Positions 1 through 64,000 of a DNA stretch of 64,000 bases are shown one piece after another. The stretch spans positions 544,001 to 608,000 of the forward strand of contig CAWHWQ010000005.1 in the NCBI GenBank assembly GCA_963833095.1, given 5' to 3'. Origin of the DNA: Vulcanimicrobiota bacterium (GTDB lineage: Bacteria > Vulcanimicrobiota > Vulcanimicrobiia > Vulcanimicrobiales > Vulcanimicrobiaceae). Within the stretch, counting starts at the first letter, position 1. Each line of letters starts with the position of its first letter. The notes under the pieces were generated by a model. The model did not search any database. It saw nothing but the letters and a program-made list of their open reading frames with translations, and was not told the DNA's origin. Made by a program: the position numbers and the translations under genes.

Positions 1-343
1 TGAGCGGTACCATCAATCCGCCCGCTCCTTCGGTGACGAGACCATTCTCGATGTGCGCAACCGCCTCAACCAGTTCGCTTGCATGGACTTCGGGTTGGCC
101 CGACGCAAGCGCAGCCGACCACGGGTCCGCCGCTTTCTCGAAGCGCGCAAGTTCGAGCGAACGCACCCCCGAAAGCTTAGCCGCGCGCGCGGCGTCACCG
201 GGGATGCCCGGCGCAAGCCCGGTCTGGACGAACTTTACGATCGTTGGCGTGATACCGGCGTTCTTGAGCGCAAGCGCGAGCGATGCGGTGACCCGCGTCT
301 TTCCGACGTCGGTGTCGGTACCGGTTACGAAGTAACGATGCAT
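1..343 (-). CDS. bioD: Dethiobiotin synthetase (partial, runs off left edge)
   Basis: Manual translation from ATG 343: MHRYFVTGTDTDVGKT...VTEGAGGLMVPL (BioD P-loop and EGAGG motifs); follows bioF. Confidence 0.95.
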   Translation of the reverse strand, partial: MHRYFVTGTDTDVGKTRVTASLALALKNAGITPTIVKFVQTGLAPGIPGDAARAAKLSGVRSLELARFEKAADPWSAALASGQPEVHASELVEAVAHIENGLVTEGAGGLMVPL

Positions 344-1425
344 CTTGCCAGTCCTTGTACCAGCAGGTCGATATGTTCCCGCTGATGATCGGCCCGCACC
401 GAAAGCCGTAGCCGCGAACTGCCCGGCGGAACCGTCGGCGGCCGGATCGCCGGCGCGTAGATTCTCATACTTTCGAGCTTGCGCGCGGCCTCGACCGCTC
501 GCTCCTCGCTTCCGAGAACGACCGGCACGATCGGCGAGGGATCGTCGATCGCCGGAAAGCCCAGCGAGCCCAGGCCATCGCGCAGGCGTCGAACATTATC
601 ATGCAGTTGTCCGCGCGCGGCATCGGCAGTGCGAATGAGCGCAAGCGCAACGCGCGACGCGAGCGCGAGCGCCGGAGGCATCGCCGTATCAAAAATAAAC
701 GGGCGCGCCCGGTTGACGAGCAAGTCGATCAGCGTTGCAGGCCCGGCAATGAAGCCGCCCTGCGCGCCGAACGCTTTCGAAAGCGTGCCCATCACGACGA
801 CTCGCGGATCGGCGAACGCTCGCGCCCGGCCGGCTCCGCCGGGACCCGTAACGCCGAGGGCGTGCGCTTCGTCGATCAAGAGCACGTCGTCATCGCCGAG
901 GTCGGCAACCATGCTCTCGAGATCGACCGCGTCGCCGTCCATGCCGAAGATCGACTCGGTAACGATCAACGCATTGCTGCGGCGCTGAGCTCGCGGCGGA
1001 AGTGCGGCGTGGTCGTAGACGATTCGCTCGATGCGCGTAGCGCGAATCCCGTCGATCAAAGAAGCATGATTCAAGCGGTCGGAATAGATCCGCTCGACCG
1101 TGTGCGCAAGTACTGCGATCGCGCCGAGCGCGGCGTGGTAGCCGGAAGAAAAAAGCAGTACGCGTTCGCGACCGAGCCAGGCCGCCAGTTCTTCTTCGAG
1201 CAGCGAATGCTCGCGATGACTTCCGCCTAAGAGGCGCGCGCCTCCCGAGCCCACGCGCGTCGCGCGGCGAAACGCCTCGACGACCTGTGGATTCGTCGCG
1301 AGCGCCAGATAGTCGTTCGATGAAAAGTCAAGCGCGCCGGCCAAGCTGTGCGTGCGCACCTCCCGGTACCGCCCCTGCGCTCGAATCTCATCCAGCAACA
1401 CCGCGGCGCGGTCCAAATACGTCAA
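325..1425 (-). CDS. bioF: 8-amino-7-oxononanoate synthase
   Basis: FSSNDYLAL, SDRLNHASLIDG, DEAHALG, GTLSKAFG, AIRPPTVP motifs; bio operon context. Confidence 0.95.
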   Translation of the reverse strand: MTYLDRAAVLLDEIRAQGRYREVRTHSLAGALDFSSNDYLALATNPQVVEAFRRATRVGSGGARLLGGSHREHSLLEEELAAWLGRERVLLFSSGYHAALGAIAVLAHTVERIYSDRLNHASLIDGIRATRIERIVYDHAALPPRAQRRSNALIVTESIFGMDGDAVDLESMVADLGDDDVLLIDEAHALGVTGPGGAGRARAFADPRVVVMGTLSKAFGAQGGFIAGPATLIDLLVNRARPFIFDTAMPPALALASRVALALIRTADAARGQLHDNVRRLRDGLGSLGFPAIDDPSPIVPVVLGSEERAVEAARKLESMRIYAPAIRPPTVPPGSSRLRLSVRADHQREHIDLLVQGLARCIVTS

Positions 1426-2618
1426 TGCGTGCGCTCCAGCGCTTCTCCAAACGCATCGAAAAAGTCGTGGATCTCACCGTCGCTCGACGAGAGGGGCGGC
1501 ACGAGTTGCACGACCGCGCCGATCGGCCGAGTGAAATGGCCCAAGTCGTAGAGCGCGCTTGTGACGGGCCACGCGCGAGCCGCATCGTGCAACTCGATTC
1601 CGAGCATCGTGCCCACTTGTCGAATCTCTCGAATCGCCGGATTCGCCCCGAGAACGGCCGCGCGTTCGGCAGCGACGCGCTCGATGCTTCCCGCCCGTTC
1701 GAACGTGCCTTCGGCAGCAAAGAGTTCGAGTGATGCAAGCGCGGCAGCGCACGCAATCGGGTTTCCGGCGAACGAATGTCCGTGGAAAAACTGTTTCTGT
1801 TCTTCGGGCGCACCTAGAAAGGCTTGATAGACGCGCTCTCGTGCTAGAACGGCCGAGAGCGCGAGCACCCCGCCGGTGATCCCTTTCCCGAGACAGATCA
1901 GATCGGGCCGAAGGTCGAGCTGTTCGTACGCGAACATCGTCCCCGTGCGTCCGAACCCGGTCGCGATCTCGTCCACGATGACCAGCGGCGCGCAGTCACG
2001 CAGCGGTAAATACTGCTCGAGCGGCACCAACCGCATACCGGCCGCAGCTTGAACGATCGGTTCGACGATGACGGCGGCAATATCGTCGGCATCGAGGTCG
2101 CCGGAACGCTCGTAGGTTTTGGTTTCGAACGTGATCGCTCGGTAGTGCGACTTGAAGACTGCGATGCCCGAAACGCTCATGGCTGCGGCGGTATCGCCGT
2201 GATAGGCGTCCACGAGGCGTAAAAACCGGGTGCGCCGGGGCTCGCCCACGTGCTGCCAATAGTGCAGAGCCATTTTAATACTCGCCTCAACCGCGCTTGC
2301 ACCATCGCTTGCAAAGAAGGCGTAGTCGGTCTCACAGTATTCGCACAGCGCTTGCGCGAGCGCCTCGGCCGGAAGATTGGTCGCTCCCAGCGTCGTTGCA
2401 TGATCGAGCGTCGCCGCCTGAAGCGCAATCGCGTCGACGATCGCCGGATGCGAATGTCCATGAATGATGGTCCAGATCGAACTGACCGCGTCGAAGACCC
2501 GCCGCCCGCGTGCGTCGAACAGGCTCGTGCCGTCGCCACGGACGAACGTTCGCGCGCTCGCGTCGAAGGACTGCATCTGGGTGAACGGAAGCCAGAGGTG
2601 GGACACCGCTTGAATCAT
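1422..2618 (-). CDS. bioA: Adenosylmethionine-8-amino-7-oxononanoate aminotransferase
   Basis: HLWLPFTQM, DEIATGFGRTG, LGKGITGG, FFHGHSFAGNP motifs. Confidence 0.95.
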   Translation of the reverse strand: MIQAVSHLWLPFTQMQSFDASARTFVRGDGTSLFDARGRRVFDAVSSIWTIIHGHSHPAIVDAIALQAATLDHATTLGATNLPAEALAQALCEYCETDYAFFASDGASAVEASIKMALHYWQHVGEPRRTRFLRLVDAYHGDTAAAMSVSGIAVFKSHYRAITFETKTYERSGDLDADDIAAVIVEPIVQAAAGMRLVPLEQYLPLRDCAPLVIVDEIATGFGRTGTMFAYEQLDLRPDLICLGKGITGGVLALSAVLARERVYQAFLGAPEEQKQFFHGHSFAGNPIACAAALASLELFAAEGTFERAGSIERVAAERAAVLGANPAIREIRQVGTMLGIELHDAARAWPVTSALYDLGHFTRPIGAVVQLVPPLSSSDGEIHDFFDAFGEALERTH

Positions 2619-2636
2619 GGATCAAACGAGCTTCGC

Positions 2637-4130
2637 GTGGAAGCGCCGGTAATCATCGTCGGTGGAGGGCCGGTTGGGCTTGCCCTCGCGCTGGGCCTTG
2701 CGCGCTACGGCGCGCGATCGATCGTCCTCGAGCGCAACGTCGAACCCGTCAAGGAGTCGCGCGCTGCCGTGATCTGGCCGCGCACGCAGGAGATCCTGCG
2801 CGATTGGGGAGCCTACGGCCCGCTGCGCGAAGCCGGCCGGTTCGCTCGGGTGCTGCGCGGCGTCAATGCCCGCACGCAAGCCACGTTCGTCACGATCGAT
2901 TTTTCCTCGATCGATGACGTCTTCGATGACCCAGGCGCGCTGATGCTGCCGCAAAGCCACACCGAGCGCATTCTACGCGATCTCGTGAGTTCGAACGCTT
3001 TCTGCGAGCTCCGCACGGGAATCACCGTTACCGGCCTTTCGCAAGAACCCGACGGTGTCGAGGTTCTTTTCGAAAACTCGAACGGACCGGGCCGCCTGCA
3101 CGCAGCTTTTGTCGTCGGATGCGACGGCGCACACGGTGTCGTGCGAACGGCGATCGGCCTCACGTTGCAAGGCATGACGTATGATACGCGCGTCGTGCTC
3201 AGTGACGAAACCGTCGATGCCGACATCCCAGCCGAGGTCACCGCCCGCGTGCGTTTTGACCTGCCGGGGCTTCGCGGCGCGATCCGATTCGGCGACCGCT
3301 CGTGGCGCGTGATGGCGTCGGTTCCCAAGGAGCTTAGCGACGAGGATGCGCTTTCGCTGCTTGCTCATCGCGCGCGCGTGCGCGATCTCTTCGGCGACGC
3401 GCAGTTTGAAACGCAATGGAGCAGCCTGTTCAAGATTCATCGTCGTCATGCGCAACGCTTCGTTGTTGGCCGGGTGATGCTCGCGGGCGACGCGGCGCAC
3501 CTCAACAGTCCGGCCGGCGGCCAGGGCATGAACGCGGGAATTCAAGATGCCGGGAATCTCGCGTGGAAACTCGCGTTTGCCGTGCGCAGCGAGGGTTGCG
3601 CCGAGCCGCTCCTTGCCAGTTATGACCCCGAACGGCGCGAGATCATTACCGATACGGTTGAACGAGTAACGGATCGCATTACTCGCTTCGGCATTACCTT
3701 TCCGACGCGCGCTCGCCAGTTCGTGATGCGCACGTTCGCGCGCGCGATCCGCGGCCGCGGAATGCAGCGCAAACTTTGCCGCGGCATCGGCATGCTCAAC
3801 GGCCGCTATAGTACCTCGCCGATCATCGACAACCGCCATCCCCTAGCCGGACGGCGCATCGACGATCTCCGTCTCTCCGACGGATCGCGGATCAACCTAC
3901 GCCGGGCAGGTGAAGCGATTTTGATCGTTGCCGGCGATTTTGCGTTGGGCTTGCCGCATGTACGGGTCGAGATGCCGCCGAAACGATGGCACGTGAAACC
4001 GCCGGTAGTCCTCATCGTGCGCCCGGACGGCTGCGTTGCGTCGGTAATCGAGAAGCCCAACCGCGCGCGCGTCGAAGCGGCTTGGCGGCGTGCCTTCTGC
4101 GGCGCGATCCCGCTGCCGGTCTTGGCCTAG
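2637..4130 (+). CDS. FAD-dependent monooxygenase (PheA/TfdB-like)
   Basis: IIVGGGPVG, VVGCDGAHG, LAGDAAH...GGQGMNAGIQDA, C-terminal VRPDG; GTG start chosen just before the Rossmann motif. Confidence 0.85.
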   Translation: MEAPVIIVGGGPVGLALALGLARYGARSIVLERNVEPVKESRAAVIWPRTQEILRDWGAYGPLREAGRFARVLRGVNARTQATFVTIDFSSIDDVFDDPGALMLPQSHTERILRDLVSSNAFCELRTGITVTGLSQEPDGVEVLFENSNGPGRLHAAFVVGCDGAHGVVRTAIGLTLQGMTYDTRVVLSDETVDADIPAEVTARVRFDLPGLRGAIRFGDRSWRVMASVPKELSDEDALSLLAHRARVRDLFGDAQFETQWSSLFKIHRRHAQRFVVGRVMLAGDAAHLNSPAGGQGMNAGIQDAGNLAWKLAFAVRSEGCAEPLLASYDPERREIITDTVERVTDRITRFGITFPTRARQFVMRTFARAIRGRGMQRKLCRGIGMLNGRYSTSPIIDNRHPLAGRRIDDLRLSDGSRINLRRAGEAILIVAGDFALGLPHVRVEMPPKRWHVKPPVVLIVRPDGCVASVIEKPNRARVEAAWRRAFCGAIPLPVLA

Positions 4131-5389
4131 TGTCACTACCGGCGAACAGCATCCGCGGCGCGGTCGCGCGCATTTCGGTGGGCGGCTGGTTCGAGCTTTA
4201 CGACCTGTTCATGACGGCCTACATCTCGCTCGGTTTGATTCGCGCGGGATTGTTCAGCGCTACCTCGCCTTCGCCATTCGCCTTCGCCGGATTTGCCAGT
4301 TTCATCTCCTGCGGTTTTGCCGGAATGTTCTTCGGCACACTGATCTTTGCCGGTATCTCCGACCGCTTCGGCCGCAAGGCGGCGTTTACGTATTCGCTGG
4401 TGTGGTATTCGATCTGCACGCTGGTGATGGCGTTTATGCCGAGCGGGCCCGCGATCGACTTTTGGCGCTTCCTTGCGGGCCTAGGCATCGGCGTGCAATT
4501 GGTAACCTCTGACGCGTATGTTTCCGAAATCGTCCCAAAAGAGCAGCGCGGGCGCTGGATCGCCTTCACACAGGTGATCGGCTACTCGGCCATCCCGGCT
4601 GCCGCGCTCTTCGCGTACTTGCTGGTGCCGCACACCTTCGCAGGGATCGACGGCTGGCGCTTCGTCGCGTTAATCGGTTCGCTTGGCGGCGTCGTGATCT
4701 GGTTCGTGCGCCCCGGATTGCCCGACTCCGCGCGTTGGCAAGCGGCACGCAACGAGCAAGCCGCGACGGGCCCGATCTTCACACTGAAAACGATCTTCGA
4801 TGCCACCTACCGCAAACGAACCATCATGCTCATCATCTTCAACCTGCTGCAGGCGATCGGCTTTTACGGCTTTGCTTCATGGGTTCCGATTTTTCTGGCT
4901 AAGCAAGGCGTCGAATTCACCCACTCGCTGCAATATTCGTTTTTGATAGCTATCGTCAATCCACTGGGCCCGTTGCTCGCGATGTACTTCGCCGATCGCA
5001 TTCAGAGAAAATGGCAGATCGTCGTGCTCGCGCTCATCGTCGCAGCCGCCGGCCTCGGTTTTGCCCAAGTTCGCACAGCGGTTCCCATCGTCTTCTTCGG
5101 CATCGTGGTAACGCTCGCCAATGCCTGGTTCTCCGCGACCTATCACTCGTATCAAGCCGAACTGTTTCCAACGCGCATCCGCGGACAGGCGGTGGGCTTC
5201 GTGTACTCTTGGAGCCGCTTTAGTTCGATCTTCGTGCCATTCGTGATCGCTGCCGTGCTGCGCACTCAGGGAACGCTCGGCGTGTTTCTGCTGATCGGCT
5301 CGGCGATGCTGATCGTCGCACTCGACATCAGCGTGCTCGGCCCGAACACGAATGGCCGAGACCTCGACGAACTCTCGCCGCTGAAATGA
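4130..5389 (+). CDS. MFS transporter
   Basis: Multiple TM helices, ISDRFGRK, ELFPTRIRG motifs; GTG overlaps upstream stop. Confidence 0.9.
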   Translation: MSLPANSIRGAVARISVGGWFELYDLFMTAYISLGLIRAGLFSATSPSPFAFAGFASFISCGFAGMFFGTLIFAGISDRFGRKAAFTYSLVWYSICTLVMAFMPSGPAIDFWRFLAGLGIGVQLVTSDAYVSEIVPKEQRGRWIAFTQVIGYSAIPAAALFAYLLVPHTFAGIDGWRFVALIGSLGGVVIWFVRPGLPDSARWQAARNEQAATGPIFTLKTIFDATYRKRTIMLIIFNLLQAIGFYGFASWVPIFLAKQGVEFTHSLQYSFLIAIVNPLGPLLAMYFADRIQRKWQIVVLALIVAAAGLGFAQVRTAVPIVFFGIVVTLANAWFSATYHSYQAELFPTRIRGQAVGFVYSWSRFSSIFVPFVIAAVLRTQGTLGVFLLIGSAMLIVALDISVLGPNTNGRDLDELSPLK

Positions 5390-6014
5390 CGGCACTGGTC
5401 ATCGTCGGTTGCGTGTGCATCCTCGGCGGAGCGTTTGGGATCCTGATGAATTTTCGCATGAGGGCGTCGCGCCCGAATCCCGTCTTTGCCTTTGGGAACG
5501 TGCTCTTCTTCATCGGCCCGATCGTGCTCGGCATTCGCTCGATCGCGCACTCGATGAAGGACATCGAGTACTTCGCCTTCGGCTTCGCCGCCGTGGGTCT
5601 GGTCGTTATGAGTATCGGTCTCGTGCTGGGCCGTCGCCGCAATCGCATGTAGGCACGGCGATAGAGCCCGTAGCCGAAGAAGGCGACCACCGCGCAGAAT
5701 CCCGCCAACACTTCCGGGATAGACGACTGCATAACCACGCACAGGAAGTATGCTATGGGACCCAGCGCGAGGAGCACGAGTGCGAAGAACAGGGGAAACG
5801 CGATTCTGCGCTTGCGTAGCGCCCAGGCGGCGATCGCCGCAACCATCGGCGGAAGAACTAACGTCGCGCCCAAATCGAGAAAAAACCTCCCGAAGGCCGC
5901 TCCTTCGGGATTGCTTTCGGGCACTGGAGCATTCACCAGCCAGATGAATGCGCTCCAGAGCAGTAGCGGGAGGAATAAAAGCGCATAAGGCGCGACGCGT
6001 CCGATAGCTTTCAT
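5328..6014 (-). CDS. Hypothetical membrane protein (about 4 TM in first ~120 aa; C-terminal part antisense to neighbour)
   Basis: MKAIGRVAPYALLFLPLLLW... hydrophobic helices; true 3' end uncertain. Confidence 0.5.
   Translation of the reverse strand: MKAIGRVAPYALLFLPLLLWSAFIWLVNAPVPESNPEGAAFGRFFLDLGATLVLPPMVAAIAAWALRKRRIAFPLFFALVLLALGPIAYFLCVVMQSSIPEVLAGFCAVVAFFGYGLYRRAYMRLRRRPSTRPILITTRPTAAKPKAKYSMSFIECAIERMPSTIGPMKKSTFPKAKTGFGRDALMRKFIRIPNAPPRMHTQPTMTSAVISAARVRRGLGHSCSGRAR
5386..5652 (+). CDS. Small membrane protein (about 3 TM)
   Basis: ATGA overlap with MFS stop; hydrophobic segments. Confidence 0.6.
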   Translation: MTALVIVGCVCILGGAFGILMNFRMRASRPNPVFAFGNVLFFIGPIVLGIRSIAHSMKDIEYFAFGFAAVGLVVMSIGLVLGRRRNRM

Positions 6015-6067
6015 AGGAAAAGCATAGCGGGCCGGACTGCGGCAAGCGTCCGTAGTTCTACGGAACG

Positions 6068-6598
6068 TTAGGCTTCGACGCGTTCGTCGATCGAGACGTT
6101 GTAGAGGAAGAGGAACTTGCCCCATTCGCCCGGCAGCGTGTTGCGCTTGATCTGAATCCACGGGATGTACTTGGGCTGACGCGGTTTGCGCTTGAGCGTC
6201 ATGTTCGCTTCATCCGGCGTGCGGTTGTTCTTACGGTTATTGCAACGCATGCACGCGCAGACCAAGTTTTCCCAGGTTGACGGGCCGCCCCGGCTGCGCG
6301 GCACGACGTGATCGACGGTCATCAGCTTCTCGCCGCGAATCCCGCAGTACTGGCAAGCGTGATCGTCGCGAATGAGCACGTTCTTCTTCGTGAGCGCCAC
6401 TTTTTGCATCGGACGGCGAATGTAGTAGAGCATCCGGATGATCGACGGCATGCGCATCTCGTAGCGCGTCGACGCCAGCACGCGGTCGCGATTATGAACG
6501 ATCTCGGCTTTGCCCGCGAAGAGCAACTTCACGGCTCGCTGGAAGCTCGTGATGTTCAAGGCTTCGTAGGTGAAATTCAAAACGAGAACATCACTCAC
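6068..6598 (-). CDS. HNH endonuclease (McrA-like)
   Basis: VLVLN..YE, RDDHACQYCG, TVDHVVPRSRGG..WENLVCAC..CN..K. Confidence 0.9.
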   Translation of the reverse strand: MSDVLVLNFTYEALNITSFQRAVKLLFAGKAEIVHNRDRVLASTRYEMRMPSIIRMLYYIRRPMQKVALTKKNVLIRDDHACQYCGIRGEKLMTVDHVVPRSRGGPSTWENLVCACMRCNNRKNNRTPDEANMTLKRKPRQPKYIPWIQIKRNTLPGEWGKFLFLYNVSIDERVEA

Positions 6599-6602
6599 AA
6601 TG

Positions 6603-6697
6603 TCATGCTCCCTGAACGTTTCTCGTTAGGCGCAAGGAGGGAAGCGTGAGGTACGTGACCGACGCAGCAACGACACGAGAGACCTTCAGAAGCATGA
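6603..6697. repeat. Palindromic intergenic element with conserved loop core
   Basis: Arms tcatgct..ctgaa.gtttctcgt / acgagagac.ttcag.agcatga; loop aggcgcaaggaggga...gtgaccgacgcagcaacg matches reverse complement of 14619-14677. Confidence 0.7.
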
Positions 6698-6708
6698 AAG
6701 CGAGGCAT

Positions 6709-6996
6709 TCACATGCCTCGCTTTCTTACGAACGTCAGTCGAGTTTCGGTCAGCATCTGAGTTATTGCTAACCTTTCGTCGGGCCGCAACCTTTCTTTGA
6801 CGCGTTCGAAGGCCACGCTTGCAACCTCGATTGCTGCATCGGCCGATCGAAAGTCCGGTTCCTTGCCCTGTTCGTCAGCGAGATAGGCGTGCGCCGCCAG
6901 CGCGAGCGTTGCGATCACTTCGGTCAGCAACGGCTCGAGCGGTGGGATCTGCCCCTGAAATCCGGACGCGCCGGACTCTGCCGCTTGCGAACTCAT
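6709..6996 (-). CDS. Hypothetical helical protein (possibly DUF1844-like)
   Basis: 95-aa ORF directly downstream of pdxT, same strand. Confidence 0.6.
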   Translation of the reverse strand: MSSQAAESGASGFQGQIPPLEPLLTEVIATLALAAHAYLADEQGKEPDFRSADAAIEVASVAFERVKERLRPDERLAITQMLTETRLTFVRKRGM

Positions 6997-7007
6997 TGAG
7001 GGAGAGG

Positions 7008-7631
7008 TTACGCGGCGGAGGAAGCCTTCCCTTGCGCGCGCGCCTCTTCGATCATCCCCAGAAAGTACGCGTGGACCCGCGGATCATGGGTCAACTCGGG
7101 GTGAAAGGACGTTCCGAGCACGTTGTCCGCGCGGACCATAACACCGTGCCCGTCACGCGAGGCAAGCAACTCGACGCCGGCGCCGACGCGCTCGATCCAC
7201 GGAGCGCGAATGAAGATCGCGGGAAACGGTTTGCTGCCCAGCGCGGGGATCGACAGCTCGACTTCGGCCGATTCGTTCTGGCGGCCAAACGCATTTCGCT
7301 GCACGGTGATATCGATGAGGTCGAGGGTAGGCTGTTCGAGACCGGAGACATCGTGCGCGGCAACGATCATCCCCATACAGGTTCCCCACAGCGGCATGCC
7401 GTCGCGCACGCGTGCCACGATTGGTTCGGAGAGCGCGAAGCGGTCGAGCAACTTCATGACGGTCGTCGACTCGCCGCCCGGAATCACCAGGCCCTCAACA
7501 CGCTCGAGATCCCCGACGGTTTTTACCGGGATTGCGTCGGCCCCGGCGCGCTGCAACGCCGTGACGTGTTCGACCACGTCACCCTGGAGCGCCAGCACCC
7601 CTACGAGGGGATTTTTCTTCTCAACACTCAT
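7008..7631 (-). CDS. pdxT: PLP synthase glutaminase subunit
   Basis: GVLALQG, IPGGESTT, GTCMG, RNAFGRQ, FIRAP, SFHPEL. Confidence 0.97.
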   Translation of the reverse strand: MSVEKKNPLVGVLALQGDVVEHVTALQRAGADAIPVKTVGDLERVEGLVIPGGESTTVMKLLDRFALSEPIVARVRDGMPLWGTCMGMIVAAHDVSGLEQPTLDLIDITVQRNAFGRQNESAEVELSIPALGSKPFPAIFIRAPWIERVGAGVELLASRDGHGVMVRADNVLGTSFHPELTHDPRVHAYFLGMIEEARAQGKASSAA

Positions 7632-7698
7632 CATTGTTAAAGGGGACCGTTCGGGGACCGAAGGCGCCCGAACGTGACGGATTCAGCAACGCTGAATC

Positions 7699-8595
7699 CT
7701 AGTTTCCACGCGTTGCGAGCAACTCCGATTCATCGAGCTTACGCACGTCGATGCCGGGCATCGCGTCGGCGGTTCCGAGCGAGCGGCATGCTTCGGCGAC
7801 GACTTTCGGATCGGTGTAATGCGTGGTCGCGTCGACGATCGCGCGCGCAAAACGCTTGGGGTCCTTGGACTTAAAGATACCGCTTCCAACGAAGATGCCT
7901 TCGGCGCCGAGTTGCATCATCAGCGCGGCATCGGCCGGCGTTGAAACACCACCGGCGCAGAACAGCACGACCGGAAGTTTCCCCGCTTGCGCGACCTCCC
8001 TGACCAATTCGTAGCTGGCGCCGATGTCGCGCGCGCGCGCAACGAGTTCTTCTTTGGGAGCCACCGACAGTTGCGAGATCATGTCTTTGATCGCGCGAAT
8101 GTGGCGCACAGCCTCGACGATATTGCCGCTGCCGGCTTCGCCCTTGCTGCGGATCATCGCCGCACCCTCGGTGATCCGGCGTAACGCCTCACCTAAGTCG
8201 CGCGCGCCGCAGACGAACGGCGTCGTGAACGCATGTTTGTCGACGTGATAGAGGTCGTCGGCCGGCGTGAGCACTTCGGACTCATCGATATAGTCGATGC
8301 CGATAGACTGAAGCACTTGCGCCTCGGCAAAGTGCCCGATGCGCACCTTGGCCATCACCGGAATCGTGACGGCATCCATGATGCCAGCGATCAGCTCGAT
8401 CGAACTCATGCGCGCAACACCGCCCATGGCGCGAATATCCGAGGGAATGCGCTCGAGCGCCATGACGGCGACTGCGCCGGCCTCTTGGGCCACGATGGCT
8501 TGCTCGGGTGTGACGACATCCATGATGACGCCGCCCTTGAGCATTTGGGCGAGCCCGCGTTTTACGGTGGCGGTGCCGGTCGACTTCTCATCCAT
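7699..8595 (-). CDS. pdxS: PLP synthase lyase subunit
   Basis: [35 protein letters not shown]. Confidence 0.98.
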
Positions 8596-8647
8596 ATCCC
8601 CATCGTATCAAGGAAAACCAATGGTGACATTAGCGACAAGTCGGAAC

Positions 8648-9094
8648 CTACCGCGTCCGAGGAGGCGTCACCGTCGGCTCGGGGCTCGGGCTTGCTTGGG
8701 TCGAGTCCTCCGAGAAGGTCGTCGAGGAGGGCGACGGGCTTGGGATCCGCGTCTGGTCCCAAATCGGTAGCTTCGGGTTCGGCGTCCAACTCGGGGTCGG
8801 CGAAGGCGAAGGCGGCTGAATCGGCGTCGGGACGGGTTTCGGCGGAACGCGCGGGTCGGGGAAGTGCGGATCGCCGGCTGCGGCGAGGGTCTGCGAACGC
8901 TTCCAATCCGCCCCGTACGGCCCGTCGGTCGGCTGCGGAACCGGGGTGATCAACGGCGTCTGGGTCAGGTTGTCGTTATCCGCCGCCTCGGTCATCACGC
9001 GATCTCCCATATGCTCGCCCAAAAGAATCGCAGCCAGAAGCACGACCACACCGGCCGCCAGGAGCATCGTCGCAAATCTCTTCGGGGGGCTCAT
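8648..9094 (-). CDS. Membrane-anchored Pro/Ser-rich hypothetical protein
   Basis: N-terminal TM/signal, PSPSPTP repeats; start overlaps upstream stop. Confidence 0.7.
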   Translation of the reverse strand: MSPPKRFATMLLAAGVVVLLAAILLGEHMGDRVMTEAADNDNLTQTPLITPVPQPTDGPYGADWKRSQTLAAAGDPHFPDPRVPPKPVPTPIQPPSPSPTPSWTPNPKLPIWDQTRIPSPSPSSTTFSEDSTQASPSPEPTVTPPRTR

Positions 9095-11532
9095 CAGGCA
9101 GGCACCACGTCGAGTTTTGCAGCTCGCGCACGCCGCTCGGTGGGCCGGCCGATCATCTGCACCTCGCGCATTTCACCCGCCTCCATTTGCACGCGCGCAG
9201 TATGCCCACGAAATTCGACTTGAACCGGCCGAGACCGATCGAGCATGTTGCACACGAAGATCCGCACCGCGCCGTGCTCGTCCTCAAAACCTATCGCACC
9301 GACTTCGACCGGAGAGATCGTTACTTCGTCGCTTACGTCGCGACCCGCAAAAATGCACGTGAAAGGCTCTTCAGCCGAAAGTTCGGACATGTTGCCGTAG
9401 ATGCGATCGTGTAAGAGGTCGATCACGTAGCTGCAGCGCTTGCCGCCCCAATGTACGCGCGCGGCGGCGATCCACTGCCAATCCTTGGGACGGAGAGGCG
9501 CCAAATGCGGACGGCCGCTGGTGCGATAGCCGTTGAGCCCACCGATCGTCTCAGCAACCGCCCACAAATATTTCGCTCCGGTCCAGGGCGAGAGATACAT
9601 ACCTCTATTAGCCATCGACCCGCCATCAAACCATTCGCCGAACTCACCCGGCACGGTGTTGCGCGCGCTCCCGACCTCCATGGCCGCATAGACGACATTG
9701 AGAAAATGCACGCACTCTTCGACGAATCCATCACGCGCGAGCGCAACGGCGAACCACAACGTGAGATCGGGCCAGATTCCGCCAAGCAGACCGAATCCAT
9801 ACGACGGAAAGTACCATGCATCAGCCGTCGAGATCGTGCGCAATCCGACCGGCGTCACAAAATCCGCTTCCAGCAGCCGGCGTAAAATCGCTTTTCGCTG
9901 CTCGGCCGCTGCTACGCCGAACAAGACCGGAAAGACCTCGTCGGAAGTAAAGTTGTCCTGATAATTGCGATCTTGGTCGTAGTTCAACGCGAACGCACCG
10001 GTGTCGTCGTCGTACAAGTGGTCCATCATCGCTTCGCGAAGCGCCTGCGATTCGTTTGCGTACTTTTCCCAATTATCCCAATCGCTCGCTACCGCGCACA
10101 GCATCGCCGCAGCCTCGAGCGCGAAGACGCCTTCGGCGTTGATTTCAGTCACCGCCCCGTCGAGCGTGTAGTACGGGATGATGTTGCGCCACGAGGAGAT
10201 GCCGTACATGTCGACGCCCTTGGCTTTGCAAAAGAGCAGTCCCTGATCGTCACGCTGGGTGAGCATATAGTCCGCTAACTTCACGATCAACGCAAGGCGT
10301 TCGCGGACCCAGCTTTCGTCGAGCGTAGCGTTGTAATAGTGGAGCATTGCAATGAGATGCAACGGAGTGTCGTCGTTGATATTCAAATCGTACGCCGTAG
10401 CATAGCCGTTGACGCCGCGGACGTACTCGATCATCAGGCCCGATTCATCGACGCACTTATTGAACACTTCGAGCGCGTCGCGACTGAACTCGGGCCAAAA
10501 GTAGTCGAATCCATGCACGAACCACGAGGTGTCGCGCGAGACCAGAATATCCGACGGCGGCGAATTGGTGGAACCCCAACCCTGCGGATATTCCTTGACG
10601 ATGCGAATCATGTTGGCTTTTGCCCACGCGACGCCGCGGCTGATCTCGGGGGAAGGCGTCATGAAGCGCGCGTCGGCCAAACGGCGCGCGTAGTAGCGCT
10701 GCGTGTCGTGCAAGGCGCGTTCGTCATCCAGCAATCGCTCCAGGACGGGAAGGCTTTTTGCGGTACCGTCCTTGTGAAAGACCACCGCAAGCCGCAGTGC
10801 CTCGCGCGCACCCGGCGCGATGGAAATGCGATATTCGAGCGCGCCGTAGACGCGCCGTCCGATCATGGTCGAACGCTCGGCGGCGCCTCGCCCAAAACCA
10901 GGCATGCCTTCGGGCACAAGCGAACCGCGCCGCATACTTTCAGAGAGCACTTGTTCGCGTAACGAAAGCGAGACGGCGCGCGGCTCGCGTGAGCCGCCCC
11001 ACCAGCGCTCGGCACCGGTTTCGTTACTCTTCGAGCAAATAAAACGCCCCTGCGACCAGGCGGTCATCTCGGTCTCGGGCTCACCGTAGAAGCGCTGACC
11101 CACCAGCATCGCCCAGGGAAAGACCGCGACCTCGACCGGTTCCGATCCCGGATTGTAGAGCGTGACGTCGACCACGAATGAAACCGTGCGATCGAACGAC
11201 TCGCCGAAAGGCACATAAAATGCCTCGGTCACGTGCACGCGATGCTCGAGCGTAAATTCTGCGATCTGCGCGTAGGGAAGGAAGGTCAGTTCGCGCGTGA
11301 TCTGGTGAGGAAAGAGGGTCGTCCGCTGGTCTTCGACGATACGGTAAGCAATGTGATGCGTGCCGAAGATGATCTTGTCGGTGTCGGCATCCCACAGCCC
11401 ACGAATGCCACCTTTTGCGGTGGACTGCGCGTAGGACTTGTAATTCCCGAGCAAGAGCCCGTAGGGCGTTTGCGATTCAGGAACGACGTATGCGCAAAAC
11501 TCGTTCCGCTGCGCGTCATAGCTCGGACCCAC
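9094..11532 (-). CDS. Glycoside hydrolase, (alpha/alpha)6-barrel (amylo-alpha-1,6-glucosidase/glycogen debranching-like)
   Basis: SRDTSW, DDTPLH, TEINA, TPVGLRTIS, GGIWP motifs; 812 aa. Confidence 0.75.
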   Translation of the reverse strand: MGPSYDAQRNEFCAYVVPESQTPYGLLLGNYKSYAQSTAKGGIRGLWDADTDKIIFGTHHIAYRIVEDQRTTLFPHQITRELTFLPYAQIAEFTLEHRVHVTEAFYVPFGESFDRTVSFVVDVTLYNPGSEPVEVAVFPWAMLVGQRFYGEPETEMTAWSQGRFICSKSNETGAERWWGGSREPRAVSLSLREQVLSESMRRGSLVPEGMPGFGRGAAERSTMIGRRVYGALEYRISIAPGAREALRLAVVFHKDGTAKSLPVLERLLDDERALHDTQRYYARRLADARFMTPSPEISRGVAWAKANMIRIVKEYPQGWGSTNSPPSDILVSRDTSWFVHGFDYFWPEFSRDALEVFNKCVDESGLMIEYVRGVNGYATAYDLNINDDTPLHLIAMLHYYNATLDESWVRERLALIVKLADYMLTQRDDQGLLFCKAKGVDMYGISSWRNIIPYYTLDGAVTEINAEGVFALEAAAMLCAVASDWDNWEKYANESQALREAMMDHLYDDDTGAFALNYDQDRNYQDNFTSDEVFPVLFGVAAAEQRKAILRRLLEADFVTPVGLRTISTADAWYFPSYGFGLLGGIWPDLTLWFAVALARDGFVEECVHFLNVVYAAMEVGSARNTVPGEFGEWFDGGSMANRGMYLSPWTGAKYLWAVAETIGGLNGYRTSGRPHLAPLRPKDWQWIAAARVHWGGKRCSYVIDLLHDRIYGNMSELSAEEPFTCIFAGRDVSDEVTISPVEVGAIGFEDEHGAVRIFVCNMLDRSRPVQVEFRGHTARVQMEAGEMREVQMIGRPTERRARAAKLDVVPA

Positions 11533-11580
11533 TTGTGGGCTCTACGCCCTTGACCGCAGCGCCCCTTTCGATTGAAACTA

Positions 11581-12456
11581 ATGCCGATGACCTTCGCTTG
11601 CCCTGCAAAAATCAATTTGACCCTTGAAGTGATCGGGCGCCGCGACGATGGCTACCATGCGCTGCGCAGTGTCATGGTGCCACTCGAGCTTGCCGACGAG
11701 CTGCAAATCGTGCCGGCCGGGCACTTTTCATTCACTTGCAGCGATCCAGCGCTCGAGAGCGATGACAATCTCGTCGTTCGGGCGGCGCTGGCGCTCAAAC
11801 CGCCACCCGACTATACGATGATCCTGCGTAAGATCATACCGACGCAGGCCGGGTTGGGCGGCGGGTCGAGCGATGCCGCCGCCGTCCTCCGCGCCGCGAT
11901 GGCCGGCGCGTTCGGGCGGAGTTATGCCGCTGACTGGCTCGCGCTTGCGCGTTCACTTGGCTCGGACGTGCCTTTTTTTCTTTCGGATTCCGGCGCGCTG
12001 GTTGAAGGGACTGGCGAGCGAGTGACCGCGCTGGGCGCCCTGCCTCCCTGGCACGTCCTGGTCGTCAAACCGCCGGTTGCCGTTTCGACGGCCGCCGCTT
12101 ACGCGCAACTCGATCGCTCGCCGTTGCCGTCGCGTCCACGCAGTACCTCGAGCTCGCTCGCCATGCTGGCCGCGCTTCAGCGCGGCGATTTTGATGAAGT
12201 CACGCGCGCGCTCACCAACGATTTTGAAGAGATCATCGCCGGGTCGACACCCGAAGTCGCGCGCGCGATCGACGCATTACGCAGAGCCGGCGCAACGAAC
12301 GCGCTGTTGGCAGGTTCGGGCTCGGCCGTGTTCACGCTCGCGCGCGACGCGCAGGTAATCGCGCAGATCGTCGCGCGGCTCGATCTGGATGCGGCATACG
12401 CGCGGTACCCGACGACGTTTGCGCAGAGCCATTCGTGGCGCAAAAACACATCATGA
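11581..12456 (+). CDS. ispE: 4-diphosphocytidyl-2-C-methyl-D-erythritol kinase
   Basis: PAKINLTL, AGLGGGSSDAA, LGSDVPFF, GSGSAVF. Confidence 0.95.
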   Translation: MPMTFACPAKINLTLEVIGRRDDGYHALRSVMVPLELADELQIVPAGHFSFTCSDPALESDDNLVVRAALALKPPPDYTMILRKIIPTQAGLGGGSSDAAAVLRAAMAGAFGRSYAADWLALARSLGSDVPFFLSDSGALVEGTGERVTALGALPPWHVLVVKPPVAVSTAAAYAQLDRSPLPSRPRSTSSSLAMLAALQRGDFDEVTRALTNDFEEIIAGSTPEVARAIDALRRAGATNALLAGSGSAVFTLARDAQVIAQIVARLDLDAAYARYPTTFAQSHSWRKNTS

Positions 12457-13226
12457 CCACCGCCGTCGTTCTCGCCGGTGGGCCGGCGGATGATGTGGCG
12501 GCGCTAGAACGCGGCGCAGTCAACAAGGCCTTCGTGCACATCGGCGGCGTGACGCTGGTCGAGCGCACGCTGCGCGCGCTTCGCTCGAGTTCGCAAATCG
12601 ATCGGATCGTCGTAGTCGCACCGGTTGAGGCTCATACGGATCTCGCATTGGCGCTTGCCGACGAACGGCGCGCGGACGGCGCGAAGATTCGAACGAGTTT
12701 GCGCAACGGCCTCGATGGCATGCCCCCGGACGAAATCGTGCTCGTCAGCACGTCGGATTTGCCCATCCTCACGCCGGCGTCGGTCGATGATTTCGTCGAG
12801 CACGCGCTCGAGCAGGACGCCGACCTCGGGTACGGCTGCGTCGAGCGGACCGTGCACGAGGCCCTTTATCCCGAGGTTCCCCACACCTGGGCACGCCTGC
12901 GTGACGGGACGTTCTGCGGCGCCGGATTCGTTGCGATCAAACCCCGCATTCTTCCCACGCTCGAAGGCTTCATCGAACGCCTCGGCGCAGCGCGCAAGAA
13001 TCCGTTACGATTGGCCTCGATCTTCGGTTGGGACGTGCTCGCCCGCTTTGCGCTAGGCCGGCTGACGATTGCCGGCGCCGAGCGGCGCGCATCGAGCTTA
13101 CTCGGCGCCCGCGTCTGCGCGCTCGTATCGCCCTATCCCGAAACCGGGGTCAACGTAGACCGGATTAGTGACGTTGCACTTGCGGAACGACTCGTGCTAG
13201 CCTCTCTTTTACCAGCCCAGGAATGA
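12453..13226 (+). CDS. MobA-like NTP-transferase family protein
   Basis: AVVLAGG..., NKAF, SDLP, VNVD motifs. Confidence 0.8.
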   Translation: MTTAVVLAGGPADDVAALERGAVNKAFVHIGGVTLVERTLRALRSSSQIDRIVVVAPVEAHTDLALALADERRADGAKIRTSLRNGLDGMPPDEIVLVSTSDLPILTPASVDDFVEHALEQDADLGYGCVERTVHEALYPEVPHTWARLRDGTFCGAGFVAIKPRILPTLEGFIERLGAARKNPLRLASIFGWDVLARFALGRLTIAGAERRASSLLGARVCALVSPYPETGVNVDRISDVALAERLVLASLLPAQE

Positions 13227-13233
13227 GGAGTAC

Positions 13234-13833
13234 ATGTCCATTCTTTCCGACGTCAAAGAAATTGAAGCAAAGGTCCGCGAGTCAATGGAAAACGGGCCGG
13301 TGACGCCCTACTATACGTTGCCGCTCGACAAAGTCTATGAGGTTCTCAACGCGGCGCTGGCTTCAGAGATCATTTGCGTGCTGCGCTACAAACAGCACTA
13401 CTACATGACCACCTCGATCCATCAGGAACAGCTACAAGATCTCTTCAAAGAGCACTGGATGGATGAGGAAGGCCACCTCGAACGGATTGCGGATCGGATC
13501 AAGCAGCTTGGCGGCGTTCCCAACCTGGACCCCAACGGCATCAGCAAGCGAGCCTTCTCCAAGTTCGAGAGCGGTCACACCTTGGCCGACCTCCTTCGCG
13601 AGGATCTCCTCGCCGAGCGCGTGGTGATCAAGATGTACGGCGACATCGTCACCTTTTTCGGACAAGCCGATCCGGTGAGCCGGCGCATGTTCGAGGAAAT
13701 CCTCAAAGACGAAGAAGATCACGCCGACGAGATCGCTGATCTCCTCTACACCGTCGATCCCAAGACGGGCAAAACCGCCGAGCAATTCGCCGGCGACGGT
13801 GTGCTACAGCCCTTCAAAGCCAACGGTAAATAA
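13234..13833 (+). CDS. Ferritin-like (bacterioferritin/DPS-type) protein
   Basis: ASE, EEGH, AER, EEDH diiron motifs; strong SD gaggag. Confidence 0.85.
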   Translation: MSILSDVKEIEAKVRESMENGPVTPYYTLPLDKVYEVLNAALASEIICVLRYKQHYYMTTSIHQEQLQDLFKEHWMDEEGHLERIADRIKQLGGVPNLDPNGISKRAFSKFESGHTLADLLREDLLAERVVIKMYGDIVTFFGQADPVSRRMFEEILKDEEDHADEIADLLYTVDPKTGKTAEQFAGDGVLQPFKANGK

Positions 13834-13834
13834 C

Positions 13835-14401
13835 TTAGGTCGGAGTTCTCCAGCGCTTGAACAAGTCGTTCGTGATTCCGAACTGGTCGAGCGCCTTGCC
13901 CACCGTATGCGCGACGATGTCGTCGACGCTCTGGGGAGCTGCGTACATCGCGGGGATCGGCGGCAGGATTACCGCGCCGATCTCGGCGAGCTGCGCTAGC
14001 GTACGCAAGTGACCGAGATGCAGTGGGGTTTCGCGCACCACCAGCACCAGCTTGCGCCTTTCCTTTAGACACACGTCGGCGGCGCGCACCAGTAGATTAT
14101 CGTTGATCGAATAGGCTATCGCACTTGCGCTCTTCATCGAACATGGAATCACGAGCATCCCGTCGGTGACGAACGATCCACTCGAGATCGCGGCAGCAAG
14201 GTCGTCGCCGCGATGCGCGACGTCGGCCAGCGCCTCGAAATCATCGGGCGTCATTTCCATTTCAAGTTCGATCGTCCGACGTGCCGCGTCGCTAATCACA
14301 ACGTGCGTCTCAACGCCGCCGATCGCGCGCAACGCTTGCAGCGCCATGTAACCGTAAGCGCTGCCGCTCGCGCCGCTGATCCCAATAATGATGCGCCGCA
14401 T
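13835..14401 (-). CDS. ubiX: Flavin prenyltransferase
   Basis: GISGASG, SSGSF, PCSMKS, RAADVCLKERR, RETPL. Confidence 0.93.
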   Translation of the reverse strand: MRRIIIGISGASGSAYGYMALQALRAIGGVETHVVISDAARRTIELEMEMTPDDFEALADVAHRGDDLAAAISSGSFVTDGMLVIPCSMKSASAIAYSINDNLLVRAADVCLKERRKLVLVVRETPLHLGHLRTLAQLAEIGAVILPPIPAMYAAPQSVDDIVAHTVGKALDQFGITNDLFKRWRTPT

Positions 14402-14459
14402 GATTCCCCTTTATACGCCGGATGCAGGGGCGCCTGGTGCGACCTGTAACTCAAACTGT

Positions 14460-14731
14460 AGCGACCTACAAGTCGGGTGCACGTAGTGTTGCTGCATGTT
14501 TTCGGGACGAGCCACAAGGAGCGATGAGCGACAAAAGCACAGCTTTGCGAGCGAAGAGCGACGACGTCGCTCGCCCGAAAACGCGCAGCCCTCTGGGTCA
14601 CGGGCAGCGCGGGCGCGCTGGCTTCGTTGCTCGTCGGTCACAGAGCTATGGCTATGCTCCCTCCTCGCGCCTTGCCAATCGCACCCGCGGTGCCCACGAC
14701 AACACCACGCGCACCCAACTTGCAGGTCGCT
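14460..14731 (-). repeat. 272-nt Y-shaped palindromic element (MITE/REP-like or structured RNA)
   Basis: 32-nt terminal inverted repeat 14460-14491/14700-14731 (28/32), two internal stems 14491-14512/14569-14589 and 14597-14617/14680-14700. Confidence 0.8.
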
Positions 14732-14735
14732 GATC

Positions 14736-15992
14736 GTGAACGCTTCGCTGGCTGCTGCATTTATCGCCGATCTTCGCGCCTGGTGGGATACCCGAGAAGA
14801 CGCAACGCTGATTCGGGCGCTGCGTTCGCCATTTTCCGGCGTGCCGCACGACACTGCTGCAGCGTACGCGACTGCCGCGACTCGTGTCCCGCCTCTTCTG
14901 GATGCGATCTCGCGTGGACTCCTTGCCGTGCCGACGGCGGAACGCGACGCGCTGTTGCAATTCGCCGAGCGCGTTCGTACGCTCGAGCCCGAAACCGATG
15001 TATACGAGCTGTTTGCAATCACCGCCGGCGCTGGCGACTCCGGCGAAGACGATGGTTCAGATTTCGCGTTGACACCTGGACAAACGCCGGATCCGCGCTC
15101 CGGTGTACGCGCCCGTCAGACGCATTTTTCCGCCTCGGCACTCAACGCGTACGCGGAATGCGCGCGCAAATGGTACTACCGCTACGTTTGCGCCGCCGTT
15201 GAGGACGCGCCTTCGTCGGCGTCGACCTACGGAACGGCATTCCACGCCGCGCTCGAAGACTTTCACGGTGAATTTCCGCAGCCACGTTCCGAGGACGAGG
15301 CGGCAATGCGTGCAAAAATCGCCGGCTACGTGAATTGGGCATTTGAACGCTATCGCGATCAGTTCGATGCGCCTGTCGAATTCGAACTGCAAAAGCGCCG
15401 GGCCCTGCGCACGGCGGAACGATACGTCGATTGGCTGCTGGCCGAAGCGGCGCGCGCGCCTTTTACCGTGATAGGCCGCGAGATCCCGGTCAACCTCGAT
15501 CTGGACGGCTTCGATTTTGTCGGGTTCATCGATCGCCTGGATCGCGACGAACGTACCGGCGCCGTGAGCATCTTCGATTACAAAACCGGCTCGATCGCGA
15601 CCAGTGCCGCCGAGTATCGCGACGAGGTCCGACGCTTCAACGATTTTCAACTTCCCTTCTACTACTGGGCGCGCAGCGCGGCGGGCGATCGCGTCTACCG
15701 GCTCGCCTTGATTCCGCTCAAAGACGCCTTGCTTGACGTCGTCCCGATTTCACTCGAAGTTGTGGCGGTGGCCGGCCCAAATGGAAAACGCAGCGCGTCG
15801 CCGAGCGGCACGATCGCCATCGCCGATCTCGAGCGTGCGCGCTCGCGAATGATCGAAATCTGCCGCGAACTCAGTTCCGGTAAGCTCGAACGCTTCGCTG
15901 TGACCAGCGACCCCGCAGCCTGCACGTACTGCGCCTACCGCGACGCCTGCGCCGACCGGCCACACGACGAGCGCGAGCGCTTCGGACGATGA
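14736..15992 (+). CDS. PD-(D/E)XK RecB-family nuclease with 4-Cys Fe-S staple (AddB/AdnB-like nuclease domain)
   Basis: FSASAL..Y.EC, GTAFH, GFIDRLD, DYKTG, QLPFY, CTYCAYRDAC; start uncertain (ORF is open from 14496). Confidence 0.85.
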   Translation: MNASLAAAFIADLRAWWDTREDATLIRALRSPFSGVPHDTAAAYATAATRVPPLLDAISRGLLAVPTAERDALLQFAERVRTLEPETDVYELFAITAGAGDSGEDDGSDFALTPGQTPDPRSGVRARQTHFSASALNAYAECARKWYYRYVCAAVEDAPSSASTYGTAFHAALEDFHGEFPQPRSEDEAAMRAKIAGYVNWAFERYRDQFDAPVEFELQKRRALRTAERYVDWLLAEAARAPFTVIGREIPVNLDLDGFDFVGFIDRLDRDERTGAVSIFDYKTGSIATSAAEYRDEVRRFNDFQLPFYYWARSAAGDRVYRLALIPLKDALLDVVPISLEVVAVAGPNGKRSASPSGTIAIADLERARSRMIEICRELSSGKLERFAVTSDPAACTYCAYRDACADRPHDERERFGR

Positions 15993-18052
15993 TGACCATC
16001 GATTTGCGCACCGAGCAACAAGAAGCGGTTGACGCCGGCTTCGAGGCGTCGCTCGAGATTGCCGGCGCGAGCCGTAGCGGAAAGACCACCGCGCTGCGAG
16101 CGCGCGCGCGACGATATGAAGATGAATGCGGACGCCCCCATCTGTTTGCAAACCATCCGTGCGAACTCGTCGCCTTGGCCCGCGCAACGCTTGACGCAGC
16201 AAACACACCGGTTCGTATCGTCGATGAAATGGAGGCGCGGCGCGCATTCGCTCGGTGCGCGCAGCCGCTTCTCGAGCTTACGTGGCCGGAGCTCCTTAAG
16301 GGAACTATCGATCCCGAGGTAGCGGCGTTGCGTATGCCGCAGCGCTTTGTCGAGGCAGCCTATCGTATGGTACGCAAGCTACGCGACGCGAACATCGATC
16401 CGCAGACCTTCCTCGACCGGTCGCTCGCTGGTGCAACCGATTTTTACGCTAAGCCGCCCAATTTCGCCCACTCAGCGCTCATCGCCGCGACCAAGGATGC
16501 ATATCGCGACTCGCTCGACGTCACGCCGCAAGAGCTGCAGCGGCAATACCGTCGCGAGATCGACCTCGCGAAGATTCTGCATCGGCTCTACGCAGACTAC
16601 GTAGCGTCAACACACGCAAGCGACGCATTGTGCGAAAGCGATGCCGTTGCGCTAGCCCTCGAGCGGCTGCGCGAACGATCCGAGTTGGCGCATGCCGTGC
16701 GCGAACGTTTCGCGCACGTCTTTGTGGATGAGATGCAGGAAGCGACGCCCGCGCAACGCGCCCTGCTCGACACCATCTACGGGATGCCGCTGCGTAGCGT
16801 GAGTTTCGCGGGGGACGCAAAGGCGGCGACGAGCCGCTTTCGAGGCTCGCGTCCCGATGTTGCGCTCGCGGGCGCACAGCTCACCGTGCGGCTCACTCAC
16901 GCTGCGGGCAAGCCGGCAATCTCGATGCATCGCACGAAGACACAGGTCGACGAAGCGGCATTCGTGGCCGAACGGATACGAGAAGAAATCGAGCGCGGTG
17001 TGCCCCCCGAAGAGATCGCCGTGCTGTTCCGGAGCAGCGGCGACGTGCAAATGTATCTCGACGCGCTTCTCGAGCGAGACATTCCAGCAGCCGCCGCCGG
17101 TGACGTCAACGTGTTTGCCGATCGCCGCGCGCTCGACGCGATCGCCCTCCTTTGGAACGTTTGGGATCCGTTTCGACATGAATGGCTCCTACGAACGCTC
17201 AGCGGCAAGGCAATGGCGCTCGCGGATGCGTCGGTTGCCGTGCTTTGCGCCGATCCACCTAGTCCGCAGGCCGCGCTCTTCGCGCTCGACCTCGAGCAAG
17301 CTCCCACGGCGCGAACGAGCCGTTGGGATCCCAAGCGCGACGTGCGCCTCGGATGGAACGTGCTGCGCGGTGACGCCGATATTTCCCTCAACGAAAGCGC
17401 TCGCGAACGCATCTTGCGCTTCCGAACCACGCGAGACGGGTGGACCCAGGCCATGACCGCATTGCCGCTGGCCGCGTTCGTGCGCAAGGTTTGGTCGGAA
17501 GGCCTCGCGTCCGAAGGTCCGCCGGACTCGGCGCGCGCGCGAGCCCAGCAGCATATCCTGCGTCACGTGCTGCGCCGTCTCCTCATGCTGCAACGCGAGC
17601 GCCCGAGCGCGACGCTCGGCGATCTACTCGCCGACATCTCGGAGCGCGCCGAGAGCGATTGCGAAACCTGCGACGCCACCCTCGATCCGGGATTCGTGCA
17701 AATGCTCAATATCGACGAAGCCCGCGGACGTTCGTTCGCCTTCGTTGCGATCCCGGACGCGCGCGCAGGTTCGTTTCCGCGTTGGTACGTTCCCGATGCC
17801 TTTCTTTGGAGTCCGATGCTCGGCATGATTCCGCGCGAGAACGCCGGTGCGGCGCGAGCCTCGCGCACGGCGAAATTCAGCTACTATCTCTACCGCACTA
17901 AGGCACGCGACGCATATAACGCGCAGGAGCGCTGCGCGTTCGAGTACGCACTTTCGCGCGCGCGTGCCACGGTACTGGTGACGGCTTGCGGATCGCCTAC
18001 GCGTGGCATTACGGCGCCCGAATTCTTGGAAGAGCTGCGCAACGCGCGATGA
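15989..18052 (+). CDS. UvrD/AddA-like SF1 helicase, divergent, without nuclease domain
   Basis: GASRSGKTT, VDEMQE, AGD...FRGS, IAVLFR, EYALSRAR. Confidence 0.8.
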   Translation: MMTIDLRTEQQEAVDAGFEASLEIAGASRSGKTTALRARARRYEDECGRPHLFANHPCELVALARATLDAANTPVRIVDEMEARRAFARCAQPLLELTWPELLKGTIDPEVAALRMPQRFVEAAYRMVRKLRDANIDPQTFLDRSLAGATDFYAKPPNFAHSALIAATKDAYRDSLDVTPQELQRQYRREIDLAKILHRLYADYVASTHASDALCESDAVALALERLRERSELAHAVRERFAHVFVDEMQEATPAQRALLDTIYGMPLRSVSFAGDAKAATSRFRGSRPDVALAGAQLTVRLTHAAGKPAISMHRTKTQVDEAAFVAERIREEIERGVPPEEIAVLFRSSGDVQMYLDALLERDIPAAAAGDVNVFADRRALDAIALLWNVWDPFRHEWLLRTLSGKAMALADASVAVLCADPPSPQAALFALDLEQAPTARTSRWDPKRDVRLGWNVLRGDADISLNESARERILRFRTTRDGWTQAMTALPLAAFVRKVWSEGLASEGPPDSARARAQQHILRHVLRRLLMLQRERPSATLGDLLADISERAESDCETCDATLDPGFVQMLNIDEARGRSFAFVAIPDARAGSFPRWYVPDAFLWSPMLGMIPRENAGAARASRTAKFSYYLYRTKARDAYNAQERCAFEYALSRARATVLVTACGSPTRGITAPEFLEELRNAR

Positions 18053-19005
18053 AATTGCGGGCCATCGATTTCGACACGTACGCAGCCGAAGTACTTCCAC
18101 ATACGGCAGAGTTGTGGGCGGGAGAACGCACGCGGGATCGCTACATCGCGCAGACCGCAGAGATCGCGCGTTGCGGGTATGGGCGGCGGCATTACCGCAC
18201 GGTGGGACTCTACGAAGATAAGCACCTGCTCGCATCGTTCAAGCGATACGAGCGGACGCTGCGCGTCGGCGGTGAGCGCTTGCGAGCGATCGGAATTGGG
18301 GCAGTCTTCACCCCTGCCGAGCTGCGCGGACGAGGTTATGCAAGCGCCATGCTCGCGATGGAGCTCGATCGCTCGCGCTCCGAGGGCGTCGACGTCGCGT
18401 TTCTTTTCTCCGATATCCGTCCGGAGTTTTATTCGGAACTCGGCTTCGTGGCGATGCCGTCGCGCTCGGTAACTTTGCGTGCCGACAGCCTGCCGCGCTC
18501 GCGCGTCGAAGTTTGGGGACTCGACGATCGCGACTGGATCGGGGTACAGCGTTGCTTTGAGCTCGGGGAAAGGAATCGAGACTGGGCCTTCGTGCGAACG
18601 CCGCTGGTGTGGGAGTGGCTTCGCCTGCGTATGCGCCATGGATCCGAGCACCCCGAAAGTATCGAGACGAACCTGGTGGTGCGGCGCGGGCGCGCCATTG
18701 CCGCCTACGTGCTCGGTGCGCGCGCCGCACGACACGATGCCTTTATTCTCGATGAGTTCGGCTTTGCCGACGCGCAAAGCGCCGCGTTGATCCCGGCACT
18801 ACTTCGCAGCGCGGCGGGCGACTTGCGACGCGTGACCGGTTGGCTTCCCCCGGAAACGTCGCGTGATATTTTGCCCCACGTCGCGGTGCGTAAGCGCGCG
18901 AAGGCCGTGTTCATGGCTGCGCCTCTCTCGCCTGCGGCAAAGCAATGGGTGAAGCTCGCGGCGGACGCGAAGATGGACGGCGTGTGGAGTTCCGATCACA
19001 TCTAG
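18049..19005 (+). CDS. GNAT acetyltransferase (Eis-like)
   Basis: GIGAVFT..ELRGRGYA, FYSELGF. Confidence 0.8.
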   Translation: MKLRAIDFDTYAAEVLPHTAELWAGERTRDRYIAQTAEIARCGYGRRHYRTVGLYEDKHLLASFKRYERTLRVGGERLRAIGIGAVFTPAELRGRGYASAMLAMELDRSRSEGVDVAFLFSDIRPEFYSELGFVAMPSRSVTLRADSLPRSRVEVWGLDDRDWIGVQRCFELGERNRDWAFVRTPLVWEWLRLRMRHGSEHPESIETNLVVRRGRAIAAYVLGARAARHDAFILDEFGFADAQSAALIPALLRSAAGDLRRVTGWLPPETSRDILPHVAVRKRAKAVFMAAPLSPAAKQWVKLAADAKMDGVWSSDHI

Positions 19006-19020
19006 CGTCTCGAGGTGGAA

Positions 19021-19470
19021 ATGCTAACGCGCGGAGATCACATTCCCGACGTGCCCCTGGTAAATGCAGACGGCGCAATCGTCCTGCTCGGCTCCTTGGT
19101 CGACCGGCCGGTGGTGTTGTTCTTTTATCCTAAGGACAATACGGCGGGATGCACCGTCGAGGTATGCGGCTTTCGTGATGACTACCAGGCTTTCGTGGAG
19201 GCCGGTGCCGACGTCATTGGCGTCAGTTCCGATGATACGCAAAGCCATACGCGCTTTCGCGAACGCCATCATCTGCCGTACCGGCTGATGAGCGACCCCG
19301 GTGGCGTCGCGCGAAAGGCCTTCGGCGTACCCAAGACGCTGGGCATTATTCCCGGGCGCGCGACCTTCGTGATCGATCGGGATGGAACGATTCTCTACGC
19401 ATTCAATTCGCAGTTCGCGCCCGAGAAGCACGTGACCAACGCGCTCGCCGCGTTAAGCGTTCCCACCTGA
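19021..19470 (+). CDS. bcp: Peroxiredoxin Bcp/PrxQ
   Basis: FFYPKDNTAGCTVEVCGFRD. Confidence 0.9.
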   Translation: MLTRGDHIPDVPLVNADGAIVLLGSLVDRPVVLFFYPKDNTAGCTVEVCGFRDDYQAFVEAGADVIGVSSDDTQSHTRFRERHHLPYRLMSDPGGVARKAFGVPKTLGIIPGRATFVIDRDGTILYAFNSQFAPEKHVTNALAALSVPT

Positions 19471-20520
19471 TACATCGAAGAGACTGATCTGCTTTGCGTT
19501 GCCCAGGCCGATCGAGGCAACGCGAAGGCCCAGCAATCGCACCGGCGTTCCCGCGAGATTCGCGCGCCGTAAACAATGCACTGCGGCCCGGTAGATGAGT
19601 CGGGCTTCGCGGGTCGGCTCGGCGAGATGGGTCTGACGGCCGAAGACCCGAAAATCGGCGCGCTTGATCTTGATTCCAACCGTTGAGGCACTGCAGTCCT
19701 CGCGTTCGAGCTTCTCGGCTACCTCGAGCGCCAATTCGCGCAACACTTCGACCAGCTTACGCTCGTCGCGAACGTCGTACTCGAACGTCGTTTCCGAGGA
19801 GATCGACTTGGTCTCCCGTTCGGGTTCGATCTTGCGAGTGTCGATGCCGCGCGCGAGGTCTCGTACGCTTGGCCCCCAGGAGCCGAAAATCGTTCGCGCC
19901 GCAGCATCGTCGAGCGCCGCGATCTGACCGATCGTCGTAATCCCGAACGTCTGTAATCGCGCGGCGGTCTTCGGGCCAACGCCCCAGAGACGTCCCGCCG
20001 GCAGCGGTGCAAGAAAGGTTGCTTCATCGCCCGGGGCGATTGCAAGTAATCCGTCGGGCTTGCAACCGTCCGACGCGGTCTTCGCTACCATTTTTCCAGT
20101 CGCAACGCCCGCGCTCACGGTCAGGCCCGTGCGTTCGCGAACCTTCGCGCGAATCGCCGCGGCAAATGCAGCGGCTTCATCCAGCGTCATCTCACCAAGA
20201 TCGACGAATGCCTCGTCCATCGAAAGCCCCTCAACCGCGTGACCGTCGGAGCCAAAGATCGCAAAGACCTCGCGCGAGATCGCTTTGTAGCGCTGCATGT
20301 CGGGTGGAACAACGATTAACTGCGGGCACAGCTCGAGCGCGCGGTAGAGTGGGATAGCCGAACGCACGCCGAAGGGGCGCGCTTCGTAGGACGCGGTAAG
20401 CACTACCGCGCGGCGATGGCGCCCGGCTACGGCAACGGGCTTACCGCGCAAGCTCGGATCATCGCGAACCGCAACGCTTGCGTAGAACGCGTCGATATCA
20501 AAGTGCGCGACGAACGCCAC
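19453..20520 (-). CDS. dinB: DNA polymerase IV
   Basis: HFDIDAFYASV, ASYEARPFGVRSA, SMDEAF, KPDG, WGVGPKT. Confidence 0.95.
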   Translation of the reverse strand: MAFVAHFDIDAFYASVAVRDDPSLRGKPVAVAGRHRRAVVLTASYEARPFGVRSAIPLYRALELCPQLIVVPPDMQRYKAISREVFAIFGSDGHAVEGLSMDEAFVDLGEMTLDEAAAFAAAIRAKVRERTGLTVSAGVATGKMVAKTASDGCKPDGLLAIAPGDEATFLAPLPAGRLWGVGPKTAARLQTFGITTIGQIAALDDAAARTIFGSWGPSVRDLARGIDTRKIEPERETKSISSETTFEYDVRDERKLVEVLRELALEVAEKLEREDCSASTVGIKIKRADFRVFGRQTHLAEPTREARLIYRAAVHCLRRANLAGTPVRLLGLRVASIGLGNAKQISLFDVSGGNA

Positions 20521-21349
20521 GTTCGATGGCCCGGATCGTTTGCATGTTCTTAAGGTCGTCTTCGAACTCGCCGGGCGTTTCGAGTATCGCCATTTTGTCG
20601 CGAACGGAACCGTGCGCGAGCAGCGCTCGGAATCCATCGAAACCGACGAAGCCTTCCCCGATGTGATAGTGGCGATCGCGGCTTCCGCCGAGCGGCACCT
20701 GTGTGTCGTTAAAGTGAAACATCGGGATGCGGTCGAGCCCGATCTGCTCGTCGGCTTCGGTGAGAAAGCGATCGACGCCGTGCTGCGAGTTTATCTCGTA
20801 ACCGGCAGCCCACGCGTGCGCCGTATCCAGACAGACGCCGAGCTGCGGGTGATCGAGAGCTTTGATGAACCGTCCGAGCTCTTCGAGTGTGCCGCCGGCC
20901 AAATTCCCTGCACCCGCCGAGTTTTCCATGACCAGCGTAACACCGGGCGCTATGCTACCGAGCGCGTCGTCGAGCGCCGCGACGATGGCGGTGAAGCCCT
21001 CAGCGCGATCGCGTGTTCCATATGAACCCAGATGCGTGTTGACGTAGTCGATCTTGCCCGCTGCGGCGACCGCGAGATCGCCGTGCAGCAGCCCGAGCGA
21101 CTTGCTCACGATCGTGGGGTCGTCGCTTCCAAGATTGATCAAGTAGGCGGTATGGATGGCGCAGCGCTCAATCCCCGCTTCGCCGCGCATCTTTGCAAAC
21201 GCCGCGAGCGCCGGCGGATCAAGCTTCGCCACGCGATAGCTGCGCGCGTTGCTCGAGAAAATCTGTACGGCAGTGCAGCCGAGTGACTTGGCATAGGCAA
21301 CGGCTTTTGGGTAGCCGCCGGAAACGCGGACGTGGACGCCGAGATACAT
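20498..21349 (-). CDS. nfo: Endonuclease IV
   Basis: HTAYLINL, ENSAG, CLDTAH, HFND, DRH.HIG, ILETP. Confidence 0.93.
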   Translation of the reverse strand: MYLGVHVRVSGGYPKAVAYAKSLGCTAVQIFSSNARSYRVAKLDPPALAAFAKMRGEAGIERCAIHTAYLINLGSDDPTIVSKSLGLLHGDLAVAAAGKIDYVNTHLGSYGTRDRAEGFTAIVAALDDALGSIAPGVTLVMENSAGAGNLAGGTLEELGRFIKALDHPQLGVCLDTAHAWAAGYEINSQHGVDRFLTEADEQIGLDRIPMFHFNDTQVPLGGSRDRHYHIGEGFVGFDGFRALLAHGSVRDKMAILETPGEFEDDLKNMQTIRAIERGVRRAL

Positions 21350-21353
21350 GCGT

Positions 21354-22085
21354 CTAGATTTTTGCGAGGTAGAGAAAGTGCGTGTACGAGAGCGGCAAAA
21401 TAGGGTCGCCTTCACCGAAGGTTTCGCGAAGACGAGCTTCGAGGCGCTCGAAATACTCGGGCGCGCTCGTCCCGAACTCGTCACGCACTATCTTGCGCGA
21501 GCGCTCGTATTGCAAAAATTTTCCGAGCGTTACAATCGTACTCCACGGAATGACGCGGACGGCCGTCTCGGAAAAGCCGGCGGAATAAAAATCGCGAAAC
21601 CCGCCGCGCCACGAGCTCGAGAGCGGCGCAATGCCCATGTCACGCGCGATTGAATCTCGCAGTTGTTTGACGGGGTCGTCGCTCATCAGACTTTTCCACC
21701 AAATTGCAATGAGCCCACGCGGCTTGAGCACGCGCTTGATCTCGGCGATACCGGCTCGCGGATCAGCGTGATGAAAGGCCTGCGCGCTGATCACCGCATC
21801 AAACGACCCCGCCTCAAGCGGCAGCACTTCCGCGGTCCCGCGAACCCACTTCGCCTCGGGATAGCGGTCTCTCGCGACGGCAAGCATCGGTTCGGAAGGG
21901 TCGACACCGGTGACGTTATAGCCGTTTTCGATCAGCGGGGCGCTGGCAAGTCCCGTACCGCAACCGATATCCACGATCGCGTGCTTGGGCAGAAGTCCAA
22001 AGGCGACCAGATTGTTGTAAACATCGTTCGAATATCCTAGCCGCCCGGCCTCATATTCCGTGACGAGCGCGTCAAACGAAGTCAC
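21354..22085 (-). CDS. Class I SAM-dependent methyltransferase
   Basis: VDIGCGTG, GVDPSEPML, AQAFH. Confidence 0.88.
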   Translation of the reverse strand: MTSFDALVTEYEAGRLGYSNDVYNNLVAFGLLPKHAIVDIGCGTGLASAPLIENGYNVTGVDPSEPMLAVARDRYPEAKWVRGTAEVLPLEAGSFDAVISAQAFHHADPRAGIAEIKRVLKPRGLIAIWWKSLMSDDPVKQLRDSIARDMGIAPLSSSWRGGFRDFYSAGFSETAVRVIPWSTIVTLGKFLQYERSRKIVRDEFGTSAPEYFERLEARLRETFGEGDPILPLSYTHFLYLAKI

Positions 22086-22732
22086 GTAGGCTCCTGGGGC
22101 ACCGGTTCCGTCGACGACTCCGGCGTCGTCGGAGGAAGGATCAAGTTCAGCTCCAGGGGTTGACCTGGCTCGAGTTCGAGCTGGGGCAAATCGTCAAGCG
22201 AACGTAGCCCAAAGGATTCGAGGAAGAGCGGTGTCGTCTTGTAGGTCATCGGCCGCCCAACAACATCCTTGCGGCCCGCTTCGGCAATCAAACTGCGATC
22301 GAGCAACGTGCTGACCACGCTATCCGAGTTGACCCCGCGGATTGCCTCGATCTCGCCTTTGGTCACCGGCTGCATATGGGCAACGATTGCCAGCGCCTCG
22401 AGCGCCGGCGTGGAGAGTGTGGTTTTGGGAGGTAAGAGATAGGCTTCAACGACCTCGCGAACTGCCGAGGACGTCGCGAACCGATAGCCGCCGGCAATTT
22501 GGCGCAGCACAATACCGCCTTGACTGTAGCGATCTTCGAGCGTTTGCAACGCGAGCGCGACCGCACGCTCGTCTCCGCCGGTTAGTTTAGCAATGCGTTT
22601 GGGATCGAGAGCTTCACTTGCAACAAAGAGCAACGCCTCGATCGCCGCCTGCACGCCCTCGGCAGCTGCATGTAGCTCCTGCGCCTCGGCGCTGAGGGTT
22701 TGCTGCGAATCGGTCAACTCTTGTGTGTCCAC
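22082..22732 (-). CDS. scpB: SMC-Scp complex subunit ScpB
   Basis: IEALLF, QPVTKGEIEAIRGV, GRP..Y.TT..FLE.FGL. Confidence 0.95.
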   Translation of the reverse strand: MDTQELTDSQQTLSAEAQELHAAAEGVQAAIEALLFVASEALDPKRIAKLTGGDERAVALALQTLEDRYSQGGIVLRQIAGGYRFATSSAVREVVEAYLLPPKTTLSTPALEALAIVAHMQPVTKGEIEAIRGVNSDSVVSTLLDRSLIAEAGRKDVVGRPMTYKTTPLFLESFGLRSLDDLPQLELEPGQPLELNLILPPTTPESSTEPVPQEPT

Positions 22733-22745
22733 GGTTTAAGGAAGC

Positions 22746-23489
22746 CTACCCTTGTGCAATTGAATGTGAAATAGGAAGAAGCTGGATATCATCGTCGATG
22801 TCCGCCTGTTCGAACTCGATGCGATGACGGCGCACGAGCTCTAAAATCGCAAGAAACGTGACAATGATGACCTCGCGTGTCATGCCTAGCTCGCGGCAAA
22901 GCGCGAAGAACGACACCGTCCCTTGCTCTTTGATCTTACGTGAAATGTAGTCCATCTGGGCAAGTAGCGAAACGCGTTCCCGTACCACTTCGCGCTTCTC
23001 GGGCCGCGCCTGCTGCAGCATGATGATGAAGGCGCGCTTGAGCTTCTCGGGATCGATGCGATAATGCTGCACCAGTTCGCTGGTCGGATCGCCCGAGTCG
23101 CGATAGTAGAAGCCGCTGGCTTCGTCTTGGCGGGCGCGCAATTGCACGCCGAGCTCGCGGTAGCGCGAATAGGCGATGAGCCGCCGCCGCAGACGCTCCT
23201 CGACCTGCTCGGCAGACTCTTCGCTCTCATCGATAAACTCTTGCGGAATGGGCGGCAAAAGCGCTTTTGACTTGAGGAAAACCAGCGTAGCGGCGATGAC
23301 CAAATACTCAGCCGCGACCTCCATGTCGAGATCTTCCATGACGCGCACGTAGGCCAAATATTGTTCGGCTACCGAGGCGAGCGGCACGGTCGAGATGTCG
23401 AGTTGCTGCTCTTTGATAAGGCTCAAGAGCAAGTCGAGCGGCCCGTCGAAAACGTCGAGCCGAACGTGGAGGGCGTCAGTGTCGTTCAA
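22746..23489 (-). CDS. scpA: Segregation/condensation protein A
   Basis: FDGPLDLLL.LI, LKSKALLP, TFLAILEL. Confidence 0.95.
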   Translation of the reverse strand: MNDTDALHVRLDVFDGPLDLLLSLIKEQQLDISTVPLASVAEQYLAYVRVMEDLDMEVAAEYLVIAATLVFLKSKALLPPIPQEFIDESEESAEQVEERLRRRLIAYSRYRELGVQLRARQDEASGFYYRDSGDPTSELVQHYRIDPEKLKRAFIIMLQQARPEKREVVRERVSLLAQMDYISRKIKEQGTVSFFALCRELGMTREVIIVTFLAILELVRRHRIEFEQADIDDDIQLLPISHSIAQG

Positions 23490-23959
23490 GAGCTCTGCGG
23501 TTCAGCCAGGGCGACAGCGATTTCGGGAAAGATAGCCGGATTTGCGGCTACGTACTCGAGGGCCATGTCGACCAGGCGTTTCTCATTGACGTATTTGAGC
23601 GCTTTGCGCGCGGCCCGCACCTCGAACCAGCGGGCTTCGTCGACCTCATGATCGTGGTTGGCCGTGTCTCCGGAAAGGTAACGCATCAAATAGAACGTCA
23701 CGCTTTTCTTGTGCTTCGCCTTCCCGACGTAGAACCAGTATGAGATCTCAGAGAGGCGCGTGAGGATCTCTCCCCAACATCCCGTCTCCTCACGAACTTC
23801 GCGCAGTCCCGCTTGCTCGTTCGACTCACGCGCTTCGACGTGCCCCTTGGGCAGCGTCCAAATGCGAGGCGACCCGCGCCCGATCAAGAGCGCGTCGAAT
23901 CCGGACTCGTGCGGCCGTAGAACTAAGCCGCCGGCCGACACTTCATACTTGATTCGCAT
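23486..23959 (-). CDS. NUDIX hydrolase
   Basis: LPKGHVE..E...AGLREVREETG Nudix box. Confidence 0.9.
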   Translation of the reverse strand: MRIKYEVSAGGLVLRPHESGFDALLIGRGSPRIWTLPKGHVEARESNEQAGLREVREETGCWGEILTRLSEISYWFYVGKAKHKKSVTFYLMRYLSGDTANHDHEVDEARWFEVRAARKALKYVNEKRLVDMALEYVAANPAIFPEIAVALAEPQSS

Positions 23960-24097
23960 GTCGATAGACCCGTAGCGGGAGACAGGTAAGGGGGCTCTGT
24001 CGCGCCCCCTGATTACCCCCATTATAGCTTTTGGGCCCAAGAAGCGCCTGCCACAAGGAGCGCCCTCTTTTCCCCCTCGAAGGATCGCTCGCTTGCT

Positions 24098-25231
24098 TTA
24101 TTTCAAGGCGGTGACATTTGCCGTCTCCGACAGGACGGTCACCGCGGCGTGCGCTTTGTCGTAGCCCAGCGCATAGGCATAGATATCGACCACGCGCGTT
24201 GTGCCGGCCCCAGGAATTCCGCGTAACAGGACGTGGTTCGAGTGTCTTGGGAGGGTCACGGCTCCGATGAATGTTTGACCGGCGCGTGCTACGAGTGTGA
24301 CCGCCGAGGCGCCGGGAGTGAGGACGTCCACGCGAATCGGGTGTCCGCCGTAAACGGTAGACGGTACGCGCAAGCCAAGGTCGCGCACGACGGCCGCCGC
24401 CTCCGGCGCGTCGGCGATCTCGGACGCGGTCGGGTGATCGTGATGGAAAACGTAGTAGAACACCCCACGATGCCGCGGTGTTGGCGTTGGCTGCGGGTCG
24501 GGCGCGTCGCTCGAGAGATCGGCTACGATCATCGTCGAGGCTTGCTTGTGCGTGCGCGCGATCGCGTGCGTACTTGCACGATTGCGATGCTGCGCCGTTT
24601 GCTGCACGGATGCGACGGCGACGCCATGAAGCGCGATGGTGTTTGTCTCGTCGATGCGCGTCGAAAGGCCTACGGTAAGCCGATCGTAGAGCGCCATCAC
24701 ATTGCGGACGTACGCTTGCGTTTCGCTGTATGGCGGAATGCCGCCAAAACGCTCAACTGCGCCCGGGCCCGCATTATATCCCGCGAGGGCGAGTCGATAG
24801 CGTTGCATTTGCGGATACGCGGCATAACGATCGAGCAGGCCACGCAAATACCGCGCGGTTCCATTCAAATTGTCGTGCGCCGAGAATGCGTCAACGCCGA
24901 GTCCGGCGGCCGTCCCCGGCATCAGCTGCCCAAGACCACGAGCGCCAACCGGCGAAACTGCGTACGGATGCCACGACGACTCCGTCGCAACAAGGGCAAC
25001 GAGCAAGCGTGGATCCAATCGGTAAAAGAGCGATTCGACGCGCACACGATCGGCAAGCTCGCGGCTCTGCGACGCTGAAAGATTGGGATTAAACGTGCTA
25101 AGGACGCGCGCGTATTCTGCGAGGCGGGAACTCGTTATCGTGGTTGAAGCAGCCGACGCAGGCGACGCCGCTGTGCTGAGCAGAACAGCCAGCGCGCCGG
25201 CGACAATATGCCGCGGGCGAGCAACTCCCAT
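24098..25231 (-). CDS. Secreted lytic transglycosylase (SLT) with C-terminal extension
   Basis: Signal peptide; ATESS, GARGLGQLMPGTA, AGYNAG, ETQAYV. Confidence 0.88.
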   Translation of the reverse strand: MGVARPRHIVAGALAVLLSTAASPASAASTTITSSRLAEYARVLSTFNPNLSASQSRELADRVRVESLFYRLDPRLLVALVATESSWHPYAVSPVGARGLGQLMPGTAAGLGVDAFSAHDNLNGTARYLRGLLDRYAAYPQMQRYRLALAGYNAGPGAVERFGGIPPYSETQAYVRNVMALYDRLTVGLSTRIDETNTIALHGVAVASVQQTAQHRNRASTHAIARTHKQASTMIVADLSSDAPDPQPTPTPRHRGVFYYVFHHDHPTASEIADAPEAAAVVRDLGLRVPSTVYGGHPIRVDVLTPGASAVTLVARAGQTFIGAVTLPRHSNHVLLRGIPGAGTTRVVDIYAYALGYDKAHAAVTVLSETANVTALK

Positions 25232-25298
25232 GCGTAGCTAATCGGTTGCGTGCTTTGAAAATTCTAGAGCGAGAAGATGTTCGCTCGGCAGCTCGCTT

Positions 25299-25976
25299 TC
25301 AACGCGCCGAGGGGCACGTCCGTCGCAGCAAGCAGGCTCCGCAAAGCGGGTTGGTTCGTTTGCACAGCTCCCGGCCGTGGGCTCGCAGAACGGCATAGGC
25401 GTCGACCGCCAAGGGGCCTATAATCGCCGCCTGGGTTAGAGCGGCGACGCCCGCGCGATAGGCCGCCGCATAAGGCTGGCCGCCCTGCACGACGTGGAGG
25501 CGTTCGAGCACCCGCAGTCCGTTGGAATCCAGCGCCGGCGCCTCCGAGAACCCGCAAAGCAGTAGCACCTTGTCGGCGCCAGGGTCAGCGATCCCCGGAA
25601 ATCGTTTGAGCAGGGTTCGTCGCGGCTTTTCCGCGAGCGCGGCCAGAGCCCCGGCCAGGTTGCCGCCGGCGTATGCCGCGGTATGCTCCGCGCAGGCGAG
25701 CACCTTGGCGGCTCGATGGGACGGCTGCATCCCGCCATCGCGAATCGCCGCCTCGATCTTTTTTGCTCCCGCACCGATCAATGTTGCGGGCGTGATGCCT
25801 ACGGCCGTTCGCAGGCGCTCGAAGGTTTGGGCGCGCCGCTGGTCATCCACGAGATACGCGCAGTTCTCCCAGACGATCAGTTCAAACGGCTCGGTCGGCT
25901 CGGGCAATTCGACGGTGCCATACTGCGTGCGCAGGGCGTCGATGATCGCTCCCGGTTGACCGGGGACGGGCTTCAT
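25299..25976 (-). CDS. HhH-GPD superfamily DNA glycosylase with Fe-S cluster
   Basis: FPGI...GAD, LDSN..RV, HGRELC...P.CGAC.L...CP. Confidence 0.8.
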   Translation of the reverse strand: MKPVPGQPGAIIDALRTQYGTVELPEPTEPFELIVWENCAYLVDDQRRAQTFERLRTAVGITPATLIGAGAKKIEAAIRDGGMQPSHRAAKVLACAEHTAAYAGGNLAGALAALAEKPRRTLLKRFPGIADPGADKVLLLCGFSEAPALDSNGLRVLERLHVVQGGQPYAAAYRAGVAALTQAAIIGPLAVDAYAVLRAHGRELCKRTNPLCGACLLRRTCPSAR

Positions 25977-25984
25977 GCTATCGT
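25956..25984 (+). promoter_or_regulatory. Sigma70-type promoter for leader peptide/ssu operon
   Basis: TTGACC (25956-61), 17-nt spacer, TGn-TATCGT (25979-84); ATG 7 nt downstream. Confidence 0.7.
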
Positions 25985-25991
25985 CGGGTCC

Positions 25992-26075
25992 ATGTCCAAT
26001 CTGCACATTATGTGTCACATGTGCCCCGTCCCGGCGCCCGATCGGCGTAGGTTGGCTTCTCGCATCTCGAAATAG
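25992..26075 (+). CDS. Putative leaderless Met/Cys-rich attenuator leader peptide (MSNLHIMCHMCPVPAPDRRRLASRISK)
   Basis: ATG at predicted TSS, MCHMC cluster, contains antiterminator arm, ends just before terminator. Confidence 0.7.
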   Translation: MSNLHIMCHMCPVPAPDRRRLASRISK

Positions 26076-26097
26076 CGCGACACGAATTTCGATGAAC

Positions 26098-26136
26098 GAA
26101 GCCCTCCGCCGATCCGGCGGAGGGCTTCTTGCTTTC
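26098..26136 (+). terminator. Attenuator terminator upstream of ssuA-like gene
   Basis: 14-bp perfect stem gaagccctccgccg/cggcggagggcttc, 3-nt loop, followed by ttgctttc. Confidence 0.8.
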
Positions 26137-26159
26137 CCATCTCACCAGGAGGCACGCCA

Positions 26160-27149
26160 ATGTATCCCACCCGACGCGAGGCAATCGGCCTTGCTACCGC
26201 CGCACTCGCCACCCTCGCCCTTCCGGGGCGCGTGCGCGCAGCGGATAAACTCGACGCAATCACCGTCGACTACGCCTACTACAATCCGGTCAGCCTGATC
26301 CTCAAGCAAAATGGCTGGCTCGAACGCGCACTGGCAGCTAACGGCACCACGGTATCGTGGGTGCTCTCCCTCGGCTCGAATAAGGCCAATCAATTTCTTG
26401 CTTCGGGTTCGGCGCAATTTGCGTCAACGGCGGGAAGCGCAGCGCTGCTTGCGCGCGCCAACGGCGTCCCGCTGCACACTGTCTTTCTCTATTCCCAACC
26501 CGAGTGGACGGCGATCGTCGTCGGCAAGGACTCGAAGCTCTCGAACCTGCGCGACCTCAGAGGCAAGAAGATCGCCGCGACCCGCGGCACCGATCCATGG
26601 TTTTTCTTGCTGCGCTCGCTCGCATCGGTCGGCCTTACCTCGAACGACGTGCAGATCGTTGAACTCCAGCATCCCGACGGACGCGTTGCACTCGAGCGCG
26701 GGCAAGTCGATGCGTGGGCCGGGCTCGATCCGCACATGGCCGCATCGCAACTCGACGCCGGGTCGCGGCTCCTCTATCGCAACATCGCCTGGAACACCTA
26801 CGGTGCGCTCAACGTGCGCGAAGATTTTCTGGCGGCACATCCAGACGTCGTGCGCATCGTGCTGCGCGCCTACGAGCTCGGGCACACATATGCCAAAGCG
26901 CACCCGGCGGAGACCGCGAAGATTCTTGCCGACGCTTCAAACCTTGATCTCAAGGTCGCAAATCTCGTCATCGACGACCGTACGCGGTTCCCGGATCCGG
27001 TTCCGGGAAAAGCCTACATCGACTCCGTTGGCGGGACGATTCCCGTGATTCGCTCCGAGCAACTCGTCGCCGACGTCGGTTCGGTGCAAACCGCGCTCGG
27101 TTCGCTCGCCGATCCTGCGCCTGCGCGCGTCGCACTGGCGCATGCGTAA
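26160..27149 (+). CDS. ssuA: Aliphatic sulfonate-type ABC substrate-binding protein
   Basis: Tat-like signal TRREAI; DYAYYNP, LGSNKA, KKIAATRGT, VDAWAGLDP; SD aggagg. Confidence 0.82.
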   Translation: MYPTRREAIGLATAALATLALPGRVRAADKLDAITVDYAYYNPVSLILKQNGWLERALAANGTTVSWVLSLGSNKANQFLASGSAQFASTAGSAALLARANGVPLHTVFLYSQPEWTAIVVGKDSKLSNLRDLRGKKIAATRGTDPWFFLLRSLASVGLTSNDVQIVELQHPDGRVALERGQVDAWAGLDPHMAASQLDAGSRLLYRNIAWNTYGALNVREDFLAAHPDVVRIVLRAYELGHTYAKAHPAETAKILADASNLDLKVANLVIDDRTRFPDPVPGKAYIDSVGGTIPVIRSEQLVADVGSVQTALGSLADPAPARVALAHA

Positions 27150-27894
27150 AGCACTCCTCGCCTGGCTCGTTCCGGCGGCGATTCTTCTCCTCTGGATCGT
27201 CGCCGGTCACGCGCACTGGTTTGCTCCCGATCAGCTCGCGCCGCCCTCGCGCGTTTTGGCCGAACTCGGATCGCTGTGGCAACGTGGGCTGCTGCAGCAA
27301 GACATTCTCGCTAGCGCAGCACGCGTGTTCGCGGGATTCGCAATCGCGCTCGCGCTTGCGGTGGTGCTTGGGACGCTCGTTGGCTTGAATCGCACGGTCG
27401 AACGGGCGATCGATCCCACGTTACAAGCGATTCGCGCGGTGCCGTCGCTTGCGTGGGTACCACTGCTGTTGCTCTGGCTTGGCATCGGTGAATCGGCCAA
27501 GATTACGCTGATCGCGATCGGCGCCTTCTTTCCGATCTACGTGAATTTGGTGGCCGGCATTCACGGAGTGGATCGCAAACTGGTCGAGGTCGCACGCATT
27601 CTCGGACTGCATCCATTCAGCGTCGCCGTACGCGTCGTTTTGCCGGCCGCGTTTCCGTCATTGCTCGTTGGAGCGCGCATCGGTCTCACGCAGGCATGGC
27701 TCTTCCTCGTTGCCGCGGAATTGCTCGCATCGACGCGCGGACTTGGCTTCTTGCTCACCGAGGGACAACAAATTTCGCGGCCCGACGAAATTCTCGTGGC
27801 GATTCTGTTGCTCGCTATCGCAGGCAAGCTGTGTGAGTCCGGTATGCTTGCGATCGAGCGGCGCACGACTGCCTGGACGGACGGGCTGCGATGA
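27142..27894 (+). CDS. ssuC: Sulfonate/nitrate-family ABC permease
   Basis: VPSLAWVPL, FFPIY.N...GI, LVAAEL. Confidence 0.82.
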   Translation: MRKALLAWLVPAAILLLWIVAGHAHWFAPDQLAPPSRVLAELGSLWQRGLLQQDILASAARVFAGFAIALALAVVLGTLVGLNRTVERAIDPTLQAIRAVPSLAWVPLLLLWLGIGESAKITLIAIGAFFPIYVNLVAGIHGVDRKLVEVARILGLHPFSVAVRVVLPAAFPSLLVGARIGLTQAWLFLVAAELLASTRGLGFLLTEGQQISRPDEILVAILLLAIAGKLCESGMLAIERRTTAWTDGLR

Positions 27895-28607
27895 GCACGA
27901 TTCGCATCGAAGACTTGCGCGTCGCGTTTGGTGAACTGCGCGTGCTCGACGGACTTTCGCTCACAGTAGAGCGCGGCGAGATCGTTGCCGTGCTCGGGCC
28001 CAGCGGCTGCGGCAAGAGCACGCTGCTACGAGCGATTGCGGGGCTGGACGTTCATCCGCTCGGCACGATCGCCGTCGAGGGTGACGTCGGCTATGTCTTT
28101 CAGGAGCCGCGGCTTTTTCCGTGGCTCAACGTCGAGAAGAACGTTCGTTTCGCCGCGCGCACGCCCGAAGAACGCGAACGCGTCAACGCGGTGCTCGAGC
28201 TCACCGGATTGCAAGACGCTCGAACAACGTTGCCCAAGGCACTCTCGGGCGGCATGGCCCAACGCGCCGCGCTCGCCCGCGCATTGGTGCGCAAGCCGTC
28301 GGTGCTTCTGCTCGATGAACCGCTGGCTTCGCTGGATGCGCTGCGCCGGATGCAATTGCAAGAGGGGATCGCCGAGATCATCGCCGCCGTCGATGCAACA
28401 GCTATTCTCGTAACACACGACATCGAGGAAGCGCTCTACCTCGCCGACCGCATCGTCGTGCTGGGCGGCTCGCCCTCGCGTATCGCGCTCGAAATCACCA
28501 TCCCAGCGCATAAGCGTCGCAACCGCGACGCGAATCTCAACAGCGAACGCAGCACGCTGTTTCACGCATTGTCAGGTGAGGAGACCCGAGAACAAGAATC
28601 GGCATAA
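27891..28607 (+). CDS. ssuB: Sulfonate/nitrate-family ABC ATPase
   Basis: GPSGCGKST, FQEPRLFPW, LSGGMAQR, LLDEP, VTHD. Confidence 0.82.
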   Translation: MSTIRIEDLRVAFGELRVLDGLSLTVERGEIVAVLGPSGCGKSTLLRAIAGLDVHPLGTIAVEGDVGYVFQEPRLFPWLNVEKNVRFAARTPEERERVNAVLELTGLQDARTTLPKALSGGMAQRAALARALVRKPSVLLLDEPLASLDALRRMQLQEGIAEIIAAVDATAILVTHDIEEALYLADRIVVLGGSPSRIALEITIPAHKRRNRDANLNSERSTLFHALSGEETREQESA

Positions 28608-28608
28608 G

Positions 28609-28863
28609 CTTGTCATCCCGAGCGTAGGCGCTCGCCTTGTCATCCCGAGCGTGGGCGCGAAGCGCCGAAGTCGAGGGACTGACGCCACGGCCTGCCTTCG
28701 ACGTTCGGCTGAACGCGTTAGCCGAGCGGCGAGCACCCTGACCATGCGTTGTGCGAGACGCGAGACGCTTAGTGAGGCTGAACGTCCGAGGCAAGGACGT
28801 AAGGCGGTCCCTCGACTACGCGGGTGAACGCGCAGCGTTCACGCCCTACGCTCGGGATGACAA
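28609..28863. repeat. REP/MITE-like nested palindromic element with duplicated left end
   Basis: cttgtcatcccgagcgt at 28609 and 28636, inverted copy ending 28863; inner IR agtcgagggac 28669-79 / gtccctcgact 28807-17. Confidence 0.85.
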
Positions 28864-30360
28864 AGCGGCGGGTGGTTCCCAGCGTAGATCGGGCTGACGG
28901 GCGGCCCGGGTTTCGTCGACACGGCCGACGACCGTCGTCACCGGCGCGGCGAGGAGCGCGTCGGGATTCGTCTTAGCTTCCGCGACGATATCGCGCAGCA
29001 CGGAGATGAAATAGTCCAGTGTTTCTTTCGATTCGGTTTCCGTGGGCTCGATCATCAAGCACTCGGGAACGAGCAGCGGAAAGTACATCGTCGGCGCCAT
29101 CATGCCGTGATCGAGCAGGGCCTTTGCGATGTCGAGCGCCTTGACGCCGGTCTCTTTTTTCAGTCCTTGCGCCGAAGCGACGAACTCGTGACGGCAAATC
29201 TCCGGATACGGCGTATCGAGAAACTCAGCGACGTTCACGCGGACGTAGTTGGCGTTGAGCACCGCGAGTTGCGAGACGCGCTTGAGGCCGTCCGCGCCAT
29301 TGGCGTAGATGTACGCGAGCGCGCGCACCGCGTGCGCGAAGTTCGACCAAAACGAGCGCATCGGCCCGATCGACTTGGGCCGATCGAAATCGAGCGAAAA
29401 CGTGAAGCCGTCGGAGGGTGCGCCGCTGCCATTGTTGGGAATTGCGCGAACGACCGGCGTCGGCAAGTAGTCGACCAAGTGCGCTGCAACACCGACCGGG
29501 CCGTGCCCGGCTCCGCCGCCGCCATGCGGAATGGTGAATGTCTTGTGCGTGTTGAGGTGCATGAGATCGAAGCCCATGTCGCCCGGACGCACGTTGCCCA
29601 TGATGGCATTGGCATTGGCGCCGTCATAATACATCAAGCCGCCGACGTCGTGCACGGCAGCCGCGATCTCGGCGATGTGGTCTTCAAATAGCCCAAGCGT
29701 ATTCGGGTTGGTCATCATGCAGACCGCAGTGTCGGGTCCAAGGACCTTTTGAATCTCTTCGACGCTCACGCGCCCGCGCTCGTCGCTCGGGAGCGAAATG
29801 ACTTTGAAGCCGCACATAGCGGCCGAAGCGGGATTGGTGCCGTGCGCAGTGTCGGGGACGATCACTTTGTCGCGCTTGGTCTCGCCGCGATCTTTGAAAT
29901 ATTTCTTCGCGATCAAGAGCGCCGCGAGCTCCGCATGCGCGCCGGCCGCTGGATTCAGCGAAAAGGCGGCCATGCCGAACAGTGACGCAAGCGAACGCTC
30001 GAGCTCGTACATCACCTGTAGAGCGCCCTGCGCTAATTCATCCGGCGTGTACGGGTGCAGCTGTGCGAATTCACGCTTGCACGCCATCGCGTCATTGACG
30101 CGCGGGTTGTACTTCATCGTGCACGAACCGAGCGGATAAAACCCGAGGTCGATGCCGAACGTGCGCTGCGAGAGCTTGGTAAAGTGACGCACCACCTCGA
30201 GCTCGCTGTTGTCAGGCAGCGGCAGATTGTCGCGCAGCACGTCCTTTGGAAGAAACTGCTCGAGCGGCTTACCCTCCTCGACGTAACGGTTGGCGCGCCC
30301 CTCTTGCCCCAGCTCAAAAATCAGCGGGCTGGCGGTACGATCAAACGTTGGCGTGGACAC
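28846..30360 (-). CDS. gcvPB: Glycine dehydrogenase subunit 2
   Basis: YPLGSCTMKYNP, AHGTNPASA, YYDGAN, HKTF.IPHGGGG. Confidence 0.96.
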   Translation of the reverse strand: MSTPTFDRTASPLIFELGQEGRANRYVEEGKPLEQFLPKDVLRDNLPLPDNSELEVVRHFTKLSQRTFGIDLGFYPLGSCTMKYNPRVNDAMACKREFAQLHPYTPDELAQGALQVMYELERSLASLFGMAAFSLNPAAGAHAELAALLIAKKYFKDRGETKRDKVIVPDTAHGTNPASAAMCGFKVISLPSDERGRVSVEEIQKVLGPDTAVCMMTNPNTLGLFEDHIAEIAAAVHDVGGLMYYDGANANAIMGNVRPGDMGFDLMHLNTHKTFTIPHGGGGAGHGPVGVAAHLVDYLPTPVVRAIPNNGSGAPSDGFTFSLDFDRPKSIGPMRSFWSNFAHAVRALAYIYANGADGLKRVSQLAVLNANYVRVNVAEFLDTPYPEICRHEFVASAQGLKKETGVKALDIAKALLDHGMMAPTMYFPLLVPECLMIEPTETESKETLDYFISVLRDIVAEAKTNPDALLAAPVTTVVGRVDETRAARQPDLRWEPPAALSSRA

Positions 30361-31702
30361 GAACGATCTCTCCGAGGGCGGTAGCGAGTTGGGCGATCTG
30401 CGCAGTCGTGGTCAGCTCCGTTGCGTTCATCAGAATGCAGGTCGAGAATTCTGGATACCAGCGTCCCAGATCCACGCCCCCAAGAATCCGACGCTCCACA
30501 AGCTTCGCCAGCACGTCGCGCGCTGGTTGATGCACATCGACGACGATCTCGTTAAAGAACGGCGCCGTAAACTTCAGGTCCACGCCGTCGAGTTTCGAGA
30601 CGGCGGTCGCAAGCTCGCGCGAGCGCTCCAGATTGAGCGCGGCAACGTCGCGCAGTCCGGTCTTGCCCATCAGCGCGAGATATATCGTGGCGATCAGCGC
30701 GCAGTGCGCTTGATTCGTGCAAATGTTGGATGTCGCGCGTTCGCGGCGAATGTGTTGTTCGCGCGCCTGCAAGGTCAACACGTAGGCAGTGCGGCCTTGC
30801 CCGTCGACGCTCTTGCCGACGAGCCGCCCCGGAATGCGCCGCATGTGGTCTTTGGTCGATGCGATAAATCCGACGTACGGGCCGCCGTAAGCCATCGCTA
30901 CGCCGAAACTCTGCGCCTCTCCGACAACGATCTGCGCGCCCCAAGATGCCGGCGTCGCGAGCGCAGCGAGCGAGATCGCTTCAGAAACCACCGCGATCGG
31001 CACCGTTTCGCTTGCGCTCACGGCTTCGCGCGCGTCGGCTGAGAGCGTATCGACGTTTCCGAAGAAGTTGGGCGATTGCAGCGCGACCGCCGCGTATTCC
31101 TTTGAAGCAACCAACGACGCGAGCGCCCGCATATCGGTCGTACCGTCTTTGTTGAGCGGCAGCTCGTCGATGTGCACGTCGAGACCGTCGCAGTACGTTT
31201 TGAGCACCGCGCGATAGTTCGGATCGACCGCTGGGGACACGAGTACTTTCTTGCGCCCATTCTCATTGAGCGCCATGATTGCGCCTTCTGCCAGCGCCGT
31301 AGCGCCGTCATAGACCGACGCATTGGCGATATCCATTCCGGTAAGCAGGCAGATGTAACTCTGCCACTCGTAGATCGCTTGCAGATAGCCCTGCGAAACT
31401 TCCGCTTGGTACGGCGTGTAGGCGGTCAGAAACTCGCCTCGCATCGCAAGCGCCGCAATGGCCGGCGGCGCGTAGTGCCGGTACGAGCCCGCGCCGAGGA
31501 ACGAGGCATAGTCAATGCCGGTGTTCTTGGCGGCAAAATGCTCGAAACGCCGCGCGATCTGATACTCAGGAAGCGCGGGAACCACGTCGAGCTGCGCCCG
31601 CAGCGCGATCGATTCGGGGACCACGAACAGATCGTCTAGCGAAGCGACGCCGATGGCGCTGAGCATCGCTTTGATATCGGCTTCGGTATGAGGGGTGTAC
31701 AT
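30341..31702 (-). CDS. gcvPA: Glycine dehydrogenase subunit 1
   Basis: EFLTAYTPYQAEVSQG, REQHIRRERATSNICTNQ. Confidence 0.96.
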   Translation of the reverse strand: MYTPHTEADIKAMLSAIGVASLDDLFVVPESIALRAQLDVVPALPEYQIARRFEHFAAKNTGIDYASFLGAGSYRHYAPPAIAALAMRGEFLTAYTPYQAEVSQGYLQAIYEWQSYICLLTGMDIANASVYDGATALAEGAIMALNENGRKKVLVSPAVDPNYRAVLKTYCDGLDVHIDELPLNKDGTTDMRALASLVASKEYAAVALQSPNFFGNVDTLSADAREAVSASETVPIAVVSEAISLAALATPASWGAQIVVGEAQSFGVAMAYGGPYVGFIASTKDHMRRIPGRLVGKSVDGQGRTAYVLTLQAREQHIRRERATSNICTNQAHCALIATIYLALMGKTGLRDVAALNLERSRELATAVSKLDGVDLKFTAPFFNEIVVDVHQPARDVLAKLVERRILGGVDLGRWYPEFSTCILMNATELTTTAQIAQLATALGEIVRVHANV

Positions 31703-31703
31703 G

Positions 31704-32084
31704 CTAATCGTGGGCGATCTTTTCGTAGTCACTCGCGGAGAGAAGGTTGCTCTTCTCACCAGTGTCCTTGAGTTTCACTTTGAAGAGCCAACCGGCGCCG
31801 TAGGGATCGCGGTTCACCGCAGCCGGATCGGCTTCGAGCGATCCGTTGATCTCGAGCACCTCGCCGCCAACGGGCGTGAAGAGATCCGAAACGGCCTTCA
31901 CCGATTCGACCACGCCGATGTTGCCGAACTGCTCGATCGCCTTGCCGACGCGCGGCAGCTCGACGTAAACGATGTCGCCAAGCGAATTCTGCGCATAATC
32001 CGTAATACCGATCGTCGCCGTATCGCCGTCGATCTTCACCCACTCGTGCTCTTTGCTGTACAACAGGTTCTCGGGTTGCGCCAC
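31704..32084 (-). CDS. gcvH: Glycine cleavage system H protein
   Basis: EHEW, GITDYAQ, ESVKAVSD lipoyl-Lys, PYG.GW. Confidence 0.96.
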   Translation of the reverse strand: MAQPENLLYSKEHEWVKIDGDTATIGITDYAQNSLGDIVYVELPRVGKAIEQFGNIGVVESVKAVSDLFTPVGGEVLEINGSLEADPAAVNRDPYGAGWLFKVKLKDTGEKSNLLSASDYEKIAHD

Positions 32085-32097
32085 GCTGATCTCTCTC

Positions 32098-33201
32098 CTA
32101 TTTTGGACGTTTATAAAATGGTAGAGGCACGATGGTCGCCTCGTGCCGCGTTCCGCGAATGTCGACCTCGACGGTCGCGCCGACGGTTGCAGCTTCCTTG
32201 GGAAGCAACGCGGTCGCAATGTTCTGGCCGCCGACGGACGGCCCCATCGAACCGCTGCGAATTTCGCCGACAGGCTTCCCGTCGTAAGAAACTACGTAGC
32301 CTTCGCGCGCCGGGGCACGACCCTTCATGATCAGGCCGGCGATGCGCGGATAGTCGTCACGCTCCATCTGCTCGACGAGCACGCTGCGCCCGATGAATTC
32401 CGGCTTGCTGGTTTTGAGCGCCCACTGCAGTCCCGCCTGCACGGGCGTGATCTCCTCGGTCAACTCGTGACCGTACAGCGGCATGCCCGCTTCCAATCGG
32501 AGCACGTCGCGCGCACCCAGCCCGCAAGGCTCGAGTCCTTCGGCAACATTGTCGCGCAGGAGCTTGCTCCAAACCTCCGGTGCGTGCTCGCCGAAAACGA
32601 AAAGTTCAAAACCGTCCTCACCGGTGTAGCCGGTGCGTGCGATCACCGCCGGACGACCGTAGACGTTGCCTTCGGCGCAAAAGTAATATTTCAAACCGGC
32701 AAGATCCACGTCGACGTGCGGCTGCAACATCGCGAGCGATTTCGGGCCCTGTATCGCAATGAGCGCGTTACGGCCATGAAGGTTCTCCAGACGGACGCCC
32801 TCGGCAAGGTTAGCGTTGAGATGGGCCCACATCTTATCGGCGTTGGCGCCGTTAACGACCAAAAGCCAACGCTGGTTCAAGCGATAGAAAATCGTATCGT
32901 CGTGCGCACCGCCCTGCGCGTTGCAAAAAATGTTGTAGCGCGCTTGCATCGGCTTCATCGACTCAACCGCATTGATCGTCAGCGTCTCGGCCCACGGCGC
33001 GACGTTCGGGCCTTCGAGCAAAAACTGGGCCATGTGCGAAAGATCGAACAGTCCGGCGCGATGACGGACGGCATCGTGCTCTTTGAGAATGCTCGAATAC
33101 TGCACGGGCATTTCGAAGCCGGCAAACGGAACGAGGCGCGCGCCATGCTTGCCGTGCTCATCGTAGAGCGCCGTGCGGCGCAACCCGGGCGATGCGCTCA
33201 T
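32098..33201 (-). CDS. gcvT: Glycine cleavage system aminomethyltransferase T
   Basis: FDLSHM, RTGYTGEDGFE, GLGARD.LRLEAGMPLYG. Confidence 0.96.
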   Translation of the reverse strand: MSASPGLRRTALYDEHGKHGARLVPFAGFEMPVQYSSILKEHDAVRHRAGLFDLSHMAQFLLEGPNVAPWAETLTINAVESMKPMQARYNIFCNAQGGAHDDTIFYRLNQRWLLVVNGANADKMWAHLNANLAEGVRLENLHGRNALIAIQGPKSLAMLQPHVDVDLAGLKYYFCAEGNVYGRPAVIARTGYTGEDGFELFVFGEHAPEVWSKLLRDNVAEGLEPCGLGARDVLRLEAGMPLYGHELTEEITPVQAGLQWALKTSKPEFIGRSVLVEQMERDDYPRIAGLIMKGRAPAREGYVVSYDGKPVGEIRSGSMGPSVGGQNIATALLPKEAATVGATVEVDIRGTRHEATIVPLPFYKRPK

Positions 33202-33656
33202 GATTGCTTCGGCGCCTCCTCGGGATAGGTGTTGAGAAAGTTGAGCGTCGTGTGCGCAACGAGCTTGCCGTTACTCTTCACCTCGACCTCGCCGTAGCAA
33301 ATTCGACGGCCGGCGCGCAGCACGCGTGCCTCGGCGATTAAGTCGTGCGGCGGTAACGCCGGGGCGAGGAAGTTACACTGGAGTGACACCGTGACCGTGT
33401 CTTGCTCGCGACCGTAGATCGATGAGAGCGCGACATAAAACACGGTATCGCACAGGCTCACGATCGCGCCCCCGTGCACGGCGCCGGTCCCGTTGGCAAT
33501 TTCCGGACGATACGGCATGCGCATCGTGGCCTTCCCATGCTCGACGCTCTCGAGCTTGAGATCCAGCAGCGCGACGAAATGCGACTTCTCTTTTTCCCAG
33601 CGGTGCGGAGCCGAGGTGAAATCAGGATGCATACGATCCTTAGAATACTGGGCCAT
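33198..33656 (-). CDS. PaaI-family thioesterase
   Basis: N..G.VHGGAI.SL.D motif. Confidence 0.85.
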   Translation of the reverse strand: MAQYSKDRMHPDFTSAPHRWEKEKSHFVALLDLKLESVEHGKATMRMPYRPEIANGTGAVHGGAIVSLCDTVFYVALSSIYGREQDTVTVSLQCNFLAPALPPHDLIAEARVLRAGRRICYGEVEVKSNGKLVAHTTLNFLNTYPEEAPKQS

Positions 33657-34527
33657 CGGCCGCCAACGCACGACGAAGGTAAAGGGGTAGCGAGAACAGC
33701 CGCCGGTGCGTCTGTCCGTCGTAAAAGAAGTTCTCACCGCGCAGCTGCGCGCAATACGCATCGACCGCGGCGGGATCAAGTCCCGCCAAGTCGACGCTGT
33801 CACTGCAGGCCAGGAACGCCCAATCGGTATCGAAAGCGGGAACGTAGGTGAAGAACGAGGTGACGTGCTTGTAATGCCGCCGCAGTGTACGCGACATCTT
33901 GCAGTGCAGCGAGTAATTGTGAAACGCCGCCGTGCTAGCTTGCAGCACGTAGACGCCGCCGTCGGCCAAACGTGACTTGATCAGACGAAACACCTCTTCG
34001 TTGAAGAGGAGGTTGCTCGGCGAGTCTTCCAGCGGCTCGGTGAGATCCGAGATGATCACGCCGTATTTCTCGTCGTGTTCGCGCATGTAGGCAAGCGCAT
34101 CCCCGATGATGACGTTCGCGCGCGGTTCATCGAAGGCGCCGTCCCCCCATTCCGGCAGAAATTTCTTCGAAAGATCGACCACGAGGCCGTCGATGTCGAC
34201 CATCGTGCAACGCTTCACGCCGGGATGGCGCAACACGTCCCGCAACGTTGCGCCCTCTCCGCCACCGAGAATGAGGACCTCGCTACGATCTAAGGCACCG
34301 GCCATTGCCGGGTGCACCAGCGACTCGTGATAAATCTTCTCGTCGCCTTGCGAACTCTGCGTATCACCGTCAAGGATGAGCATTTTGCCGAAAACCGGAG
34401 TCGAAATCACCGCGACCTGTTGAAAATCAGAACGTCCCGAAAAAAAGACGTTCTCAATCGCGTGGTGGTGGGCTTCGGTCGGGGCGGACTCCTCGACGTA
34501 CCACTGCCAGTGTTCGGTTTTCGGCAT
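33640..34527 (-). CDS. speE: Spermidine/polyamine aminopropyltransferase
   Basis: LDG..Q...DE..YHE.LVH, ILGGGEGA, VDID, IISDL. Confidence 0.9.
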   Translation of the reverse strand: MPKTEHWQWYVEESAPTEAHHHAIENVFFSGRSDFQQVAVISTPVFGKMLILDGDTQSSQGDEKIYHESLVHPAMAGALDRSEVLILGGGEGATLRDVLRHPGVKRCTMVDIDGLVVDLSKKFLPEWGDGAFDEPRANVIIGDALAYMREHDEKYGVIISDLTEPLEDSPSNLLFNEEVFRLIKSRLADGGVYVLQASTAAFHNYSLHCKMSRTLRRHYKHVTSFFTYVPAFDTDWAFLACSDSVDLAGLDPAAVDAYCAQLRGENFFYDGQTHRRLFSLPLYLRRALAADGPVF

Positions 34528-34592
34528 AGCGGGCACCAGCCTTCGCCATAGGCAAAGGGCACCCCCCCGAGAAGCGATGGGCCTGGAAACTG

Positions 34593-34624
34593 AAAAGAGC
34601 CGCTGCATCCTGCAACGGCTCTTT
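34593..34624 (-). terminator. Intrinsic terminator after speD
   Basis: Minus strand AAAGAGCCGTTGCA-GGA-TGCAGCGGCTCTTTT. Confidence 0.75.
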
Positions 34625-34649
34625 GATGGTTCCCTCGAGGGTTTGAGTG

Positions 34650-35060
34650 TTACGCGGAGAGCGCGGTCGTTTCGTGATCGCGAGTAACCACGTGCGTGAA
34701 GCTCCCACCCGCTTGCGCGATTCCGCGCTTAACTTCCGTCGTCAACATGGTCTTGGCATTGAGTATTTTCGCTGCGTACTCGCAAGCGAGCCACGGATCG
34801 GTATGATCACCGCACGTGTAAAAATCCATTGCGGCATAGCCGGTCTCGGGCCACGTATGGATCGAGATGTGCGACTCCGCCAGAACAACCACACCGGAGA
34901 CGCCCTGCGGCTCAAACCGGTGAAACGCGACTTCCATAACCGTCGCGCGCGATGCCTTGGCCGCTCCGATCATCATCTCGCGGACCGCATCGACGTTGGT
35001 GAGTGCCGCGCCGTCACAGCCTGACAACTCACACACGATGTGCGTACCGAGTGCCTTCAA
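34650..35060 (-). CDS. speD: S-adenosylmethionine decarboxylase proenzyme
   Basis: F.PQGVSG.V.LAESHISIHTWPE, D.YTCG; TTG start after SD aaggag. Confidence 0.93.
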   Translation of the reverse strand: MKALGTHIVCELSGCDGAALTNVDAVREMMIGAAKASRATVMEVAFHRFEPQGVSGVVVLAESHISIHTWPETGYAAMDFYTCGDHTDPWLACEYAAKILNAKTMLTTEVKRGIAQAGGSFTHVVTRDHETTALSA

Positions 35061-35282
35061 TTTTTCCGCTCTCCTTGAGCCTCGGGGGAATCCCACCTCC
35101 GGACTTGTCGGCTGGCGCCTGCTGTGCAGCGTCACGTCCCCGACCTATCGACGAACTCTTGCCGGCGCTTTTCGGTGCACGGGCGATTCGTCGCGATGGC
35201 GCGAAAAGGGCGCGCCTACCCCCTACCGTGGACCTACCGCTTGGGGGATTAACCCAAGCTCAATACCCCAGGTCCGGCGAAC

Positions 35283-35311
35283 ATAATAACCCCCCAGACC
35301 CCCCCTGTAAA
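35283..35311 (-). promoter_or_regulatory. Sigma70-type promoter for speD
   Basis: TTTACA-N17-TATTAT on minus strand. Confidence 0.6.
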
Positions 35312-35557
35312 CCCCTGGGGGATAAGAAGTTCTTAATGTTGTTCTTCGAGGCGCCGAAAAGGGGCGGTCCTCAGGATGTGCCGCTCCAAGCCGCCCCTAA
35401 TTGCCTGGGACAAGTCTACCATAGACGGTCAATAACCCGGAAACGTGGTGCTGTGGATGGCCCCTGGGGTGGCCATATCTCCCTTATTTTATTGGCTTTC
35501 TGAGCAGTCTTGAGGGGATAATCATTCACACCAAGTTCGTCCCCCTATCCATGTCCG

Positions 35558-35587
35558 TTGACTTTACACGCTTACCCCGCTTATAAT
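35558..35587 (+). promoter_or_regulatory. Sigma70-type promoter
   Basis: TTGACT-N18-TATAAT. Confidence 0.6.
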
Positions 35588-35701
35588 CCCAGCAACACGG
35601 AATGAAGAGGCGGCTTTAGCCTCATTGAAGCCATGCACCCGAAACCCCGTGAAAGTTAGGCGGCGGCCCCAAGGGCCTGCTGCCGCAACGAGGTGGTGAA
35701 T

Positions 35702-35905
35702 TTGGTGAGCAATGGCATAGAGCAAGCCCGCGCCGATCTGCGCGAGGCCGAGTACGGCCTACAACTCCTAGACAGCGGCATCGCCGCCAAGGAGCGCGAC
35801 CTCCAGAACGAGCGCGAGAAGCGCGAAGTATACGCTCAAAATGTTGAGCTTCGTCGTCAACTGCTACGACAACTTGAATCGACCGCGGCTAAGATAACAA
35901 ACTAA
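35702..35905 (+). CDS. Small coiled-coil protein (about 67 aa)
   Basis: SD gaggtg, heptad-like charged helix; start could be any of several in-frame GTG/TTG at 35693-35705. Confidence 0.55.
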   Translation: MVSNGIEQARADLREAEYGLQLLDSGIAAKERDLQNEREKREVYAQNVELRRQLLRQLESTAAKITN

Positions 35906-36156
35906 TATAGAGAAAGGGGGTGCAAAACCGATGGAACGATTCGTCGGTCCCGTGAGGGACTAGGGCTCAATCTTCCATGAACACGCAGTAAGCGCGGAGA
36001 TTGGGCAACTCAAAAACAGAGGCGACCCGTGCAAGGATCGCCGCTGTTAGACAACCGGGCTGCCGAGAGGCAACACAGAGTCGCACCTGTATAGTAGCGT
36101 CTCGGCAGCCTTTCTTCAACCACGTTCGGCGCACAGCGCCAGAAGGAACGAAGAAA

Positions 36157-36432
36157 GTGCGAGTCCGATTCACGGCGGTCCACCTTGAGGGTGGCACCCG
36201 TCACGAACACATTGCCAGCCTGCAGGCGGTCGATCCCGCCACGGGCCAACCCTACGACGACTCTACGGCGGCATGGGTCGCCTATATCGAACGCGGAGGC
36301 ACCGGTTTCGTCCACGACCGCTATGGTCACGAGATCGGCGTTTACGTAAACCACAATGCCTACATCAAATGGGTTCAAACCATCGCTGACGGCATCTGGA
36401 CCGACAATCTGTTAGCGTTACCGCGCTACTAG
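36157..36432 (+). CDS. DUF3892-like protein
   Basis: HEHI.., C-terminal T.ADG..TDNLLALP; SD gaagga. Confidence 0.7.
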   Translation: MRVRFTAVHLEGGTRHEHIASLQAVDPATGQPYDDSTAAWVAYIERGGTGFVHDRYGHEIGVYVNHNAYIKWVQTIADGIWTDNLLALPRY

Positions 36433-36510
36433 TGTGTAAAGCGACAAGATAATGAAGATCAGACTTCACAATCTTGACTATAGGGGTCGGCGTGGTACCC
36501 TCAGAGAGCC

Positions 36511-37992
36511 ATGACTACGCCCGCCTCGCTCGGCTCGGACGCGCATCCCGCGCTCGGGCTCTCGCAGCCGCCTCGTGCGGAAGCCACACCCGCAGAGCTC
36601 CCCGTCTCCGAGGACTATCGCCACGGGTTCCACGACACCGAAGAAAACTACGTTTTCAAGTCGGATAAGGGCCTGACACGCGAAATCGTCGAGCGCATCA
36701 GCGCCATGAAGAACGAGCCGGATTGGATGCGGGAGTTCCGGCTAAAAGCCTACGAGATCTTCATCTCTAAGCCCATGCCGACGTGGGGCGACACCGAACT
36801 GCTGAGCGGAATCGATTTCGCCGACATCCACTACTTTGTCAAGTCGACGGACAAGACCGAACGCTCCTGGGACGATGTGCCCGACGACATCAAGCGCACC
36901 TTCGATCGCTTGGGTATTCCTGAGGCCGAGCGCAAGTTTCTCTCCGGCGTTTCCGCGCAGTACGAATCCGAAGTCGTCTATCACAATGTCTCCAAGGAGC
37001 TTGAGGAGCAAGGCGTCTTCTTCTGCGACATGGATACGGCGATCAAACAATATCCCGAGATCGTGCGTAAGTATTTCGCGACGGTGATTCCGGCCGCCGA
37101 CAATAAATTTTCCGCGCTCAACTCGGCGGTGTGGTCGGGCGGGTCGTTTGTCTACGTGCCACCCGGCGTCGAAGTAAAGATGCCGCTTCAAGCCTATTTC
37201 CGTATCAACGCGGAGAACATGGGGCAATTCGAGCGCACGCTGATCATCGCCGACGAGGGTTCGAAGGTCCACTACATCGAGGGCTGCACCGCACCGAAGT
37301 TCTCTACTTCGTCGCTGCACAGTGCCGTCGTCGAACTGATCGCGCTGGAAGGCGCGTCGATACGCTATACCACGATCCAGAACTGGTACCGCAACATCTA
37401 CAATCTCGTGACCAAACGGGCAATTGCGCAAAAGAACGCAACCGTGGAATGGGTCGACGGCAATCTGGGCTCCAAGCTCACGATGAAGTATCCGGCGATC
37501 TACCTCATGGGCGAAGGTGCGCGCGGCGAGATTCTTTCGATGGCGTTCGCCGGCGAAGGCCAGCACCAGGACGCCGGCGCGAAGGTCATCCATGCCGCGC
37601 CGAACACGACGTCGGTGGTGACCAATAAGAGCGTGAGCGCGCATGGCGGCAAGACGACGTATCGTGGGCTGGTGGAGATTTTCCCCGGCGCGGTCGGCGC
37701 AAAGACGCGCGTACGCTGCGACGCTTTGATCATGGACGACCATTCATCGAGCGACACGAAGCCGACGATGAAAATTCACGAACAGCAATCGACTGTCGAA
37801 CACGAGGCGAGCGTCTCGAAGATCGGCGAGGACCAGCTCTTTTATGCGATGTCGCGCGGCCTTTCCGAAGCAGACGCGACCGCGTTGATCGTCAACGGAT
37901 TCTTCGACTTCTTCGTCAAGGAGTTGCCGATGGAATACGCGGTCGAGTTGAACCGTCTCGTCAAGATGGAGATGGAAGGCGCCGTCGGCTAG
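36511..37992 (+). CDS. sufB: Fe-S cluster assembly protein SufB
   Basis: [40 protein letters not shown]. Confidence 0.96.
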
Positions 37993-38011
37993 ACGGGCCT
38001 TTTTCTTCTTC

Positions 38012-38515
38012 TTGTTCTCGTGCGCGTTCGTGCACGGGCGTGCACGTGCGTGGGATCTTGTCTGCGAGGCCGCGATTCCGGCAACGATGGTCGACCGGGT
38101 CGACTCCGCGACGGCCTATCCCGGGATGCTCTTTCGATTTAAAACCACGATCATCGCGCGCATCGACGACGTCCTCGTTCCACAGGGTAGCATTGGCTAT
38201 GGCATCGTGCGCGAGGTGACCGCGGCCAGCAATCACGATCGCAACGGCTCCCTCACGCTCGAATTACGCCAGATCGTTTTCGGGAAACACGTCCTGCAAG
38301 TCATGGCCGATCCCCGTGAGAACTCGCTGTGGGCACCGGCGATGACGTTGACGGAGCGCGCTACGGGCTACTTGCCGATTCCCGGAATCGTTCGCACGGC
38401 GGTCAACGAAGTGCGTTGGGGAAAGAACGTCGTGATCGGCCCCGGCTTTAATTTTCACGTGGTGGGGCTCGGCGATCCGAGGAACCTCGCGCCTTGCCAC
38501 AAAGTCGGGCAGTAA
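38012..38515 (+). CDS. Hypothetical, probably exported protein
   Basis: Fills gap sufB-Rieske, stop overlaps next ATG; start unclear. Confidence 0.6.
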   Translation: MFSCAFVHGRARAWDLVCEAAIPATMVDRVDSATAYPGMLFRFKTTIIARIDDVLVPQGSIGYGIVREVTAASNHDRNGSLTLELRQIVFGKHVLQVMADPRENSLWAPAMTLTERATGYLPIPGIVRTAVNEVRWGKNVVIGPGFNFHVVGLGDPRNLAPCHKVGQ

Positions 38516-38814
38516 TGGAACGGCGACTGGCGGCAGCGGCCGAGATCCCACCCGGACGCGCGAAGCCCTTCACCGTCGACGGCAACGAGATTCTCGTCTG
38601 CAACGTCGGCGGTTCATTTTACGCCATTGACGACGTGTGCACGCACGATGGCGGCCCGCTCGACCAGGGCGAACTTGAAGGCTTCTGCGCGATCTGCCCG
38701 CGCCACGGCGCGACGTTCGACGTGCGCACCGGCGCCCCAACGATGCCGGCCATCATGCCTGTGACAACGTATGCGGTTCGCGAGGCGAACGGCGAGCTGT
38801 ACCTGGACCTTTGA
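38515..38814 (+). CDS. Rieske (2Fe-2S) ferredoxin
   Basis: CTH and CPRHG ligands. Confidence 0.92.
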   Translation: MERRLAAAAEIPPGRAKPFTVDGNEILVCNVGGSFYAIDDVCTHDGGPLDQGELEGFCAICPRHGATFDVRTGAPTMPAIMPVTTYAVREANGELYLDL

Positions 38815-40913
38815 TGCGTATCGTCCTTCGCACCGTCGCCATCGTCGTCTTGGCCGTGGTACTCGTCGTCGCGCTCTACGCGGGAAACATTTCCGTCGGC
38901 ATGCATTCGACCGCGACGGTGAACGGCACGATCGCCGGGACCGGCGTCTCGGCGCCCGTACTGATTCTGCGCGACGCCCGCGGCGTGCCGCATATTCGCG
39001 CGGCAAACGACCACGACGCCTTCTTTGCCGAAGGCTACGCCGTAGCCCAGGACCGGCTCTTTCAACTCGATCTCTTGCGCCGCTTCGTCTATGGTGAGCT
39101 TTCCGAAGTCCTCGGCAACGCCGTTGTGGCTTCCGACGAAAAAGCGCGGGTCGTTCCGGTTCGCGCGATCGTCGATGCGCAATGGCAAAAACTCGACATC
39201 CGGGAGCGGGCAACGCTGCAGGCCTTTGCCGACGGCGTCAACGCCGCAATGAAACGCGAGAAGACGCCGGCCGAGTTTCGCATCCTCAACTACGACATGC
39301 GCCCATGGCGCCCGCAAGACTCCCTCGCCGTCTCATTTGCAACCGTGCTCGATCTCACCGACGACTGGAACGATATTGCAGCGCGCATCGGTAACGAGCC
39401 GCCGCTGACCGATCCCTGTTACGATGCACCCGTCACCGAGGGCCTGGCGCACATGGCCGATCCGGCGCATTGCAGCGCGCAGAGCGCGCGCTCGGCGTTG
39501 ATTCGCAGCTTGGCCGATACGCGTCCGCCTATCGGCAGCAACGAATGGGCCGCCGGTGCCGCCCACACGGCGACGCATCGCGCGCTTCTAGCCAACGATC
39601 CGCACCTCCACCTCGCTATTCCGGGCGTGTGGTATTTGGTGGACATGCAGTCGCCGGGATTCCATGTCGCGGGCGCCGCGCTCGTGGGCACGCCGGGCGT
39701 GACCCTCGGCCACAACGACCGCATTGCCTGGGGAGCGACCAACGGCACCGTTACGGCGCTGAGCGTCTTCGAGGCACCACCTTCGCTCGACGCGACGAAA
39801 TGGCAAACGGAGACATTTCACGTGCGCTTCGCTCACGACGTAACCGCGCGCTACTACCGCGGCGCACGCGAATTCGGAGCCACGATCAATGTGCGCGGCG
39901 CGCCGCGCTTTGTACTCGTGCGCTGGAACGCCTATGCGACACCGAGTGCGCCGTTGACCGCATTTAACGGACTCAACCGGGCAAAAACGATTGAGGATGG
40001 GCTCGCCGCGCTGCGCACCTATCCCGGACCGACCCAGAACTTCGAGCTCGCCGACGTGAGCGGTCGCGTGGCCTATCAACTCGCCGGCGCGATTCCGAAC
40101 GATCCGCTCTGGTCGCGCGACGTTCACCCGGCATCCGACCTTGCCAAGCAGTACGCTGCGGTGCCGTTCGAACGGCTGCCCCACGTCGCCGCGTCGCGCG
40201 ACGCAATCGTATGGACTTCGAATAACAAGATGTACGGCGCATCATATCCACTGCGATTGTCGGCCGCATTTACAGCGCCGTGCCGCGCCTACCGCGTCGC
40301 CCAGTTGTTGCGCGCGCGCAAGACGTACGACATCGCCTACTTCGCCTCGATGCAGATGGACACGCTCTCGGTCTGCGAACGCGCGCTTACCGCAAACGTT
40401 CCCGCGCTGATGGCCTGGAGCGGTCGCTTCACTCCCGATTCCGAGGGCGCGACCCAGGCATATCACCTTCGCCTTGCATTGGTTCGGGAATTCGGTTGGA
40501 TGAGCGCGGCGATGATCGACTCGCGCGCAAAGCCCAGTGCCGTCACGGCATTGAGTGCGATCACCGACCCGTCGCCGCAGCCCTGGGGAAGAGCGGGGGC
40601 CGTCCAGGTGAAGCATCCCCTCGCCGCACTGGGCTTTTCGTTCTTAAACGGCACGACGTTTGCCGGGAACGGCGATGCCTATACGGTGCACGTGCAAAAT
40701 TACGGCTTCTCGCAGAGTTTCCGGGCGGTGTGGGACATCGGGAACTGGGATGCGGGCGGCATCACCATCCCCCAAGGCGAGTCAGGGCGGCCCGGCAGCG
40801 GCCACTATACCGACGAGGCGGCTGACTGGGTTGCCGGTCGCCTCCTTGCCTTACCGTACTCGGATTCCGCGGTCGACCGGGCGGCGGTAGATCGCCTTAC
40901 CCTTGCGCCCTAG
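38814..40913 (+). CDS. Penicillin acylase family Ntn-hydrolase
   Basis: RD..GVPHI, AQDRLFQ, GSNEWA, LLANDPH, GESG. Confidence 0.9.
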   Translation: MRIVLRTVAIVVLAVVLVVALYAGNISVGMHSTATVNGTIAGTGVSAPVLILRDARGVPHIRAANDHDAFFAEGYAVAQDRLFQLDLLRRFVYGELSEVLGNAVVASDEKARVVPVRAIVDAQWQKLDIRERATLQAFADGVNAAMKREKTPAEFRILNYDMRPWRPQDSLAVSFATVLDLTDDWNDIAARIGNEPPLTDPCYDAPVTEGLAHMADPAHCSAQSARSALIRSLADTRPPIGSNEWAAGAAHTATHRALLANDPHLHLAIPGVWYLVDMQSPGFHVAGAALVGTPGVTLGHNDRIAWGATNGTVTALSVFEAPPSLDATKWQTETFHVRFAHDVTARYYRGAREFGATINVRGAPRFVLVRWNAYATPSAPLTAFNGLNRAKTIEDGLAALRTYPGPTQNFELADVSGRVAYQLAGAIPNDPLWSRDVHPASDLAKQYAAVPFERLPHVAASRDAIVWTSNNKMYGASYPLRLSAAFTAPCRAYRVAQLLRARKTYDIAYFASMQMDTLSVCERALTANVPALMAWSGRFTPDSEGATQAYHLRLALVREFGWMSAAMIDSRAKPSAVTALSAITDPSPQPWGRAGAVQVKHPLAALGFSFLNGTTFAGNGDAYTVHVQNYGFSQSFRAVWDIGNWDAGGITIPQGESGRPGSGHYTDEAADWVAGRLLALPYSDSAVDRAAVDRLTLAP

Positions 40914-40926
40914 GCGGCGAATGCCG

Positions 40927-40955
40927 TTGACACTGGGCGCGGCCCCTGGTACTGT
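40927..40955 (+). promoter_or_regulatory. Promoter of rplU operon
   Basis: TTGACA-N17-TACTGT with extended TG, 9 nt before ATG. Confidence 0.7.
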
Positions 40956-40964
40956 AACTCGGTT

Positions 40965-41276
40965 ATGTACGCGATCATCCAGACCGGCGGCAAGCAAGTG
41001 CGCGTCGCGGAAGGCGATATCATTCGCACCGACCTCATCAACCTTGAGGCCGGAGCCGACGTCACGTTCGACCAGGTCGTGCTCGCGAGCACCGGCAGCG
41101 ATGTGACGGTCGGGGCGCCGACCGTTTCGGGCGCGACCGTGACCGGCACCGTCGTGCGCCAGGCGAAGGACAAGAAGATCCTGGTCTTTCGCTATAAACC
41201 GAAAAAGCGTGTCCGCAAGCTCAACGGGCACCGCCAGCGCTTCGCTGAAGTCAAAATTACCAAGATCACGCTTTAA
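40965..41276 (+). CDS. rplU: 50S ribosomal protein L21
   Basis: MYAIIQTGGKQ, KPKK..R..GHRQ. Confidence 0.98.
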   Translation: MYAIIQTGGKQVRVAEGDIIRTDLINLEAGADVTFDQVVLASTGSDVTVGAPTVSGATVTGTVVRQAKDKKILVFRYKPKKRVRKLNGHRQRFAEVKITKITL

Positions 41277-41284
41277 CCAAAGCC

Positions 41285-41626
41285 ATGGTGGAAGTGACCT
41301 TTTACCGGGATGGCCGCGAGCGGCTGTCCCGGTTTTTTGCGTCCGGGCACGTCGAAATCCCCGAGAGCAGCTCGGATGAATACTCGCTGGTCTGCGCGGC
41401 TATCTCGGCGATCCTTCAAGCCGCACGCGCGGGCCTCGAGGAATACGCCAAGATCGATACGGGCGCGCGCACGAAGTCGGGGCACCTCGACGTGACCATT
41501 CCCGAATCCGGTCGCAATGATCCAGCAGTCGTAGCCATCCTCGCTACCGCAGAAATCGCGGTCGAGCAGATCGCCCGCCAATATCCGCAGCACGTGCATG
41601 TAACTCGAACGGCGCAAACCGGGTAA
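41285..41626 (+). CDS. prp: Ribosomal-processing cysteine protease Prp (YsxB-like)
   Basis: SGH...LVCAAIS, QYP motif; downstream of rplU. Confidence 0.82.
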   Translation: MVEVTFYRDGRERLSRFFASGHVEIPESSSDEYSLVCAAISAILQAARAGLEEYAKIDTGARTKSGHLDVTIPESGRNDPAVVAILATAEIAVEQIARQYPQHVHVTRTAQTG

Positions 41627-41653
41627 GATAGGGAACGTACCGAAGGAGATTCT

Positions 41654-41935
41654 ATGTCTGAAACGTTTCGCACCACGCCACCCGATCAGCAATGGTCCGG
41701 GGCCAACTCCGCCGGCAACGGCTATCAAGGCGCCTTCGGCGGCGAACCCAACGCGGAAAACGACAATGAGGTGGGCAAAGCCCTACTCATCGGCCTTCTC
41801 GGCGGCCTCGCCTCGGCGGCCGGCTACATGGTGTATCGCCGGCTTCCCGACGAGCAAAAAGAGCGGCTGCATGCGCAAGTGCGAACGCTGGTCGCGCAGC
41901 GTATTACCGACCTGCGCCAAAACTTCAATATTTAG
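41654..41935 (+). CDS. Small single-TM hypothetical protein
   Basis: SD aaggag; central hydrophobic helix. Confidence 0.7.
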   Translation: MSETFRTTPPDQQWSGANSAGNGYQGAFGGEPNAENDNEVGKALLIGLLGGLASAAGYMVYRRLPDEQKERLHAQVRTLVAQRITDLRQNFNI

Positions 41936-41987
41936 ACGTCACTAGCGCGAAGTCGCAATCCAAACTGCTGCGGGCACTAACCAGTGC

Positions 41988-42515
41988 ATGCGGCAGTTTG
42001 CGTTTATGGTCGCAATGTACGCGCACGCATTGCAGCTCTTCAATCCCTCGCTTACCACCGATCGCGCGGTGCTGCTCGCGCGCACCACGATCCGCGAAGC
42101 TGATGCGCAAGGGCTCGATGCGCGCCTTCTCGTCGCACTGATCGCGACTGAATCGTCTTGGCGCGATGATGCAATTTCGAACGCTGGGGCACGCGGCCTC
42201 GGACAGTTCATGCCCGGAACCGCCGCGGGACTCGGCGTCGATCCCGACGACCCGCTCGAAAACATCCATGGCGTGGCGGTACATCTGCGCGGATTGCTCG
42301 CGCGCTATGCGCGACTGGGCCGCGACGACGACTTCATCGACGCGCTGGCGGCCTATAACGCGGGGGCCGGGGCGGTCGACCGGTATGGCGGCGTGCCACC
42401 GTATCCGCAAACGCGCGCCTACGTGCGCACGGTCATTGGGCTTTGGCGTCGTCTTGCGGGGGATGGATCTCCGCAGGCGCGGGCGGCATCGGCGGCGGCA
42501 TCTTCGTATCGCTGA
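41988..42515 (+). CDS. Lytic transglycosylase (SLT domain)
   Basis: ATESSW, GARGLGQFMPGTA, AAYNAG, QTRAYV. Confidence 0.85.
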   Translation: MRQFAFMVAMYAHALQLFNPSLTTDRAVLLARTTIREADAQGLDARLLVALIATESSWRDDAISNAGARGLGQFMPGTAAGLGVDPDDPLENIHGVAVHLRGLLARYARLGRDDDFIDALAAYNAGAGAVDRYGGVPPYPQTRAYVRTVIGLWRRLAGDGSPQARAASAAASSYR

Positions 42516-42675
42516 CGTCGGCGGCACGCTCCATCTCGGCGATGAACGAGTGCGACGTGTTCTGAACCTCGCGCACGACGCGCCCGGCTTGGCGCATGAT
42601 TTTGGGCAACTGGTCGGGTCCAAAGAGCAGCAGCGCCAGGACTGAAACCACCATGATGTCAGGCACAGAAAACAT
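42433..42675 (-). CDS. Twin-arginine translocase TatA/TatB-family subunit
   Basis: TM then LLLFGPDQLP amphipathic helix. Confidence 0.8.
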   Translation of the reverse strand: MFSVPDIMVVSVLALLLFGPDQLPKIMRQAGRVVREVQNTSHSFIAEMERAADVSDTKMPPPMPPAPAEIHPPQDDAKAQ

Positions 42676-42807
42676 TAGATCCAATCGTTTCGCCTGAGGT
42701 GCTTCCGCTCCGCTAGCGAGGGCGGCGTGGCCCTACGCAGCGAGCATAAACAAGAAAAGCGAGCGTAGTAGGGCCACCCGACCGAACTCGCGGGAGGAAC
42801 ACCTCCC

Positions 42808-43305
42808 ATGCCTGTGCAAGCAGGCACGTCCGCCGTGAAGATTATCTACACGCGAGGCAACCGCACCGAAACGCTGGCCTCGCTGGCGACCTTACGCAAG
42901 ATCTTGAGCCGCTTCGTCGCCCACCGAGTCTTCTACGAAGTCTCGAGTCGCAGCAAGCGCGGCCATGAATTTTTTTCCGCCAAAAACGTCTTCGTCGTCG
43001 GCTCGATCGAGGTGACCAACTACGAGCATCTCAAGATCTTGATTTTTGACGCGAACAATGCGGCGCACTCGATCGAAATTCTCAATCCGCAGATGATGCG
43101 CATCTACGATGAAATGCCGGGACGCGGATTTGCCGTTTCATTCATCAGCGAAAGCGAGAACGGCGTCGAAACGCGTTGTTACATTCGCGACGAGGGCGAA
43201 GACGCCGACCGCATCAAGGAAATGACCGCGCTCGAGAAGATTACGCTTCCCCAACTCTTCGAATATCTCGAAGAACTCACCGCCGTCGAAGCGGCAAAAA
43301 ACTAA
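42808..43305 (+). CDS. Hypothetical protein
   Basis: SD ggagg; normal-looking 165-aa ORF. Confidence 0.7.
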   Translation: MPVQAGTSAVKIIYTRGNRTETLASLATLRKILSRFVAHRVFYEVSSRSKRGHEFFSAKNVFVVGSIEVTNYEHLKILIFDANNAAHSIEILNPQMMRIYDEMPGRGFAVSFISESENGVETRCYIRDEGEDADRIKEMTALEKITLPQLFEYLEELTAVEAAKN

Positions 43306-43811
43306 AGCTTCAGTATTACTTCGGTGACGTCGCCCGGGGATATACCCATCGACGCAAGGACACCGGGCGAGCGAATCGCGTCCGCGGCAATGCCGAAAGC
43401 GATGTGTTTGGGGAGAAACTTCTCACCGTCGCCCACCCGCTTGGCCGCCTCGTTCCAGACCGTGTGCGCTTCACGGCTGAGCCAGACGCTCTTGCTGCCG
43501 TCGGGCACTTTGAAAGCCAGAGTGTTAAAGCGCAACAGCGCCGCGCGCTCGCCGGCTTGCAGATTTGGCTCGGGAACGCGTGAGGCGGTGAGACGCACGC
43601 CGGCGTCCTCGGGCAATTCGTAGTTCTCCAGCTTTTCGCGCGGCAGCACTTCCTCGAGTGCCGGACCTAAGGTCGGCTCTTCCAATAACGCGATGAGCAG
43701 CGTGCGAGCCGTGATGAACGGCTCGCGCAGTTCACCGGCAAGTCGCGCGGCGTTCCGCATATATGCCAGGATCTCGTCTGAGAGGAAGATCTGCTCGACT
43801 CCGTCGGTCAT
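43302..43811 (-). CDS. Clp N-terminal repeat-like protein
   Basis: A.RLA.EL.EPFIT.RTLLIALL and KFLPKHIAFG repeats. Confidence 0.6.
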   Translation of the reverse strand: MTDGVEQIFLSDEILAYMRNAARLAGELREPFITARTLLIALLEEPTLGPALEEVLPREKLENYELPEDAGVRLTASRVPEPNLQAGERAALLRFNTLAFKVPDGSKSVWLSREAHTVWNEAAKRVGDGEKFLPKHIAFGIAADAIRSPGVLASMGISPGDVTEVILKL

Positions 43812-43874
43812 ACCTGCGCTCCCTTGGCGTCCAGCGGGGCCTCCCCTGCGGCCCCAAGAACTCCTAGCGGCCCC

Positions 43875-44579
43875 ATGCTCACCATAGACGTCGTCACACT
43901 CTTCCCGGAGGTCTTCGCTCCGTTTGTCGGCCTTTCGATTCTCGGCCGCGCGGTCGAAGCGGGAACGATCGCGATCCGCTATCATCATTTGCTCGACGCG
44001 CTACAAGGGAACGAACGTGCCGACGACGTTCCTTACGGCGGCGGCGCCGGCATGGTGCTGCGCATCGAGCCGGTCGCGCGCGTGCTCGATACAATCGTCA
44101 CCGCGGCACCCCCGGGCGAGCGGCGAACGATCGCGGTGCCGGCACCGGGTGGCCACGCCTTCACCCACGCGCAAGCGCAGCGTCTCGCGCAGCTCGATCG
44201 GCTCATCCTGATCTGCGGTCACTACGAGGGGATCGACGAGCGTCTGGCCGAGCTCTATCCGATCGAGGAATTCACGGTGGGCGATTTCGTTCTCACCGGC
44301 GGGGAGTTGGCGGCGCTCGCGATTCTGGACGCTACGGCCCGCTTGGTACCCGGCGTGATCGACCCCGATTCGGCTGCGCAGGAGTCCTTTGCCAATGGTC
44401 TGCTCGACCATCCCAGCTACACCCGGCCCGCGACCTTCCGGGGGGTCGATGTGCCGCCGGTGCTTCTTTCCGGCGACCACGCAAAGATCGCAGCCTGGCG
44501 CCGCGAGCAGTCGCGGGCGCGGACTATAGCCCGGCGAGCAGATCTGCTCGCCGATGGGGGCGCGGAGCCGGAGGCGTAG
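43875..44579 (+). CDS. trmD: tRNA (guanine-N1)-methyltransferase
   Basis: TLFPE, PYGGGAGM, CGHYEGIDER, GDFVLTGGE, YTRP. Confidence 0.96.
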   Translation: MLTIDVVTLFPEVFAPFVGLSILGRAVEAGTIAIRYHHLLDALQGNERADDVPYGGGAGMVLRIEPVARVLDTIVTAAPPGERRTIAVPAPGGHAFTHAQAQRLAQLDRLILICGHYEGIDERLAELYPIEEFTVGDFVLTGGELAALAILDATARLVPGVIDPDSAAQESFANGLLDHPSYTRPATFRGVDVPPVLLSGDHAKIAAWRREQSRARTIARRADLLADGGAEPEA

Positions 44580-44724
44580 CGCCTTTCGAACGAATGGGGT
44601 CCGAAAGCCGCTTGCGGCTTGGGGAATAGGACTTGCTCGAAGGCGGGGGCCCGTGATACTATCCCGAGGTTGTCGCGGGGCCACCCTGCGCCTCTTCGCA
44701 TCTGCCGTATAGAGAAGTTGTGCC

Positions 44725-45075
44725 ATGAACGTCATCGACGTATTGAATAGCGAGCAGCTCAAGGAATCGGTCCCCGAATTTCGTTCGGGCGACACGGTTA
44801 AGGTCTATTCCAAGGTCGTCGAAGGCGGCAAAGAGCGCACGCAGATGTTCGAGGGCGTGGTTACGGTGTGCAAAGGCGGCGGTTCGCATGCGTCCGTGAC
44901 GGTCCGCCGCGTCGCCCACGGCGTCGGCGTCGAGAAGACGTTCCTCGTGCACAGCCCGCGCGTGGAGAAAATCGAAATCAGCAAACGCGGTATCGTGCGC
45001 CGCAGCCGCCTCTACTACCTCAGTGAAAAAATTGGTAAGGCTGCGCGCATTAAAGAGAAGAAGGCGGTCAAGTAA
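44725..45075 (+). CDS. rplS: 50S ribosomal protein L19
   Basis: FRSGDTV, EGGKERTQ.FEG, GVGVE.TF, RR..LYYL. Confidence 0.98.
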   Translation: MNVIDVLNSEQLKESVPEFRSGDTVKVYSKVVEGGKERTQMFEGVVTVCKGGGSHASVTVRRVAHGVGVEKTFLVHSPRVEKIEISKRGIVRRSRLYYLSEKIGKAARIKEKKAVK

Positions 45076-45078
45076 GCG

Positions 45079-45765
45079 ATCTCGACGCCGCTCGCGCTGT
45101 TGGGATTGGTTGCCGTTTTCGCGATCGCCCGCTTGGCGATCAGCAGCAAGGCATTCACGGCCGGCGACGGAGAGTCGTCGGCCGTTGCTGCGCTGCGAGG
45201 CTATCTCGACGCGATCATCGTTGCGGGCCTCGTCGCGCTGCTACTGTTCGTCTTTGTCATCCGCACGTTTTACATCTCATCGATTTCGATGATTCCGACG
45301 CTGCAAGTCGGCGACGTCTTCTTGATCGACCAAGTGAGCTATCGGCTCCATCCGCCGCAAGACGGCGAGATCGCCGTGTTCGCCCCGCCGGTTCCGGGGC
45401 AAAGCGACGAGTTCATCAAGCGGGTCATCGGCGTCCCCGGCGACACCATTCGGATTTCGGGCGGTATCGTCTACCGCAATGGCAGACCGCTGTCCGAACC
45501 ATATGAAAACCAGCCGCCCAACTACGATCTCGAAGTCCGTAACTACACGATCTACGTCGATGGTTCGGCGCTCGATCCGGCGCAGGCCGACATTCCTCCA
45601 CGGGGAATGTGGCAGGCACCCGACCGCGTTCCCCGCGGATTCTATTTCATGCTCGGCGATAACCGGAATTACTCCGACGATTCGCACGTATGGGGATTCG
45701 CAAAGCAGGCGTCGTTCAGCGGACGCGCCTTTATGATTCTCTGGCCTCACGTGAAAGAACTATGA
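45079..45765 (+). CDS. lepB: Signal peptidase I (copy 1)
   Basis: SISMIPTL, FIKRVIG, GDNRNYSDDS; start uncertain (ATC 45079 or TTG 45100). Confidence 0.88.
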   Translation: MSTPLALLGLVAVFAIARLAISSKAFTAGDGESSAVAALRGYLDAIIVAGLVALLLFVFVIRTFYISSISMIPTLQVGDVFLIDQVSYRLHPPQDGEIAVFAPPVPGQSDEFIKRVIGVPGDTIRISGGIVYRNGRPLSEPYENQPPNYDLEVRNYTIYVDGSALDPAQADIPPRGMWQAPDRVPRGFYFMLGDNRNYSDDSHVWGFAKQASFSGRAFMILWPHVKEL

Positions 45766-46499
45766 CACCATACGATCTCCTCGCCTTGGTCGCGATCATT
45801 CTGGTCTCGCGCATCGTCCTTTCGATTCGCCCGGTGACCGCGGCGTCGAACGGGCGCAGCGTCGCAATCGCTCGCGAGTATCTCGATCCGTTCATCTACG
45901 CGGGTATCGCGGCATGGCTGTTGATCACGTTCGTCGCGCGAACATACTACATTCCGTCGGCCTCGATGGTTCCAACGCTCGAAGTACACGACGTGCTGCT
46001 GGTCGACAAGTTTGAGTATCGTTTTCATGCTCCGCACGAGGGAGACGTCGTGGTCTTCCCGCCACCGATTCCGACGCCGGATGATTTCATCAAACGCATC
46101 ATCGGACTCCCCGGCGAGCGGCTGCGCATCACCAAAGGCGTCGTCTACATCAATGACGTCGCGCTGGCAGAGAATTACATTGCTCAGAGGCCGAGCTACG
46201 ATCTAAAGATTGCGAATTACGGAATTTCGATCAACGACGGCTTTGGTTGGCGAGCGCTCGATCCGTCGGAGGCCAACATCCCGCCCAAGGCGCAGTGGAC
46301 CTCGCCCGATACGATTCCGCCGAATTGCTACCTGATGCTAGGCGACAATCGCAACGACTCCGAGGATTCGCACGTCTGGGGCTTCGCGCAAGGCGGCGGG
46401 ACGTTTGCAAGCGGTCCGCGTACCGGCGAGCGCGCCGGCTTCACCGGCCGCGCGTTCCTGATCTTCTGGCCGCTCAATCAGATGAAAATCTTGAAATAA
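45762..46499 (+). CDS. lepB: Signal peptidase I (copy 2)
   Basis: SASMVPTL, FIKRIIG, GDNRNDSEDS. Confidence 0.92.
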   Translation: MTPYDLLALVAIILVSRIVLSIRPVTAASNGRSVAIAREYLDPFIYAGIAAWLLITFVARTYYIPSASMVPTLEVHDVLLVDKFEYRFHAPHEGDVVVFPPPIPTPDDFIKRIIGLPGERLRITKGVVYINDVALAENYIAQRPSYDLKIANYGISINDGFGWRALDPSEANIPPKAQWTSPDTIPPNCYLMLGDNRNDSEDSHVWGFAQGGGTFASGPRTGERAGFTGRAFLIFWPLNQMKILK

Positions 46500-46517
46500 T
46501 CGCGAATACGCGCAGAC

Positions 46518-47027
46518 GTGGTCCGGTTTGTGCAATTGCGCTCGTTCGCGAGCCTCGTGCTGCAACTTGCGATCCTCGGCGCGTTGATCGCCGCATTTTT
46601 CGTCCGCTTTCCCGAGGTGTCGGGCCCATCGATGGCGCCGCAGATCAGTTCGGGTGAACTCGTGATCATCAACACGCTAGCCTATCGGGTTGGTGCGCCG
46701 CATCGCGGCGATATCGTCGCGTTCCGCCACGACGGCATTACACCGGCGACGTATATCAAGCGCGTTATAGGGCTGCCGGGCGAACGCATCCGCATCGATC
46801 GCGGCGCCGTCTACGTCAACGGCGCGCGGCTCGCGGAGCCATACGTGCAGTTCGGCGACGACCGCAGCGCGCCGGAGATCACCGTGCCCCCCGACAGCGT
46901 CTACGTGCTCGGCGACAATCGCGCGGTGAGCGAAGACTCGCGGGTCTTTGGGCCCGTGCCCAAAGGCGAACTAATGGGGCAAGCCCTCGCAGGCGTTTGG
47001 CCGCTCGGATCGATCGGCGCGCTATGA
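46518..47027 (+). CDS. lepB: Signal peptidase I (copy 3, short)
   Basis: GPSMAP, YIKRVIG, GDNRAVSEDSR. Confidence 0.9.
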   Translation: MVRFVQLRSFASLVLQLAILGALIAAFFVRFPEVSGPSMAPQISSGELVIINTLAYRVGAPHRGDIVAFRHDGITPATYIKRVIGLPGERIRIDRGAVYVNGARLAEPYVQFGDDRSAPEITVPPDSVYVLGDNRAVSEDSRVFGPVPKGELMGQALAGVWPLGSIGAL

Positions 47028-47842
47028 AAGATCGCCTCGACAACGTCGTGCAGTGGTATCCGGGCCACATGGTCCGAGCGATGCGCCGAATCGCCGAGTA
47101 CCTCAAGCTCATCGACATCGTCATCGAAGTCATCGATGCTCGCGCCGTGCGTAGCGATGCTAATCCAATGCTCGACCGGCTCATCGGCGACCGTGCGCGC
47201 ATCGTCGCGCTCAGCCGTGACGATCTCGCGGATTCCGCGACGACCAAAGCGTGGATCGAGCAGCTGGCCGCGCGCGGACGCGAGGCGATGGCGGTCGAGG
47301 CCCGCGCGCAACAGAGTGTGTCCCGCATCCTCGCCGCGCTCACTGCGAAAGCCAAAGAGCGCAGCGGCATCTCGCGCGTAATCGTCGTCGGCGTGCCAAA
47401 TTCGGGAAAATCGTCCATTATCAACGGCTTGCTCAAGCGCGGTGCGGCAAAGACGGAGGATCGCGCCGGCGTGACGCGCCAGCTGCAGTGGTTTCGGCTC
47501 GCACCGACCATCGAATTGATGGATACGCCGGGCATCCTAGTTCCCAAGATAGAGGGCGCGCAGGCGCAGTGGAAGCTTGCCTTGATCGGCGCCGTACCGC
47601 GTGAGCGCTACGATCCGTACGAAGTCTCCATTGAATTTCACCGCTGGCTCGTCGAGCATCGGGCTGGACGCACCGAGGTTCCCGATCTCGCAACCTTCGC
47701 CGCAGCACGCGGATTCGTACGCCGCGGCGGCGAGATCGACGAACATAACGCCGCGCAAGCCTACATCAAGGCCTTTAATGACGGAGTTTTTGGCCGCATC
47801 AGTCTCGAAGCTCCCGGCGACGGTGACGAACAAGCAGCGTAA
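47024..47842 (+). CDS. ylqF: Ribosome biogenesis GTPase YlqF/RbgA
   Basis: QWYPGHM, GVPNSGKSS, GVTR, DTPG. Confidence 0.93.
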   Translation: MKDRLDNVVQWYPGHMVRAMRRIAEYLKLIDIVIEVIDARAVRSDANPMLDRLIGDRARIVALSRDDLADSATTKAWIEQLAARGREAMAVEARAQQSVSRILAALTAKAKERSGISRVIVVGVPNSGKSSIINGLLKRGAAKTEDRAGVTRQLQWFRLAPTIELMDTPGILVPKIEGAQAQWKLALIGAVPRERYDPYEVSIEFHRWLVEHRAGRTEVPDLATFAAARGFVRRGGEIDEHNAAQAYIKAFNDGVFGRISLEAPGDGDEQAA

Positions 47843-48566
47843 GCAAAAGAACGCCTACGAGCGCGAACGGCGGCGGCTCGTGCGGCTGCATCGCTTCGAA
47901 CGAGCGGCGCGCGAGCGCGGGTTTCAATTGATCGGCGGTGTCGACGAAGTCGGGCGCGGTCCGCTTGCAGGTCCGGTCGTTGCCGCTTGCGTCGTTGCGA
48001 GCGAACCCCTGATGTTGCGCGGACTCAACGATTCCAAAGTTGTGCCAGCGCCGCGAAGGCGCGAGCTCGCTCAAGAAATTATGGCCTGCGTCGCTGGATA
48101 TGGTATCGGCGTCGCGAGCGTAGCGGAGATCGACCGTCTCAACATCTATTGGGCAAGCGTGCTGGCGATGGAACGCGCGATCGCGGCGCTGGCGTGCGGG
48201 CCGCCGCAGTTTCTGTACACCGACGCGGTCCGCATCCGATCGTATCCGGGGCCGCAGGAGCCGCTGATCAAGGGCGATGCCCTATGCGCGGTCGTCTCGG
48301 CCGCATCGATCGTGGCTAAAGTCCATCGTGACACCCTGCTCGAGGAACTTCACGGCGAGGACCCGCGCTACGGGTTTGCCGAGCACAAGGGTTATGCCAC
48401 GCCCGCCCACCTCGCGGCGTTGCGACTCCACGGGCCCTGCGTCCATCACCGGGCGGCCTTCGCCCGAGTCAAAGAGGCCCAACTCGAACTCTTGTTCGGC
48501 AACGACCCCGACGCAGTGGAGGACAGTGACAACTTCCAACTCGAGTGGGAAGGGGCGGTCGGGTGA
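47823..48566 (+). CDS. rnhB: Ribonuclease HII
   Basis: GVDEVGRGPLAGPV, DSK, KGD, AASI.AK, HKGY.T. Confidence 0.95.
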   Translation: MTNKQRKQKNAYERERRRLVRLHRFERAARERGFQLIGGVDEVGRGPLAGPVVAACVVASEPLMLRGLNDSKVVPAPRRRELAQEIMACVAGYGIGVASVAEIDRLNIYWASVLAMERAIAALACGPPQFLYTDAVRIRSYPGPQEPLIKGDALCAVVSAASIVAKVHRDTLLEELHGEDPRYGFAEHKGYATPAHLAALRLHGPCVHHRAAFARVKEAQLELLFGNDPDAVEDSDNFQLEWEGAVG

Positions 48567-48870
48567 GGACCTGGCAGCCGAATTCCTGGTGCGCGCCGGC
48601 TACCGGATCGTTGCGCGCAACGTCCGCGTCCCCGGCGGCGAGATCGACCTCGTCTGCACTGAGGGCACGACCTTGGTCTTTGTGGAGGTCAAGCGCCGCG
48701 ACGGGCGCAACTTCGGCTCGGCACTGAGTGCAGTCGACGGGCGAAAACGCCGAAAACTACGGATGATCGCATCCGATTATGCCCAGATCGTCGCCCCCAA
48801 AGCGGCCATCCGGTTCGATATCGTCACCATAGACGGTAATCGCATAGCCGTGCATCGAAACGCCTTCTAG
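48526..48870 (+). CDS. yraN: YraN family protein
   Basis: G..GE..A, GEIDL, LVFVEVK, RFD. Confidence 0.9.
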   Translation: MTTSNSSGKGRSGEDLAAEFLVRAGYRIVARNVRVPGGEIDLVCTEGTTLVFVEVKRRDGRNFGSALSAVDGRKRRKLRMIASDYAQIVAPKAAIRFDIVTIDGNRIAVHRNAF

Positions 48871-48891
48871 CTGCATGGATACAACGGCTTA

Positions 48892-50178
48892 GTGGATTCA
48901 CTCCAAGGACGGACTCTCGGCGGGCGCTACGAAATCGCCGAGCTGCTCGGGCGCGGCGGGACCGCCGACACCTACCGTGGTCTCGACAAGACGCTGCGTC
49001 GAGATGTCGCGGTTAAGGTGCTCGTCGAACGTTCCGACGAGACGAACGCGCGCCTCTTGATGGAAGCTCGCGCGATGGCGCGGCTGAATCACCCACGAAT
49101 CGTCGCCGTGTATGATGCCGGGGAAGATTCCGGCATCTCCTACATTGTTATGGAGCTCGTGCGGGGCAAGACGCTCTCGGCGCTCGAAGGCGGCGAACTC
49201 GGCTACAAACAGGCGCTCGGCTATATTTACGAAGTCCTGGAAGCACTCGAGTACGCGAACTCGCAAGGGATCATCCATCGCGACATCAAGCCGTCGAACA
49301 TCATGATCGTCGAGGACGGAAAGCACACCAAGCTGACGGATTTTGGCCTCGCCCGGCGAGCGAGCGAAGTGACGCAAACGACGCGCACCGGACAAATCGT
49401 CGGAACCATCTCTTACCTCGCGCCGGAACGATTCTTGAGCAAGCCCGCCGACGTGCGCAGCGATCTGTATTCCGTCGGCATCGTGATGTACGAGATCTTT
49501 ACCGGCACGCTGCCCTTCCGTAACGATCGCGATGACATCGTAGCAACGATGTATTCGCACGTGCACGATCTTCCGACGCCCCCACGCGAGATCAACCGCA
49601 ATATTCCCGAAGCGCTCGAAATTGTGATCATGCGCGCGATCGAGAAAGATCCCGGGCGGCGCTTTCAAAACGCAAGCGAGTTCATGGCCGACATCCAGGG
49701 CTTACTCGGCCCCGCAACGCACCCGCACGCGGCTCCCGTTTCCGAAACCAAACAAATGAAGACGTTTTCACCGTCGTCGGGTGGAAGCACAACGGATCCC
49801 ACCCTTCGACAAGCGCTCGACCGCGCGCTCGCGAGTTCGCGCAATCGCAGCGACGCGCTCGAGAACGTCCTCAAAGGGATGATCGCGACGCGCCGGCGCG
49901 ACTACGACGAAGCCCGCGACGCCTACCTCTCCGCGATGCACGAACTTTCGGCGATCAATAACGAGGTTGAATACGCCAAGACGGCGCTCAAGTACGCGAC
50001 GATGGTACTACAAAAAGCGACCGACGGCCGGCGCGATCGGAACGAACTGCGCGACGGTGTGAACCGCCTCAATGAAGCACTCCGCATTTTTCACGAGTTC
50101 GGCTTGCACGAGCAGTATGCGCACACGGAATATATGATCAACGCGCTTGAACGCACCGCAATTGGGATCATCTTCTAA
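48892..50178 (+). CDS. Hanks-type Ser/Thr protein kinase with helical C-terminal domain
   Basis: LGRGG, VAVK, HRDIKPSN, DFGLA, APE, DLYS.G. Confidence 0.93.
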   Translation: MDSLQGRTLGGRYEIAELLGRGGTADTYRGLDKTLRRDVAVKVLVERSDETNARLLMEARAMARLNHPRIVAVYDAGEDSGISYIVMELVRGKTLSALEGGELGYKQALGYIYEVLEALEYANSQGIIHRDIKPSNIMIVEDGKHTKLTDFGLARRASEVTQTTRTGQIVGTISYLAPERFLSKPADVRSDLYSVGIVMYEIFTGTLPFRNDRDDIVATMYSHVHDLPTPPREINRNIPEALEIVIMRAIEKDPGRRFQNASEFMADIQGLLGPATHPHAAPVSETKQMKTFSPSSGGSTTDPTLRQALDRALASSRNRSDALENVLKGMIATRRRDYDEARDAYLSAMHELSAINNEVEYAKTALKYATMVLQKATDGRRDRNELRDGVNRLNEALRIFHEFGLHEQYAHTEYMINALERTAIGIIF

Positions 50179-50186
50179 ATCGTAGA

Positions 50187-51809
50187 ATGAGTAGCGACCG
50201 GAAACCGGAACTTCGGCGTTCCGTCACGCCCTGGGGTTCATTCTCGTGGGGGTATTCCGACGTCGGCGCCGACATCTTCGTCGGACTTGGCCTCGTGCTT
50301 GGTGCGGCGGCCGGCGCTTCGAACGTCGCGTTCTTGTTCGCCGGCCTCGTCTACGTCTGCATTGGCCTTGCCTATACGGAGCTTGCCGCGACGTATCCGG
50401 TTGCCGGCGGCGGCCAATACTTCGTTTTGCGCGGCTTAGGCGACATCTTCGGCTTTATCGCCGGCTGGGCCGTCTTGCTCGACTTCACGATCGATATTGC
50501 GCTTTTTTCATGGAGCTGCGTCGACTACTTGAGCGAATTGCTGCCGCAGGTCGCAGCGCCGTTCCATCCTTGGTCGCACTTCATCCTCGTCGTCGGGCTC
50601 ATCGTTGGTCTATGCGTCCTCAACATCATCGGCGTTCGCGAATCGACCGCGTTCAACGGATTTGTGAGCGCGCTCGACGTGGTCAGCGAGACGGCGATTC
50701 TGTCGCTCGGCTTTCTTTTTGCCTTCAGTCCCAATCTACTCGTGCACACGATGCAAAGTAGTTGGCCTACGCCATTCGAGTTCATGAAGGGCATTTCGTT
50801 AGCCATCGTTTCCTTCGTGGGGCTTGAATCGATTTCGCAGGCTGCCGAAGAGACGCAGCGCCCCGCGTCGGTCATTCCGCGGACATCGACGGCACTGATC
50901 TTAACGATCCTCATCTTTGCGCTCGCGTATGCAAATCTGGCACTGGGTATGCACACCTGGCATCCGATTCCGCTGGATGCGCACGGGCATCAGCAAATGC
51001 TCTGGCAATGGCTAGGCAACAACGATAACAACGGTAAGGCGGTCGCGCTGATCGCGCGAAACGTCCCCTACTGGGGTGCGATTGCAGCCTTCTACGTTCC
51101 GGTACTCGGGGCGATTCTGCTGCTCATCTCGTCTAATTCCGGTGTCTTCGGCAGCTCGCGCATCGCTTACGCTATGGCCTCCGGGGGTCTTCTGCCCTCG
51201 ATCTTCCAACGCGTGCACGCGCGCTATCGGACCCCGATGATCTCACTCCTGGTCTTCACCGCCGTCGCCTTGATCGAAGTGATCTTTGCCGCGTTGCCGT
51301 CACTTAGCCCCACGATGGCGGCGCTCTACGCGAAACACTTCAACGGTGAGAGCGGCATTGATTTCCTCGGCGACCTTTACGCTTTCGGCGCAGCGACCAG
51401 CTACTCGTTTGTGTTTGTTGCGCTCGTCGCCCTTCGCCTCACCGATCCGTTGAGTCCGCGCAAGTTCAAAATTCCGGTCAACATCCCCATGAGATTCCGC
51501 GGCGAGCGCGTGGAGTTTCCCGTTGTCGCCGTCATCGGCTTCATCGGCATGACCGCGATCCTCATCTTTACCTTGATCACCCATCCGATCGGCCGAATCG
51601 CAGGACCAGCATGGATCATCTTCGGCACCGCGCTTTACTTCATCTATCGTAAACGCAAGCGCCTCCCGCTCTTCCGCTCGCGCAAACGCGACTGGCGCGG
51701 CGAACAAATCGAAATCTTGCGTCGCGCCGGCGAACTCGAACTCATGGACGAATACGTCGCGAACGTTCGTGCGAGCGATGAGCGCCGCACCGGAACAGCA
51801 GAGAGCTGA
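50187..51809 (+). CDS. APC-family amino acid/cation permease
   Basis: Y.ELAATYPVAGG, SFVGLE, SSRI.YAM, RYRTP; many TMs. Confidence 0.88.
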   Translation: MSSDRKPELRRSVTPWGSFSWGYSDVGADIFVGLGLVLGAAAGASNVAFLFAGLVYVCIGLAYTELAATYPVAGGGQYFVLRGLGDIFGFIAGWAVLLDFTIDIALFSWSCVDYLSELLPQVAAPFHPWSHFILVVGLIVGLCVLNIIGVRESTAFNGFVSALDVVSETAILSLGFLFAFSPNLLVHTMQSSWPTPFEFMKGISLAIVSFVGLESISQAAEETQRPASVIPRTSTALILTILIFALAYANLALGMHTWHPIPLDAHGHQQMLWQWLGNNDNNGKAVALIARNVPYWGAIAAFYVPVLGAILLLISSNSGVFGSSRIAYAMASGGLLPSIFQRVHARYRTPMISLLVFTAVALIEVIFAALPSLSPTMAALYAKHFNGESGIDFLGDLYAFGAATSYSFVFVALVALRLTDPLSPRKFKIPVNIPMRFRGERVEFPVVAVIGFIGMTAILIFTLITHPIGRIAGPAWIIFGTALYFIYRKRKRLPLFRSRKRDWRGEQIEILRRAGELELMDEYVANVRASDERRTGTAES

Positions 51810-51813
51810 TCGC

Positions 51814-51993
51814 ATGCGGATAATTCGCACGATCCTTTCGCTCGGGATGATCGTCGTCGGTGTCATCGTCGTCGCACAGATGGCCCGCTATCCCATCTCG
51901 GCGAGTTTTACGGGCATCATCTTGGGGCTTGCAATGATCGCGCTTGGGACGATTCGCTTGCGCGCGCTATACGGAAAAAGCGGGCGCGCGTGA
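51814..51993 (+). CDS. Small 2-TM membrane protein
   Basis: Two hydrophobic helices; tight coupling to both neighbours. Confidence 0.65.
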   Translation: MRIIRTILSLGMIVVGVIVVAQMARYPISASFTGIILGLAMIALGTIRLRALYGKSGRA

Positions 51994-52619
51994 TTTACGA
52001 AAGCGGCACCGTTCACATGACGCTCGCCGGCGCCATCATCGCCATCCTGATCCTAGCCGCCATCAGCTCGACGATCTGGTGGATGCTGCATCCACCTTCC
52101 TCGTTCATCCAGAAGCTCGCGAGAGAGGCGGCGACCGAACTCGTACGCATGGTCGGATCGATCGTGGTCGTGTTCTCTCCGGATATTCTTTCCAGCCATA
52201 TGATGGCGTTGGCCGCCAAGCTTGCCCGCGGCGAACGCTCGGAGCTTCTCGCAATCTATGTCATCGAGGTGCCCTACTCGTTGCCGCCGGATGCCGACAT
52301 GCCCCTCGAGGAGCGGGCCGCGCTCGATGCGCTCGGCGCGGCGGAATCAATCGCAGGCGCAAGCGGCGTCTCGCTGCGCACGGAGATCATTAAATCACGA
52401 TCCACCAAACAGGCGGTACTCGACCTGGCCAAGCGCGAAAGAGCTAACCTCATCATCCTTGGATCGTTCCGAGAGGGGAAGTACACCGGCGCACCGCTCG
52501 GCCGCACGATCGAAGAGATCGCTGCCGACGCTAAGTGCGACGTGCTCATCGGCGTCGAAGGCAAACACGGTACGCTCCTTTACGAAGAACCCGGCCAAGC
52601 AGGCACGCCCAACACATAA
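51990..52619 (+). CDS. Membrane-anchored universal stress protein
   Basis: N-terminal TM; ANLIILGS, LGRT.E.I...AKCDVLI. Confidence 0.82.
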   Translation: MIYESGTVHMTLAGAIIAILILAAISSTIWWMLHPPSSFIQKLAREAATELVRMVGSIVVVFSPDILSSHMMALAAKLARGERSELLAIYVIEVPYSLPPDADMPLEERAALDALGAAESIAGASGVSLRTEIIKSRSTKQAVLDLAKRERANLIILGSFREGKYTGAPLGRTIEEIAADAKCDVLIGVEGKHGTLLYEEPGQAGTPNT

Positions 52620-52630
52620 TCGGAGGATTC

Positions 52631-53299
52631 ATGCACAAACGCTATCTCGCACTCGCCCTGGTCTCGGCCGCGTTCGTCGTGCTCGCAGCCCCGCACGCCG
52701 CGCGCGCGGCGCAAACGGCGCCGGCAATCGATGCCTTCAACGCATCGTTCGCGCAAGTAACCTCATACACGTATAAGCTGCACTCGCACGAGGTCAAGGG
52801 CACCGACGTGCAAGATCGCGTCTACGACTACTCGTTCATGAAGCCGCACTTTGCTAAGACGCTGATCGAATCGGGCGATAGCAAAGGCTCGGGCGGCGTA
52901 TGGGCCGGTGGCGATCAAGTCAGCGGCCATCAGGGCGGCTTCCTCTCCGGCATTCATTTGAAAGTCGATTTGCACGACCATCGCGCCGTCTCGCTGCGCG
53001 GCTACACGATCCCCGATGGTCTCCCGCAAAACATTGTGGCGCGGTACGCCGACATCAAGGGCGAACTCACGCAAGCCCCGGGCGGCCCAATTGGCGGGGT
53101 CAATACGGATTTGCTCGATCTCAAAGTTGCGGATCCGTCAAGCAACGGCGGCGTGAGCGAGCAGAAGCTCTATCTCTCGCAAGCGACGCATTGGCCGCTG
53201 CGCGAGATCTTCTACGCCGGCAATCAAGTCGTGCTCGACCAATCGTTCACCGACTACAACCTCAACGCGAACCTCACGCAAAACGACTTCCCGTTCTAG
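52631..53299 (+). CDS. Secreted protein (LolA-like fold possible)
   Basis: SD ggagg, signal peptide, terminal LN.NL...DF.F. Confidence 0.7.
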   Translation: MHKRYLALALVSAAFVVLAAPHAARAAQTAPAIDAFNASFAQVTSYTYKLHSHEVKGTDVQDRVYDYSFMKPHFAKTLIESGDSKGSGGVWAGGDQVSGHQGGFLSGIHLKVDLHDHRAVSLRGYTIPDGLPQNIVARYADIKGELTQAPGGPIGGVNTDLLDLKVADPSSNGGVSEQKLYLSQATHWPLREIFYAGNQVVLDQSFTDYNLNANLTQNDFPF

Positions 53300-53333
53300 A
53301 TCGCACGGGCTGCGGCTCCGCTCGAAGACGCTC

Positions 53334-53362
53334 GAAAGGCCGCATCGTGCGGCCTTTCTGCT
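53334..53362 (+). terminator. Intrinsic terminator-like hairpin
   Basis: gaaaggccgca-tcg-tgcggcctttc perfect 11-bp stem. Confidence 0.7.
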
Positions 53363-53477
53363 TGGACGCTTTTCGCGCCGGGCAAGCCTTGAAGATCACA
53401 TCCTGTGATAGCGCGAAAAGTCGTACACTTCTTGCGGAACCTCACCCGCCCTCGTCTCGCGCTTGACCGCTCGTATC

Positions 53478-54200
53478 ATGAAAGGTTTTTCGTTGATGTC
53501 GCTGCTCAAGTCTGGAGTGCTTACCGTTGCGTCGGCCTATCCCGATCCGCCCTTCGACGTCAGCGTGGGCGACTTTCGCAGCGGCTTCGACATCGAACTG
53601 ATGCGGCACATCTGCACGGGGCTGGACGTACGCCTGCAGACGGTCGCGTACACCGGCAGCAACTTCAACGGCATCTTCGACGGCCTCACGCATCGCGAGT
53701 ACGACGCGGTCATCTCGGGCACAACGATCACGCCCGATCGTTCGCAGATCGTGCTCTTCTCGCAGCCGTACCTCGAGTTCGGGCAAGGCGTCGCCCTCAA
53801 CCGCGCCGTCCATCCGCACGCGCGCACGGCGAGCGATTTGAAGGGTCTTATCGCAGGCATTCAGCAGGGCAATACATCCGAAATCCCCGCGCGCAAGCTC
53901 GTCGCCGAAGGCATTCTCGCCTCGATCCGGTTCTATCCGTACGACGGCATCTTGGACGCGCTGGGCGATCTCGAAGCCAACCGGATCGGCTGCATCATCA
54001 AGTTGCACCCGGTTATCACCGAACTCGTCAAAACTCGGCCAGAACTCTACGTGCCACTCGAGATTCCCACCCACGAAAAGCTCGGCATCGCCTTTGCAAA
54101 GGACAATACGCGATTGTGCGACGCCGTGAATGCAGCGCTCAATACGCTGACGCAAAACGGCACGATGGATGCGCTCAAACAGCGCTGGCTTACGCCTTAG
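53478..54200 (+). CDS. Amino-acid ABC substrate-binding family 3 protein (orphan)
   Basis: PPF, GFDIEL, ITPDR..V.FSQPY, GIAF.K; no clear signal peptide. Confidence 0.8.
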   Translation: MKGFSLMSLLKSGVLTVASAYPDPPFDVSVGDFRSGFDIELMRHICTGLDVRLQTVAYTGSNFNGIFDGLTHREYDAVISGTTITPDRSQIVLFSQPYLEFGQGVALNRAVHPHARTASDLKGLIAGIQQGNTSEIPARKLVAEGILASIRFYPYDGILDALGDLEANRIGCIIKLHPVITELVKTRPELYVPLEIPTHEKLGIAFAKDNTRLCDAVNAALNTLTQNGTMDALKQRWLTP

Positions 54201-55161
54201 CCAAATATCGCTTGCGTAGTTCGTCGAGGACGACCGCGAGGAGGATCACGACGCCCAACACGACCTTTTGCAAGTACGAGTCGACGTGAATCAAGTTCAT
54301 CGCGTTGTACAGTAAACCGATGAGCAGCGCACCGAAGAACGTGCCCAGAATCGAGCCCTGGCCGCCCATGAGGCTCGTGCCGCCGACGACGACCGCGGCG
54401 ATCGCTTCGAGCAGCTCGTCGTGCGTGCCGGTATCGGGTGAGCCCGACGAGAAGCGCGCCATGTACAGAAACCCGACGACGGCCGCGCACATGCCGCTAA
54501 TCACATACACCATCGTCTTGACGCGCGCGGTCGCGATGCCGGCGAGACGAGCCGCTTCTTCGTTGCCGCCGATGGCGACGACATAGCGCCCGAATCGCGT
54601 TCGCGTGAGCAGGACCGACGCGATCGCCACGACGACGACCATCCAGATCACGGGAATCGGCAAGCCAAACACCGAGCCGGTGCCAATCGACGAAAAGACC
54701 GCGTTATTGACCGCAACCGGTTGGCCACCCGAGAAGATATACGAAAGCCCAAGCGTCACTTCGAGCATCGCGAACGTCGTGATAAACGGCGGCAGATTGA
54801 GTTTAACGACCGGCAACGCGTTGATCCAGCCCGCAGCGGCGCCGACGCCCAGGCCGGCAAGTAGCGTTACAAGCACGAGCGGCGCGCCGTCAAACGGCAA
54901 GTGATTCGCGACTTGCGCCATGACGACGCCGGTCAGCGCCACCAGCGAACCGATCGAGAGATCGATCCCGGCGGTAATGATGACGAATGTTTGTCCCACC
55001 CCGAGAATACAGTTATAGGAGATCTGCTCGAGGACGGTGACCAGGTTGCGCGGATTCAGAAATTGGCCCTTCGCCGCCATGTTGATAACCGTCATGAAGA
55101 GCGCAACGACGATCACCAAGATCGTGTTGCGCAGCCAGAGGTTCTTCAAAACTGCGCTCAT
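54190..55161 (-). CDS. rbsC: Ribose-type sugar ABC permease
   Basis: GIDLSIGS, T.FGR...AIGGNEEAARLAGI, AIAAVVVGGTSL.GG.G. Confidence 0.85.
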   Translation of the reverse strand: MSAVLKNLWLRNTILVIVVALFMTVINMAAKGQFLNPRNLVTVLEQISYNCILGVGQTFVIITAGIDLSIGSLVALTGVVMAQVANHLPFDGAPLVLVTLLAGLGVGAAAGWINALPVVKLNLPPFITTFAMLEVTLGLSYIFSGGQPVAVNNAVFSSIGTGSVFGLPIPVIWMVVVVAIASVLLTRTRFGRYVVAIGGNEEAARLAGIATARVKTMVYVISGMCAAVVGFLYMARFSSGSPDTGTHDELLEAIAAVVVGGTSLMGGQGSILGTFFGALLIGLLYNAMNLIHVDSYLQKVVLGVVILLAVVLDELRKRYLAKA

Positions 55162-56636
55162 GCGGCGGCTCCGGTTGCGGCCGCAATGACGGCGTCGGGA
55201 GTGGCAGCATCCCGGCTGAATTCGCGAACGATGCGCCCGTCGCGAACCACGAGGACACGGTGCGACATACCCAGCACCTCGGGCAGTTCGCTGGATACCA
55301 TGACGATGGCGGCTCCATTCTCGAGCAAAGTCTTCATCAGCGCGTAAATCTCGGACTTGGCGCCGACGTCGATGCCGCGCGTGGGCTCATCGAACAGAAA
55401 CACACGGGCTTGGCCCAACAACCATTTTGCCAGCACCACTTTTTGTTGATTTCCGCCCGAGAGATTGCGCACGAGCTGAGTCGAGCTAGGCGTGCGTACA
55501 TGCAATTCCTCGATCATCCTGCGCGCGCTCTCCTCCTCGCGCGAACGCGAGATGAGATGCTCGCGATTGACGAACTGCGCGAGATGCGCCAGGGTGATGT
55601 TTTCACGCACGTTCATGCCCAGCACGAGGCCCTGGCCTTTTCGGTCTTCGGTAATAAACGCAATCCCGGCCTCGATGCCGTCGTGAGGCGATCGAATGAG
55701 AGCGCGTCTGCCGCTGATTGTGATAACGCCGGCGTCGGGAATATCGGCACCCGCAATCGCGCGCACGATCTCGGTGCGTCCCGCACCAATCAATCCGGCA
55801 AGTCCGACGATCTCACCCGCGCGCACCGAGAAGTTGATGTGCGCAATCGCCGGATCGCGCGAAAGATCGTGCACGTCGAGCACGACCGGGGCGTCGGGCT
55901 TCACCGGATCGAGCGCCGGAAAATGCGCATCGAGCGGCCGTCCAACCATCGCTCGGATGACGTCGGCAGGCGAAAACTCCAACGCGCTGCGCGTCTCGAC
56001 GACCGATCCGTCACGCAGCACCGTGATGCGGTCGGCGATCTTAGGCAACTCTTCCATCCGATGCGAGATGTAGATGATGCCGGCACCGCCGGCTTTCAGG
56101 CGCGCGATCAGCGCGAAGAGCGCATCGATTTCCCGGTCGGTGAGCGCGGCGGTCGGCTCGTCCATCACGATGATCCGAGCGTGTCGCGAAAGCGCCTTCG
56201 TGATCTCGATCAGTTGCTGTTGCGCGACGGAAAGACGGCTCGCCGGGCGATCGAGCGGCAGTTCGATTCCGAGCTCCTGGAGGACGGCGCTTGCGTGGCG
56301 GACCGCCTCACGCTCGTCAAGCATCAGTCCGCGAACCGGTTCGTTACCGAGCATAATGTTCTGCAGCGCGTTGAGTTGCGGGACGAGATTGAATTCCTGG
56401 TAGATCATCCCGACGCCGAGTCGCTCCGCATCATGCGGCGATGCAATCTGCACCTCGGTTCCATCGATCGCGATGCTCCCGCGATCGGCGCGTTGCGCGC
56501 CCGCGAGGATCTTCATCAACGTCGATTTACCGGCACCGTTTTCGCCGACCAGCGCCAACACTTCACCGGCGTTCAGCGTCAACGAGACGTCGCAAAGCGC
56601 GCGAACACCGGGAAATGACTTCCCGATGCCGCGCAT
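55158..56636 (-). CDS. rbsA: Ribose-type sugar ABC ATPase (two ABC domains)
   Basis: GENGAGKST, DEPT, LSGGNQQK, DEPTRGIDVGAK. Confidence 0.88.
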   Translation of the reverse strand: MRGIGKSFPGVRALCDVSLTLNAGEVLALVGENGAGKSTLMKILAGAQRADRGSIAIDGTEVQIASPHDAERLGVGMIYQEFNLVPQLNALQNIMLGNEPVRGLMLDEREAVRHASAVLQELGIELPLDRPASRLSVAQQQLIEITKALSRHARIIVMDEPTAALTDREIDALFALIARLKAGGAGIIYISHRMEELPKIADRITVLRDGSVVETRSALEFSPADVIRAMVGRPLDAHFPALDPVKPDAPVVLDVHDLSRDPAIAHINFSVRAGEIVGLAGLIGAGRTEIVRAIAGADIPDAGVITISGRRALIRSPHDGIEAGIAFITEDRKGQGLVLGMNVRENITLAHLAQFVNREHLISRSREEESARRMIEELHVRTPSSTQLVRNLSGGNQQKVVLAKWLLGQARVFLFDEPTRGIDVGAKSEIYALMKTLLENGAAIVMVSSELPEVLGMSHRVLVVRDGRIVREFSRDAATPDAVIAAATGAAA

Positions 56637-56660
56637 CTCGCAGGAGCGGAACGCTTGAAT

Positions 56661-57605
56661 TCAACGCGTGTAGGTGCCGACCGGAACATGCACGACCGCC
56701 GGCGGAGTTTTGCCCGCGAAATAGTCGTGGATCGTGTCGATCGTCAGCGCGCCGATCTTGTCGGGATACTGAATCGCATCACCGTACATCGTTCCGGCTT
56801 TAATAGCTGCTTGCGCTTCGGGCGTCGCGTCGTACCCGACGACGGCGATCTTGCCGGTCGCGCCGGCCGCTTTGATTGCGCTTACCGCACCCAGCGCCGA
56901 GTCGTCGTTGATCCCGAACACACCTTTGACGTTGGGATTGGACTGCAGCACGTCGCCCATCGAACTATCGGCTTTGGAACGTTCGCCGCCCGCATCGATG
57001 TCGGCTACGATCGTCACACCAGGACAATCGGCTTTGATCCCGGCCTTAAATCCTTTCACGCGATCCTGCACGCTGGTCACTTCGGGCTCGTCGAGAATCG
57101 CGACCGTGCCGCTCGTGCCGACTGCCTTGCAAATGAGCTTTGCCGCTTGCATACCGCCTTGCACGTTATCGCTCGCGATGTGTGAGACAACTGTTCCTTG
57201 TTTGCTCGTGCTGGCGATGTCGGCGGTGAAGACCGGAATATGCGCGTTGTTGGCCTCGACAATCGCGCTGCCGATCGCCGTCGAGTCATACGGTGTCAGC
57301 ACGATCGCATCGACCTTGCTCGAAATAAAATCCTCGACCTGGCTCTGCTGCTTCGCGTTGTCGCGATTCGCGTCGACAACGACCAGCGTGTAGCCGTATT
57401 TTGCCGCCTCCGCCTTCATGCCGCTCTCCATGCTTTGGTAGAACTGCGCTTCACGATTTTGAATCGAAACGCCAATCGTTTTACCGCCGGTGGCCGAAGA
57501 CGACGCGGGCGCGGATGAGGCACTTGAATTCGAGGACGATCCCGAGTTCGAACATGCGGCGAGCACGGCGCACAGTGCTGCACAGAGCAGGCGGAATGAT
57601 TTCAA
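56661..57605 (-). CDS. rbsB: Sugar ABC substrate-binding lipoprotein
   Basis: Lipobox LAAC, SDN..GG, NDDSALGA, VVGYD; SD aaggag plus TTG. Confidence 0.85.
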   Translation of the reverse strand: MKSFRLLCAALCAVLAACSNSGSSSNSSASSAPASSSATGGKTIGVSIQNREAQFYQSMESGMKAEAAKYGYTLVVVDANRDNAKQQSQVEDFISSKVDAIVLTPYDSTAIGSAIVEANNAHIPVFTADIASTSKQGTVVSHIASDNVQGGMQAAKLICKAVGTSGTVAILDEPEVTSVQDRVKGFKAGIKADCPGVTIVADIDAGGERSKADSSMGDVLQSNPNVKGVFGINDDSALGAVSAIKAAGATGKIAVVGYDATPEAQAAIKAGTMYGDAIQYPDKIGALTIDTIHDYFAGKTPPAVVHVPVGTYTR

Positions 57606-57616
57606 CGTGGTCTCCT

Positions 57617-58207
57617 TCAGGTAAGGTACGGAACCTTGACGGGCGGACACTTTCGCACAGCATTCGGCTGTTCATCGCGCTTGGAGTCGAAAAACCAGCA
57701 GTCGCCCAACACCGAGCAGTAACAAATCTGAATCCCGATGTGGAAGCGAGCCGCGTCGATCGAGGCATACTCGCGCGGAGCGGTTTTACCCGGAAGCATC
57801 ACGATGAACGGCATATCCTCGTGCGCCATGATGACGCTGTCGCGGACCGTTGACGACAAAATCCCGGGATGATGTATCTCGGGCAGGTCGCAGCATGCGA
57901 ACAGCAGGTCGCGAAGGCTCGAGTAAGGGTGGCCGTTATATTCGACGGCGAACGTGCGGACGATTGCCGGGCCGACACCGGCGTTGCGGAGCTCGAAGGC
58001 GAGCCGCTTGTCGCCATTCTGCGTCGCGTCGCTCGAGAAGTACTCGACGTAGGGCCACACGCTGGCTTGGAGCAGTTGTTCTTGCGTGCGGTCCGCTCGC
58101 AATGCTACCCAAAGCGAGGCGACCGAGATGATGATTGCGCTGAGCCCAACGATCAGATCGAGGACGGGCAGGCCGGAACGATGGGGTCGATCGGGGCTCT
58201 CAGGCAT
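57617..58207 (-). CDS. Hypothetical membrane protein
   Basis: TM then SVWP, N.GVGPA, CYCSV..DCW. Confidence 0.7.
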   Translation of the reverse strand: MPESPDRPHRSGLPVLDLIVGLSAIIISVASLWVALRADRTQEQLLQASVWPYVEYFSSDATQNGDKRLAFELRNAGVGPAIVRTFAVEYNGHPYSSLRDLLFACCDLPEIHHPGILSSTVRDSVIMAHEDMPFIVMLPGKTAPREYASIDAARFHIGIQICYCSVLGDCWFFDSKRDEQPNAVRKCPPVKVPYLT

Positions 58208-58264
58208 TGGTTGCCCGTTTTTCCGCGCTGGGACGTCGCCCCTCGTTGTCCACAATCAGCGACC

Positions 58265-60046
58265 TTAGCCTTGTGCAATCTGTGGAGAAGACTTACGAAC
58301 CAGGTGAATCAGACCAGCCGCAGCGCTCGCGGCGACCAGCCCCCATATCACTCCTGGACCCGGCTTTCCATACACGAAGGAACCCGTGGAAAAGAGCACG
58401 CCGTAGATCGCGGCAAGGCCAAGCACCCAACATCCGAGCGCTTGGGCCGGTGAGTCAGGCGAGGGTGGCAAACCGGCCGCATCACGGACGCGACGCCAGC
58501 CAGGGCCGGCCGGGCGCACCTTAGCATAGAAGCCGGCCAAGGTCTGCGGATCGTCGGCTGGGGTAAGAAATGTGACCAGCAGCCAGACGGCGCTGGTGAC
58601 GAGCACGGTGACGAGCAACACCGTGGTGCTACTCGCCCCATGGCCGAATTTCCCGGCAACAAAGAATCCAAGCGAAACGACAAATGAGACGCACATTGCG
58701 CTGATCTCACTCCAGGCGTTGATACGCCACCAGAACCAACGCAGCAGATAGATCAGCCCTGTCCCGGCACCGATCGAGATCAACAGCTGGAACGCATCTT
58801 TTGCGGTGTCGAGCAGAAAGGTGACGCCGACACCAACGACCATGAGTAGCACCGTGACAAGACGGCCAACGAAGACGTAGTGATGTTCGTCGGCGTCGCG
58901 GCGAATGATACGCCGGTAGAAATCGTGCACGAGATAGGACGTACCCCAGTTGAGGTGCGTTTCGATCGTCGAGCGGTACGCTGCAAACATGCCCGCAACC
59001 ATGAAGCCGGCAAACCCGGCCGGCAGAAAGACCAGCATCGCGGGGTACGCGATGTCGTTGCCCAGCAACGCCGGCGAGACATACGGGAAGCGCGCGTGGA
59101 TGTCGCCGAGCGTGGGGTAGACGATCGTCGAAGCGAGCGCGACGACGATCCAGGGCCACGGACGCAGCGCATAATGCATCGCCTGGAACATGAACGTGCC
59201 AAACAGCGCGTCGTTCTCGCTGCGCGCTGCCAACATGCGCTGCGCGACGTAGCTGCCACCGCCGGGTTCTGAGCCGGGATACCACGCGGACCACCATTGC
59301 ACGGTAAGCGGAATAACGAAGATCCCAAGCGCGGTCGGCCAATCGCTAAAGTCCGGAAGAATCGAAAGAAGGTGCGGATGCGCAGCTGCGACGCGCGCGA
59401 CCATCGCATGAAGTCCGCCGACGCCCGGCGCGTGCACCGCGTAGTAGGCGGCAGCAAACGCGGCGGTTATCGTGATGCAGAACTGGATCGTGTCGGTCAC
59501 CATTACGCCCCATAGGCCGGCCGCCGCGGCAAAAATGATCGGCACGATCGCGCAGAACAACAGCGTTTCCCAGCGTGGCCAGCCGAACAAGACATTCGCG
59601 ATCTTGACCGCCGCGAGGTTGACGCTTGCAATGATGAAGCAGTTGAAAAATAGCCCCAAATAGAGCGCGCGAACCCAGCGTACGGTCGTTGCGGCTTTTC
59701 CCGAGTAGCGCAGCTCGTAGAATTCCAAGTCGGTCAGCACGCCGCTGCGCCGCCAAAGGCGCGCATAAAAAAACACGGTCGCCATGCCGGTGAGGAGAAA
59801 CGACCACCAGACCCAATTCTCCGCGACGCCGCCGTCGCGGACGAGATTGGTCACGAGATTCGGCGTGTCGGTAGAAAACGTGGTCGCGACCAGCGAGATG
59901 CCGATGAGCCACCACGGCGCATTACGCCCAGCAGCGAAAAACTCGGTCGTGTTTTTGCCCGCGCGCCGCGCCAGTACAATCGCCGGAATAAACGTGATCC
60001 CCAGCGAGACAACGACGATCCACCAGTCGAGCGCGGTAAGATGCAC
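58265..60046 (-). CDS. Sodium:solute symporter family protein
   Basis: FFAAGR..PWW, QRMLAA, AA..ST; many TMs. Confidence 0.9.
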   Translation of the reverse strand: MHLTALDWWIVVVSLGITFIPAIVLARRAGKNTTEFFAAGRNAPWWLIGISLVATTFSTDTPNLVTNLVRDGGVAENWVWWSFLLTGMATVFFYARLWRRSGVLTDLEFYELRYSGKAATTVRWVRALYLGLFFNCFIIASVNLAAVKIANVLFGWPRWETLLFCAIVPIIFAAAAGLWGVMVTDTIQFCITITAAFAAAYYAVHAPGVGGLHAMVARVAAAHPHLLSILPDFSDWPTALGIFVIPLTVQWWSAWYPGSEPGGGSYVAQRMLAARSENDALFGTFMFQAMHYALRPWPWIVVALASTIVYPTLGDIHARFPYVSPALLGNDIAYPAMLVFLPAGFAGFMVAGMFAAYRSTIETHLNWGTSYLVHDFYRRIIRRDADEHHYVFVGRLVTVLLMVVGVGVTFLLDTAKDAFQLLISIGAGTGLIYLLRWFWWRINAWSEISAMCVSFVVSLGFFVAGKFGHGASSTTVLLVTVLVTSAVWLLVTFLTPADDPQTLAGFYAKVRPAGPGWRRVRDAAGLPPSPDSPAQALGCWVLGLAAIYGVLFSTGSFVYGKPGPGVIWGLVAASAAAGLIHLVRKSSPQIAQG

Positions 60047-60049
60047 GCG

Positions 60050-60701
60050 TTAGTCGGGAAGCAACGCGAACGTGACGGTGCGATCCGCCTCGCGATGATT
60101 GGTCCAGAAGCGGCTCCCGTCCCACGCAAGACCACGCGCGCGAAACGGCACGCTTGCGATGTCCTGCGCGCTGCCATTGCGCAGATCGAGCCGCGAGAGA
60201 TAGTACTCCTCGGTGTCCTCGTCGTCGGTCCCGAGCAGACATCGCCATATCCTCGATCACTGCGACGCCGCAGATCTCATGTGGCGCTTTCCACTCGGTA
60301 GCGATGGTGCCGTCGTCGTTAAGAAGCAGCAAACGCTTGTTGTACCATTGCCCCAGCAACACGCGCCCACCGTAGAGCGCGAGGTGCGAGCCGGTATCCT
60401 CGGGGCACTCGATCACGATGTCGTCGAAGCCGTCGCCCGGAATATAACGGTGCACACGGCGGTCGTCGTCGTCGCCTTCGCCGCACGTCATCACGACGGC
60501 GCCGCCGCCGTAGTTCATTCCCCAAGGCATGCCCGGCGTTTCGATTTCCCCCGTCTTGCGCCACCCGTCGCGGTCCATCACATCGATCCGCCGGGTCGCC
60601 CGCGAAGCGATCCAAACCTCTTTGCCCCGAAGCACGGCCACCGAGTGCGGCTCCGGCGAGGCGGAGACGAAGCGGTCGATTTCGACGATCGGCTTGAGCA
60701 T
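60050..60701 (-). pseudogene. Beta-propeller-like hypothetical protein with +1 frameshift near 60239
   Basis: Protein-like sequence continues in another frame (LLGTDDEDTEEYY...GLAWDGSRFW...LPD*). Confidence 0.7.
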
Positions 60702-60739
60702 GAAGGCGCAGGTTCTCGGCTCGACAAACAAGCTCCGCC

Positions 60740-61054
60740 ATGCGCGTACGAATTTACGAACAGCGCACCGGAGCGCTGCTAGCCGACGCGAGCGGCGATC
60801 ACGTCGCTAAAGTCGAGGGTAATTGGTACATCGATGCCGCCGCGGTGAGCAAGAAATTGCAGATGTCATCGCACGACTACACTTGCCCCTATAAAGGCAA
60901 ATGTTACTACGCGGATTTCGTCGACGGCCCCATACGCGCGATCGACGTTGCCTGGGTCTATGGCGACACGAAGCCGGGCTGGGACCACATCAAGGGGAAA
61001 TACGGCTTCTACGCGGGCGAGATGCGCAATACGCGCGACGAAGTTACGCCCTAG
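60740..61054 (+). CDS. DUF427-like protein
   Basis: EGNWY, CPYKG.CYY, VAWVY, IKG...FY. Confidence 0.75.
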   Translation: MRVRIYEQRTGALLADASGDHVAKVEGNWYIDAAAVSKKLQMSSHDYTCPYKGKCYYADFVDGPIRAIDVAWVYGDTKPGWDHIKGKYGFYAGEMRNTRDEVTP

Positions 61055-61061
61055 CGCGCCG

Positions 61062-61556
61062 TTATAGACACGATCCCGCGCGATCGAAGTAGGCATGGAG
61101 CGGCCCGGAGAGCAGCGCGATCAGCGACGCCTGAATCTGCTCGACGTGCTCGGGTGACATGTCTGCGAGCACGCGGCGCTCGGTCGCGCGCACGGCATCG
61201 CCGGCATGCTGTAAGAGCGCTGCGCCGGCAGCGGTGATCTCCACGATGCGCGCCCGCCGGTCATCGGGATCGGCCTTGCGAAGCACAAAGGCGCGTCGCT
61301 CCAAATCGTCGATCGTCGCGACGAGCGTCGTTTTGTCCAGCCCGACGTTTTGCGCGATCTCGAGCTGCGAGCGGGCGGCCCCGCCGGCCACGGTCGCCAA
61401 GACCGCAAAGGTCCGCAGACTCAGACCAAGAGGAGCGAGCGCCTCGTTGTGAGCCGCCGTGAAGGCGTGGGCGATCCGGGCCACCGGCCAACCCAGCCCC
61501 TCGCGCAGCACGGCAGGGACCCTGCTACAGGCGCCCGCCTCGTGACTGAGTTCCAT
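61062..61556 (-). CDS. MarR-family transcriptional regulator
   Basis: SQLEIA, ID.LE, R..DP.DRRA..V.IT..G. Confidence 0.9.
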   Translation of the reverse strand: MELSHEAGACSRVPAVLREGLGWPVARIAHAFTAAHNEALAPLGLSLRTFAVLATVAGGAARSQLEIAQNVGLDKTTLVATIDDLERRAFVLRKADPDDRRARIVEITAAGAALLQHAGDAVRATERRVLADMSPEHVEQIQASLIALLSGPLHAYFDRAGSCL

Positions 61557-61576
61557 GACGCAATCATACCACACTC

Positions 61577-61600
61577 AGATAATCCGATTATCAATTATCT
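61577..61600. promoter_or_regulatory. Putative MarR operator
   Basis: gataatc-c-gattatc palindrome plus agataat...attatct between divergent marR and nitroreductase, abutting TTGACA. Confidence 0.6.
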
Positions 61601-61634
61601 TGACAAGGATGGTCCGCCGGCCTACCATGAAGGA

Positions 61635-62243
61635 ATGACGGCAACTTTTAATAAGTCAAACCGCGCTCTCGACGAGCGCGCCTTGAACACGATTTTCCAC
61701 GATGCCCGCACCGCGAACGGTTTTCTACCTGAGCCGGTCCCGGCCGAGCTTCTCGAGCGTATCGTCGAGTCGGCGAAAATGGCGCCGACGGCGATGAACT
61801 CGCTTCCGCTGCGTGTGGTATTCGTTACCACGCCCGAAGGCCGCGAACGGCTGCGGCCGCTGCTCTCGCCCGGCAACGTGGCGAAGGTCGAGTCAGCGCC
61901 GGTAACGGCGATCCTCGCGCGCGATCTGAACTTCCACCAAGCGCTTCCGCGCCTGTTCCCGCACGCACCGCAACAATATTATGACATGGCACGCGACAAC
62001 GCGGAGCCTGCGTCGCTGCAAAACGCGACACTGCAAGCGGGATACTTTATCCTCGCGGCGCGGTCGCACGGCCTCGATGCGGGGCCGATGGGCGGCTTTG
62101 ACAACGCGGGCGTCGATAAGGAATTCTTCGCCGACGGTACGCGCAAGTCGATTCTGCTCGTTGCGCTCGGCTACGGCGATGACAGCAAACTCTTCCCACG
62201 CAATCCGCGCCTCGAGTTCAGCGAAATCGCGTCGTTCGTCTAA
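61635..62243 (+). CDS. Nitroreductase (RutE/YcdI-like malonic semialdehyde reductase)
   Basis: ART.NGF, PT..NS.P.R, LQAGY.ILAAR..GLD.GPMGGFD, PR.PRL. Confidence 0.88.
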   Translation: MTATFNKSNRALDERALNTIFHDARTANGFLPEPVPAELLERIVESAKMAPTAMNSLPLRVVFVTTPEGRERLRPLLSPGNVAKVESAPVTAILARDLNFHQALPRLFPHAPQQYYDMARDNAEPASLQNATLQAGYFILAARSHGLDAGPMGGFDNAGVDKEFFADGTRKSILLVALGYGDDSKLFPRNPRLEFSEIASFV

Positions 62244-62365
62244 GGCGCTTTGAGATCGAGGGCCGCTAGGTAGGTCGCGTCTTGGAAGACATCCGGCGGC
62301 CGTAACGGCCCAAATCCCCACCCTGCGCTACTTTGGTACGCAAGGTGAGGATCGTAGCCCTAGGC

Positions 62366-62929
62366 CTACGGTTCCGGGGAAGCGGGTGGACCTGCGCCCG
62401 CCGGCGGCGGCACGTAAATGTGCGCGCGCTCCCGTGGAAGATTCGGATTGCGAACGATAGTACCGTCTGCAAACTTCACGCGCAACGCGATACAGCGCGG
62501 CAGCCCGGTTTGGAGCGGAAAGACGTTCGGACTTAAACCGTACTGATGCTTGATCTCGGCACCAGGTGAAAAGGTGCCGACATCTCTCGCTTCGGCGACT
62601 AGCCGCCCGTTGGCCACCAATCCCCATTCGACTGTCGTCATAACTTTGTGCGTGACGTTGGTGAAGTCGATATTGAGCGTTGGGTTTGCGCTAGTCACCG
62701 GTGGTTGATAGAACCCGTAGCCGTAGGCGTCACCCCAATAGAACGGCCGCGCCGGATAAAATCCCGGAGCAAACCCCGTATAAGGATAGGACGTAGTAAG
62801 ATTCGCCCTCGGGTCGCAACGGCTCACCTTAAACATTTTGGTCGTAAACGGTATCGTCGCCATGGTTGTCTGGCCCAACGCCGGCGCATTGAGCGCAAGA
62901 ACGGCAGCGGCCATCAAGAAAAATCGCAT
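62366..62929 (-). CDS. Secreted hypothetical protein
   Basis: Signal peptide, Y/P/G-rich segment, D.GTFSPG. Confidence 0.7.
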   Translation of the reverse strand: MRFFLMAAAVLALNAPALGQTTMATIPFTTKMFKVSRCDPRANLTTSYPYTGFAPGFYPARPFYWGDAYGYGFYQPPVTSANPTLNIDFTNVTHKVMTTVEWGLVANGRLVAEARDVGTFSPGAEIKHQYGLSPNVFPLQTGLPRCIALRVKFADGTIVRNPNLPRERAHIYVPPPAGAGPPASPEP

Positions 62930-63040
62930 GCAAAGTCCCCCATTTGGTCAGATTATCACACCTTTGCCACCGGCAGGCTGTCCCGAAGGCGCAAGCCCCC
63001 CTAGATACGGTTCTCGGACGGCGCAGAGGAGGACGCTGAT

Positions 63041-64000
63041 ATGCTCTCGCTTTCCTTTTGCGCCGGCATGCTCGGGATTGAAGGCTACGTGGTGCGCGTG
63101 GAGGCTGACAGTTCAGCCGGGTCGCCCGCGTTTACCATTATCGGCCTGCCCGATCGCGCGCTCGGCGAGGCGCGTGACCGCGTTCGCACGGCCATTTTCA
63201 ATTCGGGATTCGCCTATCCGGCGGGACGTCTTCTGGTCAATCTTTCGCCGGCCGACGTTCGCAAGGAGGGACCGGCATTCGACCTCGCGATCGCACTCGC
63301 ACTGCTCGCTATCGACGAACAAATCGATCGCCTCGCGCTGCAAAACGTCATCGCACTGGGCGAACTCGCACTCGACGGCACGCTGCGCCCGGTTAGCGGC
63401 ATCTTGCCGATGGTGATCGGCGCGCGAAATGCCGGCTTTTCGAAATTGATCGTGCCGGCGCGCAACGCGGACGAAGCCGCGCTTGTCGACGGCATCGAAC
63501 TCTATGCCGTTGATTCACTGCAGAACGCGGTTTCCGTGATCCTCGGCAATGGCGGCGTGTGGCGCCGCCGCACGCAAGCGCCGATTCTCGACCCTTCGGA
63601 CACGCTGGTACACGGCGACCTCGCCGACGTTCGCGGGCAACTCGCGGCGAAAAGAGCGCTAGAAATCGCTGCGGCCGGTGGACACAATTTGCTTTTCGTC
63701 GGGCCACCCGGGTGCGGCAAAACGATGCTGGCGCGACGGTTGCCGTCAATTCTTCCGCCGATGACGCTGCGCGAGGCGCTCGACGTCACCAAGATCTACA
63801 GCGTTGCCGGATTGCTCGCGAATCATGCCGGCGTCGTGAGTGCGCGGCCGTTTCGATTCCCGCATCACACGATCAGCCAGGCCGCGCTGGTCGGCGGCGG
63901 TCCGCTGGCGAAACCCGGCGAAATCAGTCTCGCGCACCACGGCGTGCTCTTTTTCGACGAACTTCCCGAATTTGGGCGCGGTGCGATCGAGGTGATGCGC
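63041..64000 (+). CDS. comM: YifB/ComM Mg-chelatase-like AAA ATPase (partial)
   Basis: Manual translation: IIGLPD..., [46 protein letters not shown]. Confidence 0.93.

Follow-up and report, generated by a model that had tools for sequence, protein, structure and literature searches.

Leader-peptide attenuation is represented classically by trpL, hisL, thrL, leuL, pheL and ilvL of enterobacteria and by the trp and ilvB leaders of actinobacteria. To our knowledge, the amino acids served by this textbook mechanism are Trp, His, Phe, Leu, Thr and Ile/Val; in bacteria examined to date, control of Met and Cys genes lies with SAM riboswitches, T-boxes or repressors. As far as we know, small ORFs (sORFs) with Cys codons have been tested in mycobacteria only, where they act on translation. 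A terminator in the ssu leader of B. subtilis is said to have been described by van der Ploeg et al. in 2001. Classical leader-peptide attenuation has also been modelled (PMC1183508).

Among the described systems closest to the present one are the mycobacterial polycysteine sORFs (Ms5788A, the 'Cys ribulon'; Canestrari et al. 2020, 10.1101/834739, Mol Microbiol 114:93), of which the tested case is reported to act on translation by unmasking of a ribosome-binding site; attenuation by Ms5788A is stated to require at least two consecutive Cys codons (bioRxiv 10.1101/834739). Comparative genomics by Seliverstov et al. 2005 (PMC1262725) yielded candidate Cys leader peptides, with Cys runs before actinobacterial cys and cbs operons; unlike the leader described here, those have no terminator hairpins, Rho is proposed to act there, and no methionine element appears among them. 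The 'ABC-leader' of bacilli (Naville & Gautheret 2010, PMC2965389) is presented as attenuation of an alkanesulfonate operon with an unknown sensing part.

Here we describe a leader before an ssuACB-type operon in a 64,000-nt stretch of DNA (the window; coordinates refer to its plus strand unless stated). We observe directly a promoter-like site, an ORF, complementary segments, an intrinsic terminator, conservation across genus and phylum, and covariation in the terminator. We read the element as a ribosome-mediated, trp/his-type transcription attenuator that probably senses Cys and Met supply, with a probability of about 0.7. The initial annotation had proposed that stalling at Met/Cys codons allows read-through into ssuACB, a reading that codon conservation, terminator covariation, predicted folds and spacing all favour.

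Like the classical attenuators, the element combines an ORF with clustered cognate codons, an intrinsic terminator ahead of the structural genes, and an upstream segment complementary to the terminator 5′ arm, such that ribosome position would set a kinetic choice. Unlike them, it uses Met and Cys codons, has a predicted start at the 5′ end without a Shine-Dalgarno (SD) sequence, precedes an uptake system rather than a biosynthetic pathway, and has no convincing anti-antiterminator, so that untranslated transcripts might read through. It shares with the Cys ribulon a leaderless sORF as first cistron (predicted here), Cys codons as sensor (proposed here), and several sulfur/cysteine operons with their own sORFs in a ribosome-run regulon. 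It differs from Ms5788A in its covarying intrinsic terminator and in an SD pairing that is weak and at shuffle level, and from the ribulon in having no consecutive Cys codons in this genus, Met codons mixed in, and a host of a different phylum. Like this locus, the ABC-leader has a premature terminator ahead of a sulfonate-type ABC transporter operon; it is described without a leader peptide, however, and the two have no sequence relation. A literature search found no published classical attenuator for Met or Cys, in agreement with the impression recorded at the outset that a mixed Met+Cys transcriptional attenuator on an ssu-type operon was undescribed.

The downstream operon

The first structural gene (26160–27149) encodes a 329-aa substrate-binding protein of the SsuA family (TIGR01728 SsuA_fam, 199.7 bits versus a cut-off of 163.5; Pfam NMT1). 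It is followed by an ABC permease closest to SsuC (27142–27894; NF008470, 178 bits, below cut-off; Pfam BPD_transp_1) and an SsuB-like ABC ATPase (27891–28607; Pfam ABC_tran, with all NCBIfam matches below cut-off). The earlier label of a 'sulfonate' transporter is based on membership of the SsuA family only; SsuD was found in none of 5 genus genomes and sulfite reductase in none of 6. Sulfonate as the substrate is therefore doubtful, and the genus appears to be without the canonical sulfonate route. TauD is present in 2 of 4 congeners, and neither of these two TauD genes has its own leader.

A leader ORF with clustered Met and Cys codons

A pattern scan placed a –35 hexamer, TTGACC, at 25956–25961 and, 17 nt on, the TATCGT of an extended –10 element (TG-c-TATCGT, 25976–25984). 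This is the only sigma-70-like site that the scan found in 25000–27000, where shuffled sequences gave a mean of 0.5. The ATG at 25992 lies 7 nt past the –10, and promoter, TG extension and ATG are all where the initial annotation had put them. In the congener alignment, sequence conservation of the element starts at the extended –10. The pattern TGnTAnnnT occurs in 17/17 congeners and in all 22 tabulated leaders from other genera, 20 of which also have TTGAC; six of the 17 congeners (L004, L008, L009, L014, L015 and L016) have a different upstream context and no –35, leaving the extended –10 alone. The 7-nt spacing to the start codon is the same in 17/17 congeners, and the distance is 7–11 nt in 22/22 of the tabulated leaders, which leaves no space for an SD. 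This tabulation covers 22 of 28 leaders; L031, L032, L037, L038, L049 and L052 were missed by the –10 pattern or the terminator search. Across this genome, TGnTAnnnT is enriched 6–9 nt ahead of the initial start codon in long ORFs (21 occurrences versus ~1 per position). A divergent HhH-GPD gene, which the earlier note did not mention, most likely starts with an ATG at 25976 on the minus strand, so that the gene overlaps the –10 region of the leader promoter.

The predicted leaderless leader peptide (MSNLHIMCHMCPVPAPDRRRLASRISK*, 25992–26075) has 27 codons and a TAG stop. Codons 7–11 (ATG TGT CAC ATG TGC, 26010–26024) read M-C-H-M-C and thus contain the four sulfur codons in five positions on which the initial annotation had rested its proposal. 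Since Met and Cys make up 1.67% and 1.05% of codons in the long ORFs of the same genome, the chance of at least four Met/Cys codons in five is ~2.7e-6 per 5-codon window. The ORF has two Cys and two Met codons, with no same-residue pair adjacent; consecutive Cys codons are found neither in this leader ORF nor in those of the 17 congeners, and runs from CC to CCCCC occur in most other genera.

An sORF with M-C-x-M-C is present in all 17 same-genus genomes that have an ssuA ortholog, with the four sulfur residues invariant and H, Q or S at x. The second Cys codon swaps synonymously between TGC and TGT in five congener genomes, and codons flanking the cluster alter their residue, whereas the Met/Cys codons differ synonymously only. 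What is maintained is the Met/Cys codons rather than the nucleotides. The sORF is 27 codons long in 16/17 congeners; in L015 it has 20 codons, and its stop, in another frame, falls within the conserved GGCGTAGG. Beyond the genus, a Met/Cys-rich sORF with a terminator precedes ssuA at 23 of 30 more distant loci (58–68% identity), nearly all from metagenome-assembled genomes titled Eremiobacterota or Vulcanimicrobiota. The sORFs at these loci look unrelated to the one described here, yet occupy the corresponding place ahead of ssuA. The sORFs of other genera differ in sequence yet are Met/Cys-rich (for example MTKAVSCLMSMCICCLPCGDRRASA, MTALMCCCCCIMCLPTGAGAALH and MTSQAMMSMCMAMCCTSRCR). No such combination was found at 39 proteobacterial and Chloroflexi ssuA loci, a control count that excludes L068, a congener. 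The host phylum is uncultured and is abundant in peat and soil.

Sister leaders and the proposed sensing of methionine

The same genome carries, before hom-metY-metX, a leaderless-type Met/Cys leader with a terminator (MFAPTMMTCSMCIIQMNK...). It contains M-T-C-S-M-C and is kept in all of 11 further congeners for which the locus included the hom 5′ end (5 of the 22 loci surveyed were without it). In other genomes, 29 of the 49 covariance-model matches that were read are Met/Cys leaders. The genes 3′ of these 29 are ssuA (9), metY (5), sulfite reductase (4), hom (4), PAPS reductase (2), TauE (2), a member of the cystathionine gamma-synthase family (2) and one unidentified gene. The matches seen in 81 of 151 genomes are not a count of sulfur leaders, as they also include attenuators for other amino acids and bare terminators. 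Leaders of the cystathionine gamma-synthase family (L148, L169) are Met-rich with 0–1 Cys, hom leaders are Met-dominated, and Cys without internal Met is seen in three leaders, two before TauE and one before PAPS reductase.

We lean towards an Eremiobacterota sulfur/methionine regulon of near-leaderless leaders, each with an intrinsic terminator and an operon-specific Met/Cys mix. The mixes would seem to be Cys-only for TauE and cysH, Met-rich for the cystathionine-synthase gene, and mixed for ssuACB, metY, hom and sulfite reductase. The Met:Cys ratio was rejected as a clean divider between ssu and met leaders, as one clade of ssuA leaders (L031, L037, L038) matches the hom leaders in Met content.

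A sensor of Cys only would make the Met codons passengers, kept, for example, for RNA pairing such as GCACAU/AUGUGC or as spare in-frame starts, and would amount to the mycobacterial poly-Cys idea plus a terminator. The sole tested precedent senses Cys (Canestrari et al., bioRxiv 10.1101/834739), CACAU and AUGUG are able to pair in the window, and the Met-free TauE and PAPS-reductase leaders fit such a sensor. Cys also exceeds Met in the ssuA leaders of most other genera: the 510 internal codons of 22 leaders include 80 Cys (15.7%) and 46 Met (9.0%). Even so, internal Met is enriched 5.4-fold in these 22 leaders, both Met codons are invariant in 17/17 congeners though flanking codons vary, and the CACAU/AUGUG pairing is lost in other genera that retain the Met codons. 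The enrichment, the invariance and the Met-rich cystathionine and hom leaders argue that Met codons are chosen operon by operon, and we consider a Cys-only sensor unlikely.

If sensing of both amino acids is correct, methionine and cysteine would for the first time join the amino acids served by classical transcription attenuation, and the two-amino-acid codon mix would allow tuning per operon. The regulon would fill the role that SAM riboswitches, T-boxes or repressors take in other phyla. In this phylum, most steps of sulfur assimilation and of methionine synthesis have genes with sister elements in front of them. Genes behind such leaders, including the SsuA-type transporter and an unannotated ORF (L170), could then be marked as sulfur-related from sequence alone.

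Terminator, predicted antiterminator and the proposed switch

The intrinsic terminator (26098–26128) is a 14-bp hairpin with a 3-nt loop, of which 11 pairs are G-C (–29.3 kcal/mol). It is followed by the U-rich tail TTGCTTTCC (26129–26137) and ends 31 nt upstream of the ssuA ATG (26160). Stem, tail and their position before the ssuA-like SD are as the initial annotation had them, and each of the 22 tabulated leaders has a T-rich tail directly after its hairpin. Across the 20 leaders of alignment A2 (L034 and L055 were too divergent and were omitted), the terminator is 95.4% paired and 7 of its 13 pairs are changed on both sides, a result reached by 0 of 500 shuffles.

The 5′ arm and loop of the terminator (region 3, 26098–26114) are complementary to a segment within the sORF (region 2, GATCGGCG ... 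GCTTC, 26040–26059), the predicted 5′ strand of an antiterminator. This complementarity, too, had been claimed from the start, and its energy is –24.6 kcal/mol versus –13.0 ± 2.8 for 300 dinucleotide shuffles (RNAduplex; z –4.1). Over 22 leaders the corresponding duplex has a mean z of –1.5, with p<0.05 in 8 and values no better than shuffles in 14. Helix 1 of the antiterminator is 90.8% paired across the 20 aligned leaders, with one compensated pair and covariation measures reached by 31 to 359 of 500 shuffles; helix 2 is 40.7% paired, without column-by-column conservation. The covariation sought in both structures was thus found in the terminator (7 compensated pairs) and was at shuffle level in the antiterminator (1 pair). 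Region 2 nucleotides are kept in congeners and other genera despite differing reading frames.

Folding gave the antiterminator that had been predicted. The minimum-energy fold of a transcript cut at 26114 is the antiterminator, which forms with or without the mask of a stalled ribosome and is abolished by a ribosome on region 2. The full-length leader at equilibrium takes the terminator fold under all ribosome masks tried; the switch must therefore be kinetic. A middle hairpin containing the sORF stop codon (26065–26095) is predicted to nest within the antiterminator; at –7.7 kcal/mol it is level with shuffles (z ~0), and L015 has a different hairpin sequence at its position. A weakly predicted candidate region 1 (26028–26038), a possible anti-antiterminator, would pair locally with 26044–26056 (–11.5 kcal/mol, level with shuffles at z –0.19). 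Because this hairpin is at shuffle level and the antiterminator forms without a ribosome, transcripts that escape translation might be read through. A pairing of codons 2–4 (UCCAACCU) with AGGUUGG, seen by RNAalifold and in the full-length minimum-energy fold, is unproven and absent from the co-transcriptional snapshot, and we set it aside.

The last Met/Cys codon lies 9–15 nt (mode 12) before region 2 in 20/20 aligned leaders, a spacing that is predicted to put the antiterminator strand at the leading edge of a stalled ribosome. By geometry alone, the placement of the regulatory codons relative to the antiterminator fits an attenuator layout, and the masked folds agree. Region 2 ends 10–16 nt before the stop codon in 18/20 leaders, 25 nt before it in the window and 0 nt in L015. 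With a stop 25 nt beyond helix 1, a terminating ribosome in this genus would mask helix 2 and the middle hairpin only. The proposal that translation to the stop favours termination thus has weaker geometric support in this genus than in the others.

We propose that transcription starts at or adjacent to the ATG at 25992 and that a ribosome loads on the 5′ end. If charged tRNA-Cys or tRNA-Met runs short, the ribosome would stall with codons 7–11 in the decoding centre; its leading edge, ~12–15 nt downstream, would cover 26028–26038 and leave 26040–26059 free. This segment would pair with 26098–26114 once that is transcribed, with the 26065–95 hairpin nested within, so that the terminator would come too late and RNA polymerase would continue into ssuA. 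With plentiful Cys and Met, the ribosome would cross 26040–26059 and reach the stop at 26073, the antiterminator would be disrupted or never made, the more stable 14-bp terminator would fold, and transcription would stop at the U-tract near 26130–26137. Since a leaderless mRNA would be initiated with Met as well, Met shortage would also hamper that step. Together with the leaders of like design but different Met/Cys mixes before other sulfur and methionine genes, the element would belong to a ribosome-run sulfur regulon.

Other roles for the leader

In another arrangement, the sORF would control ssuA translation, with stalling unmasking the ribosome-binding site and the hairpin being mainly structural, which is the mode reported for the closest tested system, mycobacterial Ms5788A. 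The region before ssuA contains the conserved motif CTTTCCCATCTCACCAGGAGG (26132–26152), which includes the SD AGGAGG (26147–26152) and occurs once in the genome. Its CTTTCCC...GGAGG pattern is strongly conserved, and the U-tail/CUUUCC stretch can pair with the SD through 7 pairs, all invariant. This pairing is nevertheless weak, does not exceed shuffles (–5.6 kcal/mol, z 0.06), and is unlinked to the sORF: the motif is kept before ssuA phylum-wide and before hom in G018, and both motif and SD hairpin are found at a locus (L018/L057) without sORF or terminator. A GC-rich 14-bp stem with a U-tract, and the marks of an intrinsic terminator in all 22 leaders, point to transcription, and translational control seems to us very unlikely.

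The leader might also be a riboswitch-like RNA that binds a metabolite or protein, or its palindromic CACATTATGTG a DNA operator, with the ORF incidental. Sulfur and methionine genes of other phyla do usually rely on SAM riboswitches, T-boxes or repressors (PMC1262725, PMC2965389), and CACAT-T-ATGTG directly after the –10 is a perfect palindrome. The palindrome, however, is broken in 4/17 congeners (I to V; CACGT) and missing from other genera, and across genera it is codon content, and neither sequence nor fold, that is conserved 5′ of region 2. A start codon at a fixed 7–11 nt from the –10 likewise points to a translated ORF rather than an incidental one. Rfam searches of 25000–27000 (E up to 10) gave chance-level matches only, the best being a microRNA model at 19.7 bits, and four related loci (L008, L015, L044 and L031) matched no family at gathering score. 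An RNA ligand or operator is, in our judgement, highly improbable.

That the real product is the terminated transcript as a trans-acting sRNA, or the 27-residue Cys/His/Met peptide with a CxxC-like metal or redox site, ssuACB control being secondary, has parallels in sRNAs that stem from attenuators and in leader peptides with activity (rnTrpL and peTrpL, reported in Sinorhizobium) and in the C-x-x-C spacing of M-C-H-M-C, with M-T-C-S-M-C in the hom leader, and is scarcely credible for either product given that the C-terminal half is unconserved as protein, that L015 reads region 2 off-frame and stops 7 codons early, that other genera lack the CxxC spacing (CICC, CCCCC, MCMCC), and that the element is always accompanied by a downstream sulfur or methionine gene.

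Other leaders in the genome

A scan of the same genome for Met/Cys sORFs with terminators listed 15 distinct candidates, among which promoter, terminator and gene are convincing for ssu and hom only; others, such as MSRCCCGRCCFGLVPVWSRSR on C8 and MKMCCCR on C2, look like chance and were rejected. A search with nhmmer and the genus alignment for further copies of the element gave partial matches, which proved to be the thrCB, hom and ilvB attenuators. Leaderless-type leader peptides with terminators thus also precede thrC-thrB, with a Thr run, and ilvB, with Leu, Val and Ile codons.

Anatomy of the leader

The leader of the ssuACB-type operon begins with a forward-strand promoter formed by a -35 element, TTGACC (25956-25961), and an extended -10 element, TG-c-TATCGT (25976-25984), separated by a 17-nt spacer. 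A promoter scan of 25000-27000 returned one sigma-70-like site, the shuffle mean being 0.5. Only 7 nt past the -10, an ATG at 25992 opens a 27-codon ORF (sORF; MSNLHIMCHMCPVPAPDRRRLASRISK) that ends with TAG at 26073-26075 and reads Met-Cys-His-Met-Cys at codons 7-11 (26010-26024). Taking as reference the Met (1.67%) and Cys (1.05%) frequencies in the long ORFs of the same genome, the chance of at least four Met/Cys codons in five is ~3e-6 per five-codon window. A terminator hairpin follows on the same strand at 26098-26128, with 14 pairs, 11 of them G-C, a 3-nt loop and then TTGCTTTCC, before ssuA starts at 26160. The initial annotation, made from sequence alone, had described each of these elements, and all lie at the positions it gave; its observation is confirmed.

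The operon encodes an SsuA-family binding protein (TIGR01728, 199.7 bits vs a cut-off of 163.5), an SsuC-like permease and, as its third gene, an ABC ATPase; a convergent gcvPB follows. Upstream, on the opposite strand, an HhH-GPD glycosylase-like gene has its likely ATG at 25976, overlapping the -10.

Conservation within the genus

In a genome search, an ssuA ortholog with 88-96% identity was found in 16 of 17 other genomes of the genus; one more, at 60% identity, belongs to another family. All 17 genus loci, the window counted, retain TGnTAnnGT, the ATG 7 nt on and the sORF, together with the GATCGGCGTAGGT(T/C)GGCTTC segment, the terminator and the RBS region. The initial annotation proposed looking for conserved Met/Cys codons upstream of orthologous ssuA, and M-C-x-M-C is indeed invariant in these loci. 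The codons vary, with CAC, CAT, CAG or TCG at x and ATT, ATC, GTT or GTC at Ile6, and the second Cys codon alternates between TGC and TGT. Selection is therefore on Met and Cys codon identity. L015, the most divergent member, has an sORF (MRKPHIMCSMCPMTPTLGSA) with only H-I-M-C-x-M-C in common with the rest; its frame through the conserved GATCGGCGTAGG is a different one and ends at the TAG of that segment, and its middle hairpin has a different sequence. The downstream half of the sORF is thus conserved as RNA rather than as protein.

In 6 of the 17 genomes (L004, L008, L009, L014, L015 and L016) the -35 is lost and the two upstream genes appear to be missing, but the extended -10 and all that follows it are retained. 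The leader is a unit that moves together with ssuA. In the window, a lytic transglycosylase (SLT) gene and the HhH-GPD glycosylase-like gene lie between a NUDIX gene and the ssu leader (24098-25976). L008 is without these two genes, its leader adjoining the upstream region of the NUDIX gene, and its different upstream sequence is common to five other congeners (L004, L009, L014, L015 and L016).

Conservation beyond the genus

A wider scan, with one genome per species, yielded 80 ssuA loci. Nearly all of the congener loci and of the 30 that rank next (58-68% identity) come from MAGs titled Candidatus Eremiobacteraeota or Vulcanimicrobiota. Among these 30 more distant loci, 23 have an sORF with at least four Met/Cys in seven codons followed by a terminator, as the initial annotation would lead one to expect of relatives. 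The seven exceptions comprise a Cys-only sORF (L034), a single Met-Cys (L049), a terminator without an sORF (L032), and four loci with neither sORF nor terminator (L030, L056, L057 and L058), three of which carry the record titles Binatia (L030), Thermomicrobium (L056) and Chloroflexota (L058). None of 39 proteobacterial or Chloroflexi ssuA loci has a Met/Cys sORF with a terminator.

Beyond the genus, the peptides vary widely (MAMCICC, MSMCC, MCMCC, MCCCCCIMC, MMSMCMAMCC). The promoter is constant in the 22 leaders tabulated, with TTGAC, 17-18 nt and TGnTAnnnT, and the start codon lies 7-11 nt past this -10, leaving no room for a Shine-Dalgarno (SD) sequence before the sORF. Their sORFs have 15-27 codons, with a terminator 22-47 nt past the stop and a U-rich tail. 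Together they hold 46 Met and 80 Cys among 510 internal codons, 5.4x and 14.9x the genome frequencies.

Shortly before the ssuA start codon, the window also has a motif, CTTTCCCATCTCACCAGGAGG (26132-26152), that occurs once in its own genome. It recurs at this place in L018/L057, L031-L059 and L113, being kept before ssuA phylum-wide, loci that lack the leader included, and before hom in one genome (G018); its SD pairing is weak.

RNA pairing, spacing and folding

The initial annotation proposed looking for covariation in both alternative structures, and an alignment of 20 leaders shows it for the terminator: 95.4% of cells are paired, 7 of 13 pairs changed on both sides, none of 500 shuffles reaches these values, and pairing falls to 42-60% when the 3' partners are slid. 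In the antiterminator, helix 1 (26040-26047 with 26107-26114), formed by G(A/G)TCGGCG with CGCCGA(T/C)C, has 90.8% of cells paired and a single pair changed on both sides; helix 2 has 40.7% paired and one of three pairs so changed; and the covariation values of the whole antiterminator are matched by 31 to 359 of 500 shuffles. The antiterminator is conserved but hardly covaries. Within each leader, the strongest pairing of its free part with the terminator 5' arm plus loop beats dinucleotide shuffles on average (mean z -1.5), reaching p<0.05 individually in 8 of 22 leaders; in the window it is -24.6 vs -13.0 +/- 2.8 kcal/mol for shuffles (z -4.1).

The most telling regularity in the RNA structure is the spacing. 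From the last codon of the Met/Cys cluster to the start of the antiterminator 5' strand (region 2; 26040-26059 in the window) there are 9-15 nt, with a mode of 12, in 20 of 20 leaders; the start of region 2 would lie where a ribosome pausing on that codon has its leading edge. The distance from the end of region 2 to the stop is 10-16 nt in 18 of 20, which would place region 2 under a terminating ribosome. The exception is the window's genus, with 25 nt; here a ribosome that has reached the stop would mask helix 2 (GCUUC) and unfold the middle hairpin (26065-26095), while leaving helix 1 uncovered.

Both states of the window leader were recovered by folding, as the initial annotation anticipated. 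Cut at 26114, with the 3' arm still to be made, the transcript folds as the antiterminator with the 26065-26095 hairpin nested inside (-39.0 kcal/mol without a ribosome, -29.5 with one masked on the Met/Cys codons), and a mask over region 2 abolishes this fold. At full length, the leader gave the terminator fold whichever ribosome mask was applied, so the choice between the two states must be a kinetic one, as it is in known attenuators. One weak point of this model is that nothing convincing prevents the antiterminator on an untranslated transcript. None of the local hairpin at 26028-26056, the middle hairpin and the SD hairpin folds better than shuffles.

Every available comparative and folding test thus supports the interpretation of the leader as a ribosome-mediated attenuator, which the initial annotation had proposed, with the caveats that the antiterminator hardly covaries, that in this genus the stop lies 25 nt past helix 1 and that the sulfonate label follows from family membership.

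Relation to known systems

The predicted mechanism matches classical leader-peptide attenuation. Among tested systems, the mycobacterial leaderless poly-Cys sORFs are closest in logic; the class is defined by consecutive Cys codons, and the tested sORF acts on translation by unmasking the RBS (bioRxiv 10.1101/834739). A 2026 article still terms this translation attenuation (PMC13236596). Seliverstov et al. 2005 predicted Cys leader peptides, which are without terminators, and reported nothing for methionine (PMC1262725). Naville & Gautheret 2010 list an uncharacterised 'ABC-leader' of bacilli, a premature terminator before an alkanesulfonate transporter (PMC2965389). A full-text search, with most subscription journals outside its scope, found no Met or Met+Cys terminator-type leader-peptide attenuator, in agreement with the initial annotation, which did not recognise a mixed one on an ssu-type operon as described; nor did it find an attenuator of any kind for Eremiobacterota.

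Cargo of the operon

Although the SsuA-family cut-off is passed, the canonical sulfonate route seems doubtful for this operon. Alkanesulfonate monooxygenase (SsuD; TIGR03565) was found in none of five genomes, namely the window's own (80.7% complete) and four near-complete congeners; TauD dioxygenase is present in two of these four; and the assimilatory sulfite reductase hemoprotein (NF010029) was found in none of six genus genomes (G000, the window's own, and G001, G002, G006, G009 and G010). A route from sulfonate through sulfite to sulfide thus seems unavailable in the genus, and the substrate may be another sulfur compound. Whatever the cargo, the leader would mark the operon as sulfur-related.

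A family of leaders before sulfur and methionine genes

The main value of the ssu leader is as one member of what would be a regulon for sulfur and methionine, operated by the ribosome across the phylum. With a covariance model made from the 20-leader alignment, 81 genomes in a phylum sample of 151 had matches, which is not a count of sulfur leaders because the model also catches other amino-acid attenuators and bare terminators. We read 49 of the matched loci (29 best-per-genome and 20 secondary matches), and 29 of the 49 have Met/Cys leaders. Downstream of these lie ssuA (9 loci), metY (5), sulfite reductase (4), hom (4), PAPS reductase (2), a TauE/SafE permease (2, with Cys-only leaders), a cystathionine gamma-synthase family gene (2, with Met-rich leaders holding 0-1 Cys) and an ORF without annotation (1, L170). 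The remainder have Leu/Val/Ile leaders upstream of ilvB, a Thr/Ile leader upstream of hom, an aspartokinase leader and aromatic leaders. A sulfur regulon read by the ribosome would show such a pattern, which also argues that the Met codons are functional rather than passengers.

Three leaders in the window's own genome (G000) have the same build as the ssu leader. That of hom-metY-metX (MFAPTMMTCSMCIIQMNKAGTVIGSTV; TGATAGCCT, 7 nt, ATG) is kept in 11 of 11 further congeners with the hom 5' end inside the locus; in another genus, hom is preceded by a much more Met/Cys-rich leader, MHAMVSAMSMSMTSMFCMCCCMRAAGLLRT. The thrC-thrB leader (L019, C4:205001-213000, at about 2010-2210 of the locus) has MISMFVSTTTTTTTTTTTVVRCRLT, with a run of 11 Thr codons, and a terminator. 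Outside the window, on the minus strand, the ilvB leader (C5:455540-455700) combines TTGACA-N17-TGGTAGGGT, a leaderless-type Leu/Val/Ile peptide (MILASLLLVVLALISRSSPNRLGLTTA), a terminator and a U-tract; the gene it immediately precedes encodes an ilvB-like acetolactate synthase.

Several other loci bear mention. In L170 (G163 C3:259745-261235, minus strand), a Met/Cys leader (MNACCEKMACCMSPLLGSA) and terminator precede a 341-aa ORF with no Pfam or NCBIfam match, a candidate sulfur-related gene. L164 and L174 (G156 and G021) share a conserved sORF of leaderless type, MSFQNALC(I/T)RLCSNVPPR.., together with a terminator; the peptide shows no obvious run of any amino acid, and no downstream gene was identified. 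Leaders homologous to that of ilvB occur in five other genomes (L138, L144, L163, L165 and L176). Finally, L019:5582-7831 holds a single 749-aa frame whose MetY match is limited to the N-terminal half (residues 8-244) and whose MetX match covers 423-737; it is a MetY-MetX fusion whose middle has diverged, or else the assembly is frameshifted here.
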